Shown: piece after piece, positions 1-64,000 of the stretch
Layout: every line of letters starts with the position of its first letter
Position numbering within the stretch: the stretch's first letter is position 1
Virus record (IMG/VR): IMGVR_UViG_3300042514_000542
Location: 62,001-126,000 of that record
Length of the DNA stretch: 64,000 nt
Direction: 5' to 3' (one strand)
Position numbers and translations under genes: made by a program
Notes under the pieces: generated by a model
Databases searched by the model: none
What the model was told of the DNA's origin: nothing
What the model saw: the letters and a program-made list of their open reading frames with translations, nothing else

Positions 1-82
1 TTATCAGGTTTGAAGAGTGTATCGGTTTCAATTTCTGTAACGGTAACGTATGTTGCAGCCATACACAAATTATAGTTCGGTT

Positions 83-322
83 TTAATTAATCTCTTCCCA
101 CAAGTTTTCCAAAGCCTCAAGCATTTCACCTTCATTTCCCTTATAGTATTTCTCAAGATATGTAAAGAATCCCGTGAAACCATATTCCTTAAAAGTTTCC
201 CTAAGATTATTCTTATCCCTCCAACGTGTTCCAGACTTTATTTCCTCTAATACACATTTGAAAGCAGCATCCTTAAAGTCTTCCATAGCTTTAACTTCTT
301 CTGGAGATAATGTGATCTTCAT
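83..322 (-). CDS. hypothetical protein
   Basis: ORF starts 6 nt after the repeat at 329; its stop codon lies inside the repeat at 69. Confidence 0.7.
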   Translation of the reverse strand: MKITLSPEEVKAMEDFKDAAFKCVLEEIKSGTRWRDKNNLRETFKEYGFTGFFTYLEKYYKGNEGEMLEALENLWEEIN

Positions 323-513
323 AACAGTATTATAGTTCGGTTTAATTATCCCTGTTTCTAAGTTCTTCTAGAATTTCTTCTTGAAGCTGTATTTGACGTT
401 GTTGTGGCGTAATAACAATATCACGGGACACGACATAATATACTCCATAATATACTCCAATTGCTAATGCAATAGCAAATACAACAGCTACTAAAATTTC
501 AGATGATTTCATA

Positions 514-915
514 TTAGTCTAAGCTCCAATCAATTTCCTCTTCCAATTCACCCACACACTCTTCCGCCCATTGAGACTCTCGAAAATTCCTATAAGACAT
601 ACCAACCCATAAGGAAAGCATAGCCAATAGTGCCAGTTCCAAAGTCTTGTGTTTGGAATGTTCTACATAGTCTGTAGTGGGAGGTTCCAAATAAGAACCA
701 CTATCATACGCCTCATGTCCAACTTCAAACTCCGTGAAGTCTTCATTCGCCATGATAGTAATGCCATCAAAGTTCATACCCCAATATCCATCCATGTCTT
801 GATAGAACTCATTGGGGAATACACTAATCTTTTGCTTGAGATTACTCTCAACAAATTTTAGAAATACTTCCACTTCTTTATTAGCGAACTTAATCTGTCT
901 TTCTAGGTTATCCAT
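514..915 (-). CDS. hypothetical protein
   Basis: 133 aa ORF, ATG 6 nt after the repeat at 922. Confidence 0.7.
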   Translation of the reverse strand: MDNLERQIKFANKEVEVFLKFVESNLKQKISVFPNEFYQDMDGYWGMNFDGITIMANEDFTEFEVGHEAYDSGSYLEPPTTDYVEHSKHKTLELALLAMLSLWVGMSYRNFRESQWAEECVGELEEEIDWSLD

Positions 916-1376
916 GATAGTATTATAGTTCGGTTTTAATTATTGACAAATAACCAAATTCCCACAATTATACATAAAGCAGCCAACAATGAAATTAGTG
1001 ATAAAATAATTACCAACCAACCACATGTGATTATAATATCTATAATCACCAAAACTGGCAGAAAGATGAGAAACAATCCTAGATATTTTTTAAATATATT
1101 TGACATATTTCTATTAACTAACTTTTATATATTGTGCTATCACTATCAGAATACCAATAATAATCGCAGCTATTACCATATCATTCATATTAAAAATTTC
1201 CAAATTTTTCGTCAGAGGGAAAATCAGATTTGATTAGTTCCTGTATATCCTTCCTAAATTCATAATATTTGTCAAGAAGTTGACTCGCAACATTATCGGA
1301 AAAATATTCTGTATCGAATAATTCGTGAGCAACATTATCGAAGACACTTTCCAGTTCTTCGATAATGTTCTTTCTA

Positions 1377-1619
1377 TTAGCGTTCATATTTAAGAATTAG
1401 AGGATTGGTTGGTAAAACATTAGAAAACTTTGCGGGACGTTTATAGTAACCACGAATTTGTTCACCTTTTTTATTATAGAAATGATTAAGCCTTCCATTA
1501 GTGGATGCTACAATCATTTTATGAGTCTTCTTAGCCGATTCAAGCTTCCTATCAAAGTCCTTAATGAATAAGCTATAGAAGAATTGTTTAAATGTTCGTT
1601 TGTCTTTCTCGTCTTTCAT
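1377..1619 (-). CDS. hypothetical protein
   Basis: ATG 6 nt after the repeat at 1626. Confidence 0.65.
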   Translation of the reverse strand: MKDEKDKRTFKQFFYSLFIKDFDRKLESAKKTHKMIVASTNGRLNHFYNKKGEQIRGYYKRPAKFSNVLPTNPLILKYER

Positions 1620-1643
1620 ATTGCTATTGTAGTTCGGTTTTAA

Positions 1644-2045
1644 TTACGTAAATCCTACGGTTCCCATCAAACATTCTGGACGTTCAATGATCTTATATCC
1701 ATAATCGGACATATCATACTTAAACCAGACCTCATTACTATAATCCTCACCCCACTTAAGTCCATCAATACAATCTAAGTAATGGGTTTCGATCAGTAGG
1801 TATTCATAGTATCCTTCACAGATACCATACGGATCATTGGACTTCTTAACAGTCCCAATAAGTTCATCTTTGTCTAGGAATGATCCACGATACTTTCCAC
1901 CAGATTGCCAAGCATGATAAAGTTCTTTATCTTCTCTCCACTTATCCTTAGCAACACTATCACGATTTTTCTCGCATTCCCTATATACTTCCCAAGACTT
2001 AATCCAAGTTTCGGGAAATGCTATTAGATGGTGAATTTCTTTCAT
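1644..2045 (-). CDS. hypothetical protein
   Basis: Cassette bounded by the repeats at 2052 and 1626. Confidence 0.7.
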   Translation of the reverse strand: MKEIHHLIAFPETWIKSWEVYRECEKNRDSVAKDKWREDKELYHAWQSGGKYRGSFLDKDELIGTVKKSNDPYGICEGYYEYLLIETHYLDCIDGLKWGEDYSNEVWFKYDMSDYGYKIIERPECLMGTVGFT

Positions 2046-2069
2046 ATCAGTATGATATTTCGGTTTTAA

Positions 2070-2357
2070 TTAATCAAATTCAAACCCATAGATCACATAA
2101 TCATTCCCACATTTGATTTCAACTAATCCACCACGATACAAATCAGTATAGTTTTCGTGTAGTTCATCAAAACCTTCTCTTGTTGGAGAGATTGATATAA
2201 TGGTTCCTGATTCATAATAATCAGTCCGATACAATGAATCAACTGTTACGGTATAATCATTATAATTAGGATGGGACTTAGCTACTGATTGTAACTCTTT
2301 GATATGATCCCACCTAAGATTCTGTTTCTCTTGATACTCTTTGAGTTTCTTATTCAT
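2070..2357 (-). CDS. hypothetical protein
   Basis: Start overlaps the upstream stop; its own stop lies in the repeat at 2052. Confidence 0.65.
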   Translation of the reverse strand: MNKKLKEYQEKQNLRWDHIKELQSVAKSHPNYNDYTVTVDSLYRTDYYESGTIISISPTREGFDELHENYTDLYRGGLVEIKCGNDYVIYGFEFD

Positions 2358-3085
2358 GCTTCTAGAAAGTTCTTATAACGCTTTGTATCAACCACAAACC
2401 CACTGGAGTCCTTACGACCTTTACCTAGTGCTACAAGTCCTGCAATGGTATTCTTAGGATCAATGAAGCGTAGGTCATGCTTAGTTGCATCAATAACTTT
2501 CTTACCCTTATACTTGGCGGGAAGTCTCTTATCAAAGACTACCGCTACGTTTCCGCCATTACCCAAGACGATATTAACTCGGTCTTGATTATCTTCCTTA
2601 CGAGAAAATGTAAGGTGATAGTTGGATGGGAACTTACCCATAAGAAAGTTCATAACCCTCTTAAGGTTAGGTGTGTAATCATAAAATTGAACCGTAGGAA
2701 AGTGTTCCATGAAGGTCTTACCATCAAGCTTAACAGTCTCCCATGCAACATCAGAAGTAAGGTTAAGACGAAAAGATACTAGCTCACCTTTCTTAGCAGC
2801 AGTATTAACCTTGGCATTAATCTCCTTATAGAGTTGGCGAAGGAATGCTTCACGATTCTCATGGAAGAACCTAGTCTTTTTAATACGAGCTTGTTGAACC
2901 CTTGGATATGCGCCCATTCCAGAACTGAAAAGGCAAGCCTTAATACATCCAGAACTTGCATTAGGACAAATGTTCTTACCACCTAATGTATAAGGTGCAA
3001 GATGCAAGCCAAAAGAAGTCCAACCATATTTTGTATTCTTCTCCAGTTTAGGATTAGATCGTGATAGTAGTTTTTGCGTGGTCAT
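2354..3085 (-). CDS. GP88-family phage protein (Cys-cluster, radical-SAM-like)
   Basis: Motifs CPNASSGCIKAC, RLNLTSD, FYDYT and DLRFIDP match my recollection of the phage Gene product 88 family. Confidence 0.65.
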   Translation of the reverse strand: MTTQKLLSRSNPKLEKNTKYGWTSFGLHLAPYTLGGKNICPNASSGCIKACLFSSGMGAYPRVQQARIKKTRFFHENREAFLRQLYKEINAKVNTAAKKGELVSFRLNLTSDVAWETVKLDGKTFMEHFPTVQFYDYTPNLKRVMNFLMGKFPSNYHLTFSRKEDNQDRVNIVLGNGGNVAVVFDKRLPAKYKGKKVIDATKHDLRFIDPKNTIAGLVALGKGRKDSSGFVVDTKRYKNFLEA

Positions 3086-4217
3086 AGCTAGATTATATTT
3101 CGGTTTTAATTAAGCCCTACAAACCGTAGAGGTAAAATTCTCTGTATCGAACTCAACAGTAATACTTTCACCATAAGTAACCCATGTAGATATAATATCC
3201 ATAATCTCTTCCTTCTTTTCATCAAAGTCGTCGGAAGTTGCAATATCTTCATAATCCAATGCGTCTTTTACAGCATATTCTACTGCATCCGGTGTCTTAA
3301 ATGATACTCTAATCTTCATACCCAAATTGTAGTTCGGTTTTAATTAAGCACCCTTCAGATAAAGAACACCATCATTATCTTCAATAACCATAAATGTTGG
3401 ATCATCGGAATCTTTAGTAGAACCAATCTTCATAAATTCGAAGTTATCAATAGGTATTGGAGTTGATGTAATAGTTGTATATATAATAGTGCCATCAGCA
3501 TCACACATATCCAAAAAATCCAGTAGATTTTTCCAAGTTGTTATATCTAGTTTGTTCATATTATTTTGATTTAAGAAAGAGACATAAAGGTTCAATAACA
3601 CATACTCCCATTTGAGTTGCTACATCCGCTTTATGAAAGAAAGTAGGTGCATCAAAGTCATTCTTATATACAAATGCCGTTGTCACTTCATCCAATCTAA
3701 CAAGAAATTGTGGATGTTCTTTTGTGATATTGTGATTAATTAAGATATCACATAGATGTTCGTATGCCTTATCAGAAGACTTAATTGGGCCTTGGAATAC
3801 AAACCCATGAGTTTCGCTATAATCCTTTTTTAATTCCACAATATCCATATTTCTGTAGGTAATCATATTGTAATTATATTCCGGTTTTAATTATTGTAAA
3901 TTAGGTTTAATATGTTTATTAGATTAAAAAGTTTATTAGAATTAACCAATTCTAGTAGCAGCCGCCTTAATAGATCCCATGGTGCGTCTATACTTACCAA
4001 GTGTATCAAATACTTTATCTTGTTCTTTGGTTAGAAGTTGTGCGATTTCTGTAGCACTTAAAGAAGGAGATCTTGTATGTGATTGAATGATACCACGAAG
4101 CTTAATCATAAGTTCGTGTGTTACAGCATCGCCATGATTTTGAAATAGTGTACCATCATCTGTCTTGTATACTTTTACTTGTTGCATATCTAATTATACT
4201 TCGGTTTTAATTAAAGG

Positions 4218-4414
4218 GATTCTGGTTTCGGCAACGCCATTCCAACGATCTAAGGTTTAACTTTTAATGTTTAACAACTAAAGGAACAAGTTTTAAGTTT
4301 TGAGTTTTATCCCAATTCGAAAATTGTATCGTTGTCATTAACATTATCGGTAGTTCGATTATCCCATTACAGGATACTGTGCTGTTGAAACATTGTCACC
4401 TACTCCCAGAAATC
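4218..4414 (-). ncRNA. candidate structured RNA / 3' element
   Basis: Non-coding ~200 nt. Ends pair (GATTTCTGG/CCAGAATC); internal hairpins CAATT-TTCG-AATTG and ATCC-TGTAATG-GGAT; contains ACAGCA and repeated AAAACT units. Confidence 0.35.
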
Positions 4415-4416
4415 AT

Positions 4417-4878
4417 TCAAATTTTTGTAGTGCCATTATAGACATCAATATCGTCTTGTAGATCTTCAATCTGTTTTTGAACTCTTGTTACATTGGCATC
4501 AACTTCCTTACTAGGAATTGTGTTGATATAGTTCACCGTAACGTTGACATACTTACCATCAACATATTCACTCTCCTTAAGTTCCTCAATAGGTTGACCA
4601 GAACGGAATGAAGTCCAAAATGCTAGTTCAGCCTTAGCTTCTGTAAGCATGATAAGCTTATCAGCAATACCAACATTGGCCTTGGCAATCCTAGTCTTAA
4701 GATCAATTAGGAATGCCCACTCTTCTTGGAGAGACTTAAGAAGATCATTGGAATTATAATCCTGTTCCACACCCTGCTTATACCTATTGTTGGCTACAAT
4801 TTGTTTTTGTAGCTTGGTGATTCTACCAGTCGTGCGATTCTTTTCCTTTAGTGCTTTTGCGATACTCATTGTGTTCAT
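4417..4878 (-). CDS. coiled-coil hypothetical protein (DIP1984/septicolysin-like pattern)
   Basis: N-terminal IAKALKEKNR, C-terminal IEDLQDDIDVYN; ATG 6 nt after the repeat at 4885. Confidence 0.45.
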   Translation of the reverse strand: MNTMSIAKALKEKNRTTGRITKLQKQIVANNRYKQGVEQDYNSNDLLKSLQEEWAFLIDLKTRIAKANVGIADKLIMLTEAKAELAFWTSFRSGQPIEELKESEYVDGKYVNVTVNYINTIPSKEVDANVTRVQKQIEDLQDDIDVYNGTTKI

Positions 4879-4902
4879 AGTTGTATTATAGTTCGGTTTT
4901 AA

Positions 4903-5556
4903 TTAATAACCCCATGCTTTAAGGGTATGTTGGAATGGTTGTGATTCAATTCCTTTAACCAATTCAAGCATTTTGGTGGCGATATCATTGATTTCTTTTT
5001 GTGCGTGTTCGGATTTTCTAAGTTTTAGAAAGTTTGCAAAGCTTCTCATGTTAAAGGAAACGTCTCCTTGAATTTGCGAGTTATACGTCTTAAAGAATCG
5101 TGCTGATTCCTTTGCCCTCTTACGTCCAAGAATAGGCTCTAGGTCTTTGAGGCATTGATGATAGAGTCTATTAGATTCAATAGAAAAATCGTTCAATCTT
5201 TCAAGCCAAGTCATGTTTGGTGTCTCCCCATGAATATGGGAAATCTCTACATCCCAATCTTCTGGAAGATAATACTTATCCTCTTTAAGTTCTTTATACC
5301 TAGCAGACTCCGCATTCATGCTAGAGATACGATGCTTAAGTAAATGAATGTGACTGGCAATATCTGTATCTACTAGGAAGTGAACCATTCCTTTTTCGAA
5401 TGGTGTCTCATGCCCATTCTCCCATAACATCTTAATCAAATTGGGAACACGATTCTTCTTATCTTCGGTTAGTTCTCTTGAAGTGCTAGTCCATGCTGAA
5501 CATGCTATAACTTCGTCTGATCCATAGAATCCGATTAGTTCTACTTTATTATCCAT
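4903..5556 (-). CDS. thyX: flavin-dependent thymidylate synthase
   Basis: GHETPFE, HLLKHRISSMNAESARY, NMRSFANFLKLR..HAQKEI. Confidence 0.9.
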   Translation of the reverse strand: MDNKVELIGFYGSDEVIACSAWTSTSRELTEDKKNRVPNLIKMLWENGHETPFEKGMVHFLVDTDIASHIHLLKHRISSMNAESARYKELKEDKYYLPEDWDVEISHIHGETPNMTWLERLNDFSIESNRLYHQCLKDLEPILGRKRAKESARFFKTYNSQIQGDVSFNMRSFANFLKLRKSEHAQKEINDIATKMLELVKGIESQPFQHTLKAWGY

Positions 5557-5559
5557 ATA

Positions 5560-6036
5560 TTATTGATACTGATATGGTTTAACTTCTCTTGGAAGAGGAT
5601 CAGTAGCACCTTTGGGTAATGATCCGACATTAGTAAAGCTATAATTGATCTTGGACATAGCAGCATTGTATTCAGCGGCCAATGAGTTATAACTAGCAAT
5701 TACACCAGCAACTTCTTGTTCCCAAAGATTGAATTGTTCTTTGTCTGTCCTATCCCAATCCTTACGGGGAGTTCCCTCGTAACTACCTTCCATTGAAGCT
5801 AGACGAGCTTTATATACTTGAACATCTGCAAGTTTCTTATCACATTCGGCAGCAACATTCTTGAACCATTCATAACGTTTCAACAGAAGTCTTGGATCAA
5901 CTTGTTCTTCTGCAACAATAGATGCTTTACCGATCCATGCACATCCTTTACCAAGGACACTGAATGTAACCCATCCAACAATAAATGCCAGAACTAATGT
6001 TATAATTTTAAGTGTTTTCATATTATTGACTTTCAA
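5560..6036 (-). CDS. membrane-anchored hypothetical protein
   Basis: N-terminal hydrophobic helix followed by coiled coil. Confidence 0.65.
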   Translation of the reverse strand: MKVNNMKTLKIITLVLAFIVGWVTFSVLGKGCAWIGKASIVAEEQVDPRLLLKRYEWFKNVAAECDKKLADVQVYKARLASMEGSYEGTPRKDWDRTDKEQFNLWEQEVAGVIASYNSLAAEYNAAMSKINYSFTNVGSLPKGATDPLPREVKPYQYQ

Positions 6037-6568
6037 GATTTAGAACGATGTTCTTAGTGGCAATTGGTTGTTCCGATATATGAATGATTTGACCACCAGT
6101 GAAGAAGTGACTATGATACACACCCTTTGAAGAGAACCAATAAATGTATTCACATGAGCTTCCATATGTTCCATCATCTTGTAATACTTCTTCTGTTCTT
6201 TTGGCTTGACCACCAATATCAACACTCATTCCGTGAAATTGAGAATCGACAAATTCTCCATCATTAGAAGTTACAGTGTTTGGAGTTAGACGTTTTCCAG
6301 AGGATGTTACCTTACCCATTACAGTTGAATAGAGTAGGACTTGTCCACTGTAAGGACTGATAATATATAGATGTTTGATAGCACCCGGAACATTATCACG
6401 TTTAAGTCTTTCAGCGATATTTCTTTGTTCTGTAGTCCAACCATCTTCATCAGTCTGAACATCAACAGTTTTCTTTGTGACATTTCCAGATGCGGTTGTG
6501 GGATTACTTTCTTCGAGACATGATGTAACGAGAAATGGAATTAGTAGTAGTGTTAGTAGTTTCTTCAT
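6023..6568 (-). CDS. putative lipoprotein
   Basis: Signal peptide with lipobox-like LVTSC; ATG 6 nt after the repeat at 6575. Confidence 0.7.
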   Translation of the reverse strand: MKKLLTLLLIPFLVTSCLEESNPTTASGNVTKKTVDVQTDEDGWTTEQRNIAERLKRDNVPGAIKHLYIISPYSGQVLLYSTVMGKVTSSGKRLTPNTVTSNDGEFVDSQFHGMSVDIGGQAKRTEEVLQDDGTYGSSCEYIYWFSSKGVYHSHFFTGGQIIHISEQPIATKNIVLNLESQ

Positions 6569-6659
6569 AGTTGAATTATAGTTCGGTTTTAATTAAGCAG
6601 ATTACGTTTTCGGTCTATGTTGAATACAGAGTTTATTATTTGCTGAGTGTAATCTTATC

Positions 6660-6785
6660 AAATCACATTTTTTGCTACGTGTCCTAGCCATTAGACGATA
6701 CCATCTTATATAGAATGCGATGGCAGCAGGATTCGAACCTACATCACGATCTTAACAGGATATGCATTATTTGCTGTTGTGATTT
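6660..6785 (-). ncRNA. array unit carrying a circularly permuted tRNA-Asn(GTT)-like module
   Basis: Order: ATC-CTGTTAA-GATCG anticodon arm, TGAT, T arm GTAGG-TTCGAAT-CCTGC, acceptor 3' TGCCATC-G, linker, acceptor 5' GATGGTA, D arm GTCT-AATGGCTA-GGAC. Confidence 0.7.
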
Positions 6786-7059
6786 TATTCAAGAGTCTAT
6801 TTCACTTTGCGGCAGACACATTATAAGTCTTCCTAAGAAGATTGTTATCGTTCGTCCCGTATCTGTTACATATCTATTACTAGACTTAGTTCCACTATCT
6901 ACCATCGCCGTATCGGTTTCCCGACTCTAACTACCTTAGTGCCGTTATTCAGTTCTCTATATGCTGTTAGACTCTTTTTATCAGATTTATTATTGTGGCA
7001 TCGAATCCACTAATGCTTACGCATATTATCCTTGTTGGTTTGCTGTAATAAATCTTTTC

Positions 7060-7200
7060 AAAATGCCATTGTTGTTTGGACTCCAGCGTTTACCAATTCC
7101 GCCATACCTCACATTATTAATAACTGTGGAGGCAGTAGGACTTGAACCTACAAGATTTTCATCGGGAGTTTTGCTTCCTTTTATTTGCTGTTAGCATTTT
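7060..7200 (-). ncRNA. array unit carrying a circularly permuted tRNA-Leu-like module (long variable arm, no intact anticodon loop)
   Basis: ACTCC, variable arm GAT-GAAA-ATC, T arm GTAGG-TTCAAGT-CCTAC, TGCCTC, loop, GAGGTA, D arm GCG-GAATTGGTAAA-CGC, GGAGT. Confidence 0.7.
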
Positions 7201-7206
7201 TATTAC

Positions 7207-7296
7207 AAATTCTGGCTATTCCTAGCTTATTTCCCTTGTTTATGTAGAGCGGGAAATATAAGAGTCGAACTTATTAGTAAGATGCGGACAGAATTT
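7207..7296 (-). ncRNA. array unit: minimal permuted tRNA mimic
   Basis: T arm ATAAG-TTCGACT-CTTAT, acceptor ATTTCCC/GGGAAAT closed by a loop, short D hairpin GCTA-GGAA-TAGC, closing stem AAATTCTG/CAGAATTT. Confidence 0.65.
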
Positions 7297-7957
7297 TATC
7301 AGAACATGTTTTTGGGAAACCGTTCCCTATTAAGGCGGGAGTCGAACCCTAGCCCCACTTAGTTTTGGTAGTGATTTATTATTTGCTGTTAATGTTCTTA
7401 TTCAGAAAAAGTGAAGATTAACTCCTATCTTAAGCTCCATATCACAACCTCTGATATGGTGAGGATACCCGCACGACTTTCATCGTTTTGCATATTTGCT
7501 TTTATTTTTGTTTTAGTTGCTGATACTTTTTCTTATACGATTGACGGATATGGAATCGAACCATTTTAGTTCCCTCGGGCCACCGACAGGTTATTTGATA
7601 TAATAATTGTTTTAGTTGCTGAAGTCAATCTATCAGAGGACGTTTTTATTTCAATTAACGTTTGATTTTATATATTTGCTGAATGTCCTCTTGTTATGGG
7701 ATTTCCGATTCGTCACCCACTATTCAGCCTTTTATATCTTTCGACACCGCTTGACTGAATCACTTATTGATCGTCTTAAATTTCGGATTACGTTTATTTT
7801 CAATAACAATGAATTTGGTTATTTGCTGATTGTAATCCTATATCAGATCGCGTTTTTTATTTCCAATAATAAGTTAATATTTGCTGAATACGATCTTGTT
7901 GATAGTTTTTATTATTTCGAACCGTAGAACTACCAAACTACTGAGATTCTTTTATGT

Positions 7958-7998
7958 CCTCTACTCATGTATTTAAACATAGAGTAGAGGTTTGTCAA
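7958..7998 (-). promoter_or_regulatory. candidate promoter of the RNA array inside an inverted repeat
   Basis: TTGACA (7993-7998), 17 nt, then TAAATA (7970-7975). The TAAATA is flanked by the perfect IR CCTCTACTC/GAGTAGAGG (7958-7966, 7982-7990). Confidence 0.5.
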
Positions 7999-8007
7999 CC
8001 ACGACAA

Positions 8008-9666
8008 TTAGATTTCAACCATATTGAGGATTTCTTGGTCTAGGGCAATGTTGATAAGATCATAAGTAGTCTTAATCTTACCACTTAGGAAGCTTACAGC
8101 ACTGGCTGAATATCCGCCCATATAATATACGTTCTGAACATCTTTACCAGTCTCAAACTTCTCACCAGTTCCTCGACCATATGCATTACTTTGAAGGTTC
8201 CAGAGAACAATCACAAAGTTATCTACATAAGCCTTGGAGAATCCAGCATTACGAAGTGTGTCTAGTGCCGCTTCAACATTAGTTCTACCTAGTGATGCTG
8301 GATTAAACTCTGAATCGGACACTGCTAGAATTCCACTAGGAAAATCTGATTCAGGTGTTCCCTCTCTCTTCATCTTAGCGAAAAGATTAATAACACTTTG
8401 GAAGTTAGTTCCACCATAAAAAGAAGACTTATCATTCTTCCACTTATCGACAGGTGTTTGACCAACCCATTTCCTAAGTTTAGCATCGGAATTGAATTCA
8501 ATCCAATGACCTGCAAAGGTTCCTTGTAGGAATTCACTGAAATATAGTGCTAGAGCTTTACCGACATTATAACAACTTGATTTAGTTCCCGGACATTGTG
8601 AAGACATGCTGCCGCTTACGTCTCTTACCACGATAAGATCAGTAACTTCGTTATCTCTTGCCTTTTGGACAAGTGTATCGAATTGCTTATTGATAGTTGC
8701 TTCCTTGTTCTTAACACCCATCCAAGAACCTTCAAAGAGTTCATGAACAAATCCAGTATACTTAACGTCCTTGGTTTCGGGTGCAGTAATCCATGCGGAA
8801 TACTTGTCACTAAGACCATGATTCTTAAGGAACTTGGACTTAACAAGAATCGACAATGCACGACCATGAATCTTATCAAACTCAAGTTCATTGAACTTAG
8901 CCTTAGAGATTAGCTTTTGCCAATCATGTGCGGTTCCACTGTTCTTAAGCTTACGATATTGCTTATAGGTAGAAGGGGTTTCCTTTTGTCCAAAGATCAA
9001 TGAGCAGATCCACTTAGCGATTGCATTGTTGGATTGTGCATCAATGGTAGTAGCTTGGCTACGTGCTTTGATTTGTGGGAGATACTTCTTCACAAGATCA
9101 CAAGTATTCTTGTTATGAAGTCCTGCAAGAATCAATTGACCAAACTTATCCCAATCAAGCTTACGGTTATTCCAACCATTATAGCTAAGGTCATATTGAA
9201 GCATGGTGAATACATCGTGCCACGATCCAAGAGATACAAACAATAGGATGTTATTCCAGAATGCTTGTGGAGACTTGTCATGTAGCCAAATCATACGCAT
9301 AATTGCTTCATGCTTAAGTTCAGTTCCCTTTTGAGGGGATTCAGTCTTAGTTCCATCAGGAAGATTAACCGTGCGAGGAATGGTTCTCATAAACAAGGCA
9401 AACTTAGTAGCCTTAAGAGGATCTTCACCCCACAACATTTCACAATCTTGTGCGATTTCAGAATACTTACGAGGAACTTTATACTTACCTGCTTTGGTGA
9501 ACTGGTCAGTTAGGGAATCACCAGAACTTGAAAATTTCTTAGCACCGTTACCTGAACGGGTTACATTTGATTGAGCCTTTGCATTATTTAGGAATGCATT
9601 AACTTCTCCACGGGTGACAGCTTTCTTAGTAGCTACGACTTCTGGTTTGCGTTTGTTTTCGAACAT
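8008..9666 (-). CDS. Ro60/TROVE-related helical-repeat plus vWA protein (DUF2828-like)
   Basis: N-terminal helical region (DPLKATKFALFMRTIPR, GSWHDV, KKYLP); C-terminal vWA with MIDAS VVRDVSGSM, GGTNFQSV, AVSDSEFN, VLWNL, GYSAS. Confidence 0.8.
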   Translation of the reverse strand: MFENKRKPEVVATKKAVTRGEVNAFLNNAKAQSNVTRSGNGAKKFSSSGDSLTDQFTKAGKYKVPRKYSEIAQDCEMLWGEDPLKATKFALFMRTIPRTVNLPDGTKTESPQKGTELKHEAIMRMIWLHDKSPQAFWNNILLFVSLGSWHDVFTMLQYDLSYNGWNNRKLDWDKFGQLILAGLHNKNTCDLVKKYLPQIKARSQATTIDAQSNNAIAKWICSLIFGQKETPSTYKQYRKLKNSGTAHDWQKLISKAKFNELEFDKIHGRALSILVKSKFLKNHGLSDKYSAWITAPETKDVKYTGFVHELFEGSWMGVKNKEATINKQFDTLVQKARDNEVTDLIVVRDVSGSMSSQCPGTKSSCYNVGKALALYFSEFLQGTFAGHWIEFNSDAKLRKWVGQTPVDKWKNDKSSFYGGTNFQSVINLFAKMKREGTPESDFPSGILAVSDSEFNPASLGRTNVEAALDTLRNAGFSKAYVDNFVIVLWNLQSNAYGRGTGEKFETGKDVQNVYYMGGYSASAVSFLSGKIKTTYDLINIALDQEILNMVEI

Positions 9667-9696
9667 ATTGTTATTATTGGTTTGTTGTTGAAATTT

Positions 9697-9724
9697 AATT
9701 TACTCTATCTTTTTGGTTTGTCAA
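9697..9724 (-). promoter_or_regulatory. sigma70-like promoter of the Ro-like gene
   Basis: TTGACA-N16-TAAATT upstream of ATG 9666; same spacing as TTGACA-N16-TACAAT before rIIB. Confidence 0.5.
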
Positions 9725-9774
9725 GCGATTGGCTTGAACTTTCTTTTGTTGAAGCTATTGTATTTCGGTTTTAA

Positions 9775-10281
9775 TTAATCTTTCAGAACTTGTAGTCTCC
9801 ATTTAGCCGTTGATCTACTAATCTGTCTCAATTCCTTTTGGTGTCTATGATGATCAATATCATTCTTAGCTTTATCGTTTAGAATTCTACGATTGGGGAT
9901 TTTAATATTATCATAATCATATTCACTTATAAATTGTGGAACATAAAAATAAGAATTTACTGTATCCATGGGTTTCTTAAATCTCCACCAACTTCCAAGT
10001 TGATAACACCAACATTGATATTTTTTCCAGTATTCATTTTTCTTAGATCGCAATCTAATACAAAACAATAGACCTTCACGTTTAGGAAAACCGGGATCAT
10101 CACATCTTTCAATATATCTTAATGGGCCATCATAATCTCTTCCTTCTTTAGCATAAGCTAACAATTCATAATCATAACACTCTTCGGGTGTCAATGGTTC
10201 TTCATCTTCTTCGATTGGGATCTGATGCATGATACTAGAGAAGTCAGCATACCAATCAAGTTCTTTAACTTTTAGTTTCAT
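9775..10281 (-). CDS. hypothetical protein
   Basis: 168 aa ORF whose stop lies in the repeat at 9757. Confidence 0.65.
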   Translation of the reverse strand: MKLKVKELDWYADFSSIMHQIPIEEDEEPLTPEECYDYELLAYAKEGRDYDGPLRYIERCDDPGFPKREGLLFCIRLRSKKNEYWKKYQCWCYQLGSWWRFKKPMDTVNSYFYVPQFISEYDYDNIKIPNRRILNDKAKNDIDHHRHQKELRQISRSTAKWRLQVLKD

Positions 10282-10293
10282 GTCACTATTGTA

Positions 10294-10599
10294 TTATGGT
10301 AGATAATGGGTTACAAACCTTTCCTTAGCTTCCTTAAAATTCCTAGCACCACCTTCAAGATAGTGAAAAATATTAGCACCGGAAAGGTCAATAACATTTA
10401 GTGGTTTAAAGAAATGTCTAAACACATTACCCTTGCAATCAACAATATACCAAAGGAAACCCTTACCATTATCCTTCAAAAATTCAGATAGTAAGCATCC
10501 ACAACTATTCTTATCAAGATTACCAGTTAGCATATCCAATGGTCTTTCGTCTGGTTGCTCCATCATCCAATTATAAACATCTGTTATTGTGTATTTCAT
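10294..10599 (-). CDS. hypothetical protein, paralog of 36867-37169
   Basis: Shared W..(E/S)QPD.R..DM..CGC pattern. Confidence 0.6.
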   Translation of the reverse strand: MKYTITDVYNWMMEQPDERPLDMLTGNLDKNSCGCLLSEFLKDNGKGFLWYIVDCKGNVFRHFFKPLNVIDLSGANIFHYLEGGARNFKEAKERFVTHYLP

Positions 10600-10630
10600 A
10601 TCGTTATTATAGTTCGGTTTTAATTATGGT

Positions 10631-11401
10631 TCAAACATCCCACAGTCTAGCAAAGAATTCATCAAGTTCTTCTTTGGTTATCACGACCTTCTTACTAAAG
10701 ATATAATCATTGATATCATTATAGTTAGTTAAGTTGAAGTTTTCACCATTAACATAAGACCACCATGAACCATTCTTTTGTTGATCGGTGCATTCGGTAG
10801 CCCAATTATGTCCAATGTTGTGAAGCATTTCATGTTGATCGGCACGACCTTGACCATGTAGTTCTTTGGGTGAGAAGAATTGATTACAGAACATACTAAG
10901 ACTATTACGTTCCCAATCCTTTACTCTCCATAGGAAGACATTGGCAACATCATCTTTAGGACATTGGAATGCACGGGCATCAAAGATAGCAGGATTTGAA
11001 TCTGCAAAATCCCAAACGTTGAAGAATTGTTGATAATTTTTAATTACCCAATTCTTATTAAAGTATGCTGTCATCATTGCAGCAGTAACACTTTCAATCT
11101 TATTCTGTCTACCACCAAACCATTGTTGTGTTTCAATGGTATCACTATCATCCAATACAAATGTCACTTCATCACTTTGAGCATATAAGGCTTTACATCC
11201 TTGCATTTGTTTTGCTACCTCTTTAGCAGACTCAAACATACAAGTAATAAGTGTTTGATCGAAAGGTCTTTGACAACCCTTTGTGAACTGACTAAAGCAC
11301 TTGCCATCCACTCGTATAACTATAGGAATTTTAGGTAAGAAATAATTCTCACTTATAGATTCATATCGTTTTATTCTATCCCCCAAAGAGTCATTTTTCA
11401 T
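10631..11401 (-). CDS. tRNA(His) guanylyltransferase Thg1-like 3'-5' polymerase
   Basis: IVIRVDGKCFSQFT, YAQSDEVTF, FDARAF, WR..DW.RNS. Confidence 0.9.
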   Translation of the reverse strand: MKNDSLGDRIKRYESISENYFLPKIPIVIRVDGKCFSQFTKGCQRPFDQTLITCMFESAKEVAKQMQGCKALYAQSDEVTFVLDDSDTIETQQWFGGRQNKIESVTAAMMTAYFNKNWVIKNYQQFFNVWDFADSNPAIFDARAFQCPKDDVANVFLWRVKDWERNSLSMFCNQFFSPKELHGQGRADQHEMLHNIGHNWATECTDQQKNGSWWSYVNGENFNLTNYNDINDYIFSKKVVITKEELDEFFARLWDV

Positions 11402-12314
11402 AATTCCATTTATATCCTTTATGTGTTTGTCTTTTCCCTTTACAACAAGCTACGATAGCTGATGGATCAAATCCAGTCGATTTGATGCTATCCCATGTTT
11501 TAATATGGTTATCATTTAAATCCTTTTGTTCAACTCTTATCCTGTTGTTTACGGGTGTGAAATTTATATTATTATTCTTAAAGTAGTTTTTGATGCATTT
11601 TATAGGAACACCATATTTTTTGTAAAGCCTGTATATTGTATACTCTTCCGTTTTGAAATCTTTAACTATATCTAAATATTTTAAACTATGATCAATTGGT
11701 CCATCTTCATCAATTTTAGAATTTTTTAATTGTTTTATCTCCCACTTATGTTTGTATGATTCTACTGGACAGTCACCAATATAATTTAAAAAATGTTTAG
11801 CAAATATTCGTTTGATATATATTCTGTTATTGGTGAAGTTGATCCATGATTTCCATTCCTGTAATTGCCCATTTAGAAACTCTAAACTATCTTTATCGAA
11901 GGAATCTGTGCATAATTTAATATATCCATGACTCTTATCTAATGAACCATCACCAACATACCATAACAGAATTATAGTGTTTGTCAACTCTAAATCTTTC
12001 GGAACTATTTTAAGTCCTTCTGGATACCACACCATTCTAAGGTTGTAGAATGTTATGCTGCTCTTAGTTCTTATGCTATAATTTATATATGTCTTCTTTG
12101 TTCTCTTATCGTAAATTTCTCTTCTGATCGGACCATCTTTATATCTGGGAGATACCAAGTCTTTAAGTTGATTCCATACATACTCCACATGATCTAAATT
12201 ACTACTACCATACATGAAGCAAGAGCTTTTACCCTTTATAGATAAGCACCCATCACCTAATAAGCATCCTTGAATTACTTCTAATTCGTATTGTGTTAAA
12301 TTTATTACACTCAT
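11391..12314 (-). CDS. LAGLIDADG homing endonuclease with C-terminal NUMOD1-like tail
   Basis: IQGCLLGDGCL and WYVGDGS motifs; IVACCKGKRQTHKGYKW tail; start reassigned to ATG 12314, after ACTAAATAATAGT. Confidence 0.85.
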   Translation of the reverse strand: MSVINLTQYELEVIQGCLLGDGCLSIKGKSSCFMYGSSNLDHVEYVWNQLKDLVSPRYKDGPIRREIYDKRTKKTYINYSIRTKSSITFYNLRMVWYPEGLKIVPKDLELTNTIILLWYVGDGSLDKSHGYIKLCTDSFDKDSLEFLNGQLQEWKSWINFTNNRIYIKRIFAKHFLNYIGDCPVESYKHKWEIKQLKNSKIDEDGPIDHSLKYLDIVKDFKTEEYTIYRLYKKYGVPIKCIKNYFKNNNINFTPVNNRIRVEQKDLNDNHIKTWDSIKSTGFDPSAIVACCKGKRQTHKGYKWNYEK

Positions 12315-12425
12315 ACTATTATTTAGTGTAGAGTGTAACACTTTTCACATTTGGACATAAGAAAGTTCCAGATATAAGAACGGGTCTGGACTCCGCATGA
12401 AAAAGACTCTTACTGTCTATGTGAA

Positions 12426-12531
12426 TGGTGGCCGGGAATTCTCTGTATTATTGAACTTGTTTTCCTTGGCTCTTATAATGATCTTCCACCGGGACTTCCA
12501 GCAGTTATAAGACGGTTCTCAACAGCCGACC
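12426..12531 (-). ncRNA. candidate rod-shaped RNA ending in ACCA
   Basis: Nested stems GGTCGG/CCGGCC, CTGT/ACAG, GAAC/GTTC, TCTTATAA/TTATAAGA; 3' end ACCA; lies in a 320-nt gap without a long ORF. Confidence 0.45.
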
Positions 12532-12666
12532 ATTATATAGAATCAATAGTTGAAGGTAGTCATCAGCACCCATCATTCGTCCCGATTTTACGGATCTTTT
12601 TAAACTCAGATGATATATACGAAGCTCCGAACTACCACTAAATATACCTAGTCTCAACTATTAAAA

Positions 12667-13017
12667 TTATTCAGCCTCAGTGTAGGCACTTTCGATATTA
12701 GCTGGGCAAAGCTTAATCTTAGAAGGATCAAGATCCTTGAAGTATTTCAATGCCCTTGCTTCAAGACTTTCAAATGCCGCAAGAACCATAGCTTCACGTT
12801 CCAATACCTTTGGAAGTTGATATGATGGAGCCTTAGCACGGGCGATAGCAATATCAATACCAAGCTTCTTTTCAAAGCGATCCATCGTAGTGTTAAGAAG
12901 AGAGAATCCATAAAGGATTTCATCATTCTCACGAATTGCAACCGCAACACCGCGAGGTTGATTGGTTTGTGCGTTTCTAATATACTGCTTAATTACTGTT
13001 TGTTTTTCTGTTTTCAT
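12667..13017 (-). CDS. hypothetical protein
   Basis: 116 aa ORF downstream of the repeat at 13042. Confidence 0.65.
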   Translation of the reverse strand: MKTEKQTVIKQYIRNAQTNQPRGVAVAIRENDEILYGFSLLNTTMDRFEKKLGIDIAIARAKAPSYQLPKVLEREAMVLAAFESLEARALKYFKDLDPSKIKLCPANIESAYTEAE

Positions 13018-13059
13018 AATTTTGTCTTTCGTTGTAATGCTATTGTATTTCGGTTTTAA

Positions 13060-13362
13060 TTAACTCTTTTCGAACTTAGCTTTCAATGCTTCATATTGTC
13101 TTTTCTCAAATTCAAACTGTCTTTGATTATACTCTACCTCTTGTTTAAGACGAAGTGCTTCTTCCTCGTCGGTTTCAAGCTTATCACCATATAGAGTGTG
13201 TCTATAATAAGACCCATCTTCACAACTGTAATCGTAATCGAGTTTCAAATTGGTGTATTCATCAGAATAATAACCAAACTCTTGTGTCAAGCTATCAATG
13301 ACTTCATAAAGGGTTCCTGAAAAATGTAGTGTTGTAAGAGTATGTGTCTTTATCTTTTTCAT
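13060..13362 (-). CDS. hypothetical protein
   Basis: Cassette bounded by the repeats at 13369 and 13042. Confidence 0.65.
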   Translation of the reverse strand: MKKIKTHTLTTLHFSGTLYEVIDSLTQEFGYYSDEYTNLKLDYDYSCEDGSYYRHTLYGDKLETDEEEALRLKQEVEYNQRQFEFEKRQYEALKAKFEKS

Positions 13363-13391
13363 AACGTTATTGTATTTCGGTTTTAATTATG

Positions 13392-13521
13392 TGGGAAGTA
13401 GGGGAATTGCACCTAACCGTAAGACTATACGACTACTAACTAGTCTTCACCGTATAATCCCATAAGCCCTAATCGTTCGTCCTTATTGAACGCGCCTTTA
13501 CTCTTTAAGACGTAACTTCCC
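13392..13521 (-). ncRNA. candidate tRNA-like RNA (130 nt)
   Basis: Acceptor-like GGGAAGT/ACTTCCC+A, D-like CGTC/GGCG, CGTTC/GAACG hairpin, long GAAGACTA/TAGTCTT arm, T-like AGG-TGCAATT-CC. Confidence 0.45.
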
Positions 13522-13793
13522 CGTTTTAGATCCTATTACCATCTTTATCATACTTGACTTCAAACCTATTAGGGTTCTCCTTGTCATATTTGATATACTC
13601 TTTGAATTCATTATCAAAGTCTTCAAAAGATGTGAAGTCTTTCCTATCTTGATATTGGTTAATCACCCTTTCAAGTTTGGTTGGTTTGTAATCATTATGT
13701 GAACCAGATGAGAATGAGAATATCAATCCCAATACTGGAATACCCACAATGAAAAGAAATAATACAATTGCTATAATAATACATTCCATAATT

Positions 13794-15293
13794 TTAGAAG
13801 TGTTTTGCTACCCTCTCACGAATCTCTGCAAGCGTCCATTCTCGAATAATTTTCCCGTTGTTGAAGACTTCAACAAATTCACAATTAAGAACATCATCCC
13901 AAGTTGCCTGATCCTTTAGGTAAAATTCACCTTCAAGATCTTTATAGACTGCGAGCAATCCTTTAGCCGATTTCTTCATACCACTAGTATCAGTTTTAGG
14001 ATCTTTGTAAATTTCCACCAATTCTCCATTCTTAACACAAGCTGTAGCTTTACAAGCCCACCCATCAGTATCTCTTGTAACCATTTGATATGTAAAACTT
14101 CCGATACCCAAAACAAGATTAGTAGATGCGAAACCCTTAGCTTTAAGACCCTCGCAGATTCTTTCTGCTACCTCTAAAGTCACTCCATCACCAAGGATAG
14201 CACCAACCTTTTCGTGTAGGACTTTATAACCCTTATCATTAACAGTTCCCCCAAAAATATCCCATAGAAGTTCAACAGTTCCCAATCTTTCGGGACTACC
14301 TTCTGGAGCATCAGGATCACCAATGATAATTAGAACATTATCACCACTATCAGGTCTAAATACCGTTTTATTAACGAAGTGTCCTTCACGGGAAAGGATA
14401 GCCCTTTGCACATCTTCCTCTCTAAGAGTTACGTTTAGGAAAGACCAATAATCGTAGGTGTCAGAAACTAAGCTAACAATACCATAAGGTTGAACTTCAG
14501 TGATGATGTGAAGCATCATTTCCTTCTCGCTTTTATCTCCCCACGAAGAAACCACGCTATGCTCAGTTGCGCTCACACTACATCCGACTAATTCTTCATC
14601 CGAATTAGCATTGTAATACTCTTCGGCAAAGTCTACACCCCAAACAGTATCAGTTCCTACGAAGCTAGTTAAATGCCCCATATCTACTAATGCAGCAGCC
14701 TCGGTTCCCATACAACCACGGGCAGAAAAATTATGACCCTGAAAAGGAACAAATGTTTCGTCACCAGTTTCCTTAGCATATTTTTCAAGCAAGAGTCTAA
14801 ACTGATTTGCGGTAGTCGCAGAAGTAGATAAAGGCCAATAATTAGCACTAATAATAGTTTCAAGATAATTAGTTACCCAAAAGAAGTTTTCATCATTAGG
14901 TTTAGTATTCCAATATTGAAATGTCGGAACCTTATATGGAACCTTACTACCTTCAGGGAGAGCATATACTTGGATAGGTAGATACCCTAGATCATGTAAT
15001 GCTTCCATGTGCTTAGTTCCTACAACATTCTTCTCTCCCAAGTAGTTATTAACCCTTCTAGTAAAGCGTTTAATTACCTTTTCCTTTGGTTGATCAAAAA
15101 ATCCATTCCATTGGTTGATGAAAATCTCTTTAATAACATACTGCATACCTAGTGCAACTACATGTTTCGGAATGTTTTTTCGATAGGATTTTCTAGGAGT
15201 TCCATTACTCACTACTTGTTCGGTATCTGGGTGATAAGCGTTCTTATGGAACATTTTATACCCATCAATTTGTGTTTCAGCGTTGTTTTGCAT
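13794..15293 (-). CDS. nadV: nicotinamide phosphoribosyltransferase-like (Nampt/Namat family)
   Basis: IDGYKMFH, YLETI, HNFSARG, HLTSFVGTDT, ATEHSV, SLVSDTYD, RPDSGD, ILGDGVT, KDPKTD..KKSAKG. Confidence 0.9.
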   Translation of the reverse strand: MQNNAETQIDGYKMFHKNAYHPDTEQVVSNGTPRKSYRKNIPKHVVALGMQYVIKEIFINQWNGFFDQPKEKVIKRFTRRVNNYLGEKNVVGTKHMEALHDLGYLPIQVYALPEGSKVPYKVPTFQYWNTKPNDENFFWVTNYLETIISANYWPLSTSATTANQFRLLLEKYAKETGDETFVPFQGHNFSARGCMGTEAAALVDMGHLTSFVGTDTVWGVDFAEEYYNANSDEELVGCSVSATEHSVVSSWGDKSEKEMMLHIITEVQPYGIVSLVSDTYDYWSFLNVTLREEDVQRAILSREGHFVNKTVFRPDSGDNVLIIIGDPDAPEGSPERLGTVELLWDIFGGTVNDKGYKVLHEKVGAILGDGVTLEVAERICEGLKAKGFASTNLVLGIGSFTYQMVTRDTDGWACKATACVKNGELVEIYKDPKTDTSGMKKSAKGLLAVYKDLEGEFYLKDQATWDDVLNCEFVEVFNNGKIIREWTLAEIRERVAKHF

Positions 15294-15346
15294 AATTTTA
15301 TTTAATATTTTTGTTGGAATTATTTACGGAGTGACTAAATAATAGT

Positions 15347-16135
15347 ATGAAGTATTCAAAAGAAGAGGAATCATTTATTATTGAGAACTACCCCAAATTC
15401 GGTGCGACTTATTGTAGTTCGGTTTTAATTAATAGAGATGTAGAAGCTGTCGGAGCTAAAGCTAGACGAATGGGATTGCGACATGAAAGCAATTTTAAAC
15501 ATCCATCATTATGTAAAAATTTTTCTATAGACATAATTGAAAATCCGACAAAAGAGTTTGCATACTTATTGGGGTTCTTATGGGCAGATGGATATATTTT
15601 AAAAAAGATTGATAAGAAAGGATTCAACCATAATAGAATTGTGTGTGAGATAGTGTCCGATGATTTTGATATGATATGGAATAATTTTAAAGATTTTAGT
15701 AAGTGGTCTGTTAGTAAAAGAAAAAGAAGAGAGAATTGGAAGGAAACCAAAACTGCGACCATTAACAATAAATATCTTTACGAATTTCTAGAATCTTTAG
15801 GTTTCAAATCTAAGCTTGAAGGATTCGATAAAGTATTTAAATACCTCCAGAAATTCAATCTTATTGATTATTTTATATGTGGATTATTTGATGGTGATGG
15901 ACATACTGATTTTAAAAAATTAATAGAATTATCATCTTCCATTTCCCAGAATTGGAAATCCATTGAAGAAATATTTAAAATTAATAACATTTCATACGGT
16001 CTTTATTATTACAAACATCCTACTAAAAACCATTCTGCATCCATTATTAAGATTCAAAATATTGAAGGTTTTAACTGGTTCAATAAAAACTTTCTTAAAA
16101 ATGATATAGGTTTAAAAAGAAAGAGACTTAATTAA
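15347..16135 (+). CDS. LAGLIDADG homing endonuclease, antisense to the surrounding operon
   Basis: AYLLGFLWADGY and FICGLFDGDGH; preceded by ACTAAATAATAGT-ATG. Confidence 0.85.
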   Translation: MKYSKEEESFIIENYPKFGATYCSSVLINRDVEAVGAKARRMGLRHESNFKHPSLCKNFSIDIIENPTKEFAYLLGFLWADGYILKKIDKKGFNHNRIVCEIVSDDFDMIWNNFKDFSKWSVSKRKRRENWKETKTATINNKYLYEFLESLGFKSKLEGFDKVFKYLQKFNLIDYFICGLFDGDGHTDFKKLIELSSSISQNWKSIEEIFKINNISYGLYYYKHPTKNHSASIIKIQNIEGFNWFNKNFLKNDIGLKRKRLN

Positions 16136-16572
16136 ATTGTAAACGTCCACTTAGGTTTCTTAGGATGAACGAAGGTGTTAAGAACACACTCAGCAATTCT
16201 CTTATGTGACATACCATTAGAACCATTGGCGGAAAAGCACTCACCATCATTCAAATCGGAAGCACAATATTCACTAATACCACCAGTAATAGGATATACT
16301 AGATCGGGATTTACACCATCCCACCCAAAAAAATCAATAACATTTTGATGTGGGAATGCATCCTTATCAATGTATCCTTCATCATTCGGATCATCTGGAA
16401 TTTCCACTCCACATTCCTTAGCAACATTTTGTGCTACTGCTAGACAACAGCGACCACCATTTTTATACATACCTCCGGTAGCCTTCTTCTTATTCTTAAT
16501 TAGTGCTTCTGCCCAAAGTTGATTGCGTTGTTTGATTTGAGTCTTAGTTGGGTTTAGTAGGTTGTTTTTCAT
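16132..16572 (-). CDS. hypothetical protein
   Basis: 146 aa ORF after the repeat at 16582. Confidence 0.6.
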   Translation of the reverse strand: MKNNLLNPTKTQIKQRNQLWAEALIKNKKKATGGMYKNGGRCCLAVAQNVAKECGVEIPDDPNDEGYIDKDAFPHQNVIDFFGWDGVNPDLVYPITGGISEYCASDLNDGECFSANGSNGMSHKRIAECVLNTFVHPKKPKWTFTI

Positions 16573-16621
16573 TGTATCAGTATTATAGTTCGGTTTTAAT
16601 TAACGGTAAACGACAATTTCT

Positions 16622-17542
16622 TCATAGCTCAATTTTCATGCACACAACTCTCTCATCATGTGGATAGAAGTATTTGGTAGTCCAATTTTGTTTGGAATTT
16701 GTGGTATAAACCTTATCAAAATGCTCAGATACGTTTTTGATGCCATCATAGCAATCAGAGTGTGTGGTGAATAACATAAGCTTGCCACAATTCTTTTCAC
16801 GAAGTTTCTTACCAAGGCCAATGAATGTTCCACCCATCGAATTAATATCATCGCAGATAAGTGTAGGATGACCACCTAGATCATCAGCACCTACGAAGAA
16901 CTCCTTAATAGAACCATCCTTGACATCACGAACTTTCTCACAACGAATTAGGTTGAATGTCTTAGCGTGATACATGCAAGCAAGGTATTGTGTAATCTTA
17001 CCTACGCGCTTTCCAGCACCAGCATCAGGACATACGATATTCCATTCCTTTTGGTTGACATCGCTTTGAATGATTTGATCAATATATTTCAATTCATCAA
17101 GAACAATAACATTGTTAAGCAATGCTGGAGTCACTTCACTATGAGGACAAAGGATAGTAACACTGTTGAATCCACAACCATTAATCATATCAGTAAAGAC
17201 CTTAATGGTTAATGGTTCACCTTCATTACATACGCGGTCTTGACGAGCGGCGGGAAAGTATGGAAGAATAAGTCTAATGTCATTAAAACCCATACGACGA
17301 GCAGCATCATTTGCCAGAATAATATCAAACAAATCGCCAATCTTATTATATCGTTGAGTGATTACCAGAGTAGATGCTTCTGGACATGCACATTTGTTAG
17401 TAATCTGAAAGTGCGGCTCCCCGCCTTTGAAGTCAAATTTCTTATAGAATACCTCAACACCCTCGAAAGGTGCGAAGGTTTCATCTAGGTTTAAAACGTA
17501 TGGTCGTTCTGCTTTCATGTTCCAATGTATATGCTGCTTCAT
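16622..17542 (-). CDS. prs: ribose-phosphate pyrophosphokinase-like (Prs/Adps family)
   Basis: FKGGEPH, LPYFPAARQDR, CPHS, VCPDAGA, CEKVRD, ICDDINSMGGTF. Confidence 0.9.
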   Translation of the reverse strand: MKQHIHWNMKAERPYVLNLDETFAPFEGVEVFYKKFDFKGGEPHFQITNKCACPEASTLVITQRYNKIGDLFDIILANDAARRMGFNDIRLILPYFPAARQDRVCNEGEPLTIKVFTDMINGCGFNSVTILCPHSEVTPALLNNVIVLDELKYIDQIIQSDVNQKEWNIVCPDAGAGKRVGKITQYLACMYHAKTFNLIRCEKVRDVKDGSIKEFFVGADDLGGHPTLICDDINSMGGTFIGLGKKLREKNCGKLMLFTTHSDCYDGIKNVSEHFDKVYTTNSKQNWTTKYFYPHDERVVCMKIEL

Positions 17543-17628
17543 GTTGCTATTGTAGTTCGGTTTTAATTATGGGGAACGGATAGTAATATTTCATACTATC
17601 CGTTCCGAGGTTTCTCTTACTATGAGAA

Positions 17629-18642
17629 TTAAGCAGGATCAAGAGTTACAACAGTAACACCATCCACTTCATCCCATTCATACCACAAGTCTTGTAGAAT
17701 GTTTAGAACGGTTTCCTTGGTGATCCAAGCAGGAGAGAAACTATTCTGAATTTGGCGAATAGTAACTTGATCATATCCAGCCTCTTCCTTTCTTTGAAGG
17801 TAGGTTTGAACCTTTCCGACTTTAGCTAGATACTCTTCATTAACCTCTTCGGTATCATCTTCAATGGTATCGAAAACATCTTGACCTTTGCTATCCACAA
17901 CAGAAGTGAAGATTTCCTCCACGAAGTCAGCAACAACTTCATACTTGGAGACACGGCACTTTTGGAATGAATAGTCTTTTGGAACAGATACTACATCCTT
18001 TGGATTAACCTTAACAAGAATAAGTCTTTGAGAGAATCCACGGGCATAGTCCAATGATCCACAGTGAAGTCCAAAGCTACATTCATTGGCTCGATTATCA
18101 TCGACACAGTTACGTGCAACTTCGATCACTTCACCAACACCATTATAGATATGTCCATATTCATCGACAGTTCCTTGAAGGACTCTTGTTTCGGTATTTC
18201 CAGTGGCAGAATAGTAGTCATTTCTAACACCCTTATAGGCAATTAGATCACCATCTTCGGTGATAGGAAGTTCCTTATAAGAAAGGAAGTCCGTAAGTTC
18301 TGCAACAGATTGTGCAGAAGGATTCTCACGAAGCTTTTCCCAAAACTTCTCAAAGTGTTCGATGGGAAGACCATCACGAACAATCGAAATAACCTTGGTC
18401 TTCAAGGCTTTAGGTAGTGATTCTCCTTGATAGGTAACATCATCACCATTGATAATAAATCCAGCAGATGTGATCTTGCTAATTGGATTGATGATTTCCT
18501 TCACAGCAGACTCTTGTTCATCCTTCGGTAGTTCAAAGGTCTTAAGAATTCTTGCGTAGTTTTTGTCGGTTTTCTCGACACGAACCTTCTCACCAGTTGA
18601 TAGGAGAAGGATGATTGCGTTTGCGTTAGTTATGTAGTTCAT
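17629..18642 (-). CDS. rIIB: rIIB-like protein
   Basis: DGDLIAYKGV, VDDNRANECSFGLH, VKVNPKDVVSVP.DY..QKCRV. Confidence 0.85.
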   Translation of the reverse strand: MNYITNANAIILLLSTGEKVRVEKTDKNYARILKTFELPKDEQESAVKEIINPISKITSAGFIINGDDVTYQGESLPKALKTKVISIVRDGLPIEHFEKFWEKLRENPSAQSVAELTDFLSYKELPITEDGDLIAYKGVRNDYYSATGNTETRVLQGTVDEYGHIYNGVGEVIEVARNCVDDNRANECSFGLHCGSLDYARGFSQRLILVKVNPKDVVSVPKDYSFQKCRVSKYEVVADFVEEIFTSVVDSKGQDVFDTIEDDTEEVNEEYLAKVGKVQTYLQRKEEAGYDQVTIRQIQNSFSPAWITKETVLNILQDLWYEWDEVDGVTVVTLDPA

Positions 18643-18657
18643 TTTCTTTGTTTTTGT

Positions 18658-18685
18658 ATTGTAATTCAGTTTTTTCGTTTGTCAA
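18658..18685 (-). promoter_or_regulatory. sigma70-like promoter of rIIB
   Basis: TTGACA-N16-TACAAT. Confidence 0.6.
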
Positions 18686-18956
18686 TAGCTAGAATGTATT
18701 TCGGTTTTAATTAAAGTTACCTGCAATGGACGATCACATTCCCATCTTCATCAATCTCTCTATAACCACCAACCCTTCCAACATCAGTATATGGTGCGCG
18801 ATCTTCGCAAACTATATCGAACCAGTCATCCGCTTGTTGTTCACCTTGACCTTCATACCATTCAGCCAATGCTTTCGCTTGTGCTGGGGTAAGATTAACG
18901 AATGTGCATGTCACCTTATCTTTCATATCAGTATTGTATTTCGGTTTTAATTAAGA

Positions 18957-19415
18957 TCACCAGTCGATCAGTTTCACTTCTTTTTTGTAGATTCCAAAAT
19001 TATCATCGCGATAATCCCATCCAGAAAGCCTTTTTTCTATTTTAGCCATTTCTATATAATCTTCATCAGATTTAACATTTGTATCAACCTTTGGTTGAAT
19101 CATCAAAATATGGGTATCATAATAATCTTTTCTACTTAAATTGTAGTAATGATAAATTAATGTAGGTACTCTATACTTTGGTGGTGGTGGAAATCTAGTA
19201 ATATACCCAACCTTAATCACTTGTCGCTTACCAATGAAAGTTGCGCCAGATGAATGTATATAATCGAAACCTAAGTCTTTAATTTTTTTGACTAAATGTT
19301 TATCAATATATACCCCCGATAACTGAACACCATCCAATAGTTTAAAAGCTTCTTTAATTTGTTTGTCAAGACGTTTAATCTCCCCTTCACCATGTATTAA
19401 TTGTAATTTTTTCAT
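18957..19415 (-). CDS. small protein-kinase-like fold protein
   Basis: VIKVG, MIQPKV, DYRDDNFG and KLIDW resemble kinase catalytic-loop and DFG-equivalent motifs. Confidence 0.45.
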   Translation of the reverse strand: MKKLQLIHGEGEIKRLDKQIKEAFKLLDGVQLSGVYIDKHLVKKIKDLGFDYIHSSGATFIGKRQVIKVGYITRFPPPPKYRVPTLIYHYYNLSRKDYYDTHILMIQPKVDTNVKSDEDYIEMAKIEKRLSGWDYRDDNFGIYKKEVKLIDW

Positions 19416-19416
19416 A

Positions 19417-21345
19417 TCAATCTTTCATCAACAAAATCTTACGAAGATCCTGTCTAGTAATAGTTGCGTTGTAGTTGCCAAGAGATTTAAGGATACGTCC
19501 ACGGGTAGAATTCTCCTTCATAATCTGTACCTTTACATCTTCAAGTTTTCCAAACTTAGAAGGATTTTTAGCAATATACTTTACAAGCCTATCCTTTGGT
19601 TTGGATGCATAGAAAAAGCCTTGAATGGAATATGTAGCATTATTAATGGCTCTTTGACGTTTATCCGCTTCATCAAATCTAGCCTTAGCGTCAGTATATT
19701 CTTGACTACTTGGAAGAATCCAACCAAGTTCCAAAAGGTTCTCAATCATCTTCTTACTATTAGCAGTCCAAAAATTATAGCGTGTTCCATAATCCTTGGT
19801 GGGTGCGATAGTTCTAGCATTGAGTTGATAAATGTTTTCCGTTTCAAGATGCCAATCATCTTCCAAATCAGCACCCTTGAAAGAATCCTTACGAACTTTT
19901 TCATCAAGTTCTTGAGCGGTGTAGTAATCCCTATTTCCATAGGAATTATACACAAGATATTGACCATTATCTAGATTGGTATTAACAAGCTTTGGAAGTT
20001 TAAGGCTCTTAATATCTACAAAAGCACAATCGGAAATATCAATACTGTCGTCCAAGTTCTTCAACAACTCAGCATGATCCTTATTAGAAATATATACATA
20101 TCCATCATAATCATCACCCTTAATAGATTTAAGGGCATTGATGAGACGTTTGTGCCAATTAGTGGTACTTTGAATGTCTGGAAAGATATAGATTATCTCC
20201 TTCGTGGCGGTAGAGTTAGCATAAACTTGTATAACGTGATCCCCAGCATTATCTCTACTACGTCCAACTTTATAATAATATTTATGAGTTGATGCGAAAC
20301 AATCCTTGTATGAATAAGAGAACCAATCACCATCATAATTACTACCATGCTGCTCGTTACCAGTTACCACAGCACCAAACTTTGGAGTAGTTAGGGCTGA
20401 TACTTCTTCTTGTGTAATTTTATCTAATGCATCTTCAATCTCCTTAAAGACTTTTTCATTAAGGGGCGTGTTCTCAATACTCTCACGGGAGATTGGTAGT
20501 GATAATTTACCAATAGGAACATCTACCACGACATACTTAAAGAATGAACGGTTGACTCTAGTGGATGTATTATATGGATAAATCACACCACCCATTCTCA
20601 CATAATATTTATTACTATAATAGTCTGGTTCATACTCATATTGATGGAAAGTATATTCACCTACCGTCTTTGATCGAATTGGACTATATGGCTCGGCTTG
20701 GGTTTTATTGTACTGATTATCGAATTTAATATTAGAATTCGGTAGAAAGAATGATACGAATTTGTTGGTTTTTTGGCTAAAGTCATATACATCTAAAGAC
20801 TTAACTTCAAGACTGATTTCAATACCTTGTTCCGTAGTAGGTTCTTGGGAGATTTCATAAATCTCACCAACAGGGATACCACCATTACCAGCACCTAGAG
20901 TGCAGATGTAACTAGTCTTGATACCATTATGATAAGAGGTGATGTAGAAAGTATCACTATAGGCATGTCCAGCTTTTGAACCCACACCGAATCCACCAAT
21001 GGAATCATTCTCATTGGTCTTAGTGGATTCGAAATACATACCGAAGACATTACGAACATCGTGATCATTAAGACCCTTTGCATAATCCCTTACAGCCCAA
21101 ACCCATTGATTATTCACAGACTTAAGAGAAACATTTACAGCTTCTTTAATCTTATGTTTAACGTGTTCGTCTTGAGCATTGCAGATGTATTCTCGAATAA
21201 CTGCAAGGGTTTTATCGGTATAGATACGATCCCGAAGGAAGTAGCTTGCCATTTCCATGCCCTTATTGGACATACCCATGATACTCTTGTTATCTTTGAT
21301 ATCGTCAGAGGCGATAGTCTTTGTTGTTAGTATTCCCGTTTTCAT
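19417..21345 (-). CDS. rIIA: rIIA-like protein (GHKL ATPase domain)
   Basis: IREYICNAQDEH, VRDYAKGL, STK..NDSIGGFGVGSKAGHAYSDTF. Confidence 0.9.
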   Translation of the reverse strand: MKTGILTTKTIASDDIKDNKSIMGMSNKGMEMASYFLRDRIYTDKTLAVIREYICNAQDEHVKHKIKEAVNVSLKSVNNQWVWAVRDYAKGLNDHDVRNVFGMYFESTKTNENDSIGGFGVGSKAGHAYSDTFYITSYHNGIKTSYICTLGAGNGGIPVGEIYEISQEPTTEQGIEISLEVKSLDVYDFSQKTNKFVSFFLPNSNIKFDNQYNKTQAEPYSPIRSKTVGEYTFHQYEYEPDYYSNKYYVRMGGVIYPYNTSTRVNRSFFKYVVVDVPIGKLSLPISRESIENTPLNEKVFKEIEDALDKITQEEVSALTTPKFGAVVTGNEQHGSNYDGDWFSYSYKDCFASTHKYYYKVGRSRDNAGDHVIQVYANSTATKEIIYIFPDIQSTTNWHKRLINALKSIKGDDYDGYVYISNKDHAELLKNLDDSIDISDCAFVDIKSLKLPKLVNTNLDNGQYLVYNSYGNRDYYTAQELDEKVRKDSFKGADLEDDWHLETENIYQLNARTIAPTKDYGTRYNFWTANSKKMIENLLELGWILPSSQEYTDAKARFDEADKRQRAINNATYSIQGFFYASKPKDRLVKYIAKNPSKFGKLEDVKVQIMKENSTRGRILKSLGNYNATITRQDLRKILLMKD

Positions 21346-21481
21346 CGTGGTTAGTATATTTCGGTTTTAATTATCGTTTTCCAGTAAGTCTTTGAAATAT
21401 GTGTTTGATCGCAACACCGATCATCCAAATAATTGTTTTAATTGCATCTATCATAGTAGCTCTATTGTATTTCGGTTTTAA

Positions 21482-21895
21482 TTAATCATATTCGTTGAAC
21501 CAAGTAGCATCTCTAGTTGAGATGGGCAATGTCCCACCAGCGAGAACATAACCATCTTCTGCTTTCTTAAGTTGTGATTTTAGAATCTCAATATGTCGTC
21601 TTTTCCTACATAGGAATGCATGTTTAGCGAGTTCTCTGGTTTCGTATGCGAATCTTTTCACGCCATCATTACGAACAAATTTACGATATCTTTTGACATC
21701 TTCTTCATCATTCAAATTTGTCCAATCAGGAACCACCCAAACTCCTTTAGGTGTTCTTGAAGAAATTATAAAAACCCTACACTCCAATCTAGTGTTATGG
21801 TTGTAGTAAGTATCTGCGTCATACCTAAACATATAGATATCATTCTCTGGTAAATCCTCTGGTGTAGGTTTATTAAAAAGTTTCATACGATCCAA
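21482..21895 (-). CDS. hypothetical protein
   Basis: 137 aa ORF whose stop lies in the repeat at 21464. Confidence 0.6.
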   Translation of the reverse strand: MDRMKLFNKPTPEDLPENDIYMFRYDADTYYNHNTRLECRVFIISSRTPKGVWVVPDWTNLNDEEDVKRYRKFVRNDGVKRFAYETRELAKHAFLCRKRRHIEILKSQLKKAEDGYVLAGGTLPISTRDATWFNEYD

Positions 21896-22371
21896 TCTGG
21901 TTTATTTTGCTTCCATTGATGAATGTGCTTCTTATCGTGAATGTAATAAAGTCTGTAACAATTTACTGGATCGCTTTCGTCAAATTCTGGAAGTGTTCTA
22001 CAAATAGTATCATCGCTGATAGCTATTGCGAATTTCTGTAGATCATTAGAGTCAAATCCTAATCTCCAACTATTGGACTCACACCAATCTAATACATCTT
22101 CACTCTTATGACGCTTACCATAACGTTCAGTATATTCATTAGCTGTAGCGTAAGCATGTTCAATAGTCCATAGAAAATTATCATAACTAGAACGAATCCA
22201 TTTCGAAGTCGGATGGTTCTCATGAGTTTTCTTATATGGGGCATCAACACCTTGTAAGTGATACATTGTGCAAAGCATCTGACAATGTTCAAGCAACATT
22301 TTCGTTGCGTGTTTATTAACTTGCCATTTGGCCGATTGAACGGGACAGTTATCAATATGGAACAGGTTCAT
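21883..22371 (-). CDS. pyrimidine-dimer DNA glycosylase / endonuclease V-like protein
   Basis: MNLFHID..P..SA...KHATKMLLEHCQML, YKKTHENHP.SKW, YRLYY. Confidence 0.75.
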   Translation of the reverse strand: MNLFHIDNCPVQSAKWQVNKHATKMLLEHCQMLCTMYHLQGVDAPYKKTHENHPTSKWIRSSYDNFLWTIEHAYATANEYTERYGKRHKSEDVLDWCESNSWRLGFDSNDLQKFAIAISDDTICRTLPEFDESDPVNCYRLYYIHDKKHIHQWKQNKPDWIV

Positions 22372-22378
22372 AATATGA

Positions 22379-23035
22379 TTATAGTTCGGTTTTAATTAGC
22401 TTGTTTGGAATTACTTCCGAATGCATCCAGTGTGTATCAGTCGTAACATGATTTGGTCTTACCCATTTCGCCACATTACTTCCAAAGTTTTCATATGCAA
22501 ATCCATCGGCATTGCGAACTACGTATCCTTCATGCACCTTACGATCCCTATTCATAAAGTCTTCAATATATACTGAAACATTACCGGGACTTCTTTCATC
22601 CCATAGAAAAGGCTTGGCTATAATAGGAACATGTTCAATACCCAACAACTGACAGAACTCTACAGTATCTTTCCAAGACAAGCAATAGTTAGTTTCATCC
22701 CAAATGGAGAAACAGTAGAAGTATGATTTAAGATCATCATAACCAATGGAATGTTTAGCGTAAAGATTCTCACCACACACTCTCCATCCTTCTGGAATGT
22801 CATTCTTAATAGATGCATGAAATTGTTTGATCCATGAACGTGATGGATGATCTTTACTATCCAATGAACGAGCATGATAATGATCATTATATAGAGTGGA
22901 ATTTTCACCATCCATCTTTTCGGTGATAATCATTGACTTACCATTGAAGCATGAAGTATCCTTAAGAATTTTATCATCAGAAGTCGCTCCCGGCGACCAG
23001 TTAAGGTGCTTTGTTCGTGGATACTTAATTTTCAT
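22379..23035 (-). CDS. RNA ligase (short Rnl2-like nucleotidyltransferase)
   Basis: YPRTKHL, TEKMDGEN, CGENLYAKHSI, EGYVV, AKWVR. Confidence 0.85.
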   Translation of the reverse strand: MKIKYPRTKHLNWSPGATSDDKILKDTSCFNGKSMIITEKMDGENSTLYNDHYHARSLDSKDHPSRSWIKQFHASIKNDIPEGWRVCGENLYAKHSIGYDDLKSYFYCFSIWDETNYCLSWKDTVEFCQLLGIEHVPIIAKPFLWDERSPGNVSVYIEDFMNRDRKVHEGYVVRNADGFAYENFGSNVAKWVRPNHVTTDTHWMHSEVIPNKLIKTEL

Positions 23036-23067
23036 ACCACTATTGTAGTTCGGTTTTAATTAAAGGG

Positions 23068-23320
23068 TTGATAGAATAGAAGTGCGTTGTTACACCAAAG
23101 GAGTTATGATCATCTAGCGACCTAGAGTCACATCCTATGAAACGCAATTCACGAGCATCGCAGCACCTTTGCAACAGTGTATGGTATCGTCAGCCATTTC
23201 TATTTTGCAAGGATGTATGTCTTAGTTGAATTGTATACATACGAATTACCTCTTCTCCACGTTTAGTTCCATTCATTATAAGGTGGCTACCTCTAAGCCT
23301 ACTTCCTTCTATTCTATCAA
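23068..23320 (-). ncRNA. candidate large structured RNA (253 nt)
   Basis: Perfect 15-bp closing stem TTGATAGAATAGAAG/CTTCTATTCTATCAA; internal stems GTATGT/ACATAC, ATCC/GGAT, GTGAC/GTCGC; no long ORF. Confidence 0.6.
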
Positions 23321-23323
23321 TGT

Positions 23324-23386
23324 GGAACCGTGTTGTAATGATCAACAGTAATAACCTAGCTGAGTTAGCATTGTTATTTCGGTTCC
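23324..23386 (-). ncRNA. candidate small three-way-junction RNA
   Basis: Closing stem GGAACCG/CGGTTCC followed by ACA; arms AATAAC/GTTATT and TGTTG/CAACA. Confidence 0.4.
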
Positions 23387-23393
23387 GATCCTA

Positions 23394-24176
23394 TTAAATT
23401 TTACACCATTTCCTGTCCATTTTAGGAACATCAATAGACAACAGTTTATTTCTCAAATAGATATACTTTCCAGTCTTTAAATTACCACCAAAAGATAGCT
23501 TATATACCATATTTGTATTTTTGATTTTTTTAATCGTGGTATCTATATTACAATAACTAGAAAACACGTTCTTTATAAATTGTAAAATATCACATGTCCC
23601 AATAATGGTAATAATTTGATTTCCATGGCTAGAAGCGATACAACCATCTCCATCTATATACCCTATTATATAGGCCAAAGCATGATTAACTGTTGGTATG
23701 TTTTCTGGCGGTTTAATCGTCGCCGTCTTATTCTGAGTAATGTTAAATCTATTAACTAATGTATTAACAATATCTGGAACCCCGGTGAATTCACATCCGA
23801 CATATTTTCCACCACCTCTAAAATAAAGTGGGCCATCATATTTAAAGTGTTCTTTTAACAGATTAACTGTCTTTAAATCTCTAGAGTGTAGCGTTAAACG
23901 AACCCTATTATTGGCTTCATCAATACATCCATCTGCTGCTAACAACCCAACCAAATACCAAGTCGTCAGATCATCATTATCGAAAGCCTTCTGATCTATA
24001 TTATATCTTGAGCCTTTACGTTTACCATTTCTTTTACTTTTACGCACACCAATATCTAAAATAGATCTACAAGATTTACATTGGGAAGTGTAAAGGTTTT
24101 TACTTTTTGATCTTTTATAAAAAGATTCTAATGGTTTAGTTTCTTTACAGGTTGTGCAGGTTTTGTTGTTAGTCAT
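23394..24176 (-). CDS. LAGLIDADG homing endonuclease with N-terminal Cys4 zinc finger
   Basis: CTTCKE..CKSC, WYLVGLLAADGCI, AYIIGYIDGDGCI; start reassigned to ATG 24176, after ACTAAATAATAGT. Confidence 0.85.
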   Translation of the reverse strand: MTNNKTCTTCKETKPLESFYKRSKSKNLYTSQCKSCRSILDIGVRKSKRNGKRKGSRYNIDQKAFDNDDLTTWYLVGLLAADGCIDEANNRVRLTLHSRDLKTVNLLKEHFKYDGPLYFRGGGKYVGCEFTGVPDIVNTLVNRFNITQNKTATIKPPENIPTVNHALAYIIGYIDGDGCIASSHGNQIITIIGTCDILQFIKNVFSSYCNIDTTIKKIKNTNMVYKLSFGGNLKTGKYIYLRNKLLSIDVPKMDRKWCKI

Positions 24177-24715
24177 ACTATTATTTAGTGTGATCAACAA
24201 CAAAACCCAAACTAACCACCTTAGAATGTAGTAATTTTAGAATTTCTCAATTCACAGGCAATGTCTCTTGTATCAACATTAACCCATACGCCCATAAATT
24301 GGTTTTTCCTAATGAACACCTGTTGTTGTCCACCAATCAAATGAAAACTCCCATCTGCGTTTCTAACTGCTGTTAAGTTAAAAACTTTAGGTGATTTTAA
24401 TTGATCCTTATTACGCATCCATCGTTTGTCTCTTTTTGTCTTTGTCATACTTATATGTTTTTATTTTTTATACCGGGACCATTGAGAAGAAAGTCTTCCA
24501 CTTCCATCATATTGATTTCATCATCAACCTCTTCCTTAAGTTTACCCAATTCCTTGAATAATTTATCGAGATTTTCGATGCTGTTTGTAGTAACATCGAA
24601 ATTACTAATATCTGATATCAACTTGTTGGTTTTTTGTTTCAACTGTTCTATTCTGCCACCCGATTCTTGTTCTTTGTTCACTGTCATAAAGAATCTATCA
24701 CACCAAAACGCTTTG

Positions 24716-25378
24716 TCAAGACGTTCTTTGATGGTCTAAAATTTGTATGGATTTTGTTGACATCACATCTTCAATTTCGGAAAAACTCCAGACACTATTC
24801 TTATAGTCCCAACCAACATCCAATCCTTTTTGATATTGTGCATCTGGTTTACGACCTTTATCTTGTAGGTGGGAATGTCCAGATAATTGCCAAGCCCCAC
24901 GATTATCCTTGTGCCAAATCCTTAGAGGAAAGTGGTTCATAACAATAATCTGCGTTCCTATCATAATCTCTTGATGATTTCCTATGAAGGTAAGATTCTT
25001 ATACTTCAATGGGTAAATCTCCACATCGACAATACCGTATTGTTCTACTATCTGTTCCTTATAAATCCTATACATGTTGGATTCATGATTCCCCCACATG
25101 ACATAAATATTCTTACAATTAAGTCTATCGATCCAACCATTACATTGACCATCGGTAGCATTTAGGAAAAAATCTCCAAGGAACCACAATGTATCATCCT
25201 CACCAACAGTATCATTAATCTCCCTAAGAGTTTGTTCTGCTGCTTCCTCTGCATTATTATATCCACGCATTTCCCAAATAGGGGAAGTCCAAGTTTTTGG
25301 ATCGTGGAAAACATGCCAATCACTACTCCAATAGTGTTTGTTCCTCTGGTCGTATGGGAATTTCAGTATTTTGTGCAT
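24716..25378 (-). CDS. calcineurin-like metallophosphoesterase
   Basis: SDWHVFH, FLGDF, WGNHE, HFP, GHSH. Confidence 0.85.
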   Translation of the reverse strand: MHKILKFPYDQRNKHYWSSDWHVFHDPKTWTSPIWEMRGYNNAEEAAEQTLREINDTVGEDDTLWFLGDFFLNATDGQCNGWIDRLNCKNIYVMWGNHESNMYRIYKEQIVEQYGIVDVEIYPLKYKNLTFIGNHQEIMIGTQIIVMNHFPLRIWHKDNRGAWQLSGHSHLQDKGRKPDAQYQKGLDVGWDYKNSVWSFSEIEDVMSTKSIQILDHQRTS

Positions 25379-25622
25379 TTTTTAAATAGTCTACAATTTC
25401 GTTTATTGATGATAGCCTATCAGAGACTTCATCATTGTCAATTACTATTAAAACAGGGGTTGACTTTATTTTATATTTGGCATATAGATCACTATCCGTT
25501 TTACCCTCTTCGTATAATGAAATATAATCGTAGGGTATTCCTTCACTATCTAATCTTCTAAATAACATGAAGTCAACGCCCCAGCATTTATTGAGAAATA
25601 GTATATGATTACTGATATCCAT
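25323..25622 (-). CDS. thioredoxin/glutaredoxin-like small protein with degenerate active site
   Basis: KYKIKSTPVLIV matches the thioredoxin cis-Pro region, but only one Cys is present; start uncertain. Confidence 0.4.
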   Translation of the reverse strand: MDISNHILFLNKCWGVDFMLFRRLDSEGIPYDYISLYEEGKTDSDLYAKYKIKSTPVLIVIDNDEVSDRLSSINEIVDYLKNAQNTEIPIRPEEQTLLE

Positions 25623-25790
25623 CCTGATCTTCTAATTCCTCTTCTGTTATATCAGATAAATCAATACATTTTCTATACATATCTATCAACCTTTGTGTTA
25701 CCTCAAAGTATTCTTCAAAATATTTATTGTTAATATATAGAGACTTCATTTTAGTAAGCTCTCCAAATCTAGGTATAAGTTCATCCTTTT

Positions 25791-26234
25791 TCATAGCAGT
25801 TGTCCAATACGTTGTGAAATGATCTTGTTATCAATACTACCATTAGATAGCTCCAATGCCCTCTTAATGGCTTTACCCATGTCTTTCTTAGATGTAGCAC
25901 CAACATCAGCGATAGCTGTTACAATGATATTCTCAACCTCTGCTTCGGTCAATGGTGCTGGTAGGTATTCATTAAGAATCTCAATCTCATCTTTTTCAAT
26001 TTTGATAAGATCATCTCTCATAGAGCTTACATAAAGCTTCATTGCATCTTCTCTTGTAGAGACAGCTTTACGAACAATACCAAGAATCTCCAATTCACTA
26101 ACTGGTTCATCAATATTACCCTTAGCCAACGAAGCATTGGTTATAGAATTTTTCAATGCACGAAGAACATTCAACCTAGTTGTGTCCTTATCACGCATTG
26201 CCTGTTTTAGATCTGTATTTATTTTATCAATCAT
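25791..26234 (-). CDS. GatB/YqeY domain protein
   Basis: INTDLKQAMRDKD..LRALK, EIEILNEYLP..LTEAE, KDMGK; start ATG 26234, 6 nt after the repeat. Confidence 0.85.
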   Translation of the reverse strand: MIDKINTDLKQAMRDKDTTRLNVLRALKNSITNASLAKGNIDEPVSELEILGIVRKAVSTREDAMKLYVSSMRDDLIKIEKDEIEILNEYLPAPLTEAEVENIIVTAIADVGATSKKDMGKAIKRALELSNGSIDNKIISQRIGQLL

Positions 26235-26482
26235 ACTCAAATTATATTTCGGTTTTAATTAACGCTTTGGTGTGTATTGTTTTACACACTTATCACAAAG
26301 TTCTTCTTCCACTAGGGATACGAACAATGACGTATCATATCCCCTTGAATACATAAGATTAAATGCTGCCTGAATCCATTGTTGACGACTCTTAGCAAAG
26401 TCATTACGTTCTTGTTTAAGAACTCTGATGATTTCCGTCTTACTTAAGTCGGAAAGATCAGTCGGATGTTGTTCACATTTCA

Positions 26483-27019
26483 TTAGATCGCTACAGTGAA
26501 CTTCTGACTATCAGAATAATTCTTTGAGTTAGGATCAATAAGATTAATCTTATCAAGAAACTCATAGATATCCTTACATGTATAAGGATATCCCTTAAGT
26601 CTCGATTGAATCATCTTAGTGGTCACAGCACCATTATTCTTAAGGTAAGAATAGATTTTCTTTTGAACATCGACAGGAATGTTAGTAGACGCCATAGCGG
26701 TTTGAACCACAGCAGTAGGTGTAGATTGCGCTGGTGTAATTGTAGTAGGTGATGCTACACCAAATTGATATTCACGATACCCATTAGGATTGTGGGTTTC
26801 ATTAACACCCTCTAAAATACCATTTTCTAGAAGTTCGAGGAATAGTTCCTTCACATCATCGTGATATACATAATTTTCCTGATATGATGTATCGAGTAAA
26901 TATACAATATCATTAAGATTTTTTCTAATCACCTTAGTAATATCCCAGATCGAAAACTTAGTAGTTCCGAATGATTTGATTGCTATAAGGATGGCCGTTG
27001 TTGTTTGTATTGTCTTCAT
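26483..27019 (-). CDS. hypothetical protein
   Basis: 178 aa ORF in an operon with the PARP gene. Confidence 0.6.
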   Translation of the reverse strand: MKTIQTTTAILIAIKSFGTTKFSIWDITKVIRKNLNDIVYLLDTSYQENYVYHDDVKELFLELLENGILEGVNETHNPNGYREYQFGVASPTTITPAQSTPTAVVQTAMASTNIPVDVQKKIYSYLKNNGAVTTKMIQSRLKGYPYTCKDIYEFLDKINLIDPNSKNYSDSQKFTVAI

Positions 27020-27023
27020 AATT

Positions 27024-28259
27024 TTATTTTACTTCTAATAGATATTTGATTCTGATTTGATTTCCATTATAGACAATCAATTCGTCATTTAGGAAAGATG
27101 TGTTTTGTGGCAATGCCCAGCAGGAATCATATCCAGATGGTAATTGACTGAAAGTATGTTTTGTATAGTAAGGATTACCCATCACGAAGTCACAGATAAA
27201 TAACCACCCACTATCACCCTTACCTTGACCCCATCTACCTAGAGTATACCCTAAACTTTTTGATGCTGTTTCAGATCCGTAAGTCCCGTTTCCAAAGGCT
27301 TTTCCGGCTATAGCGACAGTAGATGGTGGACTAGGTTGTAGACCACTTTTTAAAATACTGAGAATATTTGCGGAAGAACTTCCATGCCACACTTCCTTAA
27401 CATTCACCGGATTCTTCACAAAGTTAGCATTGTAATCCACAATGTCAACCTCATAAATGTTGATAATTTTAACATGTTGATAATGATGCATTGGTTTATT
27501 CGTGCTATTATACCAATCTTGAATTTTCTTAATAACCTTGGGATCAGTCACCAGAGACATATTGAGATTGAATACCTTTTCAGTAGAAGGTTTAGTGGCA
27601 TCAACAGGTGCTTTAAGTGCCATTTCAACACTGTTATCAAGAGCGTCCAATACATCAGATTCCTTCTTAACTACATCAACATTTGGAAAGATATTCTCAT
27701 ATAATAATCCACCACCCTTTGGTCTTGGGATGATCTTAAGATAATCATCAATTTTTTGATTGAAATCATCCTGACCATTCTTCTTAATGTTTTTGAAGAA
27801 GTAATCGAGTAGAATACGTGCCTCTGAGATACCCTCTTTGGTTACGATACCCAAGGGGGTTTGGAATACACCGTTATTGAAACTAATACTAGTTGAGTTG
27901 GTGATCTTATGGACATTGCTATCTGCAAGTCTCTTAACAAGAGTCTTAAGACTACTATCCGATAACTTAATTTGTGATAAGGCGATATCCGCCAATGACG
28001 TATTAGCAATAACCTTATTGGTTACAGCACCTTCCATTAGGACTTTAGCATGAGTATAACCCTTACGTTCCTTCTCACGGATTTTCTTATCAAAAAATGA
28101 CTTACCAACACATCCGAAATCCTTTGATTGTGGGTTCTTTGCCCCAACTACACCAAATTCCGCCATAACTCTTCCGTCGTCATGTAATTCGGCTTGCCAA
28201 AACTTATATGAGTTAGCTTTTAAGTCTGAGAAAACGAGCTTTACTTTTTCTTTTATCAT
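27024..28259 (-). CDS. WGR-domain PARP-like ADP-ribosyltransferase
   Basis: N-terminal WGR-like region (SYKFW..EFGVVG); catalytic WHGS..N..SIL..GL, G.AFG.G.YG, NDELIVY. Confidence 0.85.
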   Translation of the reverse strand: MIKEKVKLVFSDLKANSYKFWQAELHDDGRVMAEFGVVGAKNPQSKDFGCVGKSFFDKKIREKERKGYTHAKVLMEGAVTNKVIANTSLADIALSQIKLSDSSLKTLVKRLADSNVHKITNSTSISFNNGVFQTPLGIVTKEGISEARILLDYFFKNIKKNGQDDFNQKIDDYLKIIPRPKGGGLLYENIFPNVDVVKKESDVLDALDNSVEMALKAPVDATKPSTEKVFNLNMSLVTDPKVIKKIQDWYNSTNKPMHHYQHVKIINIYEVDIVDYNANFVKNPVNVKEVWHGSSSANILSILKSGLQPSPPSTVAIAGKAFGNGTYGSETASKSLGYTLGRWGQGKGDSGWLFICDFVMGNPYYTKHTFSQLPSGYDSCWALPQNTSFLNDELIVYNGNQIRIKYLLEVK

Positions 28260-28536
28260 TAGTATGATTGTATTTCGGTTTTAATTATTCTTTCTATAAC
28301 CCACTGTTGATATTGATATCCATCTTTTTGCGGATCATACAAATCATCATTATCAATACAATTCCATGTGTCTCCGACACGAATAGGAGTAAAACTTAAA
28401 AGATCGTTATATGTGTAAGTTAGACCATCACATAAGTTATTTGCGCATGAATACCTATCGGAAGATTCATATATACGAATATTCTTTGGAATGTCCGATA
28501 ACACTATACCGTATACCTTTTCGTGTTCATCCCATG

Positions 28537-29619
28537 TCATAAGTCTAATAGTTGTTCCATTGCCACTTTCACAAGTTTATCTTCAACCACTCTATCATCA
28601 AGTAGACAGAATGCCAATGATGTTTGCCAAGCCTTGAATCTACCAGTGATATATAGTGCCTGTTCCTTACGGGTTTCCAAAAGCTTAATATGATTCTTAA
28701 GTTCGTATTCTATAATATTGAGAGTATGAACATACTTACCATAAGATTCTGTGACCTTACCGATAAAGTCCTTACACTTCTCCGCAATTTCGAAATCAAG
28801 TGTCGTTTCGATGTAATTATAGAATTCCTTCTCTTCTACAAACTTAGGTGAAGCCAAGAACACATCAAGAACTTGCTTGATGCCTTTGATACCAGTAGCA
28901 AGCTTGTGGAGTTCACAGTATTCATCTGCCTTGATCTTCTTTAATGTTTGACCATCAGGTGAATATAACACTACGCCTTCTTTACCAGTCCATGCTGCAA
29001 CATCAAGGATACATTCTTCGACAGAATTATATTCATACTTTTCAGGACGATTAACTCCAAACATTTTAGATGAACCATCCAATGCGGCTTGATTTGCATA
29101 TCTCATTGTGCGGTGTCCCACAATACCAACCAAAGTTAAAGTAGGTTCATCATGTTCACGAAGAACAATAATGTTTGAAGGAGTGGTCCATTCAAATAAC
29201 AATGATGATATCCCAGCATCCAACCAATTATTATCAAATGCCTTTGGATACTTCTTTATAAGAAGATCAATCTCATGACCATTAGCCATTTGACGAGCAT
29301 CAACAGTTCCACGGGTTCTTATGATAAGTTCCCCTTTATACTTTGAAACGATTAATAAACTTCCGTCTAATTTATGTCGCGCTTCGATCTTCCATGAGTT
29401 GTCCCAAGGTTGAAAATCAGGACGCTCACCAAAGTTAGTGAACTTGGCAAAACCTTGTGATACTACAAAGTTATCAGACTTACGAACAATACAAGAACGG
29501 AATCGTGCATTGTCATCAAACCACTTCGTAGCCATATCGACAGGGTTGATCAACCAACATTCATCTCCTGCTATGGTGCAGTCTTTGAATTTGAATTGTT
29601 CTGGATCGGGTAACTTCAT
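28537..29619 (-). CDS. RNA ligase, T4 Rnl1-like
   Basis: KFTNFGE, HKLDGSLLI, FEWTTP.N.IV, EGVVL, KKIK. Confidence 0.8.
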   Translation of the reverse strand: MKLPDPEQFKFKDCTIAGDECWLINPVDMATKWFDDNARFRSCIVRKSDNFVVSQGFAKFTNFGERPDFQPWDNSWKIEARHKLDGSLLIVSKYKGELIIRTRGTVDARQMANGHEIDLLIKKYPKAFDNNWLDAGISSLLFEWTTPSNIIVLREHDEPTLTLVGIVGHRTMRYANQAALDGSSKMFGVNRPEKYEYNSVEECILDVAAWTGKEGVVLYSPDGQTLKKIKADEYCELHKLATGIKGIKQVLDVFLASPKFVEEKEFYNYIETTLDFEIAEKCKDFIGKVTESYGKYVHTLNIIEYELKNHIKLLETRKEQALYITGRFKAWQTSLAFCLLDDRVVEDKLVKVAMEQLLDL

Positions 29620-29864
29620 AGTCTTTTGTATTCTTTTAATAATTCCTTCGCGGCATGTTCTATATCGGGATTAAGCCAATCCCGATTTTGAGGTAAATCG
29701 TCAATAATAGCTTTCAACAATAACAGACACTCATCAAAATCTTTGTTGCGTTTCGTAATCAATAATTCCTTATATTCCTCGAATATATTATTCATATGGT
29801 AAGTATACTTCGGTTTTAATTAATGGACTTACTTGGAAATTTCAACCTCCAAGTAAGTTAAGTT

Positions 29865-30836
29865 TTATTTCAATTGCATTAGCATATTGGTAGCGTCACC
29901 TGTAATCATAGTAGGTGTCTTACCATCCCACTTCTTAACAGCATCAGCCAGAGCATTAGCCTTAATCATTTCAATTTCAATATCAACAAGTTTCTTACGT
30001 TCTTCGGCAGCAGCAGAGAACTCAATAGCTTGTGCTTTCTGACCTTCGGCTTCTGACAATAGGCGTTTATTGATTTCAAGTTGTTGTGCAGTTCTTTGTT
30101 TCTCACGCTCAACTTCCATTTCTGCAACATAAGCATCATTAATAGCCTTTTGAATTTCTGGTTGTTCAAAGAACAGACCTTCAGCAAGACCAATGGATGT
30201 AATGGTAATACCATACTTCTTGAAATGTTCAGTGACTTGAGTTTTCAAGGCTTCTGTAATTTCATTTTTCTCAGATTTACTTTCTTGTAGGGATCTTGAT
30301 GCAAATTCTTGTGATAGAACTGTGTGAACTCGCTCACGGACATTTTGATCCATAATAGTTGTTAGATCACCACCACGATAGTAGTATAGATAAGTCGCTG
30401 TATCAGCTTCTTCTACGTGTGCTGATGCGTTAATACCAACACTGAATCCAATAGAATCCCTAGATTCAACACCGAAAGTTTTTTCGGATAGATTTATCCT
30501 ATTACCAGTAGGTTCGGTAATCCAATTTCGAGTAACAGGACTTCTATTAACGGTAATAACCCTAACGGTTGGAATCCATTCAATACTATGTCCCCATCTA
30601 CCTACTTGTCTTTCCCTTTGAGGAATTACAATTCGTTTTGCGGCTACCTGATTTTCTTGTAGAAATTCAATACTTTCCAATTTCTCCTGATTCTCTGTTC
30701 CCATTTCAAGGGGGATTACAAATGCAGTTTCATTGGGTTCAATTTCTACGATTGGGTCAACTCGAACTGGTTTCATACAAGATGATTGCATAATTACCAG
30801 TGCGGCTAGTGTCATTGTTATTAGTGTTTTCTTCAT
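29865..30836 (-). CDS. SPFH/band-7 domain lipoprotein
   Basis: Lipobox QSSC, SRDSIGFSV, FKKYGITITSIG, coiled coil, KWDGKTP. Confidence 0.8.
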   Translation of the reverse strand: MKKTLITMTLAALVIMQSSCMKPVRVDPIVEIEPNETAFVIPLEMGTENQEKLESIEFLQENQVAAKRIVIPQRERQVGRWGHSIEWIPTVRVITVNRSPVTRNWITEPTGNRINLSEKTFGVESRDSIGFSVGINASAHVEEADTATYLYYYRGGDLTTIMDQNVRERVHTVLSQEFASRSLQESKSEKNEITEALKTQVTEHFKKYGITITSIGLAEGLFFEQPEIQKAINDAYVAEMEVEREKQRTAQQLEINKRLLSEAEGQKAQAIEFSAAAEERKKLVDIEIEMIKANALADAVKKWDGKTPTMITGDATNMLMQLK

Positions 30837-31261
30837 ATTATTTCTGTTTTGTTTTTGGTTTGATAATTCGAACTACGAATAGTCCATAGAAGACAACAGC
30901 AGCAACCTTTACCGCTGTTTGTGTGGTTTGCCAAAATTGGTATTCGGCTCTTGCAGCTTGATAATCAAATCCCTTAAGGACTTGCTTTGATGCTGCGATT
31001 GCAGATTCCCCTTCGAAAAACCATCCGAAGTTGAAGCTGATTATAGTCAGTAATACTGCTATTGTCAAGTATATATATTTTGTCATATTTTGTATTGTTA
31101 AATGTCTTTCCAGATCAAGCCTTTTCTGAATTTCGTAATTAGTTCTTTTTCCTTAGCTGTCATTACTCTCTTCTTACTCTTGAATCGAGTAGTCATAGAA
31201 TCCTTCACAAGACTCTTGGTGTTCATGTGAAAGGTTTTACCCATTGTGTAATATTGTGGCA

Positions 31262-31675
31262 TTATCTTAGCTTAAGAGACTGTTTAATATTATTCTCATG
31301 TCTTTCAAGAATTTCTTCTCCCACACCATGAACGTTCTTACCACCATGACGATTTTCAACCACTAGGAATATAACATCCGCATCAAAGTTTTTAGCCTCT
31401 TTTTCATAATAGGTAAAATCATTAACTTTGGTATTAGTATTATTCACGATGATATCAGTTACAGTGGATTCCTTAAGAGCTTCTTTGAAATTATACATAC
31501 AAACACTATGGGCATGTGCAAGTTTATTAACATCCCAATTATAATTTCCATCCTTATCAGTAAAGAAATCATCAGCACTAACAGAAACCCATCCAATATT
31601 TCGAGTAAGTTTTGTGGTTACAAAATCCTTACCAGCACCGGAACATCCTCTCAAAATCCATACAGTTTTTTTCAT
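31262..31675 (-). CDS. P-loop kinase, Pnk kinase / AAA_33-like
   Basis: ILRGCSGAGK, SADDFF, VNNTNT, NVHGV. Confidence 0.8.
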   Translation of the reverse strand: MKKTVWILRGCSGAGKDFVTTKLTRNIGWVSVSADDFFTDKDGNYNWDVNKLAHAHSVCMYNFKEALKESTVTDIIVNNTNTKVNDFTYYEKEAKNFDADVIFLVVENRHGGKNVHGVGEEILERHENNIKQSLKLR

Positions 31676-31679
31676 ATTA

Positions 31680-32117
31680 TTATTTCTTAATTTCTATCAT
31701 TTTAGGCCAATCTGGAAATACCGAATTGTTTTTTCCGTTCGCCACTGTTAAATGTAATCCTCTATAGTTTTCACCATCAACAATACCTAATTTCTTTTTC
31801 ATCTGATCAAGGTCTTCAGAAAAGACCTTGAGGTAATACATAAGGAATCCTTTACGATAACCACCTTCAATCAAGTAAGGATCATAAGTAAATTCAAACT
31901 CTTTCTTATCATACCACATAGCCTTTTTCCAGTTGACTTTGGTATGATGTTTTTGTGAGAAGATTGTAATGTGACTTCCATGCCTGGGAGTTCCCATACG
32001 AATCCAATAGTGAGTTGAAATAAACCAATAGTAAAGCTTAACGAAATCAGGCGACACATCAAGGACGATACGACCTTTGTGTGGCTCAACTGAAATTTTC
32101 CCAATAGCGGTTAACAT
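31680..32117 (-). CDS. putative 2H phosphoesterase
   Basis: Two HxT motifs, HITIF and LHLTV, about 65 aa apart. Confidence 0.55.
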   Translation of the reverse strand: MLTAIGKISVEPHKGRIVLDVSPDFVKLYYWFISTHYWIRMGTPRHGSHITIFSQKHHTKVNWKKAMWYDKKEFEFTYDPYLIEGGYRKGFLMYYLKVFSEDLDQMKKKLGIVDGENYRGLHLTVANGKNNSVFPDWPKMIEIKK

Positions 32118-32137
32118 AGGGTTAGTGTATTTCGGTT

Positions 32138-32854
32138 TTAATTAATTCTTTCTTTAGCTATGTTAAAATACTCTTCGGATATCTCACTACCTATAAAGTT
32201 CATATTCATTTCTTTAGCAACTTTTCCAGTAGTTCCAGTTCCCATGAATGGGTCATATACAGTATCACCATCAGCACCAAATCTGCGAAGTATTCTTTCA
32301 ACTAATTGTTCTGGAAATGTTGCCCCATGTCCTTTGATTCTTTTACCTCTGGGTATTTCCCAAATATTAGGTTCAGTTCCACGACCAAAGTTACATTTAG
32401 AAAACATTCTACTTATAGCCTTCTCTTCGTCTTCAAATATTAGAAGTAATTCTGTTCTACTATTTAAAACATTGGATTGCATTGCGGGTTGACCATGACC
32501 CTTATCCCAAACTATAATGTCTTTTAAGTTATCGGAAAAGTCTCCAATCATCTTAAAAAATGCTCTCTTACTTCCAGTGACAATTTGAATATTGTAAAAA
32601 ACAATATCACCAACCCTTATAAGTTCCTTTAGGATAGAACTGTGTAATTCATAAAATTCTTCAATTGGTAGGTTATCAGAAAATCCATTATACTTTGTTG
32701 AGAATTCTTTAGTTACCTGTCTTGAGCAATACTTACCATTCATAATACGAAGATTCATATTGTATGGTGGTGAAGTTACAACAATATCTATAGACTTGTC
32801 ATCCATTCTAGATAAAGTATCTAGACAACTCTCATTATGTAGTATGGTCAACAT
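32138..32854 (-). CDS. amino (N4-C/N6-A) DNA methyltransferase, beta class
   Basis: VTSPPYN precedes HGATFP and YDPFMGTGTTG. Confidence 0.9.
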   Translation of the reverse strand: MLTILHNESCLDTLSRMDDKSIDIVVTSPPYNMNLRIMNGKYCSRQVTKEFSTKYNGFSDNLPIEEFYELHSSILKELIRVGDIVFYNIQIVTGSKRAFFKMIGDFSDNLKDIIVWDKGHGQPAMQSNVLNSRTELLLIFEDEEKAISRMFSKCNFGRGTEPNIWEIPRGKRIKGHGATFPEQLVERILRRFGADGDTVYDPFMGTGTTGKVAKEMNMNFIGSEISEEYFNIAKERIN

Positions 32855-32878
32855 GATCTTATTATATTTCGGTTTTAA

Positions 32879-33526
32879 TTAATTCTTTGTTGTTAAAGGT
32901 GTCAGTCCACTCAATCCTGTTACAGTGTCTATTAAAAACACTTCACCATTTCTGGGATTTTTATATCTCTCGAAATCCTTTACAGACCATCCCAAGAGAT
33001 ACATTAAATAAAGCTTGTTAAACTCTCCGTGAGCTACCACAATATTGTGTTCATACTTACTAGTAGCTAGAATATGTTGATGGAACAATACTGCGCGTTG
33101 GTAACAGTCGGCAAACGACTCACCACCAGAAGGACGGTAATAGAAATTGAAATGTGATTCTGTTTTATTTCCCATTTCAACAATATCCCTAAGATTACCC
33201 CATTCTCTTTCACGTATCAGGGGCAATTCTTCAAATTTATTAATTTGATAGTTTTGATAACCCGTGATCCTACCATGTAGGATATTTGCTGTTTGGTATG
33301 CCCTCTTATAAGAACTATGATATAAATTAAAATTACATCTGGGTTCTCTAGGTGGATTGTCTGATTTAGCGTCATGTTCAACCAAACTCATAATATCATC
33401 AGCCGCATTAATAGCATCATCCTTTCCTCGTTCAGCCAATTCAATATCACAATCTAGATTTCTAAAATATTCAGATTTATCGATATTCCCCTTCGACAAT
33501 CCGTGTCTAACTAAGTAAATTTTCAT
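32879..33526 (-). CDS. histidine phosphatase (phosphoglycerate mutase family)
   Basis: LVRHG.S.GN, IREREWG, GGES, VVAHG. Confidence 0.85.
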   Translation of the reverse strand: MKIYLVRHGLSKGNIDKSEYFRNLDCDIELAERGKDDAINAADDIMSLVEHDAKSDNPPREPRCNFNLYHSSYKRAYQTANILHGRITGYQNYQINKFEELPLIREREWGNLRDIVEMGNKTESHFNFYYRPSGGESFADCYQRAVLFHQHILATSKYEHNIVVAHGEFNKLYLMYLLGWSVKDFERYKNPRNGEVFLIDTVTGLSGLTPLTTKN

Positions 33527-33981
33527 ATTCTATTCCTTAAAGTATGCATCAGTGATCACTTCATTTTTATCATAATCAATCACTAACATAGGTGATCCAT
33601 CGTATCTCACATCATCCCTCAATTGAAGACCCCACTTATAAGTCATACAAAGTGTCATGATATCTATTGCAAAGAACTTACCAATCAAATCTTTTAGATC
33701 AACTTCAGGAAGATCCCACTCGAAACTATGCATGTTGAAGAATGGTTGATCCCTACCATCGAGAGGATCGTTATCATCAAATATATTAGGATATTCCTCT
33801 AACCACACATATGTAGAGGAAGAATTTAATTCCGTTTTTCTAACAGTATATTGTTGACCCGGAACTAGTTTCTTAGCATCTTCGTTAACGTTAATAAACC
33901 AACTTCTAGTAGGCTCTATAAATGTTATCTTCTGCCCTACTTTTGGTAGACCATGTAATATTTTTCTGTCATTAAACATGC

Positions 33982-34398
33982 TCATAATAGTGGTAGATGG
34001 TCTGTTAGACCATCGAATTTGCTCGATTCATGTGGCCCGATTGCAATTGCCGTCTTAGTCTTAACTCCATTAAATTCAGTCGCACCGTTGTCGATAATCA
34101 TATGGGATATTAACCCATTGTCAAGAGCCTTTTGGTGAAGTTCGTCAAGTTCTTGTTCACTGTTGACATAGACACAGATTTTACGAAATGAGTTTTTCAA
34201 CCAATGGTCTATTTCATCGACATGTTTAGATTCTAAGTCTTGATAAAAGTAGTCATCCCTATACACATGTTGATAATCGTAGTCAACCCGACCACCTTTT
34301 GTTAAGAATGACATTGATGCATGACTCGATTGGGCGCACATCTTCCCCTTCCTCATGTTGAGGTCTTTTCGGATTACTATAACCTGTTTAGTATTCAT
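33982..34398 (-). CDS. pth2: peptidyl-tRNA hydrolase type 2
   Basis: KQVIVIRKDL.M.KGK.CAQ.SHA, KICV, IIDNG.TEF, TAIAIGP. Confidence 0.9.
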   Translation of the reverse strand: MNTKQVIVIRKDLNMRKGKMCAQSSHASMSFLTKGGRVDYDYQHVYRDDYFYQDLESKHVDEIDHWLKNSFRKICVYVNSEQELDELHQKALDNGLISHMIIDNGATEFNGVKTKTAIAIGPHESSKFDGLTDHLPLL

Positions 34399-34738
34399 AT
34401 TTCGTTATTAGTGAACCAATTTTCCAGTGTTAGAAATGATATATTTTCTAATGATATATCACAACTAAACTCTTTAGTGAGAAAAGTAAAATAAGGACTT
34501 ATGTTGTGAGTTTTCACATACTCGTCATATTTTACACGAAACCCATTAAAATCATCGTTCAAAATGGTTGGTTGGTTATCTTTAAACCATGTATTATATT
34601 CATCATATGATTTCTTAGAATCTTCATATAATTGCAAAAAATCATACTCTGCCTTTTCCAAGGATTCATAGGTAAATGGATATGTGTTCACACCACAATA
34701 CTCTTCATCGCTATAATACTCTGTTAATACTAATTTCA

Positions 34739-35419
34739 TTACTTACAAGTGTAGATTCTCGACGGAACATGTCCCCCTTGAAATGTCCCCCAAGGGACTG
34801 TCATTGCATCGCCTGTTACGTCCGAAAACTTAGCCATTTTAGGATACCACATCTTATCAGTAATTTTATCAACCTTGTCCTTATGGACAAAGATGTGATA
34901 TCCACCACGGGTTTCCGTTACATCACAGTAGCCACCGCAAAGTTCAATACATGTTTGAAGAGTTTCATCGTTTTTATCGTCAACATCAAACATGATATAC
35001 TTTCGTTCACCTACGGACTTTTGGATTTCACTCATTACCTCTTGATGTGGATTAGAATTCTTCCCACCACATTCTAGAACAGTAGCAAGCTTGCCAATAC
35101 TACGCACAGTAGCCTTCCACAGATCCCTTGGACTGATACTGATGTAACATGCCAAAGACTCTTGTGGAACGTCTCTACCATCCAATTTATAAGCACCAAC
35201 CCTGCATTGCATTTGATCGATCTTATCGAAGATATACTCCTTCTTGGAAGTCTTTCTACATAGTTGCCCTTTGTCGCTTTTAATCCACGGCATTTCGGGG
35301 CAATACTTCTTCCTACAAAATAGAGTAAGATAGTATTGTTCGGTTTCCTTACAATCGGGTAGCCATTCAATAAACTCTCTCAACTTTTGCTCGTCTTTGA
35401 TGATTTCGTAATGTTTCAT
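34739..35419 (-). CDS. conserved phage protein, possible AEP primase-like fold
   Basis: MFDVDD and ETRGGYH motifs. Confidence 0.4.
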   Translation of the reverse strand: MKHYEIIKDEQKLREFIEWLPDCKETEQYYLTLFCRKKYCPEMPWIKSDKGQLCRKTSKKEYIFDKIDQMQCRVGAYKLDGRDVPQESLACYISISPRDLWKATVRSIGKLATVLECGGKNSNPHQEVMSEIQKSVGERKYIMFDVDDKNDETLQTCIELCGGYCDVTETRGGYHIFVHKDKVDKITDKMWYPKMAKFSDVTGDAMTVPWGTFQGGHVPSRIYTCK

Positions 35420-35443
35420 GTTGTGATTATACTTCGGTTTTAA

Positions 35444-36859
35444 TTAACTCTCTTCCTCCATATCGGCTTCGTTATTATCCCTCGCAGCGGATTCCTTAAT
35501 AACAAATTTAGGTGATTTGAATTTTAATGCGGTTCTCTTGGGATTGTTTTCAATTCTAAGAACAATACCCTCATTAACAACACCAGTGGTGCAAAGTTCA
35601 CAATCCTTATCAAGATGAGCCTCCTTAAGTTTTGCCAAGAAATTATCATTCCAATCTTTATCCATAGGGATATCATCAGCAAACATATCTCTAGCCAATC
35701 CAGTATAATATACTGGAACTGTTTTCAATCCAAGATCATGACAAAATTCCTCAATCTCATACCATTCCAATTCGTAGATTTTACCTTCAGGTAGGTTACA
35801 AGTAATTCTATATACTCGGAATTCGCATTCACCTTTAGCTACACCGTAATCATAACCCTTTTGGATGGTCGCACCACCGGAGGTATATCCCACAATTTCA
35901 CCATACACAGTATAACGTTCTGGAATTTCACCCTCAAGTTCTGCTGCAATAACACCCCATACATCATCAGTATAGTTCCCATCGCGTCTATTCTTAAGAA
36001 CACTACGACTAGAGTATACGAACTTATATTCCGTGTCTGGAATATTAAGTCCAAGATTGGGTACATAATATCCGATCTTATTAAGAATAGGTCTAGTGAT
36101 GCTGAATGGTTTCTTACAAAGAATGTTCGCAAAGATCGCAGACGTTCCATGCATCTTAGAAGATACCGTAATAAAATCATCAGGATTAACTAAGAAGATA
36201 TTCCTACCAAGATGTTCAGTCTTATAATGAAATGCGAATTGACCATCAACAAGTTGAGATTTGATACCTTCGGCCTTTCTATTGAACCATGCATTAATAG
36301 GCTTATATAGTTTAACACGAATAGGTCTTGGCATGACACCAATGGTTTTCTCAACCCATTTTGGAACACGGCTCTTTTTCTCATTAGCTTCACCGCTATT
36401 TCTAGCATCACCCTTAACGTATTTCTTGGCTAGAACATCTTCACCAACAGTATCAAAGATATCACCAAGTTTAAAGGTGTCTTCATCTACTTCATAATAT
36501 TTTGCTAGTTCGGATACTTTGAATAGGAATCCTTGGGATGGAATGGATCTTAGGCCAATAGCCTTAACACGACCATGCTTACCGAAAAATCCCTTGGTTT
36601 TTCCATCAGCATTAAGTTCGGCGTTATCTCTAAGATTTGCCCAAGATAGGAACTTAAGAGAAATGGCACATTCTACTGGAAAGTAGACCACAAGATCACC
36701 TTCGTTATAAGAACCTTTTCCAATGATAATAGTATTACCAAAGACTTCCACCAAAGAAAGTCTATCTGCGTTGGGGTGATCCTTAATAACAGGAACCTTT
36801 ACGACAGTTGGTAGGTAGTTGGGATCTGCACCCTCGCTAATAGTTAATTTTGCTTTCAT
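35444..36859 (-). CDS. RNA ligase, DRB0094 family (N-terminal OB/tRNA-binding domain)
   Basis: IKDHPNADRL, SKMHGTS, VYGEIVG, EGIVLR, KFKSPKF. Confidence 0.85.
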   Translation of the reverse strand: MKAKLTISEGADPNYLPTVVKVPVIKDHPNADRLSLVEVFGNTIIIGKGSYNEGDLVVYFPVECAISLKFLSWANLRDNAELNADGKTKGFFGKHGRVKAIGLRSIPSQGFLFKVSELAKYYEVDEDTFKLGDIFDTVGEDVLAKKYVKGDARNSGEANEKKSRVPKWVEKTIGVMPRPIRVKLYKPINAWFNRKAEGIKSQLVDGQFAFHYKTEHLGRNIFLVNPDDFITVSSKMHGTSAIFANILCKKPFSITRPILNKIGYYVPNLGLNIPDTEYKFVYSSRSVLKNRRDGNYTDDVWGVIAAELEGEIPERYTVYGEIVGYTSGGATIQKGYDYGVAKGECEFRVYRITCNLPEGKIYELEWYEIEEFCHDLGLKTVPVYYTGLARDMFADDIPMDKDWNDNFLAKLKEAHLDKDCELCTTGVVNEGIVLRIENNPKRTALKFKSPKFVIKESAARDNNEADMEEES

Positions 36860-36866
36860 AGTGTGA

Positions 36867-37169
36867 TTATACTTCGGTTTTAATTAAGTCCTTCTTCAGT
36901 TCACCAAATGTTTTCGATCTATTATGGTAGCCATATTCAATAATTTCTGATAGATATTTATCATCTTCAAATCGGGCAACTGGTGAACCAGAAAACATCC
37001 AAGATACACTACCACACCATTCAAATTCTGGAAATCCATTATGTCTACCATATTGAACCATAACACAACCACAGGGGTCGTTATCAAGACATTCTCTCAT
37101 ATCAACATTTCTATCATCGGGTTGTGATTCAATCCAATCGTGAAATTCTTTAATTTTTACTCTTTTCAT
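36867..37169 (-). CDS. hypothetical protein, paralog of 10294-10599
   Basis: WIESQPDDRNVDM..CGC; C-terminus LIKTEV is the translated promoter repeat. Confidence 0.6.
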   Translation of the reverse strand: MKRVKIKEFHDWIESQPDDRNVDMRECLDNDPCGCVMVQYGRHNGFPEFEWCGSVSWMFSGSPVARFEDDKYLSEIIEYGYHNRSKTFGELKKDLIKTEV

Positions 37170-37414
37170 TTAATTTCTCTATTTCTTTCTCGGTTTTTTC
37201 TTTAATCTTTTTAGCAACTTCCAGCATTTTTAATGCGAAATCATCTGGATGTTTTTCTACATGAATCTCCCAGAACATGACATACCCAATGGCATTCATC
37301 AAGCGTTTACCGTAGATTCTTTTAAGTCTGTATGGATCTTCTTCAAGCATTCTTTACATGTCACTCTTTTACGTTTCGGTGTAACTCTACCAGACGATTG
37401 TGAGAATTCCATAT

Positions 37415-38266
37415 TTATTCAAAATCGCGGATACTATGGATAAAGGGAAATCTGGGAATTTGCTTATCAGGTGTCTTATTAAAGAAAACCACAGTAGCCA
37501 ATTTACCAATGTAGTTATCCTTGTTATCTAACAGTTCTTTAAGGTATGCTCTATCACCTTTAATATTGGAATTGAAACTATGTCCAAGTTCGTTTTCAAA
37601 AACCATAGCACCTGCAAGCCCCGCACGATTTCCAACACCTTCCACAATATCAAGAATCTTATACTCTTCATCTTGGAATTCTTTCCTCTTAAGAAGATTA
37701 GCAGAACGCTTGAATTCATACGGTGTATCGAGTCGAACCATTTGACCCTCATAACCTCTATCAAGATATGCACCATAAACTTTATCTAAGGTTTCAAGAT
37801 CATCAATTCTTTGTGTAGTTACTCTAACAATACAATCGGGAAGATTAAAATTTTCTTTGATTGTTTTGATCCAATTTTTACGTTGTCTAAAAGTGTGTTT
37901 ATCACTGGCAGTATCATACCACCAGAATTGAACCATTTCGGCACTTTCCACCAAATCATCTTTGGTCGGTTTTTGCTTCTTAATCAAAGATGACATTTTG
38001 TTGAAGTCATGCTTCAAATCGTGGTTGTATAATTCACCATCAAGGATCAAATCTGGATACTTTTCAAATACGGGTTCCAGTGCTTCAAGAATATGTGGAA
38101 TAGTTGCCCAAGGTTTACCATTACGAGACTTTGCCCCATTACGAGTAATCACCGCTCGACAATTATGAACTAATATATCATTAGCGTAGAAGTTATGATT
38201 ATCTTCTACTTCTATATCATATCGATCATAAAAATCTTCTAATTTTTCTATCTTAACAATTTTCAT
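37415..38266 (-). CDS. lig: ATP-dependent DNA ligase C-terminal part, preceded by a 35-aa split intein C-fragment
   Basis: MKIVKIEK..YDIEVEDNHNFYANDILVHN|C (intein blocks F/G), then SRNGK, LDGELY, YEGQM, KRK, PRFP. Confidence 0.9.
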   Translation of the reverse strand: MKIVKIEKLEDFYDRYDIEVEDNHNFYANDILVHNCRAVITRNGAKSRNGKPWATIPHILEALEPVFEKYPDLILDGELYNHDLKHDFNKMSSLIKKQKPTKDDLVESAEMVQFWWYDTASDKHTFRQRKNWIKTIKENFNLPDCIVRVTTQRIDDLETLDKVYGAYLDRGYEGQMVRLDTPYEFKRSANLLKRKEFQDEEYKILDIVEGVGNRAGLAGAMVFENELGHSFNSNIKGDRAYLKELLDNKDNYIGKLATVVFFNKTPDKQIPRFPFIHSIRDFE

Positions 38267-39146
38267 ATTTATTTAAAATCTCCTCAACTCGTTCTTTATT
38301 AATCTCATCATCCCAAATAGTCTCAAAGTTATAATTTAAATTGATTATGTGGTCTTCTTTTATTTTATCTCTTTGCCATATTTGTTCCGCTGTTAACTTT
38401 CCATGGATTGTATTGAACATATCATGTGGTTTATAATATTTTGGATTTGCGTGCCAAAAGCACCCGTTAACCTCAATCACCAATTTTTTATTAGGTATGT
38501 ATATATCAACAATTGGGCAAAACCTTCTCTCCATAATTGGATTGTAAGATTTAAAGTATTCATTTGTTTCGGTTTCATATTCTACTCCCAAATCGTCTAA
38601 AATCTGCAATGTATCTCTATGCGGTTTAGATAATCTAAATGTCTTTCGAAAAAATCCCGGAATCTCCGATGGATGCTCGACACCATGATTAGTTATCCAG
38701 TAATCTTTAATTTTTTGTTTAATTACAGGAGATTTAAAATTATTATCTACTCCATATGTGTCTAAACATTTTAATCTCTTTTGTTCCTTTACTATATTTG
38801 ACTGGGATATATTTGTTATATTCTCACCATATTTCTCTCTTATAGTTTTAATTTTACTGGCACTAACACTTGGAAGGAAACATGTATCGGAAATGTTTCT
38901 AGTTTCAACTCCTGTTTCATTTCGTAATCTATCTATAATAACACCAGCACCACCTATAGATATTCCAATTTCTTGGAAATACTTGACTATAGAGTTTGCA
39001 CTCATATGTTCATTAAGATATAAATCAATTAATAAATCATTTGTTATTATTTCTCTAATATATTTTCTTCTATCGTGATTATTTGGGTGTTTCGACAATA
39101 CATCTCTATCCAATATCAAGCTTTCAAATTTTTCCTTTTCAGTCAT
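38253..39146 (-). CDS. free-standing Vsr/DUF559-like (EDxHD-type) homing endonuclease
   Basis: N-terminal repeats (YGVDNNFKSP, HGVEHPSE); C-terminal VDIYIP..VIEVNGCFWH..RD.IK..ETIW; preceded by CTAAATAATATAG-ATG. Confidence 0.8.
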   Translation of the reverse strand: MTEKEKFESLILDRDVLSKHPNNHDRRKYIREIITNDLLIDLYLNEHMSANSIVKYFQEIGISIGGAGVIIDRLRNETGVETRNISDTCFLPSVSASKIKTIREKYGENITNISQSNIVKEQKRLKCLDTYGVDNNFKSPVIKQKIKDYWITNHGVEHPSEIPGFFRKTFRLSKPHRDTLQILDDLGVEYETETNEYFKSYNPIMERRFCPIVDIYIPNKKLVIEVNGCFWHANPKYYKPHDMFNTIHGKLTAEQIWQRDKIKEDHIINLNYNFETIWDDEINKERVEEILNKYENC

Positions 39147-39185
39147 CTATATTATTTAGTCAAAACTGGATGGTTTCAACCAAAA

Positions 39186-39875
39186 TTAGATGGAATTTTT
39201 TAAAGTTTCTGTTCCATCCAATTCATCGACTCTTCGCCAACATTTAAGATTATCTACCCAAACTCTATGATTACCAGTAAGAACTAACTCTTTACCACTG
39301 TCTGTTGTAATTTTATACCAATTAGATGTTTTCTCTTTTATGTCTACTCCGTTCAACATAACACATTTTATAGACTTGTATTCATTCTCCCCTGTAGTCT
39401 CGTTATAAGTTTTAATTTTTGGTAAATCTGTTGTCATAGAATCTAGAAATAATTCATACAACTCATGTATCTTCATATCTTCATTTTCTAATGATATCAT
39501 ACTATATCCATGCAAACATCCATCAAGCTTGGGTTGACTATATACAGGAAATTTTACCTTATCTTTACGGTCTTCCCATTTCTTAGCAAGCATGGGTTCT
39601 ACGTATTCAGAGGTGTCGATCTTTGAGATATCAACATGATATCCAGTGTCCTTCTTCTTAGTCCAAGATGCTTGTGCTTCGAATAACGCCTGTTCTTCTG
39701 GTGTTCTTTGATTTGCACGATTTTCGTTTGTAACTAAACAGACAGTCCATTCCGTAGTCTGTAACTTGCCATTAAGTTGTCCATGAATAGTTCTATACGA
39801 ATCTTTTTCGATTTCTACAGTCCATGTTTGAATCGCTCCCGTATTTGTTCGGGAATATAATGTGGGTAGTTGCAT
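39186..39875 (-). CDS. lig: ATP-dependent DNA ligase N-terminal part, followed by a 110-aa split intein N-fragment
   Basis: PMLAKK..YSQPKLDG|CLHG (intein Cys1 codon at 39516-39518), block B LTGNHRV, W.RVDEL, then stop. Confidence 0.9.
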   Translation of the reverse strand: MQLPTLYSRTNTGAIQTWTVEIEKDSYRTIHGQLNGKLQTTEWTVCLVTNENRANQRTPEEQALFEAQASWTKKKDTGYHVDISKIDTSEYVEPMLAKKWEDRKDKVKFPVYSQPKLDGCLHGYSMISLENEDMKIHELYELFLDSMTTDLPKIKTYNETTGENEYKSIKCVMLNGVDIKEKTSNWYKITTDSGKELVLTGNHRVWVDNLKCWRRVDELDGTETLKNSI

Positions 39876-39882
39876 GTGATGA

Positions 39883-40326
39883 TTATAGTTCGGTTTTAAT
39901 TAATTCGGGATTTTCGTAGATATTTCCAATAATTTCATATTTTTTAAAATCCTTGGATGTGTGGTTAAAGGCTCTACCGACTACTTCTGACTTAGATTCT
40001 CCGATCCTTCTATATATGTAAGGTGAATTAAAACTACCATCATAAAAGTCCACAACCATAAGAAATCTCAAATCTATTCCTTGCATCTGATGAAAGTTTT
40101 TAGATATAGTTTCTAAGATATCTCCCTCATAAATCTCTTTACCGTTTTTATCTTTAAATCCAGTGAATTGCATAACCTTAGAATACTTCAACCAATCATT
40201 GAAATCCCACACATCACCACCCCGACCACTCATTGAGTTATGTTCTACATGATGTTTTTCAATACCATGATGCATTTTATCATTATACCACGCTCTAAAT
40301 TTAATTTCTCTATTCATATCATTCAA
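39883..40326 (-). CDS. YopX family protein
   Basis: REIKFRAW, MQFTG.KDKNGKEIYEGDI, IIGNIYENPEL. Confidence 0.85.
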   Translation of the reverse strand: MNDMNREIKFRAWYNDKMHHGIEKHHVEHNSMSGRGGDVWDFNDWLKYSKVMQFTGFKDKNGKEIYEGDILETISKNFHQMQGIDLRFLMVVDFYDGSFNSPYIYRRIGESKSEVVGRAFNHTSKDFKKYEIIGNIYENPELIKTEL

Positions 40327-40540
40327 CCATCATAAACTCCAAGCTGTCTCCAACCTCTTCTTCCCCAAACAAAATCACAACCATCCTTGTGTCCACTCTC
40401 GTCTGTAATATCAACTAACCCTTTACAATTTTCACAACATTTAAAATTGTCCAAATCAGAATTTTTTAACTTAGTCCCATCAAACGGACAATACCAATAT
40501 CCATCTTGATCATAATTGGCTAGACATTTGGGACATCTTA

Positions 40541-41086
40541 TCATAATGGAATGTATACTGAACTTTTTGGCTTCTCTGTAGGCTTCATTTCCCCATTATC
40601 TATATCATAGATGATAAATTCAACAGGGAATTTTGATTCAATATCCTTAAGGATAGCTTCTACAATGATCCACGAACCACCAGCACGAACAGATGCCATA
40701 CCGTATGGAATACCAATAGTGAATGGAGATTCTAGTTTACATAGTCGATCACATGCTCTATAGATAGCATCATATAGATAGTCATACCTACAGTTCCTAT
40801 TTAAAGGATGACCATCATTACCGATACCAACTTGGCCATATAGATTAATGACCAACCTATTATCAGGTAGAATTGCGACTGAACTTCTACCGAGTTTATC
40901 GCTCTTTTGAGCTATCATACTACTACCCATGAGATTATCATGATAATCTAAGTCTGCTTGATAAACCTCTGGCCATTTTTCCTTAAGGTAGTATGCAATA
41001 CCACTACCCATAACACATTCGATATTGGCACAATGCATTGCAACATCCCAATCCCCGTCAAGCAAATTTCCTTTTTTATATTTCAT
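40541..41086 (-). CDS. macro domain ADP-ribose-processing protein
   Basis: KGNLL, HCAN..VMGSGIA, INLYGQ, IP.GM...AGGSW. Confidence 0.85.
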   Translation of the reverse strand: MKYKKGNLLDGDWDVAMHCANIECVMGSGIAYYLKEKWPEVYQADLDYHDNLMGSSMIAQKSDKLGRSSVAILPDNRLVINLYGQVGIGNDGHPLNRNCRYDYLYDAIYRACDRLCKLESPFTIGIPYGMASVRAGGSWIIVEAILKDIESKFPVEFIIYDIDNGEMKPTEKPKSSVYIPL

Positions 41087-41856
41087 ATATATTTTTCTGT
41101 TTTAATAAATGACTCTGTATGAGTTTCGTTCAAGATTTTATACTTCATATCTGGATAATGTAGTTCCATATATAAGTCTAACTCATCTTCATTTAAAGCG
41201 CATACAAAAAACTTCTTTTCATCAATACCAACCTCATACATATTATGTAGAATGGTATCGTAATAGATGACTTTGTAAACTCTACCATAACCGACACGAA
41301 TAGCGTATTCAGCAAATAAGAAAAACACACAGATGACCATCCACCAATTAGTATCAGTTCCGAATATCCAACCAACACCACCAAACTTACACATTAAGAG
41401 CAATCCGATAATTGACATGATCCAGCCCCACCAATCAAATGGTTTAAATAATCTACCTACTTCTTTTGGTGTGTTCATTTGGTTCCTAATTTTTGTTTAA
41501 TCGCTTCTTCAAGTTTATCTATGACTTTGGTCAATTCCGGTGTCTTTCCAATATTTTCCTTTTTATATAGTTTGAAATATCTCTCCCTCAAAGAGACTAA
41601 TACTTCATCTACAGGTTCGGGTTCTACTTTCTTTTTTCGTTTAGCAGCCATTATACCCAATCCTCCTTTTTACCATATGCATAAAAATGATTAGTGTTGT
41701 TTCTAATTGAGCCTTCTGCATGACCATCCCAATAACACGTATTTGATAGTTCTTCCATCTTCTCACGAATAGAGTTTAACTCTTCTGCGCCATACCCCCA
41801 CTCATCTTTCAGTTCCTTTAGTAGTGTCGTAATCATAGTCATAGTATAGTTCGGTT

Positions 41857-42441
41857 TTAATTAATACCAAGTGCATTGAGCATCTGAATCTTCAATTTTT
41901 CAAAATCATCTTTTTGATATCCCATTTTCTCTTTCCATACTTCAAACTCATTAACTCTTACGAATTGTTCTTTTGGTAGATTGTTTAGGAATGCGGCTTT
42001 ACCATATTGTTCTCTGGAATGTTCACAATACGGTAGATTATCAACCAATATGTTATGAGTGTTGACGAACTTGGGATTTACTTCTATGGATAAAATATCT
42101 TCTCTCGAAAAAATATTCGAATTTGGATCAAACCCCAATTCAAGTTTCTTATTACACCATCTTATGTAGTCCCCTACTGATGCTGTTAGAATATAGACAT
42201 TATCATGCCCTACCAATTCTCTGGAAAATTTGATAAGATCATCCGTCCACGATCTTTTACAGGTAACATACCATTCTATTTCACCATGAACATCCCAACC
42301 CTTGGGATTCACGTAAAACTTCTCACATCTCCAATGTTCACCATACATGTCAATCAATTGATCAGCATGTTTCTCATGGTCGGCGTATAAGCTGTGGGCA
42401 AGGCATTCGTCGTAATCGAGCATAATAACTCTTTTTTTCAT
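41857..42441 (-). CDS. HAD-superfamily phosphatase
   Basis: LDYDECL, ILTAS, LVDN. Confidence 0.65.
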   Translation of the reverse strand: MKKRVIMLDYDECLAHSLYADHEKHADQLIDMYGEHWRCEKFYVNPKGWDVHGEIEWYVTCKRSWTDDLIKFSRELVGHDNVYILTASVGDYIRWCNKKLELGFDPNSNIFSREDILSIEVNPKFVNTHNILVDNLPYCEHSREQYGKAAFLNNLPKEQFVRVNEFEVWKEKMGYQKDDFEKLKIQMLNALGIN

Positions 42442-42482
42442 ATTTTTTGTAGATTATGGTGTGTGATAGGTTAAATATATTT

Positions 42483-43469
42483 ATGCGAAAGTCAAAAATT
42501 AGTTTAGCAGATGAAGAAGCGATTGTCAATCAGTATTTAAAGGAAAAAAATGTAGAAAAATTAAGATCTAAATATAAAACATCATTTAAAGATATTAAAA
42601 ATATTCTAATTAAAAATAATATATATTCAGGTAGAAGATCAACTTCATTGAATTTAAAATATTTTGAAAATATAGATAGTAATGAAAAAGCTTATTGGTT
42701 AGGATTTATTTCGGCTGATGGATCTTTGTCTAAAAATGGGTATAAATTATCCTTTGGTGTTAAGGATTCTGATATATTAGAAAAATTTAAAAGAGCCATA
42801 TCATCTGGAAGCCCTGTATCAGATTTCAACGTATATGATGAGAGGACAGATAAAACTTACAATAGATATAGTCTTCAGATATGTTCTAAAGAATTTTGCC
42901 AATATATAAGAAATCATGGAGTTGATGAAAACAAGTCAAAAGTATTCAAATTCCCAAAGATTGATGAGAAATATTACTCCCATTTTATTAGAGGGTTATA
43001 TGACGGTGATGGTAGTATATGTATAGTCAAATCCAAGGTTATAGAGAATATCAACTTTAGGGCAAATATTATAAGTTCTTTGGAGTGTGTTAACTACATT
43101 AAAGTTTATTTAGAAAGCATCAATATCTCATCTAATAAAATATTTTCCAAACACGACCAAAATATTCACTATATTACATTTGGAAAGGACGTTATTAAAT
43201 TTTTAAATTGGATTTATAAAGACTCATCCGAAGAAACTAGGTTGGATAGAAAATACAATAAATTTATCGATAATCTACATGATTATAATACCCAACATAA
43301 GATTTTTCAAATTAAAAATCATCAAACCGGAGTTACACATAAAGTTAAGAATTTGATTAAATTCTGTAAAGATAATAATTTAAACGATAATTACTTGAGG
43401 TATAATATGACTAATGGAAAAATTCCAACAAAAGGTAAGCACTTAGGATGGGAATTATTACCCAATTAA
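42483..43469 (+). CDS. LAGLIDADG homing endonuclease, antisense orientation
   Basis: AYWLGFISADG and HFIRGLYDGDG; start reassigned to ATG 42483, after TAAATATATTT. Confidence 0.85.
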   Translation: MRKSKISLADEEAIVNQYLKEKNVEKLRSKYKTSFKDIKNILIKNNIYSGRRSTSLNLKYFENIDSNEKAYWLGFISADGSLSKNGYKLSFGVKDSDILEKFKRAISSGSPVSDFNVYDERTDKTYNRYSLQICSKEFCQYIRNHGVDENKSKVFKFPKIDEKYYSHFIRGLYDGDGSICIVKSKVIENINFRANIISSLECVNYIKVYLESINISSNKIFSKHDQNIHYITFGKDVIKFLNWIYKDSSEETRLDRKYNKFIDNLHDYNTQHKIFQIKNHQTGVTHKVKNLIKFCKDNNLNDNYLRYNMTNGKIPTKGKHLGWELLPN

Positions 43470-43473
43470 TCTA

Positions 43474-44208
43474 TCATACTTTATATTCTTTCTCAGAGTC
43501 AAAGAAAAATAACTCATTTATATCTACACAGCGACAATATACACCATCAACAGTTTGTCTCATATTGTTGTGCATATGTCCGTGGAATATTGTTTTACAT
43601 TCGACCACCTTTACTATTTCACTTACCAATTCTCTCTGGGCGAGACAGTCATGATAAAGTGTTGGGTCTACGTCATGAAATCTTTTCCAGTGTGTTGGTA
43701 TGGTATGTGATGAGTGATTAAACTGTTCGGGACAATCATGTGAAAACATGATATCACATTTCTCTATAACTTTATAGTCTATTGGTATTGTTCCTTCGGC
43801 AGTCCAATAATCATAATCTTGTCTTCTACTATATCTATCAATGCTTATACCACCAGCAAGTAATAATGCCTTCTTCCCATTAGGGAATACTGCATATGCA
43901 TGATCTTTAATTAGGAAAACATTTGAAAATTTCTGATCCCATATTTCATCATATGTTGCATCATGATTACCACGGATGATGTAAAAATTAATACCTAAAT
44001 TATGACATAGTTTATTAGTATTATACAACCACATAGTTGTATTCTTAATGGCATATTCTTTTTTGGCAAATCCCAAGCCAACATCACCCAGATGGATAAG
44101 ATCAACCCCGCCATCAACCCTACTTCCTATGATATCTTTGGTAATTTGTTGTGAATGTGTATCACCTAAAAGGATCACTTTATCATTTTTGAATTTATAA
44201 TTTTCCAT
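43474..44208 (-). CDS. calcineurin-like metallophosphoesterase
   Basis: GDTH, HLGDVG, RGNHD, SHDCP, HGHMH. Confidence 0.85.
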   Translation of the reverse strand: MENYKFKNDKVILLGDTHSQQITKDIIGSRVDGGVDLIHLGDVGLGFAKKEYAIKNTTMWLYNTNKLCHNLGINFYIIRGNHDATYDEIWDQKFSNVFLIKDHAYAVFPNGKKALLLAGGISIDRYSRRQDYDYWTAEGTIPIDYKVIEKCDIMFSHDCPEQFNHSSHTIPTHWKRFHDVDPTLYHDCLAQRELVSEIVKVVECKTIFHGHMHNNMRQTVDGVYCRCVDINELFFFDSEKEYKV

Positions 44209-44734
44209 TTTCTAATATTTCTCGAATAATTGGCCTTGCGGCACTGTTTGCTGTATGTATATAATACTTTGGAATACTTACATTACGGGCTTTACAAGCC
44301 TTTACCAGATATTCGGCGCAATGCGCCCCTGTTTTGATTTTAAAGTCTTGCCATCCTATCATCTGAAACTGTTTTGTCAACTCTTCACTAGTTGGATTTG
44401 TGGCTAACTCTCTAGAAACATCCCAAAGATCATTATCAAAACTGACAACATCAGGAATACCTACATCATCGATGTATTTAACAAATTCATCATAAGATCT
44501 AACGATATCCCAACTACCCTCTGGTATTCCACTCACATCCAATAGATGTTGTTTAATATCCCAAATAACCGCTCTTTTCGGCATTCTCACATCATCCAAG
44601 AACAGACATCTTTCATGATTGTAATTTACATTACTCTCCTTCTTCTTCCATAATGGACTATCCCAATATGCCTTAATATTTGTTACACGGGATCTATCTC
44701 CCTTTCCTCCATGCCATGCTTCACTCATAACCAA
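44195..44734 (-). CDS. cyclic-phosphate-processing receiver-like domain protein with short N-terminal extension
   Basis: LFLDDVRMP, IVRSYDEF, VSFDNDL, TGAHCA, IHTAN. Confidence 0.7.
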   Translation of the reverse strand: MVMSEAWHGGKGDRSRVTNIKAYWDSPLWKKKESNVNYNHERCLFLDDVRMPKRAVIWDIKQHLLDVSGIPEGSWDIVRSYDEFVKYIDDVGIPDVVSFDNDLWDVSRELATNPTSEELTKQFQMIGWQDFKIKTGAHCAEYLVKACKARNVSIPKYYIHTANSAARPIIREILENGKL

Positions 44735-44942
44735 GTTAAATCTATTTCTATGTTAAAGTTTTCTTTGTTTGTCTCAATAATACCTTCTTCTTCGAAATAT
44801 CTAAGGTAATTTATAAGCTTTTCATCTATAAACCAATTCGACTCTCTAGGTAGATGTGGAAGTGCCATCAATATGTATATTGCACCTATCTCTTCTAGAG
44901 TCATCCCATCAGCTAATTCTAAAGGTAATGTTATTTCCTTTT

Positions 44943-45860
44943 TCATACTTTATATTTTTTCCACACAGCACTTTGACCCCTACCAAACTTAAGAAGCTTC
45001 ATATCGTTTTCAAGTTCAGATAATAGTAGTTTTGCTGTTTGTTCTTGAATACCACAAGTCTCCATCACACGATTTAAGGTGATCAATGGAGGCTCATCAA
45101 TAGCTAGAATGAGTTCTTTTCTTGTTTCTTTGATGGGTTCTTTTTTAACTTTCACTTCTTCGGATTTTTCGGGTTTTTCATATTCACCGATAAACTCATA
45201 ACCACCGGATGTAAAAATCGCTTCGTGCATCATTGTAGCACCAAATCTGTTTTTGTAAACATCAAAAAGTCTAGAATCTTTATTATCCTTGTTCTTCAAG
45301 ATTTCGATGTTCGTATCAACAGCATATAGAAGGGATGTTCCACCACGTATCTCGCCACTCACTGTCTCTTGAACAATGAATAGAATGGTACAATCATGAT
45401 CCTTAGCCCTCTTAACTAGATTATTAGTGAAATATTCATTCTTGGCTTTAGAATTCAGTTCCTCAATAGTGGTTAAAGTCTGGTAGGAATCGATAACCAT
45501 AAAGTCCCTATCGGGAATGGTATCCATGATTTCCTCAATATCTGTTATAGTTCCAACTTCAAGGTTTTCGATACCAAGCCTCTTACAGTTATAGGCTATT
45601 TGAAATACTGCTTCCTCACCAGTGGAGTAAGCAACATTATAACCCACATTGGTAAGCATTTCGGCAAGAGTTAAGGCAAATACGCTCTTACCCACTCCCG
45701 GTCTTGCCTTGAGTGTTATAGTAGAACCGGGAAGTATACCACCCATACCAAATATAGCATCCAAGTTATCTTCACCCGTTTTAAGCCTGTTAAAAAAAAT
45801 ATCCGGTATTTGAATATCGGATATTTTCGTAAATGGTGTCTTTTCTAAATCCAGTGTCAT
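44943..45860 (-). CDS. RadA/Sms-like RecA-fold ATPase
   Basis: Walker A RPGVGKS, GEEA..QI, VIDSYQT, G.T.L.YAVD, KNRFG. Confidence 0.8.
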   Translation of the reverse strand: MTLDLEKTPFTKISDIQIPDIFFNRLKTGEDNLDAIFGMGGILPGSTITLKARPGVGKSVFALTLAEMLTNVGYNVAYSTGEEAVFQIAYNCKRLGIENLEVGTITDIEEIMDTIPDRDFMVIDSYQTLTTIEELNSKAKNEYFTNNLVKRAKDHDCTILFIVQETVSGEIRGGTSLLYAVDTNIEILKNKDNKDSRLFDVYKNRFGATMMHEAIFTSGGYEFIGEYEKPEKSEEVKVKKEPIKETRKELILAIDEPPLITLNRVMETCGIQEQTAKLLLSELENDMKLLKFGRGQSAVWKKYKV

Positions 45861-46073
45861 GGAGCTAGTGTATTTCGGTTTTAATTAACATTATTAATGT
45901 GCCAGTAGCTTATTTCTGCATGGAAGTCCTTCTCAGTCTTTATCGACCCCTCCTTTACGTATATAAATGATTCAGGTCGTTCATTATCATACCCCCAAAT
46001 CTCGATCATATTATCATCCACCATCTGGAAACTGTATGACCCAATCACTCCTTCGTATATCGCTTCTTTCATT

Positions 46074-46952
46074 TTATAGTCTTGTTAATACGTTTTTTAC
46101 TAACGATTTAAATTTATATGTCATTTTGTTATTTGGGAATTGCTTCCAGTATTGTATCACAACTGCGAAGAATTCATCTGAGTTCAACAACCCATATTCC
46201 GGGAAACCCAATTTTTTAGACATGTTAGACCTGATGGTTGGGGTTATTGTCTTACCCTTACCTTTTTTCATGGCTTTATAATACATGTCAATCATATCTT
46301 GATATGCGTGTTTCAATAAAACCTCTGTCTGTCTTGGTATCTGGTCTGCTACGTGATGGGCATATTCGTGGATGTAAATATCATGGTCATCCATTTGTTT
46401 TGAATTTATAAAAATCGAATCACTAAAATAAAGTCCCCTATCCCTTTTATCACTATGTTTTTTAGTGTCGGGATTTCTTAATAAATCGGTAATTATAAAT
46501 GTTGGTCTTCTATTGGGTAGTAAATCTTTTATATAGATCATAAATTTTCTAATCACACTATTTAAAATTCTATAATTATATGAATTTTTAGAAAAATCAC
46601 CATCAACAGTATTAGTGTCTATTAGAACTTTCACACCCATATATTCCAAAACTTGAGTGTAATGGGTTTTAGATGGTTTTTTTAAACCATTTAAATATTT
46701 ATCAAACTCATTATTCAAAAAGATTGAAGCCTTTTCTGGGTAGATCTCTAATAGATTATCATAACTACTTCGGATAATTTTATCATTTTCATCATCGAAA
46801 TCATCCACATCACTATCAGTAATATAATCAATCCAATTCTGTTTAAATTGTGGAGTGTTAAAATCGACATTTCCAATGTATGATAGTTCCCTCTTCCTTA
46901 GAGGGTTTCTCTGTTTTCTCTCATAAAACAATTTAAATGGCATCATCAATAT
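46074..46952 (-). CDS. HExxH metallopeptidase-like protein, probably late/virion
   Basis: IHEYAHH, then EFFA; TAAATATATTG-ATG late-type start near 46949. Confidence 0.5.
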   Translation of the reverse strand: MLMMPFKLFYERKQRNPLRKRELSYIGNVDFNTPQFKQNWIDYITDSDVDDFDDENDKIIRSSYDNLLEIYPEKASIFLNNEFDKYLNGLKKPSKTHYTQVLEYMGVKVLIDTNTVDGDFSKNSYNYRILNSVIRKFMIYIKDLLPNRRPTFIITDLLRNPDTKKHSDKRDRGLYFSDSIFINSKQMDDHDIYIHEYAHHVADQIPRQTEVLLKHAYQDMIDMYYKAMKKGKGKTITPTIRSNMSKKLGFPEYGLLNSDEFFAVVIQYWKQFPNNKMTYKFKSLVKNVLTRL

Positions 46953-46954
46953 AT

Positions 46955-47548
46955 TTATCGATTTTTCCAAGATTTATAGTGATCATCGCAGAGAGATTTA
47001 TACCAGTTCTCCGTTCGAAGAACTCCTACATCACCACATTTTTCACAAGTTGTAGTGGATTTTCCTAGAATTTCATCAAGTTTTCGATACTCCTCATAAT
47101 ATAATTTATAATCCTCACCATAGAAATCACCTTGATCACGTAATTCTCCGAATTTCTCTTTGAAAATACAAGTCTTATAGTGAACATCATGACCTTTAGA
47201 TTTAGCATCATCTAGTAACTTCTTCATTTCCGTGAAATATTCACGGATGATTTCTTTCCAGCCAATACCACATTCAAAACCATATCGAAGATTTGTTAGG
47301 TCTTCTTTTTTCATATTCACTTCTGGGCAAAAGTTATGGTATCTATCATACCATTCTTCTACATATGGTGATAACTCCAAAGTGAATTCGGGAAACTCAT
47401 TAACAAGATCCCACCATTCCTCACTTATATTACTTTTTACAAATTCCATACTTTCGATTATTTTTCCACCAGATTCAATTATAAATCTGATTGGACAGTA
47501 TTTCTTCTTCCCTAGCTTTCTTAAGCTTATAATGGGTCGATTCTTCAT
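46955..47548 (-). CDS. hypothetical protein (C-terminal CxxC..C..H)
   Basis: KEKFGELR and TCEKCG..LCDDH; ATG 6 nt after the repeat at 47555. Confidence 0.6.
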   Translation of the reverse strand: MKNRPIISLRKLGKKKYCPIRFIIESGGKIIESMEFVKSNISEEWWDLVNEFPEFTLELSPYVEEWYDRYHNFCPEVNMKKEDLTNLRYGFECGIGWKEIIREYFTEMKKLLDDAKSKGHDVHYKTCIFKEKFGELRDQGDFYGEDYKLYYEEYRKLDEILGKSTTTCEKCGDVGVLRTENWYKSLCDDHYKSWKNR

Positions 47549-47572
47549 GCACCCACTATACTTCGGTTTTAA

Positions 47573-48646
47573 TTAAGCCTTTATCGTGCAACCAAGTGTA
47601 GAGATGTTCGCCTTACCATTGGATATAAGAACTTGTTCTACAGAGAAAAGATCCTTATCCTCACCGACACTTACGATGTTGAAACCTTGTTGCCAATTCA
47701 TTCCCGAACCGTATGCAGCGTCCAATGAACATAAACAACCACCTTCGAATCCATAATACTGTTTCTCTGGACGACCACCAATAGATGGAACTCTTTGGCA
47801 TGATGATCCAATTCTATGAGTGTGACCATGTAGAATGGATGTGTGCCACTTATCAAGTTCACCCCTAGCAGACGCACCCCCATTTTTTCGAACCGTTTCA
47901 CCATGAGTTACAATAAGACCATTAAGATCTACGTAATCGACATGTTCGACCTTATCCTTAAATTCTCCCATGAATACATTTTCATATGAGAGAATATCAG
48001 TAATGTTTGATAAACTTCCAAGCTCTCCAAGTCTATCTGACAGATATCGTCTCCATCTACCACTAACAGATTGTCCCGAATGGTTACTAACCGTTTCGTA
48101 AATCTTAGCACCACCAGAAACACCAATCAACTCATGTAGGAAAGCATGATATGCTTCTCTCTCTGATTGAAGCGACCAACTATTCTTAAGATCTTTTGGA
48201 TATTTTGAAATAGCCAAGAAGTCCATTGTGTCGCCATTTAGAATGATGGTCTTTGGCTTTAATTGAAATATTGTTTCAAGAAAAATATCAATCGCCTTCT
48301 TATCCTCACAACCGAAGTGGAAATCGGAACCAACAACGGCATAATCATTAAGCGTTATTTTTGACGAGTTTTCGTATTTGGGTTCAATCTTAATCGGTGC
48401 TAATTGTGATAGGAACTCAAGAACCTCATCTTCATTCCTTTGAAACCTTTTAGGTTTATCTCTTTGGAGATTATCATTGATATACGGGACGACATCAGGA
48501 ACTCCTGTTCCGTCAACCCCAAAATCTTCGATATATGCTCTATACCAATCTGCTGCTGTTGACTTGGCAACACCAAACTCTTCTTTAATTTGGCTATACG
48601 TATAACCGTTTTGCCTCGCTGAAATTACCTGTTGTTTTACATTCAT
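47573..48646 (-). CDS. metallophosphoesterase with N-terminal HTH
   Basis: YTYSQIKEEFGVAKSTAADW helix-turn-helix; SDFH, NGD..DF, THG, GHTHR. Confidence 0.8.
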   Translation of the reverse strand: MNVKQQVISARQNGYTYSQIKEEFGVAKSTAADWYRAYIEDFGVDGTGVPDVVPYINDNLQRDKPKRFQRNEDEVLEFLSQLAPIKIEPKYENSSKITLNDYAVVGSDFHFGCEDKKAIDIFLETIFQLKPKTIILNGDTMDFLAISKYPKDLKNSWSLQSEREAYHAFLHELIGVSGGAKIYETVSNHSGQSVSGRWRRYLSDRLGELGSLSNITDILSYENVFMGEFKDKVEHVDYVDLNGLIVTHGETVRKNGGASARGELDKWHTSILHGHTHRIGSSCQRVPSIGGRPEKQYYGFEGGCLCSLDAAYGSGMNWQQGFNIVSVGEDKDLFSVEQVLISNGKANISTLGCTIKA

Positions 48647-48881
48647 ATTTTATTTTTATTTTACATTCTATCATAGGTATCTTTCAATTCATTGAAAAAT
48701 GCCATAATCTCTGCTTGAGATGGTTTAGTATCCATATCGGTGAGTTCATCCTTCGCGTCCTCATATGTATCATGACTACTACGTATTGTCAAGCGACCAG
48801 AATGAACATCTTTCATCAAAATAACGAAAGTTCCATCCTTCTGTGGTTGAATTTTATATTTAACGTGTTCCTTCACTTCTA

Positions 48882-49856
48882 TTATTTATTCTTTCCGGCG
48901 TAAAACTGAACCGTTGAGGTTAATGCATCGATATGATCGAATAGGTCGAATTGTCTATAATAATATCTTGACTCCAAGGCATATCTGAAATCGTGACCCT
49001 TTCGATCTTCTACAAATTTAATCTTTGGTTCGATCATTAAAATTTTACCGATATCCTCAATCATTTTTAAATTTGTCATTTCAACACCAGATCCAATATT
49101 ATAAACTTTCCCAGATTCTCCAATTTCAGCAATTTCTAAAATACTCTTATTATGATCATCAACATATATCCACTCTCTTATATTCTCACCTGTTCCATAT
49201 ACAGGAACACTCTTACCAGATAAAATATTTCTAATGATTGTCGGTATTAGTTTTTCATCATGTTGATGTGAGCCAAAGTTATTACAGCAACGGGTCGTTA
49301 CAATATCTAATCCGAAAGTTTCAGCATATGAATTAGCAACTAAATCTGCCGATGCTTTAGATGCTGAATATGGACTTCTTGGATTTAGATTTGAATCTTC
49401 CGTAAATGGTTTTTGATGTGCTTTTAAATGACCATAGACTTCATCGGTGGAAATATTAATCACTCTAGCTTGTGGTTGTTTCAACCTAACCATCTCAAGT
49501 AACTTTGTGATACCCATAACATTGTTATAGATGAATGCCTGTGGTCCACTAATACTTCTATCAACATGAGATTCTGCTGCAAAGTGAAATATGTAGTCAA
49601 ACTTCGTCTTGTTTATGTGACCATTCCAGAAGAAATCACTATCTGGATCTAGATTACATAAATCGAAGGGGATTTCCTCATACTTGTTTTCGTTTTGGAA
49701 AAAGTGGGTTGACATTTTTCTATGACCAACACCCCATTTATCTACATTTACTATAAACATTTTTTTATAGTTTTTATCAATGTATTCTATAAAGTTACTT
49801 CCTATGAAGCCGCAACATCCAGTTAAAAGGATATTTTTATTGTTTAAATCTACCAT
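48882..49856 (-). CDS. rfbB: dTDP-glucose 4,6-dehydratase
   Basis: TGCCGFIGSN, HFAAESHVDRSI, ISTDEVYG, PYSASKA, GHDFRY. Confidence 0.9.
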   Translation of the reverse strand: MVDLNNKNILLTGCCGFIGSNFIEYIDKNYKKMFIVNVDKWGVGHRKMSTHFFQNENKYEEIPFDLCNLDPDSDFFWNGHINKTKFDYIFHFAAESHVDRSISGPQAFIYNNVMGITKLLEMVRLKQPQARVINISTDEVYGHLKAHQKPFTEDSNLNPRSPYSASKASADLVANSYAETFGLDIVTTRCCNNFGSHQHDEKLIPTIIRNILSGKSVPVYGTGENIREWIYVDDHNKSILEIAEIGESGKVYNIGSGVEMTNLKMIEDIGKILMIEPKIKFVEDRKGHDFRYALESRYYYRQFDLFDHIDALTSTVQFYAGKNK

Positions 49857-50101
49857 ATTTTTTATTTAATTAAATCCCAATATAAACTAAACGTTGCATA
49901 GTTCGATTCAAATACCCATGGCGAATCAGGATCTTTTAATCTTATAAAGTCCTTTTTCAAATCGCAACATTCTAAAATTCCAATTGATCCGTCATAAATA
50001 AGTTTATATCTTCCACCACAAATGATCGGAAATTCATCTTCAAGTGTTATCATTCCTATGTTTTATCATTGATTATCCCGTTGTCAAGGGTAAATATCCT
50101 T

Positions 50102-50572
50102 ATGGACGAAGAGGAAGACCTTGACCGTGATGTTGATTCTATCATAGCTCAAATTAAAAATCAAGGAAAAACAATCAAAAATGTTGAAAAAGAAAGACCC
50201 GAACTGAATAAGGAGGATCTTGAAAAATTCATCATTGATAATGCTGCGTCTGTTGTTGCGGATTCCATAGAGATGATTCAAAGCCTCAAAATAGACGTTA
50301 TGGCTGGGAAAGACTCTAGGATAGTGGAATCTACCGCAGAACTCGTTAAAGCCGTCACAGGTGCTATTGACGCTCTTTCTAAGCTTAAGCTGTCTGATGA
50401 CAAGATCAAGGCACAAAAAGATATTAAGAAAATGGATATTGATGCTAAGGGTGATCAATTAGCACTAGGTAATCAAGCTGGTGTCTTTTTGAGTAGAGAA
50501 GAAATAATTAAAAATCTTTTCAATAGAGTTGAAGAACCTAAGACTACTGAACCGCCCGCAATTGACGTTTAG
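50102..50572 (+). CDS. hypothetical late protein
   Basis: TAAATATCCTT-ATG start; coiled-coil acidic ORF. Confidence 0.6.
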   Translation: MDEEEDLDRDVDSIIAQIKNQGKTIKNVEKERPELNKEDLEKFIIDNAASVVADSIEMIQSLKIDVMAGKDSRIVESTAELVKAVTGAIDALSKLKLSDDKIKAQKDIKKMDIDAKGDQLALGNQAGVFLSREEIIKNLFNRVEEPKTTEPPAIDV

Positions 50573-51489
50573 TTGCCCAATTGTCCAGAATTTGTGTGAA
50601 GCAAATACTCTTTATCCCTTTCGATACCGGAAATCTTAATTTTCGATGATCTTATTTCATCTGAATCGAACTCATCACCCATAAGATCTAGAACCACTTC
50701 TCTCTCCTTATCACCATCCTTAAATACTTTCTTGATTTGTGAATTAGTGGATTTTGAAGTATTTTTCTCAGAATCGAATGGATTAAATTTTTTCTTATCC
50801 CCATACATGCGGAAATCCTCTTCACCTAGATAATCCTCAACCTTTTTGAAAATATCCTCCGATACATCATTAACGGTAAGATAAAAATAGGAATCTTTTA
50901 TCATATAATTCCCAACAGGTTTTATAACCCATTTACCCAACTTCTCTTCTGCGTATCTTGTCTGATTAGCCTTATCGACAATTGGTAGTGTATTATCAGT
51001 TTCAGATGAACTCTTGAGACTACTCCTAAACACATTCTCAGTCTGCTTAATAGAATTGGTAATTGTGGTCTGAATAAATGGTGGTAATTTATTATATGTG
51101 TCTACTGCACATCCAAGCATATAACTACCATCCTCATGGATTGTGTTGTTTTGATGGGAAACTATCCTATTACCAAGCATCCCCATTATATCGGGACTAT
51201 TTACAAAATATTTTTTATCCTTGGAGAATTCACGAACATATGAACCAAGAGGACCATTTAATAAAACTTCGATATAATACATTATCGAGTAAGTGTCTAA
51301 GTCCTTACCCTCTTCGTCAAGCTTATCTATAAACTTCTTAAGTTGTGATAATCCAAGCTCATAGATCTTTTTGAACTCTACCATGAATTCAATATCCTTC
51401 TCGGTAAAAGAATCACCAAGATTTGTAATTGTTTCCAAATCTTCTTTAGTGAAGCACAATGCTCGAAGCGTTTCAACACGATTATTCAT
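50569..51489 (-). CDS. hypothetical protein of the tail/baseplate operon
   Basis: 306 aa ORF translationally coupled to the baseplate hub gene. Confidence 0.6.
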   Translation of the reverse strand: MNNRVETLRALCFTKEDLETITNLGDSFTEKDIEFMVEFKKIYELGLSQLKKFIDKLDEEGKDLDTYSIMYYIEVLLNGPLGSYVREFSKDKKYFVNSPDIMGMLGNRIVSHQNNTIHEDGSYMLGCAVDTYNKLPPFIQTTITNSIKQTENVFRSSLKSSSETDNTLPIVDKANQTRYAEEKLGKWVIKPVGNYMIKDSYFYLTVNDVSEDIFKKVEDYLGEEDFRMYGDKKKFNPFDSEKNTSKSTNSQIKKVFKDGDKEREVVLDLMGDEFDSDEIRSSKIKISGIERDKEYLLHTNSGQLGN

Positions 51490-52823
51490 TACTCTACATC
51501 CTCCTTAATATCTGATTTAGGTCCAATATACGTTTTTGTTGCAAATATCTGGTTGGTATATAGATCAGCGAAGAATATATGTCTAACCTCCGTGGCATAC
51601 CATCTACCTAAAAGCTTTTCATCACTTTTTAAAGCATCCTTAGAGTTCTTCAGTTTCTTGGCCGAAAATATATCTAAAAATTTACCAGAACTTCTTGAGG
51701 TGTTTCCGACATTTGTGAATGTTAGTTGAAGATTATAAAATGTAAGAGCGTTGTGAACTTCAGCTTCCACAATTTTAATTCCATGATCTACCGAATATGG
51801 GAACTTGTATCTCTTAAATCTTTCATCGGTTGAATTATTCTTAATAGCAAAAGGTTTAACCTTACCAGAATTTGCCTTAAAAATATCTACAAACTTTTTC
51901 GCCCATTTTTTCTTAATTTCTTCAAAATCCAATTTCTTAATTTTTTGCTGACCTAGTGTATGATCATATCCAATAACTAGGGAATTGATGAAGTAATCGG
52001 ATGTCCATGAATACATAGGTGTTGAATATCCAAGACTTCTCAACCCACCGATGTATTCACCAACTTCTGGCCCAGATGGTGGGTTATTAGGATTATCGAA
52101 ACCGATATCTGTTACAAGATCACCAAGAGCAAATGCTTCCATTTCATAATCCTTATTATCCTTATATATTTTAGATAGTAGATCCAACCTATATTTCTTA
52201 GTGGTATCATCATAACTAATGAAGCCCTTCACATAAATCTCATCATCTTTGGCGTAAAATAGTCTCAGGAAATATCTCATCAAATCCATATATCGAAATG
52301 TTGCTGGTGGATAGTAAGTTAATTCAAAGTCACCAGATTCCCAATTTTCTTCATCGACCATATCTTCCCCAAGAACTTCCTTAAATATTTCTTTTAGAAT
52401 ATCACCAATTTTACCACTATATATTTTCCCATATGGAACCATGTCGGTGAATGCTATAGCTTCCTTAGCTACCAATGTTAATGTTTTAAAATTTTCTGCG
52501 CGGGTCATTGGATTAACGGTATCTGAATCATCTAAAACGACAAATGTGTGTTCAAATCCGATATCATTTTTAAATTTCGGGTCAACTGGTTTGAATTTTA
52601 TTAAAAATTCATCCCTACCATCACCCCTTAAAAAATATTCACGCTCCATGAAATCAAATGGATTGGCTATGGATATAGTCCCTTCCATAAAGGGTTCGAA
52701 TACATTATCAATTAATGTCATACCACGGACAGCAGACTTCGTAAATGAAACTTCTTGGTTATCTGGGTTAGATAACTTGAATTCACATTCATAGTCAATG
52801 TCATTAATTTTAAATGTTTCCAT
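51489..52823 (-). CDS. baseplate hub protein (gp27-like)
   Basis: Size, position and pattern: IDNVFEPFMEGTISI, YSG.I.DILKEI, GRWYA..VRH.F. Confidence 0.6.
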   Translation of the reverse strand: METFKINDIDYECEFKLSNPDNQEVSFTKSAVRGMTLIDNVFEPFMEGTISIANPFDFMEREYFLRGDGRDEFLIKFKPVDPKFKNDIGFEHTFVVLDDSDTVNPMTRAENFKTLTLVAKEAIAFTDMVPYGKIYSGKIGDILKEIFKEVLGEDMVDEENWESGDFELTYYPPATFRYMDLMRYFLRLFYAKDDEIYVKGFISYDDTTKKYRLDLLSKIYKDNKDYEMEAFALGDLVTDIGFDNPNNPPSGPEVGEYIGGLRSLGYSTPMYSWTSDYFINSLVIGYDHTLGQQKIKKLDFEEIKKKWAKKFVDIFKANSGKVKPFAIKNNSTDERFKRYKFPYSVDHGIKIVEAEVHNALTFYNLQLTFTNVGNTSRSSGKFLDIFSAKKLKNSKDALKSDEKLLGRWYATEVRHIFFADLYTNQIFATKTYIGPKSDIKEDVE

Positions 52824-53224
52824 TAGTAATGTCTTCCACCAAATATAGTTGAATCTGTAATATCCTGATAAATTGCAACTCTTACCGCATCTGAAATATA
52901 TTTAATCTGAACACCACCATCAACATAAAATGGTGCGCCTGTAAATTTATCCTTATTAAGTAAGTATAATATCCACCAACTATCAATATCTCCGTAAATA
53001 TTATACGAAAGTATTGTCATTGCCATACGACTTGGTGGTGTGTAAAACTCGATGTATTGACTATCGATTTCTGGGAAGTCAACCTTGTTCAGAATGTTAT
53101 AGGTGTAAAATTCCTTATCATCGGTTGACTGTTTAAAGACTTTGAAAATACGTTCATAATCTCTTATATCCAATGCCGATAGAGATGCTACTTCATTTTG
53201 ATAATTACCAATATCTATACTCAT
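52823..53224 (-). CDS. baseplate wedge protein (gp53-like)
   Basis: LSYNIYGD..WWILYLLN LysM-like motif. Confidence 0.65.
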   Translation of the reverse strand: MSIDIGNYQNEVASLSALDIRDYERIFKVFKQSTDDKEFYTYNILNKVDFPEIDSQYIEFYTPPSRMAMTILSYNIYGDIDSWWILYLLNKDKFTGAPFYVDGGVQIKYISDAVRVAIYQDITDSTIFGGRHY

Positions 53225-53225
53225 A

Positions 53226-54113
53226 TTATACTTCTTTCATGAAACCTGCGTGTTCCAACGTAAGTGACTGGAATGACATTGTTATTTGATATGCTTCTGG
53301 GACGATAACACCATTAATTTCTCTTCTGGTTCCTAATAAATTAACTGAAAACTGATTACAGTAAGCCCAACGTATGAAACGATGACCGGGAACCTTAACT
53401 TTATAAATTCTAGGTGGATCAACGGCAATACTATTCTTCCTCAATGGCCTATTGATTTCTGTTAGTTTATGTATGAGTGTTTTATTTTTTTCGATGCTGT
53501 CGGGATTTATGGTATTCGATAATACAAATGATACTTCTAATGGTCCATCATTCTTTTCAAACTGATAGAACATTGGAGATTCGATATATGTTCCGGGGTT
53601 TCCACCAGATCCCATTGTTTTAGCGGCAGACATAATATCCGACCCTGCCGCTTTCATATTACCCTTGAGAGCATTCCCAGCGGCACTCGCAACACTTCCG
53701 GCAGCAGATTTAAGAGATGCACCATCACTTAAATTCATAGCTTGTCCAATACCACCAGCAAGCCCTTTAGCCCCCTCAAATATATCCCCACCGATACCAC
53801 CAGAACCACCTATACCATTTTGGAACGTATCACCAAAGGTGTTACCGAATGATCTTACATTATCACCAAAGAATGGGAAGTTGAAATCGTCTTCCGCTTC
53901 TGTAGCCTCACCATACATCTTATCATAAAATGCTTTAGCATCACCACTCCCACCCTCTGTTGCAATTGCAACAAAGCCCTGAATGGCTTGCATGATCTGA
54001 TTAGATTTCAACCTATATGACTTCACCCAAACTCTGGGTGCTTTTTTACGCATACCAGAACCTCTTGGAGAACTTGTCCAATCATATTCCTTAACCACAT
54101 CATACTTCGACAT
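53226..54113 (-). CDS. baseplate tail-tube cap (gp48-like)
   Basis: Position; Gly-rich centre; PRIYKV..CNQFSVN..PEAYQITMSFQSL. Confidence 0.5.
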   Translation of the reverse strand: MSKYDVVKEYDWTSSPRGSGMRKKAPRVWVKSYRLKSNQIMQAIQGFVAIATEGGSGDAKAFYDKMYGEATEAEDDFNFPFFGDNVRSFGNTFGDTFQNGIGGSGGIGGDIFEGAKGLAGGIGQAMNLSDGASLKSAAGSVASAAGNALKGNMKAAGSDIMSAAKTMGSGGNPGTYIESPMFYQFEKNDGPLEVSFVLSNTINPDSIEKNKTLIHKLTEINRPLRKNSIAVDPPRIYKVKVPGHRFIRWAYCNQFSVNLLGTRREINGVIVPEAYQITMSFQSLTLEHAGFMKEV

Positions 54114-54121
54114 ATTATTAT

Positions 54122-56032
54122 TTAAGCGATGGCATATGGGCTAGATGTAAACCTAGACCTATTGTTTGAAATTGTCTCCATTTGCTTAGGTGATTGTTGT
54201 GGTTGTTGAACAACCGTAACATTACTACCACCAGAACCAGTTCCAGATATTCTCTTGAGTTCATTCAAACTATTAGCACCAATATTAACCATAGATGTTA
54301 ATAATTTGGTTTGTTGCATAGCCTGAGTGTGTAACAATAGTAAGGCTTTAACTTCGGTGTTTGAACCCCTTATAAGCATAGAAAAATTCTCATTATTACT
54401 ACCTGTAAAGTTTTCTTTTGATGTTTGGGTTTTAGACTCTTGGATTTTCTTCTCATCCTCCGAGGTGAATAGATTTGCGATCCACCCACCAATCTTATCG
54501 GCTATACCTCTTAGAACCTTCATAGCACTATCAGCAATGCCAGAAATTGTATCAACGATTCCGGGTATCCACTTGTTTATCATCTCTTTGGTTTTATCTG
54601 CCATTACATTCAAACTATCAGCAAACCATGCACCAGCTTCCTTAGCCTTATCCCAAGCCTTACTAGAAAAATCTTTAACGGTATTCCACACCTTGGGTGC
54701 TTCTTCAGAAACTTTATTCCATGTATCTTTGGCGAAATCTGATGTCTTTTTCCACGCATCTTTTGTAAAGTCTCCAATAACACTAACGGCATCACCCATT
54801 GGTCCTTTAATGTTATCCCAAACACCCTTAACATAGTTTACAACACCCTTAGAAGCATCCTTAGATCCTCCTTCAGCTATCTTACCACTATTATCTGTCT
54901 CATCGTCTAATATACCAAACCATCTCAATGGTGCAGCTAACCAATCAGGTAAATCCTTAAGTTTTTTCTTAATCCATTCTTTTAAGCGACCCATCCAAGA
55001 ATTATCCGCTTTAAAGGTTCCTTCTTTTTCTTTTGGGGAATTCAACCATCCAGATAAGACTTCAAAACCTTTAATTATCATACCACCCGTAGGAACCATA
55101 GTTAATAAACCAAGACCTATTTGTTTCAGTCCTTCACCAACATTACCACCCTTAAATGCATCATAAGCCATACCGAAACGTTTAAATGTTCCGATAAGTG
55201 GAAGATATAATGCATTATCGATTATGGTTTGCCCGATAGTTGCCATCCACCCTTTAATGGTCTTCCAACCATTTTCAGGACTTAATGCACCGCCTTTGTC
55301 GAACACACCCTTACTTTGGGTAAATGCTATCAATAAATCAGCACCTATAGATAGAAATGGTCCAATACCGGGAATGAAATTAAGGAATGCTGATATAAGT
55401 TCGGCAACACCTAAGAATATATCACCATTCTTAAATGCCTTGATAGCAAATGCAAATCCAATTATACCACCAATGAATGGTAATTTCTTTAATAGCTTTA
55501 GAGAAAACTTCTTGAGAATTGTTTTTGATAGCATTTTCAATGCCCCCATCATTCCCAATTTACCGATTGCCGCTACAACCTTACCACCAGCATCACCAAA
55601 AAATCCAGATATGGATGCTATAATACCACCAACGGATGCTGCTAATAATGCTAGACCACCTAAAATCATAGACATTAAACCACCACCTTTTGTTTCTTCT
55701 GATTGTGGTGATGGTGAGGGTGTCACAGCTTTTCTTTGTGACTTTGCTATCGAACTAGATAATGTTTTCTCTGCCTTATCTTTGGTTTGTTTCTTCTGAT
55801 ATTCAAAGAATAGTGTGTTGAAAAGTGTGAATGTCTCCGTTAGTCTTTTCTTCTCCACACCAGATAGTGTGGACTTACTTTTTGATTTCTCACCTTCATC
55901 TAAGGGAGAATCCTCGGATTTAATGATATTTTTATTAATTAAAGAGTTACCTTTAGGTACACCTCTCTCTTCAGAAAGTTGGTCTAATAAGCCCAACATC
56001 TTACTCAAGAGATTTACAATATCGTCATTCAC
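54122..56032 (-). CDS. tape-measure / gp29-like baseplate protein
   Basis: Long Gly/Ala-rich amphipathic helical repeats (KLPFIGGIIG, IPGIGP, W-periodic repeats). Confidence 0.6.
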   Translation of the reverse strand: MNDDIVNLLSKMLGLLDQLSEERGVPKGNSLINKNIIKSEDSPLDEGEKSKSKSTLSGVEKKRLTETFTLFNTLFFEYQKKQTKDKAEKTLSSSIAKSQRKAVTPSPSPQSEETKGGGLMSMILGGLALLAASVGGIIASISGFFGDAGGKVVAAIGKLGMMGALKMLSKTILKKFSLKLLKKLPFIGGIIGFAFAIKAFKNGDIFLGVAELISAFLNFIPGIGPFLSIGADLLIAFTQSKGVFDKGGALSPENGWKTIKGWMATIGQTIIDNALYLPLIGTFKRFGMAYDAFKGGNVGEGLKQIGLGLLTMVPTGGMIIKGFEVLSGWLNSPKEKEGTFKADNSWMGRLKEWIKKKLKDLPDWLAAPLRWFGILDDETDNSGKIAEGGSKDASKGVVNYVKGVWDNIKGPMGDAVSVIGDFTKDAWKKTSDFAKDTWNKVSEEAPKVWNTVKDFSSKAWDKAKEAGAWFADSLNVMADKTKEMINKWIPGIVDTISGIADSAMKVLRGIADKIGGWIANLFTSEDEKKIQESKTQTSKENFTGSNNENFSMLIRGSNTEVKALLLLHTQAMQQTKLLTSMVNIGANSLNELKRISGTGSGGSNVTVVQQPQQSPKQMETISNNRSRFTSSPYAIA

Positions 56033-56045
56033 ATATAGTATTTAA

Positions 56046-56768
56046 TCATGAATCGAAAAACGAGACATCAACATCCAACACTTTATTTGTATTATATGTT
56101 AGAACTTCAATTTCCTTAGTTTTCAACTCTTGAATATATGCAATAATCTCTTTATTGATAGTTAGAGGGAGATTCTCAACGATTTTGAATCTATCCTTAA
56201 TTGGAAGATTTGATACCTCTAAAGTATCCTCACCAACAGTAAGTTTGTCCACATATTTCACAATTTCATATGTATAAATATTACCGATATTTTTACCAAA
56301 CTCAGAATCATCCTTTTTAACTGAATCCATTGCCGATTGAATCACCTTGGATTCTGCTGCAAGTGTTGGAACTTTCAACTCTACCTGAACCGAACCCTTA
56401 ACAGTTTTTGTGGTTTTTGGTGTATTCTTTTTCGCTGTTTCAATTATTGGTAGTAGATCAATCTCTACTTCATCTTTAGTTATTTTACTACCAATAACAT
56501 CTGATCTTAGCTTTAAAACGATGGATAGTTTATCTGTAACCAGAATATCAGATTTTCCCGTATTCTCAATAATCACATCATTTAGAACTTTCTGAAATTT
56601 TAATGCGGCGATAACACCATCACCAATTGTGCTAATTAAATCCTTTTGTTGTTTGAAGGATAAATTTGAACACTCTATGTCTTTTTTCAGAGAGTTTACA
56701 TAAACCTTGGTTTTTTGATCCTTAATCTCTTGGATCTTTTCTAAAAATGATTTTACATTATCTTCCAT
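56046..56768 (-). CDS. baseplate hub assembly protein (gp26-like)
   Basis: SFKQQKDLI motif and position in the baseplate module. Confidence 0.5.
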   Translation of the reverse strand: MEDNVKSFLEKIQEIKDQKTKVYVNSLKKDIECSNLSFKQQKDLISTIGDGVIAALKFQKVLNDVIIENTGKSDILVTDKLSIVLKLRSDVIGSKITKDEVEIDLLPIIETAKKNTPKTTKTVKGSVQVELKVPTLAAESKVIQSAMDSVKKDDSEFGKNIGNIYTYEIVKYVDKLTVGEDTLEVSNLPIKDRFKIVENLPLTINKEIIAYIQELKTKEIEVLTYNTNKVLDVDVSFFDS

Positions 56769-56789
56769 AAAGTTATTTACATCGACAGT

Positions 56790-57524
56790 TTAAATATTCA
56801 AGTTTTGATTCTGATTATCCATCTCTTCCGAATATTTCTCAATATAATATTGAATTTCCATAGGTGTACTTTGGAGTAGAATGTTTCCATCAATTCTTTT
56901 GGATAATAGGAATATCACATCTTTGAAATAGTATTCATCAAAATTTCCAAACAGTCCTCTTAGGAAAAAGTATATATCATTTGATAAAAAGTTTAATCTA
57001 AAGTCTTTCAGAGATGGGTTATCTACAGAAAATATCTTAGATTTCTCAGAAATGATTTTATTATAAATTTTGTTATAAATTACAGGTGGTAGATTATCAA
57101 TAATATCATGTTTCTCCTGTATTGATAGATTTATTAGATTTATAGATATACCAGAAATGTTTATATATTTTATAATATTATATACTGGAATGAAGTCATC
57201 TCTCTGAAATAGGTTTGGTAAACCTATAATAATTTTCAAATCATTCTCTTCTATTACTATATCTTCTGATATATCAAAAAGCTGTGATATGATATATGAG
57301 AGTTGAATTTTGATGGGTTTATTATTAAAATTGAAATTAATAGTAGAGGATACATCCATATCCCAACACTTCAGCAGATTTTCAAATTTCTGAAAAGTAT
57401 TCGACCCCTCGAAAGAATTGATATACTTTATGAATTGATCGTCGTACCCCTTAGCTAATATTTCAGATATATCTTTTAGATCCGAAAAAGTTATTTTACA
57501 ATTGTTCATAATTTTCACAACCAA
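56790..57524 (-). CDS. baseplate-associated hypothetical protein
   Basis: Position in the late module. Confidence 0.45.
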   Translation of the reverse strand: MVVKIMNNCKITFSDLKDISEILAKGYDDQFIKYINSFEGSNTFQKFENLLKCWDMDVSSTINFNFNNKPIKIQLSYIISQLFDISEDIVIEENDLKIIIGLPNLFQRDDFIPVYNIIKYINISGISINLINLSIQEKHDIIDNLPPVIYNKIYNKIISEKSKIFSVDNPSLKDFRLNFLSNDIYFFLRGLFGNFDEYYFKDVIFLLSKRIDGNILLQSTPMEIQYYIEKYSEEMDNQNQNLNI

Positions 57525-58098
57525 ATGTAACAGATCTTATCTTAAATTCGGTATCTGCATAATCCAAGGTGTATCCTTCAACCGCTGTTGGAAACACCTT
57601 TTTAAACTTAAATCCCTTGATGAATTGACCACCGTTGGTATATTGTTTGACCACCATAGTCCCTTTTAGAGATGTTCCCTCTTCAATCAACCCTTTAATA
57701 CCCAATGCAATCATCCATGGTCTGAAATAATTATGATCAATATCTAATTGGGTTTCCAAGAAATTAACAGAAAAGCCCCTATCTAGAAAGTTTGATCTGG
57801 CATTCAGACCATAACCGGGAAGAAACCCACCCATAGTAGATCCAGACTCCATCGCCACAAATCCCGATGATTCATCAGGTAGTGCTACGGATTGTGCTAC
57901 CAATATATTACCACTCTTAGTCATGGCATTTGGTGAAGTTTTAGCTTGCCATTTTTCACCAGCCTCACTTAGAACGCTATTAATAGATCCCTCGGATACA
58001 CCATCTATGCTTACTGACCATATTACTGGTAGATGTAGGAAAAATCTTTGATCACCCGAAAATGCTCCAAGGAATTCGTTAATACTGTTACTCACAAT
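57496..58098 (-). CDS. tail-tube-fold protein (gp54/gp19-like)
   Basis: AQSVALP, FLET..YFRPWM, FKKVFPTAV; likely GTG start after TAAATAATATT. Confidence 0.6.
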   Translation of the reverse strand: MVSNSINEFLGAFSGDQRFFLHLPVIWSVSIDGVSEGSINSVLSEAGEKWQAKTSPNAMTKSGNILVAQSVALPDESSGFVAMESGSTMGGFLPGYGLNARSNFLDRGFSVNFLETQLDIDHNYFRPWMIALGIKGLIEEGTSLKGTMVVKQYTNGGQFIKGFKFKKVFPTAVEGYTLDYADTEFKIRSVTFGCENYEQL

Positions 58099-58160
58099 AT
58101 TATTTAAGTATAAAAACAAAAATCCCAACCGATAAACGATTGGGATTTTAAGGATTTTTA

Positions 58161-58727
58161 TTACTTGGCGAAGTTCTCATACCAGTGATATGAGAATGTT
58201 GTCGGAATCGATAGAATTTCACCCGTTCCGTCAGCGATTTGATAACCAATTTCACCAATGGTTTTAATAGCCATACCAACAAACTTGATCTGTTCAATAA
58301 CTTCGAAACCCTGACCACCGCTATTATTTTGTCCACATGGAACTGCTAATAGATCCAGAATCATATAAGATTCTGGTCCAGGCATACACATTTGTCCAGT
58401 AGTAGTTTCATTATCGAATGATGTTCTGGATGCTATTTCGAATTTCTTACGAAGACTTAAATCTTGTGTGTGATAAAATTCTATAGCATAACTTTCAGAA
58501 CCCGGATATGATGATTTACCATTAAGGTTGAATGTTTGTCCTGAATAGTTAACTTGCTTATTCTCAATATCTCTACCGGGAATTGAAGCTGTTTTAGCGA
58601 ATACTAAATCAGTCTCCCCGTTCAATGATAGACCGGGAAGTTCGATTTGTTTAACTCTCATGAAGAAATCCCTAGCGAATTGTCTTTGAGATGCAAGATT
58701 GAAGAATGTGTTGATGTCTGCGGGCAT
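58161..58727 (-). CDS. gp19: tail tube protein
   Basis: Directly after the sheath gene; AKTASIPGR, V.YSGQ, IGEI, TTFSYHW. Confidence 0.75.
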   Translation of the reverse strand: MPADINTFFNLASQRQFARDFFMRVKQIELPGLSLNGETDLVFAKTASIPGRDIENKQVNYSGQTFNLNGKSSYPGSESYAIEFYHTQDLSLRKKFEIASRTSFDNETTTGQMCMPGPESYMILDLLAVPCGQNNSGGQGFEVIEQIKFVGMAIKTIGEIGYQIADGTGEILSIPTTFSYHWYENFAK

Positions 58728-58750
58728 ATTATTATTTAGTTATAAAGTTA

Positions 58751-61060
58751 TTATCCAATCAATTCTGTGAAGTTTGCATCGGTGCGAGTTGCGATAAAGC
58801 TAACTAAGATGAACTCAGCAGTTCTCACTGGTTTGATGTAAATATCTGCCCTCATCTCATTACTATCGATCACTTGAGGTGTATTATTCCTTTCGTCACA
58901 AACGATAACGTAGTCATAAATACCTTGATTATTCTTAGCATACTCAAAGATAGGTGTAATAGTGTTGACAAATCTTGTTCTAGTGAACTCGGTATTCGGT
59001 TCAAAAACAAAGAACACTGAGGCTTTCTTAGTTGGTCTTTCTAGAGCTAAGAAACATCTACGAACATTAATTCTATCAAATGCACTTGGTTTTCTACTCA
59101 TAGTCTTTTGACCGAAGATAGCCATACCTTGTGATGGTGAGAATAGAACTGGGTTAAGATTGCTCTTATAGAGTTCGTCACGTTGTTTTTGGTTAGGTGT
59201 GATTGCGATATTCACCACATTTCCACTTACTAATCCTCTGGTGTATCCAGCAGGAGCAGACCATGGGAATTCAGCGGCATCGTTACGAGCAAACGTTGCA
59301 CCCGCCACAGGGGAGAATGGAACCCAAATCTTATCACCTAAGAATTCATCATATACTTGCGCCCAGTTTGCATATACAGCGGCATAGGAAGTATTTTCCA
59401 ATTCGAATTGGTGTCTCATCGCCCAATAGATATCTGTTTGGAAATTTTTATCTCTATCTGATAGAACTTTAGTATTCTTACCAGTGATCATAATATGGCG
59501 AATTGGGTCTGCGATTAGCATACAGTCACCACGACCACCTGTATTAGATGGAAGGTTACAGAAGTTTTCAAACTTATTGAAGATTACGCTATAATTAGCT
59601 CTAATGTCTTCACCAGCAGCAGTTAAGCTATTGGATGTTCTAAGTTCTTCGATCTTAGCACTTAATGCTATTGAGTATGCAGCATCATCGTAGTAAGTGC
59701 TAGATAGTCCTTGCATATTCGTTATAACATGGATAGTTCCAAGTCCTGCTTCAACCACAACATCAATGTCGTAGATTTCGTCATTTTTAACTGCTTCTAA
59801 TGCTCTTTCAAGTTTTGAAGGAATCGATCCCAACTCTTTGGTTGTGATTTGACCAGAACTAAATGTTCCGACAGGATATAGGTTATCTGAAACTTCAAGT
59901 TGTCCAACAAGTGTTGTATATCCAACAGAATCGATACCAGATACAGTAACACCAGCAGCAGAAAGTGTAGTTGTTAGCATACGAACCTTACGTGTTGGAA
60001 TACCAGAAATACCAACAGAAGTCGTTCCAAATTTGTTAGAGACATATGGATTGACAAGAACTTCGATATTTCTATCAGTTGAATCTTCACTTTCTAGGAA
60101 GAATGATACGAATGGCCCACCCGTTTGATTAGGGCGAGTTCTATACGAATCAATAGATCCTACAATCGCACCATCGAGAATATAGTCAAGTTTATATGAT
60201 TCAGTGGCATAAAGACTCTTACGAAGTTTAAACACACCAATGTTAAGAAGATCATCATCTTCTCTACCGTCAATGTTATAATCGGTAAGGTTTTCCATGA
60301 TTTGGGAAATACTACCAGAGTTACCATTTGGTGTTGCGGTTAGTGCAAATTGGAAGGTTCCAAGTGGAACGTTTGTGAAGTTCGAAGTAAAGGTTGAAGA
60401 TACACTTACAGTCTTTGCGCCGATGATCGCATCATAATTAGTTGATGGGTTGATATTAGAGTTATCTGAAACACCGACATAATAACCTTCAAACTGACTA
60501 TTGATAGTAGTTTGAGCTTTGTTAAGAATGATAAGACCAGCTTGGCCAAGTGCAGAGAAAGATGAAAGTTGTGCGCGGTTACAACCAGATTGACTCCATG
60601 TGAATAGAGAACCTTCTTGAATTTGGTTATATTGAGTTTCACTAAGAGTTACATGAACAGGATTCCCCAGAACTATAGTTGAATTAGCAGTAGTTAAATC
60701 TGATCTAATAGAAGAAAGGGATGTGGCATATGCTTTAGCAGGATATACCAACGCTGAATATTCCGATCCGAATCCAGTTCCAGAACCAGCACCATAAGGA
60801 AGACGAGAAGTGTAGATATGTGCAGGTGAATTAAGTAATTCTTTAATACCGTGATAGAAATATCTCTCTGCTGCGTTGGTAGGAACTCCGTAAATTTGAT
60901 CTAAATCTGCCTTAGACGTAATCTTAATTACCTCGTCTGTATAACCTTGGGATGCATATCCAGCAATGAAAATGTTCGTTCCTACGTTCTGTGGAGCGAT
61001 AAGAGATAGATCACGTTCGAAGATTTCGACACCGGGAGATAAAATTGTGCGAGTTGCCAT
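58751..61060 (-). CDS. gp18: tail sheath protein
   Basis: LSPGVEIFERDLS, PWSAPAGYTRG, GQKT, AFDRINVRR, FEPN..FTR, IKPVRTAEFI. Confidence 0.95.
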   Translation of the reverse strand: MATRTILSPGVEIFERDLSLIAPQNVGTNIFIAGYASQGYTDEVIKITSKADLDQIYGVPTNAAERYFYHGIKELLNSPAHIYTSRLPYGAGSGTGFGSEYSALVYPAKAYATSLSSIRSDLTTANSTIVLGNPVHVTLSETQYNQIQEGSLFTWSQSGCNRAQLSSFSALGQAGLIILNKAQTTINSQFEGYYVGVSDNSNINPSTNYDAIIGAKTVSVSSTFTSNFTNVPLGTFQFALTATPNGNSGSISQIMENLTDYNIDGREDDDLLNIGVFKLRKSLYATESYKLDYILDGAIVGSIDSYRTRPNQTGGPFVSFFLESEDSTDRNIEVLVNPYVSNKFGTTSVGISGIPTRKVRMLTTTLSAAGVTVSGIDSVGYTTLVGQLEVSDNLYPVGTFSSGQITTKELGSIPSKLERALEAVKNDEIYDIDVVVEAGLGTIHVITNMQGLSSTYYDDAAYSIALSAKIEELRTSNSLTAAGEDIRANYSVIFNKFENFCNLPSNTGGRGDCMLIADPIRHIMITGKNTKVLSDRDKNFQTDIYWAMRHQFELENTSYAAVYANWAQVYDEFLGDKIWVPFSPVAGATFARNDAAEFPWSAPAGYTRGLVSGNVVNIAITPNQKQRDELYKSNLNPVLFSPSQGMAIFGQKTMSRKPSAFDRINVRRCFLALERPTKKASVFFVFEPNTEFTRTRFVNTITPIFEYAKNNQGIYDYVIVCDERNNTPQVIDSNEMRADIYIKPVRTAEFILVSFIATRTDANFTELIG

Positions 61061-61111
61061 ATTGTTATTTATCTTTTACTTGACAAACTTTATAAAAGAT
61101 TAAATACAAAA

Positions 61112-61693
61112 TCAATTTTCATTCAGAATCTCTACATGCATCTGGCTATATAAGAACGTGAAGCCACTTTCGATCTCTTCACCCTGATCACTTTTTTGAT
61201 TATATGTAATCTGATCAATGCTTGTTGGAAATGCTTTTATATACTTGAAATGAATTCTCTTCTTTTGGAACTCATCAAGACCATAAACAGATAAATCTGT
61301 CATATAATCATTGAAATTAGCATCATCTGGAACCAATCCTTTCTGATTATATACACCAGTTTTATGGTCGTGTAATAAATTCAACCAAGACCATATAGTG
61401 AAATAGTTATTATACATGGAGTCCACATTGAATTTAATGTTAACTGGTGGTGGGGAATCCTTACTAAAAGAAGACTGATACAATGTAGATCCAGCAAATC
61501 GAGTTTCCACACCCTTTACGGCAACTTCTGGTATAACTGTTCCAAATACAGAGAATTGAACACTATCTGGTAAAATGGTGGAATTATTCCTAGTGTATTT
61601 GCTGGCAATTGGTTTTAAAATGGAGGGAAGGTCAAAAACAAGTATAAACTTGTCTTGACGGGCTTTATTTAAGACGCTTTGTTGGATATCCAT
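61112..61693 (-). CDS. tail completion / tube-fold protein (gp3-like)
   Basis: FSVFG..IP, VD..YNNY..IWSW, AFPTSI. Confidence 0.55.
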   Translation of the reverse strand: MDIQQSVLNKARQDKFILVFDLPSILKPIASKYTRNNSTILPDSVQFSVFGTVIPEVAVKGVETRFAGSTLYQSSFSKDSPPPVNIKFNVDSMYNNYFTIWSWLNLLHDHKTGVYNQKGLVPDDANFNDYMTDLSVYGLDEFQKKRIHFKYIKAFPTSIDQITYNQKSDQGEEIESGFTFLYSQMHVEILNEN

Positions 61694-61701
61694 GTTATTA
61701 T

Positions 61702-62433
61702 TTAACTACCCAATTTAGTCGAATTCTCTAAAACTGCATTTTCAATGTATTTGACTACATCTTTGGGAATAGCTTGAAGGACTGACTCGGCTTTTTTTAA
61801 ATCGGTTTCTCTATCTGATATATCAAAAGAAAGATGTTTATCGAAAACTCTCCTTTGGGTGTGACCACCATGAAATATTGAAACAGATGCCCATAAATTA
61901 CCTTGATACTCATCAAACCTACAACTCCAAACAAATCTCCAACCACGTTCCTTTCCCCAGTGTTTTTCCACTTTTATATTATATGCCTCATCTTCTGTTT
62001 TTGGTGGTGGAAACGAGTAGTCATTAGTTTTCCAATCAAATATCAAACCACCAACACCATACTTATCTTTCGCACCTTTAAAAATTATAGGAGATAAAAA
62101 TTTCAAAGCTGTCTCTTCCAAACTTTTTGCGTAACCCACTTCTGGTTCTTTTTTTGGAATTTCTCTACCCAATAATTCACTAATAGCTATTCCTTTCACT
62201 GCCACGATACCAAATCCATCATCAGCTACTATATAATTAGCATTATGACCTATTTCACCATTTAATCCTACCCAATAATCAATAAACTTTTTAGCTTGTT
62301 CTCTTGCGGTTGGACCACTATAAGTTTCAACCGTATCATCAGAATCCCCGCTATGATTTCTATAAGTAACCGTAATTTGTTCAGGTTTACTTAATTCTTG
62401 ATTGTTTTCAAAAAATGTTTTAAATGTTATCAT
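61702..62433 (-). CDS. hypothetical virion protein
   Basis: MITFKTFFE start resembles T4-like head-internal protein leaders; late-type promoter. Confidence 0.45.
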   Translation of the reverse strand: MITFKTFFENNQELSKPEQITVTYRNHSGDSDDTVETYSGPTAREQAKKFIDYWVGLNGEIGHNANYIVADDGFGIVAVKGIAISELLGREIPKKEPEVGYAKSLEETALKFLSPIIFKGAKDKYGVGGLIFDWKTNDYSFPPPKTEDEAYNIKVEKHWGKERGWRFVWSCRFDEYQGNLWASVSIFHGGHTQRRVFDKHLSFDISDRETDLKKAESVLQAIPKDVVKYIENAVLENSTKLGS

Positions 62434-62442
62434 TGCTGTTAT

Positions 62443-64000
62443 TTATCCAAATAGTCTCTCATATGCTCCCCACTGTTCATCCGTGAATGTTCTACTAGGA
62501 TCTACGTGTGGCATACTACCACCAAGAAGATGCCAACCATCGGCTTGAAGTTGTGATATTTCATTCATTTGTTCAGTTTGTCCACCAAAAGCTATCGGTG
62601 CTAGTCTCGATTGCTCAATTCTATGAACCTGTTCATTGGTATATATACTAGTAGCACTTTCGAAATACTGAATACCATAATCCAAGGGTGATATTTTGGA
62701 TGGTTTACCACAGTTATCAAACTCTTCAATAGTGAACCATCTTTCACATAAATCTTTATCTAGAATCATCAATGCCCAAATCGTAGCCATGGTTCTGTCA
62801 TCATGCTTACCGGAAACCGCACCCCAAGTATCATTTGGCAGTTTTACAAAGTCTTTAAAGATTTCCTCAAGGGATTGATCATTTCTAAAAACAACAACAC
62901 CCCTATCGCTATAATAATAGCGAGCATTGGCACACGCATAGTATTTGGTGTTTCTGCTTGATATCATACCAAATAATTCCAAACTCTTTCTTCCAGCCAG
63001 TTTGGAACCCCAGTTAACTATCTTAGGGTATCCATAATCCATACCTAATCTATCAGCAACTTGACCACCTTGGTTATTTCTCTCAATACATACCAATGGA
63101 TTTCCCCAATGTTGTAATATCTCATATAACTTGTTGGAGAATTCTGCTACTGGAATTGTATTATCATAATATTCACCAACTTCAATGATTTCATTGAGAT
63201 CTGTAATATCTAATATCTTAATAACTGAATAGTCACCCCCAACACCCTCGGATACATCAACACCAGCGACATATAACTTATCTGGACTTGGTAATTCCCA
63301 TATCTTATACTTACCATCCATTAAAATCTCTACTGGTTCTCTAACTTCCTTTAATAAATTCTTATATAAAGTTTCATTTAAAGATGATGTTCCTGTATTA
63401 ATGAAAACACATTCATATTCCTGTTGCCACTTTTCTTCAGATGCAAGACCACTTTTAATTTTATCAGCCCATGTCTGGGTTCTACCTGGTACTTCATTCC
63501 ATAAAATTTTATCATGAACCCACCCATTCTTACCTTCCACTGCACCTGAATATAATGTATGGAAAAGATTACCCGTACCATTAGCAGTAGAACAAATGAA
63601 AACTTTTGATGTATTGGATGCTGAAACGATGGGGAATACAGATGCCCAGAATGGGTCCATTAAATGTTCTTCGATGAAAGCACACTCATCAATAACCAGT
63701 ATAGATACTGCCTGACCACGGGCAGCAGTTCCAGTTGTTGTTGAAATCTGAATTCTACTTCCATTTTCTAAATCCATTCCCGTCTTACCATAAGTTTCAG
63801 CGATTGGGGATTTTAACCAGTTTGGCATTAATTCATACGCCATTCTAATTCTACCAAAAATTTCAATAGCGGTTGCCTCTTTGTTAGCTACTAGAAGAAT
63901 ACGCTCATCGTTGAAGAATAATGCAACCCATAATAGATAGATTGTCATAAGGGTGGATTTACCGATCTGACGACTTGCTAAAAGAATAAAGAATCTATCA
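62443..64000 (-). CDS. gp17: terminase large subunit (5' end outside the window)
   Basis: Frame is open to the window edge: SRQIGKS Walker A, AARG, VIDECAF, STANG, QEYEC, GVDVSEGVGGDYS, HDD. Confidence 0.95.
   Translation of the reverse strand, partial: DRFFILLASRQIGKSTLMTIYLLWVALFFNDERILLVANKEATAIEIFGRIRMAYELMPNWLKSPIAETYGKTGMDLENGSRIQISTTTGTAARGQAVSILVIDECAFIEEHLMDPFWASVFPIVSASNTSKVFICSTANGTGNLFHTLYSGAVEGKNGWVHDKILWNEVPGRTQTWADKIKSGLASEEKWQQEYECVFINTGTSSLNETLYKNLLKEVREPVEILMDGKYKIWELPSPDKLYVAGVDVSEGVGGDYSVIKILDITDLNEIIEVGEYYDNTIPVAEFSNKLYEILQHWGNPLVCIERNNQGGQVADRLGMDYGYPKIVNWGSKLAGRKSLELFGMISSRNTKYYACANARYYYSDRGVVVFRNDQSLEEIFKDFVKLPNDTWGAVSGKHDDRTMATIWALMILDKDLCERWFTIEEFDNCGKPSKISPLDYGIQYFESATSIYTNEQVHRIEQSRLAPIAFGGQTEQMNEISQLQADGWHLLGGSMPHVDPSRTFTDEQWGAYERLFG

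What the first reader, a model, noticed from the sequence alone, without database searches (positions are those of the whole stretch)
6983..7630. Payloads appear to derive from several different tRNAs at different stages of decay
Unit 7060-7200 aligns arm by arm with a type II tRNA-Leu in permuted order (T arm, acceptor 3', loop, acceptor 5', D arm). Unit 7207-7296 is a minimal permuted mimic. Unit 7404-7533 keeps a Leu-like variable arm (CGAT-GAAA-GTCG) and an 8-bp looped acceptor (CCATATCA/TGATATGG). Units 7301-7398, 7539-7630 and 6983-7055 keep only TTCGA T-loop hairpins. Inference: the array grew by repeated capture of tRNA pieces into a fixed handle, not by simple duplication. I saw no canonical tRNA gene in the window.
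Basis: partly seen in the sequence, partly recalled or inferred. Interest (0 to 1): 0.65.

Follow-up and report, generated by a model that had tools for sequence, protein, structure and literature searches.

The report
Phage array of tRNA-mimicking Y-like RNAs
A lake-water phage carries, just after a gene for a distant relative of the Ro60 RNA-binding ring protein, a row of about a dozen small RNA genes that share one fixed "handle" and display different pieces of tRNA; this is an undescribed, widespread variant of the Ro60/Y-RNA system.

Summary
It lies on the minus strand and is wider than reported: window 6599-7896, 12 handle units plus one odd element. Each unit has a 7-9 bp closing stem of variable sequence, an invariant CAGCAA motif, a payload, an A-rich stretch and the 3' stem half. 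Units are 3-6 nt apart. Units 7060-7200 and 6660-6785 fold as anticodon-less tRNAs in permuted order. When circularised they beat every shuffle, and relatives keep the fold through compensatory changes. Other units keep only a T arm, and the short ones carry anticodon-stem-loop-like hairpins.

The gene just upstream (8008-9666, Pfam DUF7788) has a Ro60 fold. The same handle sits beside its homologues, always on the same strand, in 40 of 48 metagenomic phage loci. It also occurs in a cultured cyanophage, a Salmonella Felixounavirus and Listeria phage P100plus.

Best reading: a polycistronic array of Y RNA-like, YrlA-style tRNA mimics that partner a divergent phage Ro60. It fails the YrlA membership tests (no GNCGAA motif, 15 bits against a 69-bit cut-off), so I call it a new variant.

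"Decay" is not supported, because the reduced payloads are conserved. Protein binding, RNA processing and function are all inferred.

The parts
8008..9666 (-). Gene for a 552-aa divergent Ro60-like protein (helical ring plus vWA domain with a DxSxS MIDAS motif)
   Evidence: Pfam DUF7788 at 1.4e-10; some homologues also carry DUF2828. PHROG 850 'RNA-binding protein'. AF2 model pLDDT 80.8. Top 12 Foldseek matches and top 10 VIA matches are all Ro60 chains, Z 12.3-16.1, 392-421 residues aligned. tblastn reaches mycobacteriophage 'Ro-like RNA binding protein' at 4e-12.
7970..7998 (-). Sigma-70-like promoter candidate, TTGACA-N17-TAAATA, right after the Ro-like stop codon
   Evidence: Exact match. 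The same motif sits at the same place in L001 and L002, and a close variant in L004. Alone it is not above chance, and the consensus scanner did not flag it.
7897..7969 (-). Leader between the promoter candidate and the first unit
   Evidence: No significant fold (z 0.38).
7845..7896 (-). Unit 1, short (52 nt): handle plus AU-rich payload
   Evidence: model R1 45.7 bits.
7785..7838 (-). Unit 2, short (54 nt): payload is a 4-bp hairpin with a 7-nt loop carrying GUU at the anticodon positions
   Evidence: R1 48.3 bits.
7692..7784 (-). Odd element without the CAGCAA handle; two hairpins
   Evidence: Fold z -2.05. Not matched by R1. Nature open.
7635..7691 (-). Unit 3, short (57 nt): hairpin with a 7-nt loop containing GUU
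   Evidence: R1 58.1 bits, the best in the genome. 97% payload identity to L048 unit 1.
7539..7630 (-). Unit 4: small conserved hairpin plus T arm (loop UUCGAUU); no acceptor or D arm
   Evidence: Orthologues in L001, L048 and the cultured cyanophage Lbo-JY46, with compensatory changes in both helices and completely different closing stems.
7404..7533 (-). Unit 5: three conserved hairpins (GAAA tetraloop hairpin, 8-bp hairpin with a 7-nt loop); no T loop
   Evidence: 89% payload identity to L001 unit 2. 10 of 31 predicted pairs are compensatory across 3 sequences. No tRNA score.
7301..7398 (-). Unit 6: hairpin, T-like arm (UUCGACU) and a 5-bp acceptor-like hairpin
   Evidence: Circular ARAGORN 88.6, above 300/300 shuffles. 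Orthologue in L048.
7207..7296 (-). Unit 7: minimal permuted tRNA mimic with a degenerate handle (CCGCAU)
   Evidence: T arm of 5 bp with loop UUCGACU, 6-bp acceptor-like hairpin, D-like hairpin with a GGAA loop. ARAGORN 86.9, above all shuffles.
7060..7200 (-). Unit 8: permuted, anticodon-less type II (Leu-like) tRNA body inside the handle
   Evidence: ARAGORN 101.9 when circularised, with the intron equal to the handle. RNAalifold on 5 orthologues gives the permuted cloverleaf de novo, 10 of 20 pairs compensatory.
6983..7055 (-). Unit 9: GNRA-type hairpin plus a T-like hairpin with an 8-nt loop
   Evidence: 87% payload identity to L003 unit 4; fold.
6791..6976 (-). Unit 10: long (186 nt) conserved structured payload of unknown type
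   Evidence: Orthologues in L001 and L048; 14 of 46 pairs compensatory. No Rfam match.
6660..6785 (-). Unit 11: permuted, anticodon-less tRNA body with a Glu-like D arm
   Evidence: ARAGORN 96.3, above 300/300 shuffles; 7-bp acceptor; intron equal to the handle. Best match is tRNA-Glu of the same phage. Weak YrlA hit of 15.4 bits.
6599..6655 (-). Unit 12, short (57 nt): 5-bp hairpin with a 7-nt loop
   Evidence: R1 47.7 bits; fold.
10631..11401 (-). Context: Thg1-like tRNA 5'-end repair polymerase, about 1 kb upstream of the Ro-like gene
   Evidence: Pfam Thg1 2.8e-30; PHROG 4717 1e-71.

Best explanation
The region is a polycistronic array of Y RNA-like noncoding RNAs that partner the phage's own divergent Ro60 protein, encoded directly upstream.

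Proposed course of events:
1. Transcription (inferred) starts at a promoter-like site just after the Ro-like gene and runs through 12-13 head-to-tail units.
2. Each unit folds on its own (shown by covariation). Its ends pair in a short stem of free sequence. Next to the stem is an internal loop with the invariant CAGCAA on the 5' side and an A-rich run on the 3' side. Beyond that loop sits a payload.
3. By analogy with Ro60 and Y RNA, the stem plus loop is the binding site for the Ro-like ring (inferred). The payload is the exposed effector module.

The payloads imitate parts of tRNA. Some are the elbow and acceptor without an anticodon, arranged as in bacterial YrlA. Some are a T arm only. 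The short units carry anticodon-stem-loop-like hairpins.

The likeliest role is to bring tRNA-recognising host or phage proteins to the Ro-like protein, or to hold them away from real tRNAs, as part of tRNA protection, repair or counter-defence during infection. This role is an inference. Protein binding, processing into single units and the targets are all untested.
For: Architecture and specificity:
- 153 units from 25 loci share the handle. 134 have the exact CAGCAA motif, and the gap between units is almost always 4 nt.
- The closing stem is 96.6% paired, and all 7 pairs change on both sides.
- A covariance model of the short units hits only the array in the whole 206.6-kb genome.

Link to the protein:
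- The upstream protein has a Ro60 fold and sequence similarity to annotated phage Ro-like proteins.
- All 92 model hits in 48 homologue-bearing loci lie on the gene's strand, in 40 of the 48 loci.
- The handle also occurs next to homologues in Leptolyngbya phage Lbo-JY46, Salmonella Felixounavirus BPS17L1 and Listeria phage P100plus.

tRNA mimicry:
- Circularised units score up to 111 in ARAGORN. 20 of 77 long units score at least 100. Real tRNAs of this phage score 102-124, and the shuffle maximum is 98.6.
- A permuted cloverleaf is predicted de novo, with 10 of 20 pairs compensatory.
- 22 of 69 short units have a 7-nt loop of anticodon-loop form, against 1.5 +/- 1.1 in shuffles.

Precedent:
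- YrlA RNAs are tRNA-like Y RNAs encoded within 4 kb of Ro60 on the same strand, including in 22 phages (PMC4201824).
- Thermus phage phiLo Ro60 binds two adjacent Y-like RNAs (PMC12135203).
- The Felixounavirus Bas63 homologue gp130 is Ro60-like and counters the Ppl defence system; its Y RNAs were only guessed at (bioRxiv 10.1101/2024.10.10.617714).

Context: the phage also encodes a Thg1-like enzyme, two RNA-ligase-family proteins and a CCA-adding-type enzyme.
Against: - There is no RNA or binding evidence. No RNA run holds the stretch.
- The YrlA signature GNCGAAN0-1G is absent from all 153 handles, and the Rfam YrlA model gives only 15.4 bits against a 69-bit cut-off.
- Pfam does not call a TROVE domain in the protein.
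- Units for the stem statistics were selected by their pairing, so the 'percent paired' figure is partly circular. The orthologue comparisons are not.
- Eight of 48 loci show no handle hit. In some loci the hits lie upstream of the gene or dispersed, not directly downstream.
- The shuffle tests treat related sequences as independent.
Confidence: 0.68

Rival explanations
1. Protein-independent decoys. The units are tRNA-part sponges for host tRNA-cleaving or tRNA-modifying defence enzymes. The handle is only a stabilising or processing cassette (clamp stem plus nuclease site), and its place next to the Ro-like gene reflects shared timing rather than binding.
For: Anticodon-loop-like hairpins are strongly enriched, and UUU, UGU and GUU are the commonest triplets. 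The regular 4-nt linkers look like processing sites. The phage invests heavily in tRNA supply and repair.
Against: The handle keeps an invariant single-stranded motif across phages whose Ro-like proteins are only about 25% identical to this one. It travels with that gene on the same strand in 92 of 92 hits. That pattern fits a specific protein partner better than a generic clamp. Decoy action and Ro binding are also not mutually exclusive.
Confidence: 0.15
2. Permuted or split tRNA genes. The units would be matured into working tRNAs by circularisation or ligation, as in the red alga Cyanidioschyzon merolae.
For: The 3' half precedes the 5' half, and the two acceptor strands pair across a short loop. 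The phage encodes RNA-ligase-family enzymes.
Against: No unit in the window has an anticodon loop; the handle occupies that place. Half of the units carry no tRNA body at all. The acceptor is closed by a loop without a free CCA end. The genome already has 23 ordinary tRNA genes.
Confidence: 0.03
3. An eroding array of tRNA pseudogenes: duplicated or captured tRNA fragments that are drifting toward loss.
For: Payloads range from near-complete tRNA bodies to lone T arms. Unit content and order differ between relatives. One metagenome contig appears to lack units 6 and 7 exactly, though the evidence is weak.
Against: The reduced payloads are conserved as orthologues down to a cyanophage whose Ro-like protein is 44% identical, and they show compensatory pair changes. 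The handle motif is invariant. The array is retained across very distant phage groups.
Confidence: 0.04
4. A guide-RNA or antitoxin-type repeat array, either CRISPR-like or like the RNA repeats of type III toxin-antitoxin systems.
For: Tandem units with a constant part and a variable part. There is one chance-level Rfam hit to a CRISPR repeat, on the opposite strand (E 1.8).
Against: No Cas or toxin gene is adjacent. The constant part is a stem of variable sequence plus a 6-nt motif, not a repeat. The payloads are structured and conserved between phages, not spacer-like.
Confidence: 0.02

Closest known systems
Bacterial and phage YrlA Y RNAs with Rsr/Ro60 (Rfam RF02553; Chen et al. 2014, PMC4201824)
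   Same: The RNAs are encoded next to a Ro60-type gene on the same strand. Their ends pair in a stem. The internal module imitates tRNA, with a T arm, a D arm and an acceptor closed by a loop, and without an anticodon.
   Different: The handle motif is CAGCAA rather than GNCGAA. The Rfam model scores far below its cut-off. There are a dozen units in one tight array rather than one to four. Many payloads are not the YrlA type: anticodon-loop-like hairpins, a lone T arm, a long unknown fold. The protein belongs to the DUF2828/DUF7788 branch, which Pfam does not call TROVE.
Thermus phage phiLo Ro60 with Yrl1 and Yrl2 (PMC12135203; PDB 9KOP, 9L5Y)
   Same: It is the best structural match of the window's protein (Z 16.1). 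It is a phage Ro60 with adjacent Y-like RNAs.
   Different: There are two RNAs, upstream of the gene, with the CGAA motif and no described tRNA mimicry. Sequence identity to the window's protein is 14%.
Felixounavirus Bas63 gp130 (bioRxiv 10.1101/2024.10.10.617714)
   Same: By genus it should match the Felixounavirus proteins hit at about 25% identity over 94% of the query (Bas63 itself was not examined here). It was noted as Ro60-like, sits upstream of the tRNA cluster, and was shown to counter the Ppl defence system.
   Different: Its RNA partners were not identified; the authors suggested that some annotated tRNAs might be Y RNAs. In the related phage BPS17L1, handle units lie between the tRNA genes.
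Dictyostelium Class I RNAs (Rfam RF01414; PMC7919456)
   Same: They are 42-65 nt long, with a short end-to-end stem of free sequence and a conserved motif ending in CAGCAA directly after the 5' stem half, followed by a variable region. This is the best-scoring Rfam family for six units (up to 30.9 bits, E 0.0025 in a 2-kb search).
   Different: The scores are below the 41.5-bit cut-off. Class I RNAs are eukaryotic genes with their own promoter element and are reported as unique to dictyostelids. Their known direct binder is an RRM protein. Homology is untested.
Permuted tRNA genes of Cyanidioschyzon merolae (from my own knowledge)
   Same: The 3' half lies upstream of the 5' half.
   Different: Those genes keep an anticodon loop and yield working tRNAs through a circular intermediate. 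The units here have none.

Membership tests
YrlA (tRNA-like Y RNA) | Encoded within 4 kb of a Ro60 orthologue, on the same strand | tested here: met
   The first unit starts 111 nt after the stop codon of the Ro-like gene, on the same strand. 92 of 92 hits in related loci are co-oriented with the gene.
YrlA (tRNA-like Y RNA) | The neighbouring protein is a Ro60/TROVE protein | tested here: inconclusive
   Pfam TROVE is not detected even at E 10. The fold, however, matches only Ro60 chains over ring plus vWA (Z 12.3-16.1), and tblastn links the protein to annotated phage Ro-like proteins.
YrlA (tRNA-like Y RNA) | GNCGAAN0-1G motif near the 5' end | tested here: not met
   0 of 153 units carry it in the handle region; 134 of 153 carry CAGCAA there instead.
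YrlA (tRNA-like Y RNA) | Internal domain with T arm, D arm and loop-closed acceptor | tested here: met
   Met for units 7060-7200 and 6660-6785, and in reduced form for 7207-7296. Not met for the other nine handle units.
YrlA (tRNA-like Y RNA) | Rfam RF02553 score at or above the gathering cut-off (69 bits) | tested here: not met
   The best score is 15.4 bits, E 9.7, at 6655-6774. Nothing reaches the gathering cut-off.
YrlA (tRNA-like Y RNA) | Bound by the Ro60 orthologue in vivo | not testable with these tools
   Needs immunoprecipitation or a gel-shift assay.
Dictyostelium Class I RNA (RF01414) | Short stem joining the ends, 11-nt motif next to the 5' stem half, and a score at or above 41.5 bits | tested here: not met
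   The stem and the CAGCAA part of the motif are present. The scores, 18-31 bits, are below the cut-off in the window, and no unit in 15 related loci passes.
Canonical tRNA | Detected as a linear cloverleaf with an anticodon loop | tested here: not met
   ARAGORN finds 0 genes and Rfam tRNA scores at most 19.6 bits in the window. Detection succeeds only after circular permutation, with the handle treated as an intron.
Permuted tRNA genes (C. merolae type) | Permuted halves that still contain an anticodon loop and mature to a working tRNA | tested here: not met
   The order is permuted, but the anticodon loop is replaced by the handle. Maturation cannot be tested here.

The most novel reading that the evidence does not exclude
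The stem-plus-CAGCAA handle is the signature of a separate, old RNP class in which DUF2828/DUF7788-type Ro paralogues bind 'display' RNAs. On this reading, the Class I RNAs of Dictyostelium, so far thought unique to social amoebae and of unknown mechanism, would be the eukaryotic members of the same class. The phage arrays would be programmable racks that present chosen tRNA parts (elbows, acceptor stems, anticodon loops of Lys/Thr/Asn type) to defeat tRNA-directed host defences.
Probability: 0.12. Interest if true: 0.92.

Novelty: new variant of a known kind. Interest (0 to 1): 0.77.

Why it matters
Ro60 and Y RNAs are conserved from bacteria to humans, yet their function in microbes is poorly understood and only a handful of Y RNAs per genome are known. 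This locus adds four things.

- **A new RNA class.** A large branch of phage Ro60-like proteins, annotated as hypothetical, DUF2828 or 'RNA-binding protein', has its own partner-RNA candidate that is absent from Rfam.
- **Tractable systems.** The class occurs in cultured, heavily used phages: Felixounaviruses of Salmonella (the Ro-like gene is also in E. coli members), Listeria phage P100plus and a Leptolyngbya cyanophage. The prediction can therefore be tested at the bench at once.
- **A link to counter-defence.** It supplies the missing RNA candidates for Bas63 gp130, a Ro60-like protein already shown to counter a defence system.
- **A modular design.** One handle carries many different tRNA-part payloads in a single transcript. 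This points to a general way for phages to imitate, or interfere with, tRNA recognition.

The resemblance to Dictyostelium Class I RNAs offers a concrete, testable lead on those RNAs.

Tried and rejected
- **blastn against phage records.** The array gave no match.
- **Rfam at gathering thresholds.** Nothing was found in the window.
- **Unit 10 as a 5S rRNA mimic.** I thought by eye that the payload resembled the 3' part of 5S rRNA. Rfam gives no 5S match even when the 186 nt are searched alone, so I dropped the idea. I had no trusted 5S sequence for a direct alignment.
- **Assigning payloads to source tRNAs.** Whole-body alignment puts Leu and Glu on top for units 8 and 11. The scores (53, 57) lie inside the range seen between different isotypes (44-70), so no capture event can be claimed.
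- **Unit 5 as a tRNA derivative.** No support.
- **RNA evidence.** No RNA run holds the stretch; only lake-water DNA metagenomes do. The contigs laid on the array are short. One contig with only a 21-nt flank suggests a variant lacking exactly units 6 and 7, which is too weak to rely on.
- **Promoter and terminator.** The consensus scanner did not flag the conserved TTGACA-N17-TAAATA site, and that motif alone is at chance level in the window. It also did not flag the terminator-like hairpin I read after the L004 array.
- **RtcB.** Absent from this genome.
- **Dictyostelium protein link.** I could not test whether Dictyostelium has a DUF2828 protein, or whether the unknown Class I-associated protein DDB_G0281243 is one. 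No tool here holds eukaryotic genomes or named proteins, and the literature search found nothing.
- **Small plus-strand ORFs across the array** (71-103 aa). I take these as mechanical, because the sequence varies by paired compensatory changes.
- **Complex prediction.** Not used, since it does not handle RNA partners.
Full report
**1. What is in the sequence**

The feature reads on the minus strand. I delimited units by the stem that pairs their two ends.

- **Unit layout.** Each unit has a 7-9 bp closing stem whose sequence differs from unit to unit, then one to three nucleotides, the motif CAGCAA(A/C)U, a payload of 25-160 nt, an A-rich run (often AAAAC) and the 3' half of the stem. Units are 3-6 nt apart.
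- **Exceptions.** One 93-nt element (7692-7784) lacks the handle. Unit 7207-7296 has a degenerate motif.
- **Known-family scans.** ARAGORN finds no tRNA and Rfam finds no family at curated thresholds in the 64 kb.
- **Flanks.** A TTGACA-N17-TAAATA site lies right after the upstream gene and recurs at the same place in relatives. In locus L004 the array ends in a hairpin followed by a run of T, read directly from the sequence.

**2. The tRNA likeness is real for some units**

Each unit was circularised and ARAGORN was allowed an intron in the anticodon loop.

| Unit | Score | Shuffles scoring at least as high (of 300) |
|---|---|---|
| 7060-7200 | 101.9 | 0 (maximum 98.6) |
| 6660-6785 | 96.3 | 0 |
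| 7301-7398 | 88.6 | 0 |
| 7207-7296 | 86.9 | 0 |
| 7539-7630 | 84.3 | 5 |
| 7404-7533, 6983-7055, 6791-6976 | no hit | - |

- For the two best units the "intron" is exactly the handle.
- The 23 genuine tRNAs of the same phage score 102-124.
- In related phages, 20 of 77 long units score at least 100 and 12 score at least 105.
- RNAalifold, given five orthologues of unit 7060-7200 and no hint, returns the permuted cloverleaf: anticodon-stem halves at the two ends, then the T arm, the acceptor hairpin and the D arm. Ten of its 20 pairs are kept through changes on both sides.
- T-arm hairpins with a TTCRANN loop occur 4 times in the 1.3-kb array, against 9 in the rest of the window on both strands. 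46 of the 77 long units in relatives have one.

**3. The short units are not empty**

- Among 69 short units from the related arrays, 49 contain a hairpin of at least 4 bp with a 7-nt loop. Shuffles give 19.3 +/- 3.4.
- 22 of them have a loop of the form (C/U/A)U-NNN-AA, as in anticodon loops. Shuffles give 1.5 +/- 1.1, with a maximum of 5.
- The middle triplets are mostly UUU, UGU, GUU, UCU, CUU and GAU.
- Window units 2 and 3 carry GUU in such loops.
- The sequences are related to one another, so the shuffle figures overstate independence.
- A few units in other phages hold a tRNA in normal order, one of them complete with a CCA end.
- The payload repertoire is therefore tRNA bodies, tRNA arms, anticodon-loop mimics, and some folds of unknown kind (units 7404-7533 and 6791-6976).

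**4. The neighbouring gene**

The ORF at 8008-9666 ends 111 nt before the first unit.

- Pfam sees only DUF7788. Some of its more than 1,500 homologues also carry DUF2828.
- An AlphaFold model (pLDDT 80.8) matches Ro60 chains and nothing else over its full length. The matches are Thermus phage phiLo Ro60, Deinococcus Rsr, and human and Xenopus Ro60. Z is 12.3-16.1 over 392-421 residues. The next tier (Z 9 or less) matches only the vWA domain.
- tblastn connects the protein at E 4e-12 to mycobacteriophage proteins annotated "Ro-like RNA binding protein". It also finds homologues in 510 phage records, among them Felixounaviruses, Listeria and Enterococcus phages. The closest is Leptolyngbya phage Lbo-JY46, at 44% identity.

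**5. The handle travels with the gene**

- A covariance model built from 56 short units hits only the array in the complete 206.6-kb genome. The next hit has E 0.7.
- In 48 loci fetched through the protein, it gives 92 hits at E 0.001 or better, in 40 loci, all on the strand of the gene.
- Many of those loci supplied training sequences. About twenty did not, and neither did the three cultured phages below.
- In Lbo-JY46, five unannotated units follow the gene directly.
- In Salmonella phage BPS17L1, four units lie among the tRNA genes downstream of the gene. One of them has a permuted tRNA-like payload.
- In Listeria phage P100plus, units lie just upstream of the gene, and an RtcB-type ligase lies 1.3 kb downstream.

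**6. Selection, not decay**

- Units have orthologues in close relatives at 68-97% payload identity, while their order and number differ.
- Orthologues recognised by their payload have entirely different closing stems that still pair.
- Internal helices show compensatory changes.
- On the 56 short units the closing stem is 96.6% paired and all seven pairs change on both sides. The caveat is that units were picked by their pairing.

**7. Comparison with known systems**

- **YrlA.** The arrangement is that of Ro60 with Y RNAs, and the tRNA-like units are built like YrlA (PMC4201824). Membership of YrlA nevertheless fails. The GNCGAA motif is absent from all 153 handles, and the Rfam model gives 15.4 bits against a cut-off of 69.
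- **Literature.** I found no description of this handle or of such arrays. The nearest statement is that Bas63 gp130 looks like Ro60, counters the Ppl defence system, and may use some "tRNA genes" as Y RNAs.
- **Dictyostelium Class I RNAs.** The best Rfam family for the short units is, unexpectedly, the Dictyostelium Class I RNA: the same size and end-to-end stem, and a motif ending in CAGCAA right after the 5' stem half. Scores reach 30.9 bits, below the 41.5-bit cut-off. Whether this is convergence or common descent could not be tested here.

**8. Mechanism and confidence**

- **Shown:** the array, its conserved modular fold, the tRNA mimicry of some payloads, the Ro60 fold of the neighbouring protein, and the gene-RNA association across phages.
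- **Inferred:** transcription as one precursor, cutting at the 4-nt linkers, binding of the ring protein to the stem and CAGCAA loop, and use of the payloads to recruit or titrate tRNA-recognising proteins.
- **Context:** the phage also encodes a Thg1-like enzyme, two RNA-ligase-family proteins, a CCA-adding-type enzyme and 23 tRNAs. This fits a role in keeping translation running under tRNA-directed attack.
- **Confidence:** about 0.68 that these are partner RNAs of the Ro-like protein, and clearly less for any particular downstream role.

Noticed in passing
window 6575-6596 (minus strand); also L001 about 8683-8700 and L002 about 8106-8127: A conserved AT-rich motif ending in TATAAT (TTAATTAAAACCGAACTATAAT) sits just before the ORF that follows the array. 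It recurs before other genes in relatives. Metagenome contigs pile up on it at high depth, as expected for a repeated phage promoter.
   Followed up: partly
own genome G000:C1:23941-24013 (outside the window): One of the phage's 23 tRNAs has the anticodon CUA, making it an amber suppressor type. This could mean TAG is read through or recoded in part of the genome.
   Followed up: no
window 6791-6976 (minus strand): Unit 10 carries a 160-nt payload with long invariant single-stranded stretches and 14 compensatory pairs among three phages. It matches no Rfam family. A 5S-rRNA-like stretch seen by eye was not supported.
   Followed up: partly
window 7634-7895 and 6598-6654 (minus strand): Rfam's Dictyostelium Class I RNA model aligns end to end with six units (18-31 bits, below the cut-off). 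It shares the end-to-end stem and the CAGCAA motif.
   Followed up: partly
L011 5831-5965: One unit in a related phage encloses a complete tRNA-like sequence in normal order, with a CCA end and an 8-nt anticodon loop (ARAGORN reads a four-base anticodon).
   Followed up: partly
L061 4222-5040 (Salmonella phage BPS17L1): In this Felixounavirus, handle units with nearly identical closing stems are interspersed with ordinary tRNA genes downstream of the Ro-like gene. None is annotated in the record.
   Followed up: partly
window 11391-12341 (minus strand): A LAGLIDADG homing-endonuclease ORF overlaps the end of the Thg1-like gene by 11 nt, which suggests a mobile insertion beside the tRNA-repair gene.
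   Followed up: no
window 7206-7401: One contig from another lake metagenome joins 7205 to 7402, which would remove exactly units 6 and 7. Only 21 nt lie on one side of the joint, so this is weak.
   Followed up: partly
window 7692-7784 (minus strand): A 93-nt element inside the array lacks the handle but folds into two hairpins (z -2.05). It could be a diverged unit or a different RNA.
   Followed up: partly
window 13794-15293 and 4903-5556 (minus strand): Genes for a nicotinate/nicotinamide phosphoribosyltransferase-family enzyme and for ThyX flank the region. These are auxiliary metabolic genes typical of large phages.
   Followed up: no

What the first reader, a model, noticed from the sequence alone, without database searches (positions are those of the whole stretch)
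23068..23386. 253-nt multi-stem RNA closed by a perfect 15-bp helix, plus a 63-nt companion
It lies between a homing endonuclease and an RNA ligase in an otherwise tightly packed genome and has several internal stems. Short stretches loosely echo RNase P RNA (GAAGGAAGT after the first helix, GCAAAATAG, GCTAGATG), but the P4 consensus is not convincingly present. It may be an undescribed large phage ncRNA; a processing role for the array would be speculative.
Basis: partly seen in the sequence, partly recalled or inferred. Interest (0 to 1): 0.6.

Follow-up and report, generated by a model that had tools for sequence, protein, structure and literature searches.

The report
Phage RNA mimicking ribosomal GTPase centre
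The 253-nt folded RNA is real and belongs to a large, unannotated family of phage RNAs, usually found among tRNA genes, whose two ends rebuild the L11-binding 'GTPase-associated centre' of 23S ribosomal RNA around a variable inserted domain, so these phages appear to make a free-standing copy of a key ribosome site.

Summary
Window 23068-23320 (minus strand) is a 253-nt RNA closed by a perfect 15-bp helix, preceded by a 63-nt Y-shaped hairpin. It lies between a LAGLIDADG homing endonuclease gene and an intact RNA ligase gene. It is not RNase P, a group I intron, GOLLD/ROOL or any Rfam family.

Eighteen homologues (72-90% identical) from lake phage contigs keep every helix. Each has a different closing-helix sequence, and all sit co-oriented inside tRNA arrays.

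The key result is that the ends of the RNA copy the 23S rRNA GTPase-associated centre (GAC; H42-H43-H44, E. coli nt ~1051-1108):
- the H43 loop carrying A1067
- the 1082:1086 turn
- the H44 hexaloop carrying A1095
- the 6-nt and 3-nt junctions
- the 1072·(1092-1099) base triple, which covaries as C/(C-G) or U/(U-A)

A 171-nt lineage-specific domain is inserted in H44. The same design occurs in at least 108 distinct IMG/VR phage RNAs and, unannotated, in cultured phages such as Pseudomonas phage pf16.

Most likely it folds like the GAC and binds host uL11 or other GAC ligands off the ribosome. Binding and biological role are inferred, not shown, and no expression data were available. I found no prior description.

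The parts
23306..23320 (-). P1 5' arm (15 nt). This closing helix is the counterpart of 23S rRNA H42.
   Evidence: Perfect 15-bp inverted repeat. P1 sequence differs in every lineage but always pairs, with 68 distinct arms in 73 family members.
23300..23305 (-). 6-nt junction GAAGUA, counterpart of 23S nt 1056-1061 (GAUGUU). Its third base pairs with nt 1080. A at position 1061 is the known stabilising variant.
   Evidence: The 1058:1080 pair is Watson-Crick in 72/72 members with all four pair types. U1061A is described in PMC1802607.
23285..23299 (-). H43 mimic GGCUUAGAGGUAGCC (23S nt 1062-1076), with the loop carrying the A1067 equivalent.
   Evidence: blastn and nhmmer against E. coli 23S. 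Stem covariation C-G to A-U in L109 and L113. The string occurs in the L11-binding RNA of PMC1802607.
23271..23284 (-). ACCUU + AUAAUGAAU, counterpart of 23S nt 1077-1090. This covers the H43 3' strand, the 1082:1086 turn (A:U here) and the start of H44.
   Evidence: The 1082:1086 pair covaries as U:A 44, C:G 15, A:U 6.
23100..23270 (-). Inserted lineage-specific domain (171 nt). Its parts are: closing helix GGA/UCC; long-range helix 23243-23253 with 23140-23150; hairpin 23237-23242 with 23215-23220; optional hairpin 23166-23212; hairpin 23151-23161; optional hairpin 23113-23127.
   Evidence: 85% identical in relatives. Covariation in four helices. In the 193-nt variants the two optional hairpins are replaced by GNRA-capped stubs. 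No similarity to 23S rRNA.
23096..23099 (-). UUUG linker, conserved across the whole family between the inserted domain and H44.
23086..23095 (-). H44 mimic GUGUAACAAC (23S nt 1091-1100), with the hexaloop carrying the A1095 equivalent. The U-A pair at 1092-1099 matches U at 1072.
   Evidence: Triple covariation is C/(C-G) in 60 members, U/(U-A) in 12, with 1 exception. The tertiary contacts are listed in PMC2952862.
23083..23085 (-). 3-nt junction GCA, counterpart of 23S nt 1101-1103 (UCA).
   Evidence: The junction is NCA in 70/73 members.
23068..23082 (-). P1 3' arm.
23324..23386 (-). 63-nt companion, a Y-shaped hairpin. A 7-bp stem is stacked on a 5-bp stem with a 7-nt loop, giving tRNA-minihelix-like geometry. 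It is a possible processing handle left from a tRNA.
   Evidence: Fold z = -4.0. Not a tRNA by ARAGORN or Rfam. No homologues. The processing role is inferred from relatives that start 0-10 nt after a tRNA.
23040..23063 (-). Promoter-like 24-mer of the RNA ligase gene. It marks the downstream limit of the RNA's transcription unit.
   Evidence: 57 copies in the genome, with an ATG 4 nt after the motif in 40 of them.
23394..24178 (-). LAGLIDADG / zinc-finger homing endonuclease gene, directly upstream of the companion and the RNA.
   Evidence: The endonuclease and the RNA are both absent from the closest complete relative.

Best explanation
The element is a stand-alone phage RNA that rebuilds the GTPase-associated centre (GAC) of 23S rRNA.

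Shown:
- Its closing helix corresponds to H42. Its 5' part copies nt 1056-1090, that is H43 with the A1067 loop and the 1082:1086 turn. Its 3' part copies nt 1091-1103, that is the H44 hexaloop with A1095.
- The junction lengths match rRNA, and the pairs and the base triple that hold the rRNA domain together covary here as well.
- A 171-nt domain plus a UUUG linker is inserted between nt 1090 and 1091.
- It belongs to a family of more than 100 phage RNAs of 105-416 nt that differ mainly in that inserted domain. These are normally embedded, co-oriented, in tRNA arrays.

Inferred:
- The RNA is cut out of a longer transcript by tRNA-processing enzymes. In this phage the RNA sits outside the array, behind a homing endonuclease gene, and the 63-nt tRNA-like hairpin upstream supplies the cut site.
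- The isolated 58-nt rRNA domain folds on its own and binds the C-terminal domain of uL11, so the phage RNA most likely binds host uL11. The phage encodes no L10, L11 or L12.
- It would thereby present a GAC off the ribosome, acting as a decoy or platform for GAC ligands during infection. Candidates are uL11 itself, translational GTPases, RelA with deacylated tRNA, thiopeptides, or toxins aimed at the GAC.
- The inserted domain would give lineage-specific function.
For: - Homologues and covariation of the window subfamily.
- Similarity to E. coli 23S nt 1054-1089 by blastn and to 1057-1089 by nhmmer (E 1.8e-6, the only hit in 23S).
- Rfam's LSU model gives a sub-threshold local hit on the pf16 member, covering model positions 1180-1233, which is the same region.
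- A 24-nt degenerate pattern of the 5' module, expected about once by chance, hits more than 118 IMG/VR contigs.
- 73 of 108 unique members also carry the H44 motif, which was not used for retrieval. It sits exactly 3 nt before a strand that pairs with the sequence ending 6 nt before H43.
- Covariation is 1072/(1092-1099) 60+12 against 1 exception, 1058:1080 in 72/72 members, and 1082:1086 in 65/72.
- The helix closing the inserted domain covaries across the family.
- The uL11 C-terminal-domain contact nucleotides (1058-1060, 1062-1065, 1075-1083, 1088) and the autonomous fold of the 58-60-nt RNA are described in PMC1802607. The tertiary contacts are in PMC2952862.
- tRNA context: 38/38 nearest upstream tRNAs are co-oriented and 12 lie within 10 nt; 19/44 downstream tRNAs lie within 10 nt.
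- The own genome has a single copy and no L10, L11 or L12 gene.
Against: - There is no expression or end-mapping data. All 22 public runs that hold the DNA are DNA runs.
- No binding test was possible with these tools.
- The insertion sits inside H44, and the conserved UUUG could change the junction, so uL11 binding is not guaranteed.
- The window copy is one of the more diverged members: GAGG instead of GAAG in the H43 loop, C at 1078, and A:U at 1082:1086.
- P1 has no kink-turn, so uL10 binding is doubtful.
- Retrieval by the 5' pattern biases what looks conserved in H43.
- Within the window subfamily the pairing partner of UCC (GGA or AGGA) is unresolved.
- The biological benefit to the phage is unknown.
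Confidence: 0.6

Rival explanations
1. The GAC module is only a handle. It recruits an abundant host protein (uL11) to stabilise and fold the RNA. The working part is the inserted domain, for example a ribozyme, an aptamer, or a regulator of tRNA metabolism or translation.
For: The inserted domain is the most strongly conserved part within the window subfamily, with about 85% identity and long invariant runs. It has GNRA-capped optional hairpins, as large folded RNAs do. Inserted domains differ completely between subfamilies while the GAC frame stays the same. Members reside in tRNA arrays.
Against: No known ribozyme or aptamer family matches any inserted domain. A plain hairpin would be a cheaper handle. 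The faithful retention of both thiostrepton-site loops (A1067, A1095) suggests that the factor-binding face itself is under selection.
Confidence: 0.2
2. It is an anti-defence or anti-antibiotic decoy. The free GAC copy would soak up a host or competitor factor that attacks or blocks the ribosomal GAC, such as a nuclease, a modifying enzyme or a thiopeptide-like compound.
For: The family is phage-restricted as far as seen here and widespread. It sits next to other counter-defence-type cargo such as tRNAs, tmRNA and an RNA ligase. Its bases are exact copies of the thiostrepton-site loops.
Against: I know of no defence system that targets H43/H44, and none turned up in the literature searches. 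A decoy must compete with thousands of ribosomes.
Confidence: 0.12
3. It is a dead fragment of a 23S rRNA gene, or of an rRNA intervening sequence, picked up by phages.
For: It shows sequence identity to 23S nt 1054-1089. The insertion is flanked by 'exon-like' rRNA pieces.
Against: The closing helix is not the rRNA H42 sequence and differs in 68 of 73 members while always pairing. Compensatory changes maintain the pairs and the triple. Only about 50 nt of rRNA are represented, always the same two pieces with the same spacing. No LSU rRNA gene is present in 20 loci.
Confidence: 0.02
4. It is an RNase P-like or other tRNA-processing ribozyme.
For: Relatives lie in tRNA arrays. On the ribosome the GAC touches the tRNA elbow (own knowledge), so a tRNA-binding role is conceivable.
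Against: No RNase P model matches at E<=10. The CR-I-like string is not conserved. There is no P4 pseudoknot topology. One relative's array (L123) carries a genuine class-A RNase P RNA that Rfam finds easily, as a gene separate from its GAC-like RNA.
Confidence: 0.03
5. It is a group I intron or other remnant belonging to the homing endonuclease, a cis-regulatory leader of the RNA ligase gene, or a DNA-level inverted repeat.
For: It is adjacent to a LAGLIDADG gene. At first sight the ligase matched only the C-terminal two thirds of one PHROG profile.
Against: The ligase is full length in 158 relatives of about 215 aa and has its own promoter motif after the RNA. Endonuclease relatives are not followed by the RNA. 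Homologues of the RNA lie in arrays without endonuclease or ligase genes. G·U pairs in P1 (L103, L113) fit RNA pairing, not DNA pairing. There is no group I hit.
Confidence: 0.02

Closest known systems
23S rRNA GTPase-associated centre: the 58-nt L11-binding / thiostrepton domain (H42-H43-H44, E. coli nt 1051-1108)
   Same: The H43 sequence and loop, the 1058:1080 and 1082:1086 pairs, the H44 hexaloop, the 1072·(1092-1099) triple, and the 6-nt and 3-nt junctions all match. The closing helix stands in place of H42.
   Different: It is a separate small gene in a phage, not part of an rRNA. A domain of 74-318 nt plus UUUG is inserted between nt 1090 and 1091. The P1 sequence is free and has no kink-turn. 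The window copy has several base changes in the junction.
Ribosomal-protein autoregulatory mRNA leaders that mimic rRNA binding sites (e.g. the L10 leader, Rfam RF00557)
   Same: They share the principle that an RNA outside the ribosome copies an rRNA protein-binding site.
   Different: Those leaders are cis-acting, lie upstream of the r-protein operon they control, and copy only part of a site. This RNA is not next to any r-protein gene, sits in tRNA arrays of phages, and copies the tertiary fold in detail. No leader family matched.
Phage T4 stable RNAs species 1 and 2 (rnaC, rnaD)
   Same: They are stable-RNA genes of unknown function at the end of a phage tRNA cluster, next to a homing endonuclease gene. 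The T4 layout is segB, tRNA-Arg, rnaD, rnaC. The layout here is endonuclease, tRNA-like hairpin, RNA.
   Different: There is no sequence or structure similarity to model R1. The T4 RNAs are 119 and 139 nt with tRNA-like 3' ends and have no GAC module.
GOLLD and ROOL large phage-associated RNAs
   Same: They are large ornate RNAs of phages, often beside tRNA genes, and some come from lake metagenomes.
   Different: They are much larger (about 600-800 nt). Their Rfam models do not match. One relative's contig has a GOLLD RNA as a separate gene.
Bacterial RNase P RNA
   Same: Both have a closing helix formed by the two ends, are multi-stem, and are linked to tRNA genes.
   Different: See the membership test. 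There is no model match, no conserved CR-I/CR-V, and no P4 pseudoknot.

Membership tests
23S rRNA GAC fold (H42-H44 L11-binding domain), as a structural mimic | H43 hairpin with the loop UUAGAAGCA carrying A1067 | tested here: met
   The window has GGCUUAGAGGUAGCC, with 13 of 15 bases identical to nt 1062-1076. Relatives have 14-15 of 15.
23S rRNA GAC fold (H42-H44 L11-binding domain), as a structural mimic | H44 hairpin with a GUAAUA-type hexaloop (A1095), closed by the 1091-1100 and 1092-1099 pairs | tested here: met
   The window has GUGUAACAAC at 23086-23095. The motif is found at the exact position in 73 of 108 members, although it was not used for retrieval.
23S rRNA GAC fold (H42-H44 L11-binding domain), as a structural mimic | Tertiary base triple 1072·(1092-1099) | tested here: met
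   C/(C-G) in 60 members, U/(U-A) in 12 (including the window), 1 exception. The contact is described in PMC2952862. This is supported by covariation only; no 3D test was made.
23S rRNA GAC fold (H42-H44 L11-binding domain), as a structural mimic | The 1058:1080 and 1082:1086 pairs and the rRNA junction lengths (6 nt and 3 nt) | tested here: met
   1058:1080 is Watson-Crick in 72/72 members and 1082:1086 in 65/72. The geometry is exact in 73 members, and the 3' junction is NCA in 70 of the 73.
23S rRNA GAC fold (H42-H44 L11-binding domain), as a structural mimic | Binds uL11 C-terminal domain or thiostrepton; Mg2+/K+-dependent tertiary folding | not testable with these tools
   The tools offer no RNA-protein prediction or assay. 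Binding is inferred from conservation of the contact nucleotides listed in PMC1802607.
23S rRNA gene | Continuous LSU rRNA sequence around the GAC | tested here: not met
   Only nt ~1054-1089 and 1091-1103 are represented. nhmmer finds no other 23S similarity. There is no LSU hit at gathering score.
RNase P RNA (Rfam RF00010, RF00011, RF00373, RF02357) | Match to a covariance model; conserved CR-I/CR-V forming the P4 pseudoknot | tested here: not met
   There is no hit at E<=10 in the window or in five homologues. GGAAGU is not conserved. The consensus structure has no P2/P4 pseudoknot.
Group I intron | Interrupts a gene; P3-P9 core; Rfam RF00028 match | tested here: not met
   The ligase is complete. 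There is no hit. Homologues lie between tRNA genes.
Ribosomal-protein leader (rRNA mimic in cis) | Lies in the 5' UTR of the r-protein operon it regulates | tested here: not met
   The neighbours are an endonuclease and an RNA ligase, or tRNAs. The phage has no L10, L11 or L12 gene.
T4 rnaC/rnaD stable RNAs | Sequence or structure homology to T4 species 1 or 2 RNA | tested here: not met
   With filters off, model R1 gives only noise on the T4 tRNA region and nothing at rnaC or rnaD.
tRNA (for the 63-nt companion) | Cloverleaf recognised by ARAGORN or Rfam RF00005 | tested here: not met
   There is no call at default settings, only forced low-threshold calls in other registers.

The most novel reading that the evidence does not exclude
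Phages from many lineages make a free-standing GTPase-associated centre. The RNA would assemble with host uL11, and perhaps stalk proteins, into an off-ribosome particle. That particle would capture translational GTPases or RelA with deacylated tRNA through the GAC face, while the variable inserted domain directs the particle to a lineage-specific target. This would be a new way for viruses to reprogram translation, blunt the stringent response, or evade ribosome-directed defence.
Probability: 0.25. Interest if true: 0.95.

Novelty: categorically new. Interest (0 to 1): 0.88.

Why it matters
The GAC is one of the most conserved functional sites of the ribosome. It is the docking site of EF-G, EF-Tu ternary complexes, IF2, RF3 and RelA, and the target of thiopeptide antibiotics. 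To my knowledge and in the literature I could search, a trans-acting RNA gene that copies its tertiary fold has not been described. It is also absent from Rfam 15.

It spans T4-like and jumbo phages of Pseudomonas, Aeromonas, Xanthomonas, Erwinia, Serratia and Cronobacter, as well as uncultured lake phages. It lies in unannotated gaps of published genomes, so the question can be tested directly in culturable systems such as pf16 on Pseudomonas putida. It also explains part of the unexplained spacers in phage tRNA arrays, and it offers a natural scaffold that displays the thiostrepton/uL11 site on a small RNA.

Tried and rejected
- **GenBank phages.** megablast and blastn of the region found nothing.
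- **Split-ligase idea.** I considered a ligase split by an intron. I rejected it because 158 relatives encode the same ~215-aa protein and the gene has its own promoter motif.
- **Conservation next to the ligase.** Eighty relatives were checked. None carries the RNA, and the closest complete genome lacks both the endonuclease and the RNA.
- **Conservation next to the endonuclease.** A word search in IMG/VR found nothing. Relatives at 52% and 42% identity are not followed by the RNA.
- **Coding potential.** tblastx found nothing, and the indels of 35 and 38 nt are not multiples of three.
- **Expression.** No RNA run holds the locus. Laying DNA contigs (5,001 letters) only showed strain variants, including the 35-nt hairpin deletion.
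- **Wasted scan.** One viral scan was the reverse complement of an earlier pattern.
- **Covariance models.** The 187-position model R1 found only one distant relative in 49 ligase-bearing phage genomes.
- **T4 rnaC/rnaD.** No similarity.
- **Bacterial genomes.** The subfamily 20-mer gave only chance 20-nt matches in two Acidobacteriota MAGs and in one metagenome contig.
- **Other rRNA similarity.** The inserted domain shows no further rRNA similarity.
- **Companion as a tRNA.** Rejected.
Full report
**Setting**

The window is nt 62001-126000 of a complete 206.6-kb IMG/VR virus record from lake water. Around the finding all genes are on the minus strand:
- rIIA (19417-21345)
- two small genes
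- a 218-aa RNA ligase (22379-23035; full Pfam RNA_ligase domain)
- the 358-nt gap 23036-23393
- a LAGLIDADG endonuclease with an N-terminal zinc finger (23394-24203, probable ATG at 24178)

**The observation**

The repeat finder reports arms 23068-23082 and 23306-23320 as a perfect 15-bp inverted repeat 223 nt apart. It is the only such long-range perfect repeat in the 64 kb.

The gap folds better on the gene strand (z = -3.06) than on the other strand (z = -1.99). The 63-nt companion (23324-23386) folds into a Y shape at -18 kcal/mol, z = -4.0.

Rfam finds nothing in the window at gathering score. At E<=10 the gap gives only two chance-level hits, to a microRNA and a snoRNA model. ARAGORN finds no tRNA.

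**Finding relatives**

Context-based searches failed:
- The ligase has 158 relatives in IMG/VR, all about 215 aa. None has the RNA upstream.
- The closest complete genome (78% ligase identity) has neither the endonuclease nor the RNA.
- Relatives of the endonuclease are not followed by the RNA.
- An independent 1.7-kb contig is identical.

Laying DNA contigs of four lake metagenomes (5,001 letters) showed diverged copies of the middle of the RNA in one run, including a 35-nt skip. That pointed to a conserved 19-mer, which hit six IMG/VR contigs. A 20-mer from another block then hit twelve JGI/ENA metagenome contigs plus one chance match.

blastn shows 72-90% identity over the interior of the element and none over the closing helix.

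**Structure of the subfamily**

The closing helix is present in every copy but with unrelated sequences. There are at least five versions. They include single compensatory steps (CAGGU/ACCUG, CGGGU/ACCCG, UAGGU/ACCUA) and G·U pairs.

RNAalifold and a model-based alignment give eight internal helices. On 16 distinct sequences:
- 99.5% of cells pair, against 94.5% in shuffles (0/500 reach the observed value)
- pairing falls to 52% or less when partners are slid
- seven pairs show changes on both sides

Two peripheral hairpins are optional. In the 193-nt and 209-nt variants they are replaced by stubs capped with GCAA or GAAA tetraloops. The 35-nt skip seen in the reads is one of these.

The indels are not multiples of three and tblastx finds nothing, so the element is not coding.

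All homologues lie co-oriented inside phage tRNA arrays. Several start 2-4 nt after a tRNA, and three arrays also carry a tmRNA. Five of the homologous loci searched at E<=10 match no Rfam family at the element.

**What it is**

A covariance model of the core (R1) found one distant hit among 49 phage genomes. That hit is again in a tRNA array, closed by its own helix, and shares only the first 35 nt.

I turned that shared module into a degenerate 24-nt pattern, expected about once by chance. [quoted passage not shown] The module is nt ~1056-1090 of 23S rRNA.

Three direct comparisons confirm this:
- blastn aligns the window RNA to E. coli 23S nt 1054-1089 and the other members to nt ~1046-1107.
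- An HMM of the subfamily hits 23S only at 1057-1089, E 1.8e-6.
- Rfam's LSU model gives a sub-threshold local hit to the same region on the pf16 member.

The 3' end of the element, GUGUAACAAC + GCA, corresponds to nt 1091-1103. This is the H44 hexaloop with A1095, followed by the junction. The closing helix stands where H42 does.

**Family-wide test**

There are 108 unique members. In 73 of them an H44-type motif lies exactly 3 nt before a strand that pairs with the sequence ending exactly 6 nt before H43. That is the rRNA geometry. The H44 motif was not part of the retrieval pattern.

| Feature | Result |
|---|---|
| P1 length | 4-15 bp, 68 distinct sequences |
| RNA size | 105-416 nt, median 201 |
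| 3' junction | NCA in 70/73 |
| Pair 1058:1080 | Watson-Crick in 72/72, all four types |
| Pair 1082:1086 | U:A 44, C:G 15, A:U 6, other 7 |
| Triple 1072/(1092-1099) | C/(C-G) 60, U/(U-A) 12, exception 1 |

These are the contacts that hold H43 against H44 in the ribosome (PMC2952862). The window copy has the U/(U-A) triple, A:U at 1082:1086, and A at 1061, the substitution used to stabilise the isolated rRNA domain (PMC1802607).

Between GAGU (1087-1090) and a conserved UUUG lies the variable domain. It is closed by a helix whose sequence covaries freely across the family. In the window subfamily this closing helix would be GG(A/G) with (U/C)CC. It competes with the AGGA/UCCU pairing that RNAalifold prefers, and I could not resolve which forms.

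**Context and distribution**

Where a tRNA is within the fetched locus:
- the nearest upstream tRNA is always co-oriented (38/38) and lies within 10 nt in 12 cases
- the nearest downstream tRNA lies within 10 nt in 19 of 44 cases

Twenty family loci scanned with Rfam show only tRNAs. There is no annotation at the element and no LSU rRNA gene. One locus also has a class-A RNase P RNA and one a GOLLD RNA, each as a separate gene.

Cultured phages carry unannotated members. Pseudomonas phage pf16 has a canonical 193-nt copy in the gap between tRNA-Asn and tRNA-Pro. Aeromonas 4_4572 and Pseudomonas Astolliot and UNO-G1W1 match at both ends of the query. Pseudomonas Milchi, Xanthomonas XacN1, Cronobacter GAP32, Serratia BF and several Erwinia jumbo phages match through the H43 module.

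The window genome has exactly one copy. Its 23 tRNA genes lie elsewhere in the genome, at 21-32 kb and 55-56 kb.

**How it probably works**

What is shown is that the RNA is a faithful structural copy of the GAC with an inserted domain, and that it is a member of a large phage family linked to tRNA arrays.

What is inferred falls into three steps.

(a) Biogenesis. In arrays the RNA abuts tRNAs, so RNase P, RNase Z and related enzymes would free it. In this phage it lies at the end of a ~3.2-kb unit that starts at the promoter-like motif at window 26262 and ends before the next motif at 23040-23063. The 63-nt hairpin is a 7-bp stem stacked on a 5-bp stem with a 7-nt loop. This is the geometry of a tRNA acceptor/T minihelix, and it sits just where a tRNA sits in relatives. 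It may be a degenerate tRNA kept as a processing handle. It has no homologues, so this could not be tested.

(b) Binding. The 58-60-nt rRNA domain folds autonomously and binds the uL11 C-terminal domain through nt 1058-1060, 1062-1065, 1075-1083 and 1088 (PMC1802607). All of these lie in the conserved 5' module. The phage encodes no L10, L11 or L12, so any partner must come from the host.

(c) Role. The RNA would be an off-ribosome GAC that titrates or recruits GAC ligands. I cannot choose between a uL11 sponge, a trap for translational GTPases or RelA, a decoy for a GAC-directed toxin or thiopeptide, and a protein-binding handle for the inserted domain. The presence of a MazG-family gene in the phage's tRNA array is at most a hint of interest in the stringent response.

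**Comparison with known systems**

- It works like, and structurally is, a mimic of the 23S GAC, but it is not an rRNA gene.
- It shares the mimicry principle with r-protein leaders but fails their defining feature, cis location in an r-protein operon.
- It shares the genomic layout of T4 rnaC/rnaD (segB, tRNA-Arg, rnaD, rnaC) but has no homology to them.
- It is not RNase P, a group I intron, GOLLD or ROOL.
- Literature searches for a phage GAC or L11 mimic found nothing. The library lacks most subscription journals, so prior description cannot be excluded.

**Limits**

- There are no expression data.
- Binding is untested.
- The structure of the inserted domain rests on 16 fairly similar sequences.
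- E-values of model R1 are rough.

Noticed in passing
window 23040-23063, and 56 further copies in the genome (e.g. window 26262, 22399, 21485): A 24-nt motif, TTAATTAAAACCGAA-N-TAYAAT, occurs 57 times. Fifty-one copies are on the gene strand of the early region and 6 lie in front of the tRNA array. In 40 of the 57 an ATG starts exactly 4 nt after the motif, which is 7 nt after the -10-like box. This looks like a phage-specific extended promoter producing leaderless mRNAs.
   Followed up: partly
window 24159-24207: A 22-bp hairpin (z = -5.9) buries the endonuclease start codon (24176-24178). This resembles the translational sequestration known for T4 homing endonuclease genes.
   Followed up: partly
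window 23068-24203, compared with L009 1699-3000: The endonuclease gene, the companion and the RNA are all missing from the closest complete relative (78% ligase identity). That relative has two unrelated small ORFs at this position, so the three look like one acquired cassette.
   Followed up: partly
L123 9376-9703 (IMGVR_UViG_3300027313_000002); L142 685-1176; L102, L105, L107: Phage tRNA arrays that hold GAC-like RNAs also hold a bona fide class-A RNase P RNA (263.7 bits), a GOLLD RNA, and tmRNAs.
   Followed up: no
own genome G000:C1 23941-24013 and 22038-22244 (outside the window): ARAGORN calls a tRNA with anticodon CUA (amber-reading) in the phage's tRNA array. A MazG-family pyrophosphohydrolase gene lies inside the same array.
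   Followed up: no
L104 1011-1090, and the same place in L109, L110, L113, L114, L115, L119; L102 13229-13280: One branch of the subfamily has an extra conserved, apparently structured module just upstream of P1 (GCCAGUCCUG ... CUAUGGAC). The transcript may be longer there.
   Followed up: no
window 23168-23202, and variants at 23225, 23237, 23257, 23261, 23263: Contigs from one lake metagenome (run X4) show diverged copies of the RNA, including one without the 35-nt hairpin tip. Long and short forms therefore co-occur in nature.
   Followed up: partly
L103 2455-2540 (minus strand): The element directly follows what reads as a class-II tRNA-Tyr(GUA) gene with an encoded CCA. ARAGORN did not call it. 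A weak YrlA-like Rfam hit (23 bits) lies nearby in L108.
   Followed up: no
window 27024-28259 (L093 1-153): A 411-aa protein with a PARP-type ADP-ribosyltransferase domain is encoded about 4 kb upstream in the same gene block.
   Followed up: no

Follow-up and report, generated by a model that had tools for sequence, protein, structure and literature searches.

The DNA ligase gene of a freshwater (lake) myovirus is fractured by a cassette that contains a naturally split intein and, between the intein halves, the gene of a free-standing putative homing endonuclease. We estimate at about 85% the probability that this cassette is mobile and that the ligase halves are joined by trans-splicing. 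The locus is located in the window, namely the whole analyzed stretch of 64,000 nucleotides, which is a part of the complete phage genome (206.6 kb). A terminase ORF at the window end is cut by the window edge; a truncated terminase was rejected, as the full ORF (594 aa) is present in the genome.

Structure of the fractured ligase gene

The locus consists of three ORFs that are all located on the minus strand in the same orientation, namely lig-N/IntN (39875–39186; 229 aa, 26.6 kDa), the endonuclease ORF (39146–38253; 297 aa) and IntC/lig-C (38266–37415; 283 aa, 33.3 kDa). The N-extein (39519–39875) comprises ligase residues 1–119 and ends with QPKLDG, where KLDG (residues 116–119 of the ORF) is motif I with the catalytic, adenylated Lys116. 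It is followed by an IntN of 110 aa and a TAA stop codon (39186–39518). A spacer of 39 nt (39147–39185), containing TAAATA at 39158–39153, separates IntN from the endonuclease gene (38253–39146), and the end of the latter overlaps the start of the IntC ORF by 14 nt according to the ORF coordinates (38253–38266). IntC (38162–38266; 35 aa) contains blocks F and G and ends with ILVHN. Next to it, the C-extein (37415–38161) begins with the +1 residue, Cys36 of this ORF, and RAVITRNG, and covers ligase residues 121–367, with the remainder of the adenylation domain and the OB domain, up to the stop codon. The cassette corresponds to positions 39518–38162 (1,357 bp) and lies exactly after motif I (KLDG). 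Virtual splicing gives a product of 367 aa (42.8 kDa). The initial annotation, which described KLDG followed by a 110-aa IntN, a separate ORF with a 35-aa IntC ending in HN before Cys+1, and a restored ligase of ~367 aa, was confirmed in these respects.

The same three-gene layout was found in five further metagenomic loci (L068, L069, L070, L071 and L072), and the endonuclease and IntC ORFs overlap by 14–37 nt in all six loci examined. No GenBank phage matched the locus in a megablast search.

The IntC/lig-C ORF contains the PF01068 domain (DNA_ligase_A_M; E 1e-9, 38.8 bits, above the cut-off) and an OB_2 domain, and the C-extein also matches ligases from the PDB. The PF01068 match is the single one in the whole 206.6-kb genome and, judging by sequence, the phage has no ATP-dependent DNA ligase gene other than the split one. 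The N-extein is 45–81% identical to the N-terminal part of uninterrupted phage ligases, and the two exteins align with such ligases end to end. In about 60 IMG/VR relatives the ligase is contiguous and the +1 position is occupied by M, L or I, and L005, L006 and L011, which are syntenic relatives, lack precisely the segment 39518–38162. Since the ligase is uninterrupted in about 60 related phage contigs, the cassette is an insertion. Other states of the site were also found: in L003 the endonuclease gene is lost and a relic of 26 codons is left, while the split intein is retained, and P0214 and P0256 are contiguous mini-intein alleles with the same insertion site. Two candidates from the TBLASTN search were rejected, namely intein-less L005 and L007 alleles with Cys at +1, for which the DNA reads Leu, and a match of the Ruegeria phage RpAliso covering IntC, which proved to be an ordinary contiguous ligase with a spurious extension.

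The IntN stop codon (39188–39186) and the start codon at 38266 are backed by independent contigs from two lake studies. An independently assembled Logan contig from run X1 (11.8 kb) covers positions 38341–40000 with 0 differences, and a Logan contig from run X2 of another study (360 nt) covers positions 39021–39380, which include the stop of IntN and the start of the endonuclease gene, also with 0 differences. Indels or joints were not seen in these contigs over the locus. The initial annotation had named an assembly error at the 39186 stop among the things that would refute it; both contigs carry this stop. More generally, the stops at 39186 and 38253 might be wrong or represent recent damage, with the ligase being dead, given that the genome comes from IMG/VR and was assembled from a metagenome, and that run X1 may equal the sample behind the window assembly. 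However, this explanation is already effectively refuted by the identical junctions in the X1 and X2 contigs and by the same ORF ends in dozens of metagenomic clusters. Decay of the locus into a pseudogene is also contradicted by the dN/dS values of 0.04–0.13 in all five of its parts.

Intein halves and the proposed splicing

IntN (residues 120–229 of its ORF) starts with CLHG and carries TGNH (block B) and the signature LKCWRRVDEL. The residues of class 1 inteins are all present, namely Cys120 (Cys1), Thr200 and His203 of the N ORF (Thr81 and His84 of IntN), VHN at the end of IntC and Cys36 at +1, and these splicing residues are conserved in 63 homologues. The Pfam profile Intein_splicing (PF14890) matched the N ORF over profile positions 1–92 (E 3.7e-5, 24.0 bits) and the C ORF over positions 122–155 (24.8 bits) in register with the N-half match, with positions 93–121 uncovered by either half. 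Both scores are below the curated cut-off of 35.8, which is expected because these are half-domains; the contiguous homologue P0214 passes the cut-off with 43.4 bits. The locus contains a naturally split intein whose break coincides with the endonuclease-insertion site that lies between blocks B and F.

Among solved inteins, gp41-1 and NrdJ-1 are the nearest to IntC, and the best match is the gp41-1 intein (6qaz; E 2.9e-6), with 21 of 34 residues identical (62%), including the motif NHxFYANDIL-HN. Both gp41-1 and NrdJ-1 (8ubs) are likewise class 1 inteins in which the break is at the canonical endonuclease-insertion site and IntC is short, but their host proteins and insertion sites differ from those found here, where the +1 residue is Cys. 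In contrast to IntC, the 110-aa IntN has no detectable sequence match to the gp41-1 IntN, and a sequence search of IntN against solved inteins gave no significant match (best E 0.19). The predicted IntN/IntC complex obtained an ipSAE of 0.74 against 0.07 for the best of three controls, although part of this score may stem from the memory of the model for solved split inteins. Of 78 solved complexes, 51 reach the ipSAE mark, as do 2 of 108 mismatched pairs. Some split inteins show global charge complementarity between the halves. The net charge is about −5 on each half here, so that, both being acidic, simple global complementarity is not evident. No report of a characterised split intein from a ligase was found in a literature search.

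According to the proposed mechanism, lig-N/IntN and IntC/lig-C would be translated as separate proteins, and IntN and IntC would associate to form the HINT fold. Class 1 splicing via Cys1, the Thr and His of block B, the penultimate His, the terminal Asn and Cys+1 would then join Gly119 to Cys+1, giving a 367-aa ligase that reads KLDG-CRAVITRNG. It is reasonable to infer, as the initial annotation did, that ligase activity needs trans-splicing. The intein halves could instead only dock the ligase pieces non-covalently, or only cleave, so that no peptide bond is formed; fractured genes without inteins that work as two chains do exist, for example, NrdA of the phage Aeh1 (PMC2677866). We regard this as highly improbable, as all class 1 catalytic residues are kept across at least 63 homologues and Cys+1 stands where the empty alleles have M, L or I. 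In addition, the contiguous mini-intein alleles P0214 and P0256 must splice to yield a ligase. The break is also located three residues past the adenylated lysine, and an unspliced complex would therefore keep a HINT domain of 145 residues in the active site.

Endonuclease, probable mobility and putative start signals

The endonuclease (297 aa) matched DUF7487 (Pfam, E 4e-8) and, weakly, Vsr. Its N-terminal half is a helical, DNA-binding region (DUF7487), and the Vsr-like/EDxHD nuclease domain is C-terminal. Among 144 homologues, several also match DUF559 or MTES_1575. The nuclease domain carries Asp214, Glu225, Trp231-His232 and Asp260; across 43 sequences Asp214, Glu225 and His232 do not vary, and Asp260 is conserved in at least 90%. 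The AlphaFold 2 model had a pLDDT of 92.9, and the top Foldseek matches were I-Bth0305I (3r3p) and Vsr (1vsr, 1cw0), with a probability of 1.0. The predicted fold and these residues place the enzyme in the Vsr-like EDxHD homing family, defined in PMC3239194, and bear out the Vsr-like endonuclease proposed earlier between the ligase halves. Like I-Bth0305I (PMC3239194), it combines a C-terminal Vsr-like nuclease fold (Foldseek TM 0.72 on the target) and the conserved Asp, Glu, His and Asp with a helical DNA-binding N-terminal region; however, I-Bth0305I is located inside a recA group I intron, whereas a split intein houses the free-standing enzyme found here. None of nine empty ligase sites has a copy of TTxG-N6-CxAA, the target consensus of I-Bth0305I, within a distance of 60 nt.

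Comparison with L068 gave dN/dS values of 0.077 (IntN), 0.041 (endonuclease) and 0.057 (IntC), which show purifying selection, and a dS of 0.2–0.5 in the cassette against 1.2 in the exteins, although the lower cassette dS could partly reflect codon or RNA constraints. Nucleotide identity to the sister phage is 87–97% in the cassette and 70–84% in the ligase flanks, with a step from 70–78% to 87–97% at the cassette borders. As the cassette is closer to the sister phage than its flanks are, the sequence comparison points to a recent lateral transfer of the cassette. We suggest that the endonuclease would cleave the ligase alleles of co-infecting relatives where these lack the intein, and that repair would copy the cassette in. 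The enzyme might also be a relic, or be domesticated for another DNA transaction, with the cassette being inherited vertically. The L003 locus, in which the endonuclease gene decayed to 26 codons while the split intein stayed, fits such an inactive enzyme, but the dN/dS of 0.041 over 297 codons and the EDxHD residues conserved among 43 homologues do not. Vertical inheritance is also hard to reconcile with a cassette much younger than its flanks and with presence or absence that differs among close syntenic relatives. On balance, this explanation is unlikely, and a mobile cassette is preferred.

A copy of the promoter-like motif TTAAAACCGAA-N-TA-N-A-M-T is located at 39882–39899 (minus strand) and ends 6 nt before the lig-N ATG. 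The motif occurs in 30 copies in the window, where 0 are expected by chance, all of them on the minus strand and below 46 kb, and in 57 copies in the genome; it is an abundant signal of the non-structural gene block of the phage. The next copy downstream is located at 36866–36883, and none was found before the endonuclease gene or lig-C. The copy at lig-N is probably the promoter of a single early or middle transcript that spans lig-N, the endonuclease gene and lig-C, and the whole unit would be transcribed from this early/middle-type motif.

The endonuclease gene is preceded by a different element, TAAATA, 6 nt before its ATG. Genome-wide, TAAATA is found 4–9 nt (mostly 5–6 nt) before the start codons of 79 ORFs, including the structural genes for the tail sheath, tape measure and terminase. 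Such start-adjacent copies constitute 27.5% of TAAATA occurrences, compared with at most 7.8% for permuted hexamers. The exact T4 late consensus TATAAATA does not occur near the endonuclease, and the window as a whole is depleted of it, with a single copy against 11 expected. No enrichment of CTAAATAATA was found, and a sigma-70 scan revealed sites no more numerous than in shuffles. Thus, the late promoter that had been attributed to the endonuclease gene does not have the T4 form, but a late-type signal of its own is supported by the phage-wide analysis of TAAATA before start codons.

The spacer (39147–39185) is identical in L068 and has one change in L069, while the flanking synonymous sites are saturated. 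An RNA hairpin was predicted at 39192–39144; base-pairing between the endonuclease AUG and the last part of the IntN ORF forms its outer stem. The fold energy of −14.8 kcal/mol (z −1.64) is not significant alone, and the sole variant, A to G, yields a G-U pair and is not covariation. In the long transcript the hairpin would cover the endonuclease AUG, and TAAATA 6 nt before this AUG would give a near-leaderless late transcript without the 5' arm of the hairpin.

The different promoter-class motifs of the ligase halves and the endonuclease are also compatible with trans-splicing co-opted as a conditional gate on the ligase, based on timing or on redox control via Cys1, Cys+1 or Cys93 of IntN. 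The insertion directly after the catalytic lysine and the conservation of the LKCWRRVDEL cysteine in more than 80% of homologues agree with such a gate. However, this cysteine is absent in P0023, P0038 and P0048, and most relatives manage with an uninterrupted ligase. Such a gate therefore appears improbable compared with a mobile cassette whose intein simply restores the ligase.

Known fractured genes and the wider intein lineage

The fractured-gene arrangement was first described in 2009 by Dassa, London, Stoddard, Schueler-Furman and Pietrokovski (PMC2677866), together with the control of such endonucleases by a hairpin and a late promoter. The identification of the present locus as this known arrangement, made in the initial annotation, holds. 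Both have host-N/IntN, a free-standing Vsr-like endonuclease and IntC/host-C in one orientation; the 3' end of the endonuclease gene overlaps the downstream ORF, and a hairpin, predicted in the present locus, with a late-promoter-like element precedes the endonuclease. PMC2677866 already records a single, partial DNA ligase split-intein locus from Lake Gatun, also of freshwater phage origin and with a ligase of the Felix O1/phi92 type, as one of three additional loci outside the five fully assembled ones, which lowers the novelty of the locus found here. The present locus is a well-supported new example of an arrangement already known. Most loci of the 2009 study lack an end, whereas this one is complete, is located in a complete genome and has empty-site, cis-intein and endonuclease-less relatives; in addition, the gene downstream is not a 5'-3' exonuclease. 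The split nrdA of the Aeromonas phage Aeh1 (cited in PMC2677866) is somewhat similar, since the free-standing endonuclease mobE fractures an essential DNA-metabolism gene and has a late promoter in a hairpin blocking translation from longer transcripts. It differs from the present locus in that an intein is lacking and the endonuclease is an HNH enzyme.

The same IntN was found in 63 protein clusters at 90% identity and in at least 270 at 50% identity (E ≤ 0.001), and among the 150 representative matches listed nearly all proteins terminate with it. The hosts would include at least three DNA ligase subfamilies and two RNA ligase families (PHA02142-type and Rnl1-type), which are non-orthologous. 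Well-supported branches of the IntN tree, built on 105 columns and with host classes set by BLAST to five references only, force at least 3–7 host-class switches per class. At somewhat less than even odds, the cassette is a member of a large, repeatedly host-switching and almost entirely split intein lineage on nucleotidyltransferase motif I (KxDG followed by C). The same tentative picture includes the phi92-like ligase site, where perhaps all four stages of gene breaking survive in nature, namely the empty site, the contiguous mini-intein, the split intein with the endonuclease, and the split intein with an endonuclease relic.

The split intein is compact (110 + 35 aa) and is flanked by Gly at −1 and Cys-Arg at +1/+2. 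Its IntC resembles that of gp41-1, which is an ultrafast split intein, and its IntN does not. A new orthogonal intein, as suggested in the initial annotation, is a reasonable expectation, and the hundreds of natural variants represent a pool to mine for orthogonal pairs. The locus does not overturn current understanding. As a complete and well-controlled natural fractured gene, it makes the gene-breaking model of 2009 testable at a single insertion site. In terms of phage biology, the endonuclease gene bears the late-type start signal of the resident phage, and the broken ligase gene keeps the signal of the non-structural gene block.

Structure of the ligase locus and integrity of the split

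The DNA ligase locus consists of three consecutive ORFs located on the minus strand. The first one (39875..39186, 229 aa) opens with 119 residues that match the N-terminal region of phage ATP-dependent DNA ligases up to QPKLDG, namely motif I with the adenylated lysine Lys116. This extein is directly followed by the N-terminal intein half, IntN, which comprises Cys and 109 more residues. After a 39-nt spacer, the second ORF (39146..38253, 297 aa) encodes a putative endonuclease, and the third ORF (38266..37415, 283 aa), overlapping it by 14 nt, begins with the C-terminal intein half, IntC, consisting of 35 residues ending in ILVHN, and continues with Cys-Arg and 246 ligase residues. The Pfam profile Intein_splicing matched the end of the first ORF with its positions 1–92 and the start of the third ORF with its positions 122–155; the rest of the third ORF was attributed to DNA_ligase_A_M and the ligase OB domain. 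The two exteins joined give a protein of 367 aa (42.8 kDa), and this ligase is the sole PF01068 match in the phage genome. The numbers given in the initial annotation were all correct, and its observation of a fractured ligase was confirmed. The first two ORFs (39146–39875) share a reading frame, with one TAA and 13 codons between them; among related metagenomic loci, this was also found in L068 and L069 and was absent in L070–L072, so it is probably due to chance.

The source genome is a 206,590-bp IMG/VR virus record from lake water, rated complete. Logan contigs of the sequencing run X1 covered the locus with no indels or joints, and one of them (11.8 kb) spanned positions 38341–40000 with zero differences. 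A 360-nt contig of the run X2, which belongs to a different study, spanned positions 39021–39380, a stretch holding the stop codon of IntN and the start codon of the endonuclease, also with zero differences. A word-index search revealed 63 protein clusters matching IntN, nearly all of which were ligase N-fragments with a stop 99–122 residues past K-x-D-G|Cys. An exhaustive HMMER search among 1.84 billion representatives gave 270 matches (E ≤ 0.001), and IntN was at the very C-terminus in nearly all of the 150 matches listed. For practical purposes, an assembly error or a fresh pseudogene is excluded. The run X1 also contained a lower-depth variant with eight single-base differences at positions 37799–37931 and five at 38250–38370, a sign of strain-level microdiversity in the source sample.

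The split intein and the endonuclease

The set of class-1 residues is complete (Cys1, TGNH, block F/G residues, His-Asn and Cys+1) and, together with the signature LKCWRRVDEL, is conserved across the intein family. The gp41-1 intein (6qaz) was the solved intein most similar to IntC (E = 2.9e-6; 21/34 residues identical), followed by NrdJ-1; no significant match was found between IntN and solved inteins. Modeling of IntN (with five extein residues) together with IntC (with six) led to an ipSAE of 0.74, compared with 0.07 for the best of three controls; 51 of 78 solved complexes attained this mark, as did 2 of 108 mismatched pairs. Split inteins have already been solved, so the score of the predicted complex shows likeness and not proof. 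The dN/dS values of IntN and IntC were 0.077 and 0.057 relative to L068, and 0.19 and 0.13 relative to L069. We infer that the two halves carry out protein splicing.

The endonuclease matched DUF7487 (E = 4e-8) and, weakly, Vsr (residues 214–233). Several of its 144 homologues also matched DUF559 or MTES_1575, and JGI names them very-short-patch-repair endonucleases. In 43 aligned sequences, Asp214, Glu225, Gly228, Trp231, His232, Pro235 and Trp278 were invariant and Asp260 nearly so. In the AlphaFold model (pLDDT 92.9), the N-terminal half is helical and the C-terminal domain is alpha/beta. The best PDB matches of this model in Foldseek were the catalytic domain of I-Bth0305I (3r3p; target TM 0.72) and the E. 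coli enzyme Vsr (1vsr, 1cw0); the probability was 1.0 for each, and the E-values were modest, at about 3e-3. The putative endonuclease belongs to the EDxHD family as defined previously (PMC3239194), and its dN/dS was 0.041 relative to L068.

Two free-standing endonuclease genes were also found. One of them, Vsr/DUF559-like (231 aa; genome position 60704–61399, plus strand, about 600 nt before the window start), encodes an enzyme weakly paralogous to that of the cassette (tblastn E = 0.017) and has TAAATA 5 nt before its start. The other encodes a LAGLIDADG endonuclease (window 42456–43469, plus strand; PF14528, E = 5e-9) and lies in a low-GC stretch, on the opposite strand, between genes for proteins of 244 and 194 aa. 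These neighbours abut in the related loci L005, L006 and L011 (with a 4-nt overlap in L006), so the LAGLIDADG gene is a polymorphic insertion. Elsewhere in the window, a PARP catalytic domain (PF00644, E = 7e-25) accompanied by a WGR domain (27024–28259, minus strand) and a nicotinamide phosphoribosyltransferase (13794–15293, minus strand; phrog_448, E = 1.5e-176) are encoded, which suggests a phage-borne set of genes for NAD+/ADP-ribose metabolism.

Start-proximal motifs and endonuclease expression

Two start-proximal motifs dominate the phage genome. The first one, the promoter-like sequence TTAAAACCGAA-N-TA-N-A-M-T, was present in 30 copies in the window (69–45884) versus 0 expected; all of them are on the minus strand, below 46 kb, within the non-structural gene block and 5–8 nt before ATG. 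The genome contains 57 copies, 56 of them within 25.8–109.6 kb. One copy precedes the first ligase ORF (39899–39882, minus strand), the next downstream copy is at 36883–36866, and another is at 35426–35443 (minus strand). The short distance to ATG suggests near-leaderless mRNAs.

The second motif, TAAATA, was counted genome-wide using ORFs of at least 60 codons. It lies 4–9 nt before an ORF start in 79 of 287 occurrences (27.5%), whereas no permutation of the hexamer exceeded 7.8%, and the distance is 5 nt in 50 and 6 nt in 15 of these 79 cases. The ORFs behind it include tail sheath, tape measure and terminase; examples in the window precede positions 61060, 56032, 54113, 49856 and 39146. The last of these is the start of the cassette endonuclease (6 nt before ATG), and TAAATA likewise lies in front of both free-standing endonuclease genes. 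This motif looks like a T4-late-like promoter core giving leaderless transcripts. The exact T4 consensus TATAAATA was absent at the endonuclease of the window and was found before that of L072.

Although the synonymous sites flanking it are saturated, the 39-nt spacer is unchanged in L068 and has a one-base difference in L069. It is predicted to fold into a hairpin (−14.8 kcal/mol; z-score of only −1.64), in the outer stem of which CAUCUA from the end of the IntN ORF pairs with UAGAUG, where the start codon of the endonuclease lies; the one variant seen produces a G-U pair. A hairpin together with a late promoter has been described as the control of gene-fracturing endonucleases (PMC2677866), and the predicted hairpin and TAAATA would match it. 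The motif statistics and this likeness support in substance the initial proposal that the endonuclease has its own late promoter, although not in the form of the exact T4 consensus.

Insertion-site alleles, probable mobility and a possible wider intein lineage

The cassette in the ligase gene (IntN, endonuclease and IntC) is an insertion. The ligase is uninterrupted in about 60 of 63 related IMG/VR loci, and in L005, L006 and L011, where both flanks are collinear with the window, exactly positions 39518–38162 are missing. In the uninterrupted alleles, one codon separates the end of the N-extein match from the start of the C-extein match; it encodes Met in 36 of them, Leu in 22 and Ile in 4, with Arg coming next, whereas intein-bearing alleles have Cys. 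The order of the window's three ORFs, with a DUF7487 endonuclease in the middle, was found in five more loci, L068–L072, which were retrieved by exact protein look-up and represent three ligase subfamilies; across these loci the endonuclease and IntC ORFs overlap by 14–37 nt. In L003, a split intein occupies the same site, but all that is left of the endonuclease is a relic of 26 C-terminal codons (4646–4752), with IntN and IntC still being separate ORFs in the same frame. In the ligases P0214 (523 aa) and P0256 (513 aa), the KLDG|C site likewise holds a mini-intein of this family, which is contiguous and about 145 aa long; these two proteins represent the cis-splicing stage. Thus, an empty site, a cis-intein and a split intein with and without the endonuclease, the stages of the gene-breaking model (PMC2677866), all exist here.

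Relative to L068, the exteins showed 79–80% protein identity (dS about 1.2), and IntN, endonuclease and IntC were 95–97% identical (dS 0.29, 0.51 and 0.20, respectively). Nucleotide identity in 90-nt windows was 70–78% up to 39556, 87–97% from 39555 to 38206 and 72–84% thereafter. This step coincides with the cassette borders, so the common ancestor of the cassette is more recent than that of the host ligase genes. Such recent ancestry together with presence/absence polymorphism is what homing would predict.

For 150 IntN homologues in which motif I could be recognised, the N-exteins were classified by BLAST against five references: 60, 24 and 19 belonged to DNA ligase groups, 18 to PHA02142-type and 8 to Rnl1-type RNA ligases, and 21 were short or unassigned. 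A maximum-likelihood IntN tree, built on 105 columns and with many forks unresolved, requires on its well-supported branches a minimum of 3–7 host-class switches per class. This suggests a KxDG-specialised intein lineage moving between non-orthologous ligases, a reading that stays a lead because the host classification is rough and the tree short. P0234, P0246 and about 24 other representatives are N-terminal pieces of RNA ligases, of the Rnl1 type and the PHA02142 OB-fold type, and one has an HNH domain. They terminate in K-x-D-G|Cys and an IntN belonging to this family, so RNA ligases, too, are broken by the lineage at the corresponding motif. P0202 starts with an IntC-like end (…FYANKILVHN|C) followed by about 27 extein residues, KLDG|C and another IntN, and may represent the central part of a ligase that two split inteins have divided.

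In 2009, Dassa et al. reported on 26 fractured loci in metagenomes of ocean and lake origin, including the Vsr-like endonuclease family and, from Lake Gatun, a single DNA ligase locus whose ligase is Felix O1-like (PMC2677866); the ligase of the window is likewise of the Felix O1/phi92 type. No characterised ligase split intein was found in the literature searched. The fractured-gene interpretation is supported. The novelty of the locus is modest, and it is a new, complete and unusually well-contextualised example of a known arrangement. Its value lies mainly in the resource that the split-intein family offers for engineering and in the complete evolutionary series at one site.
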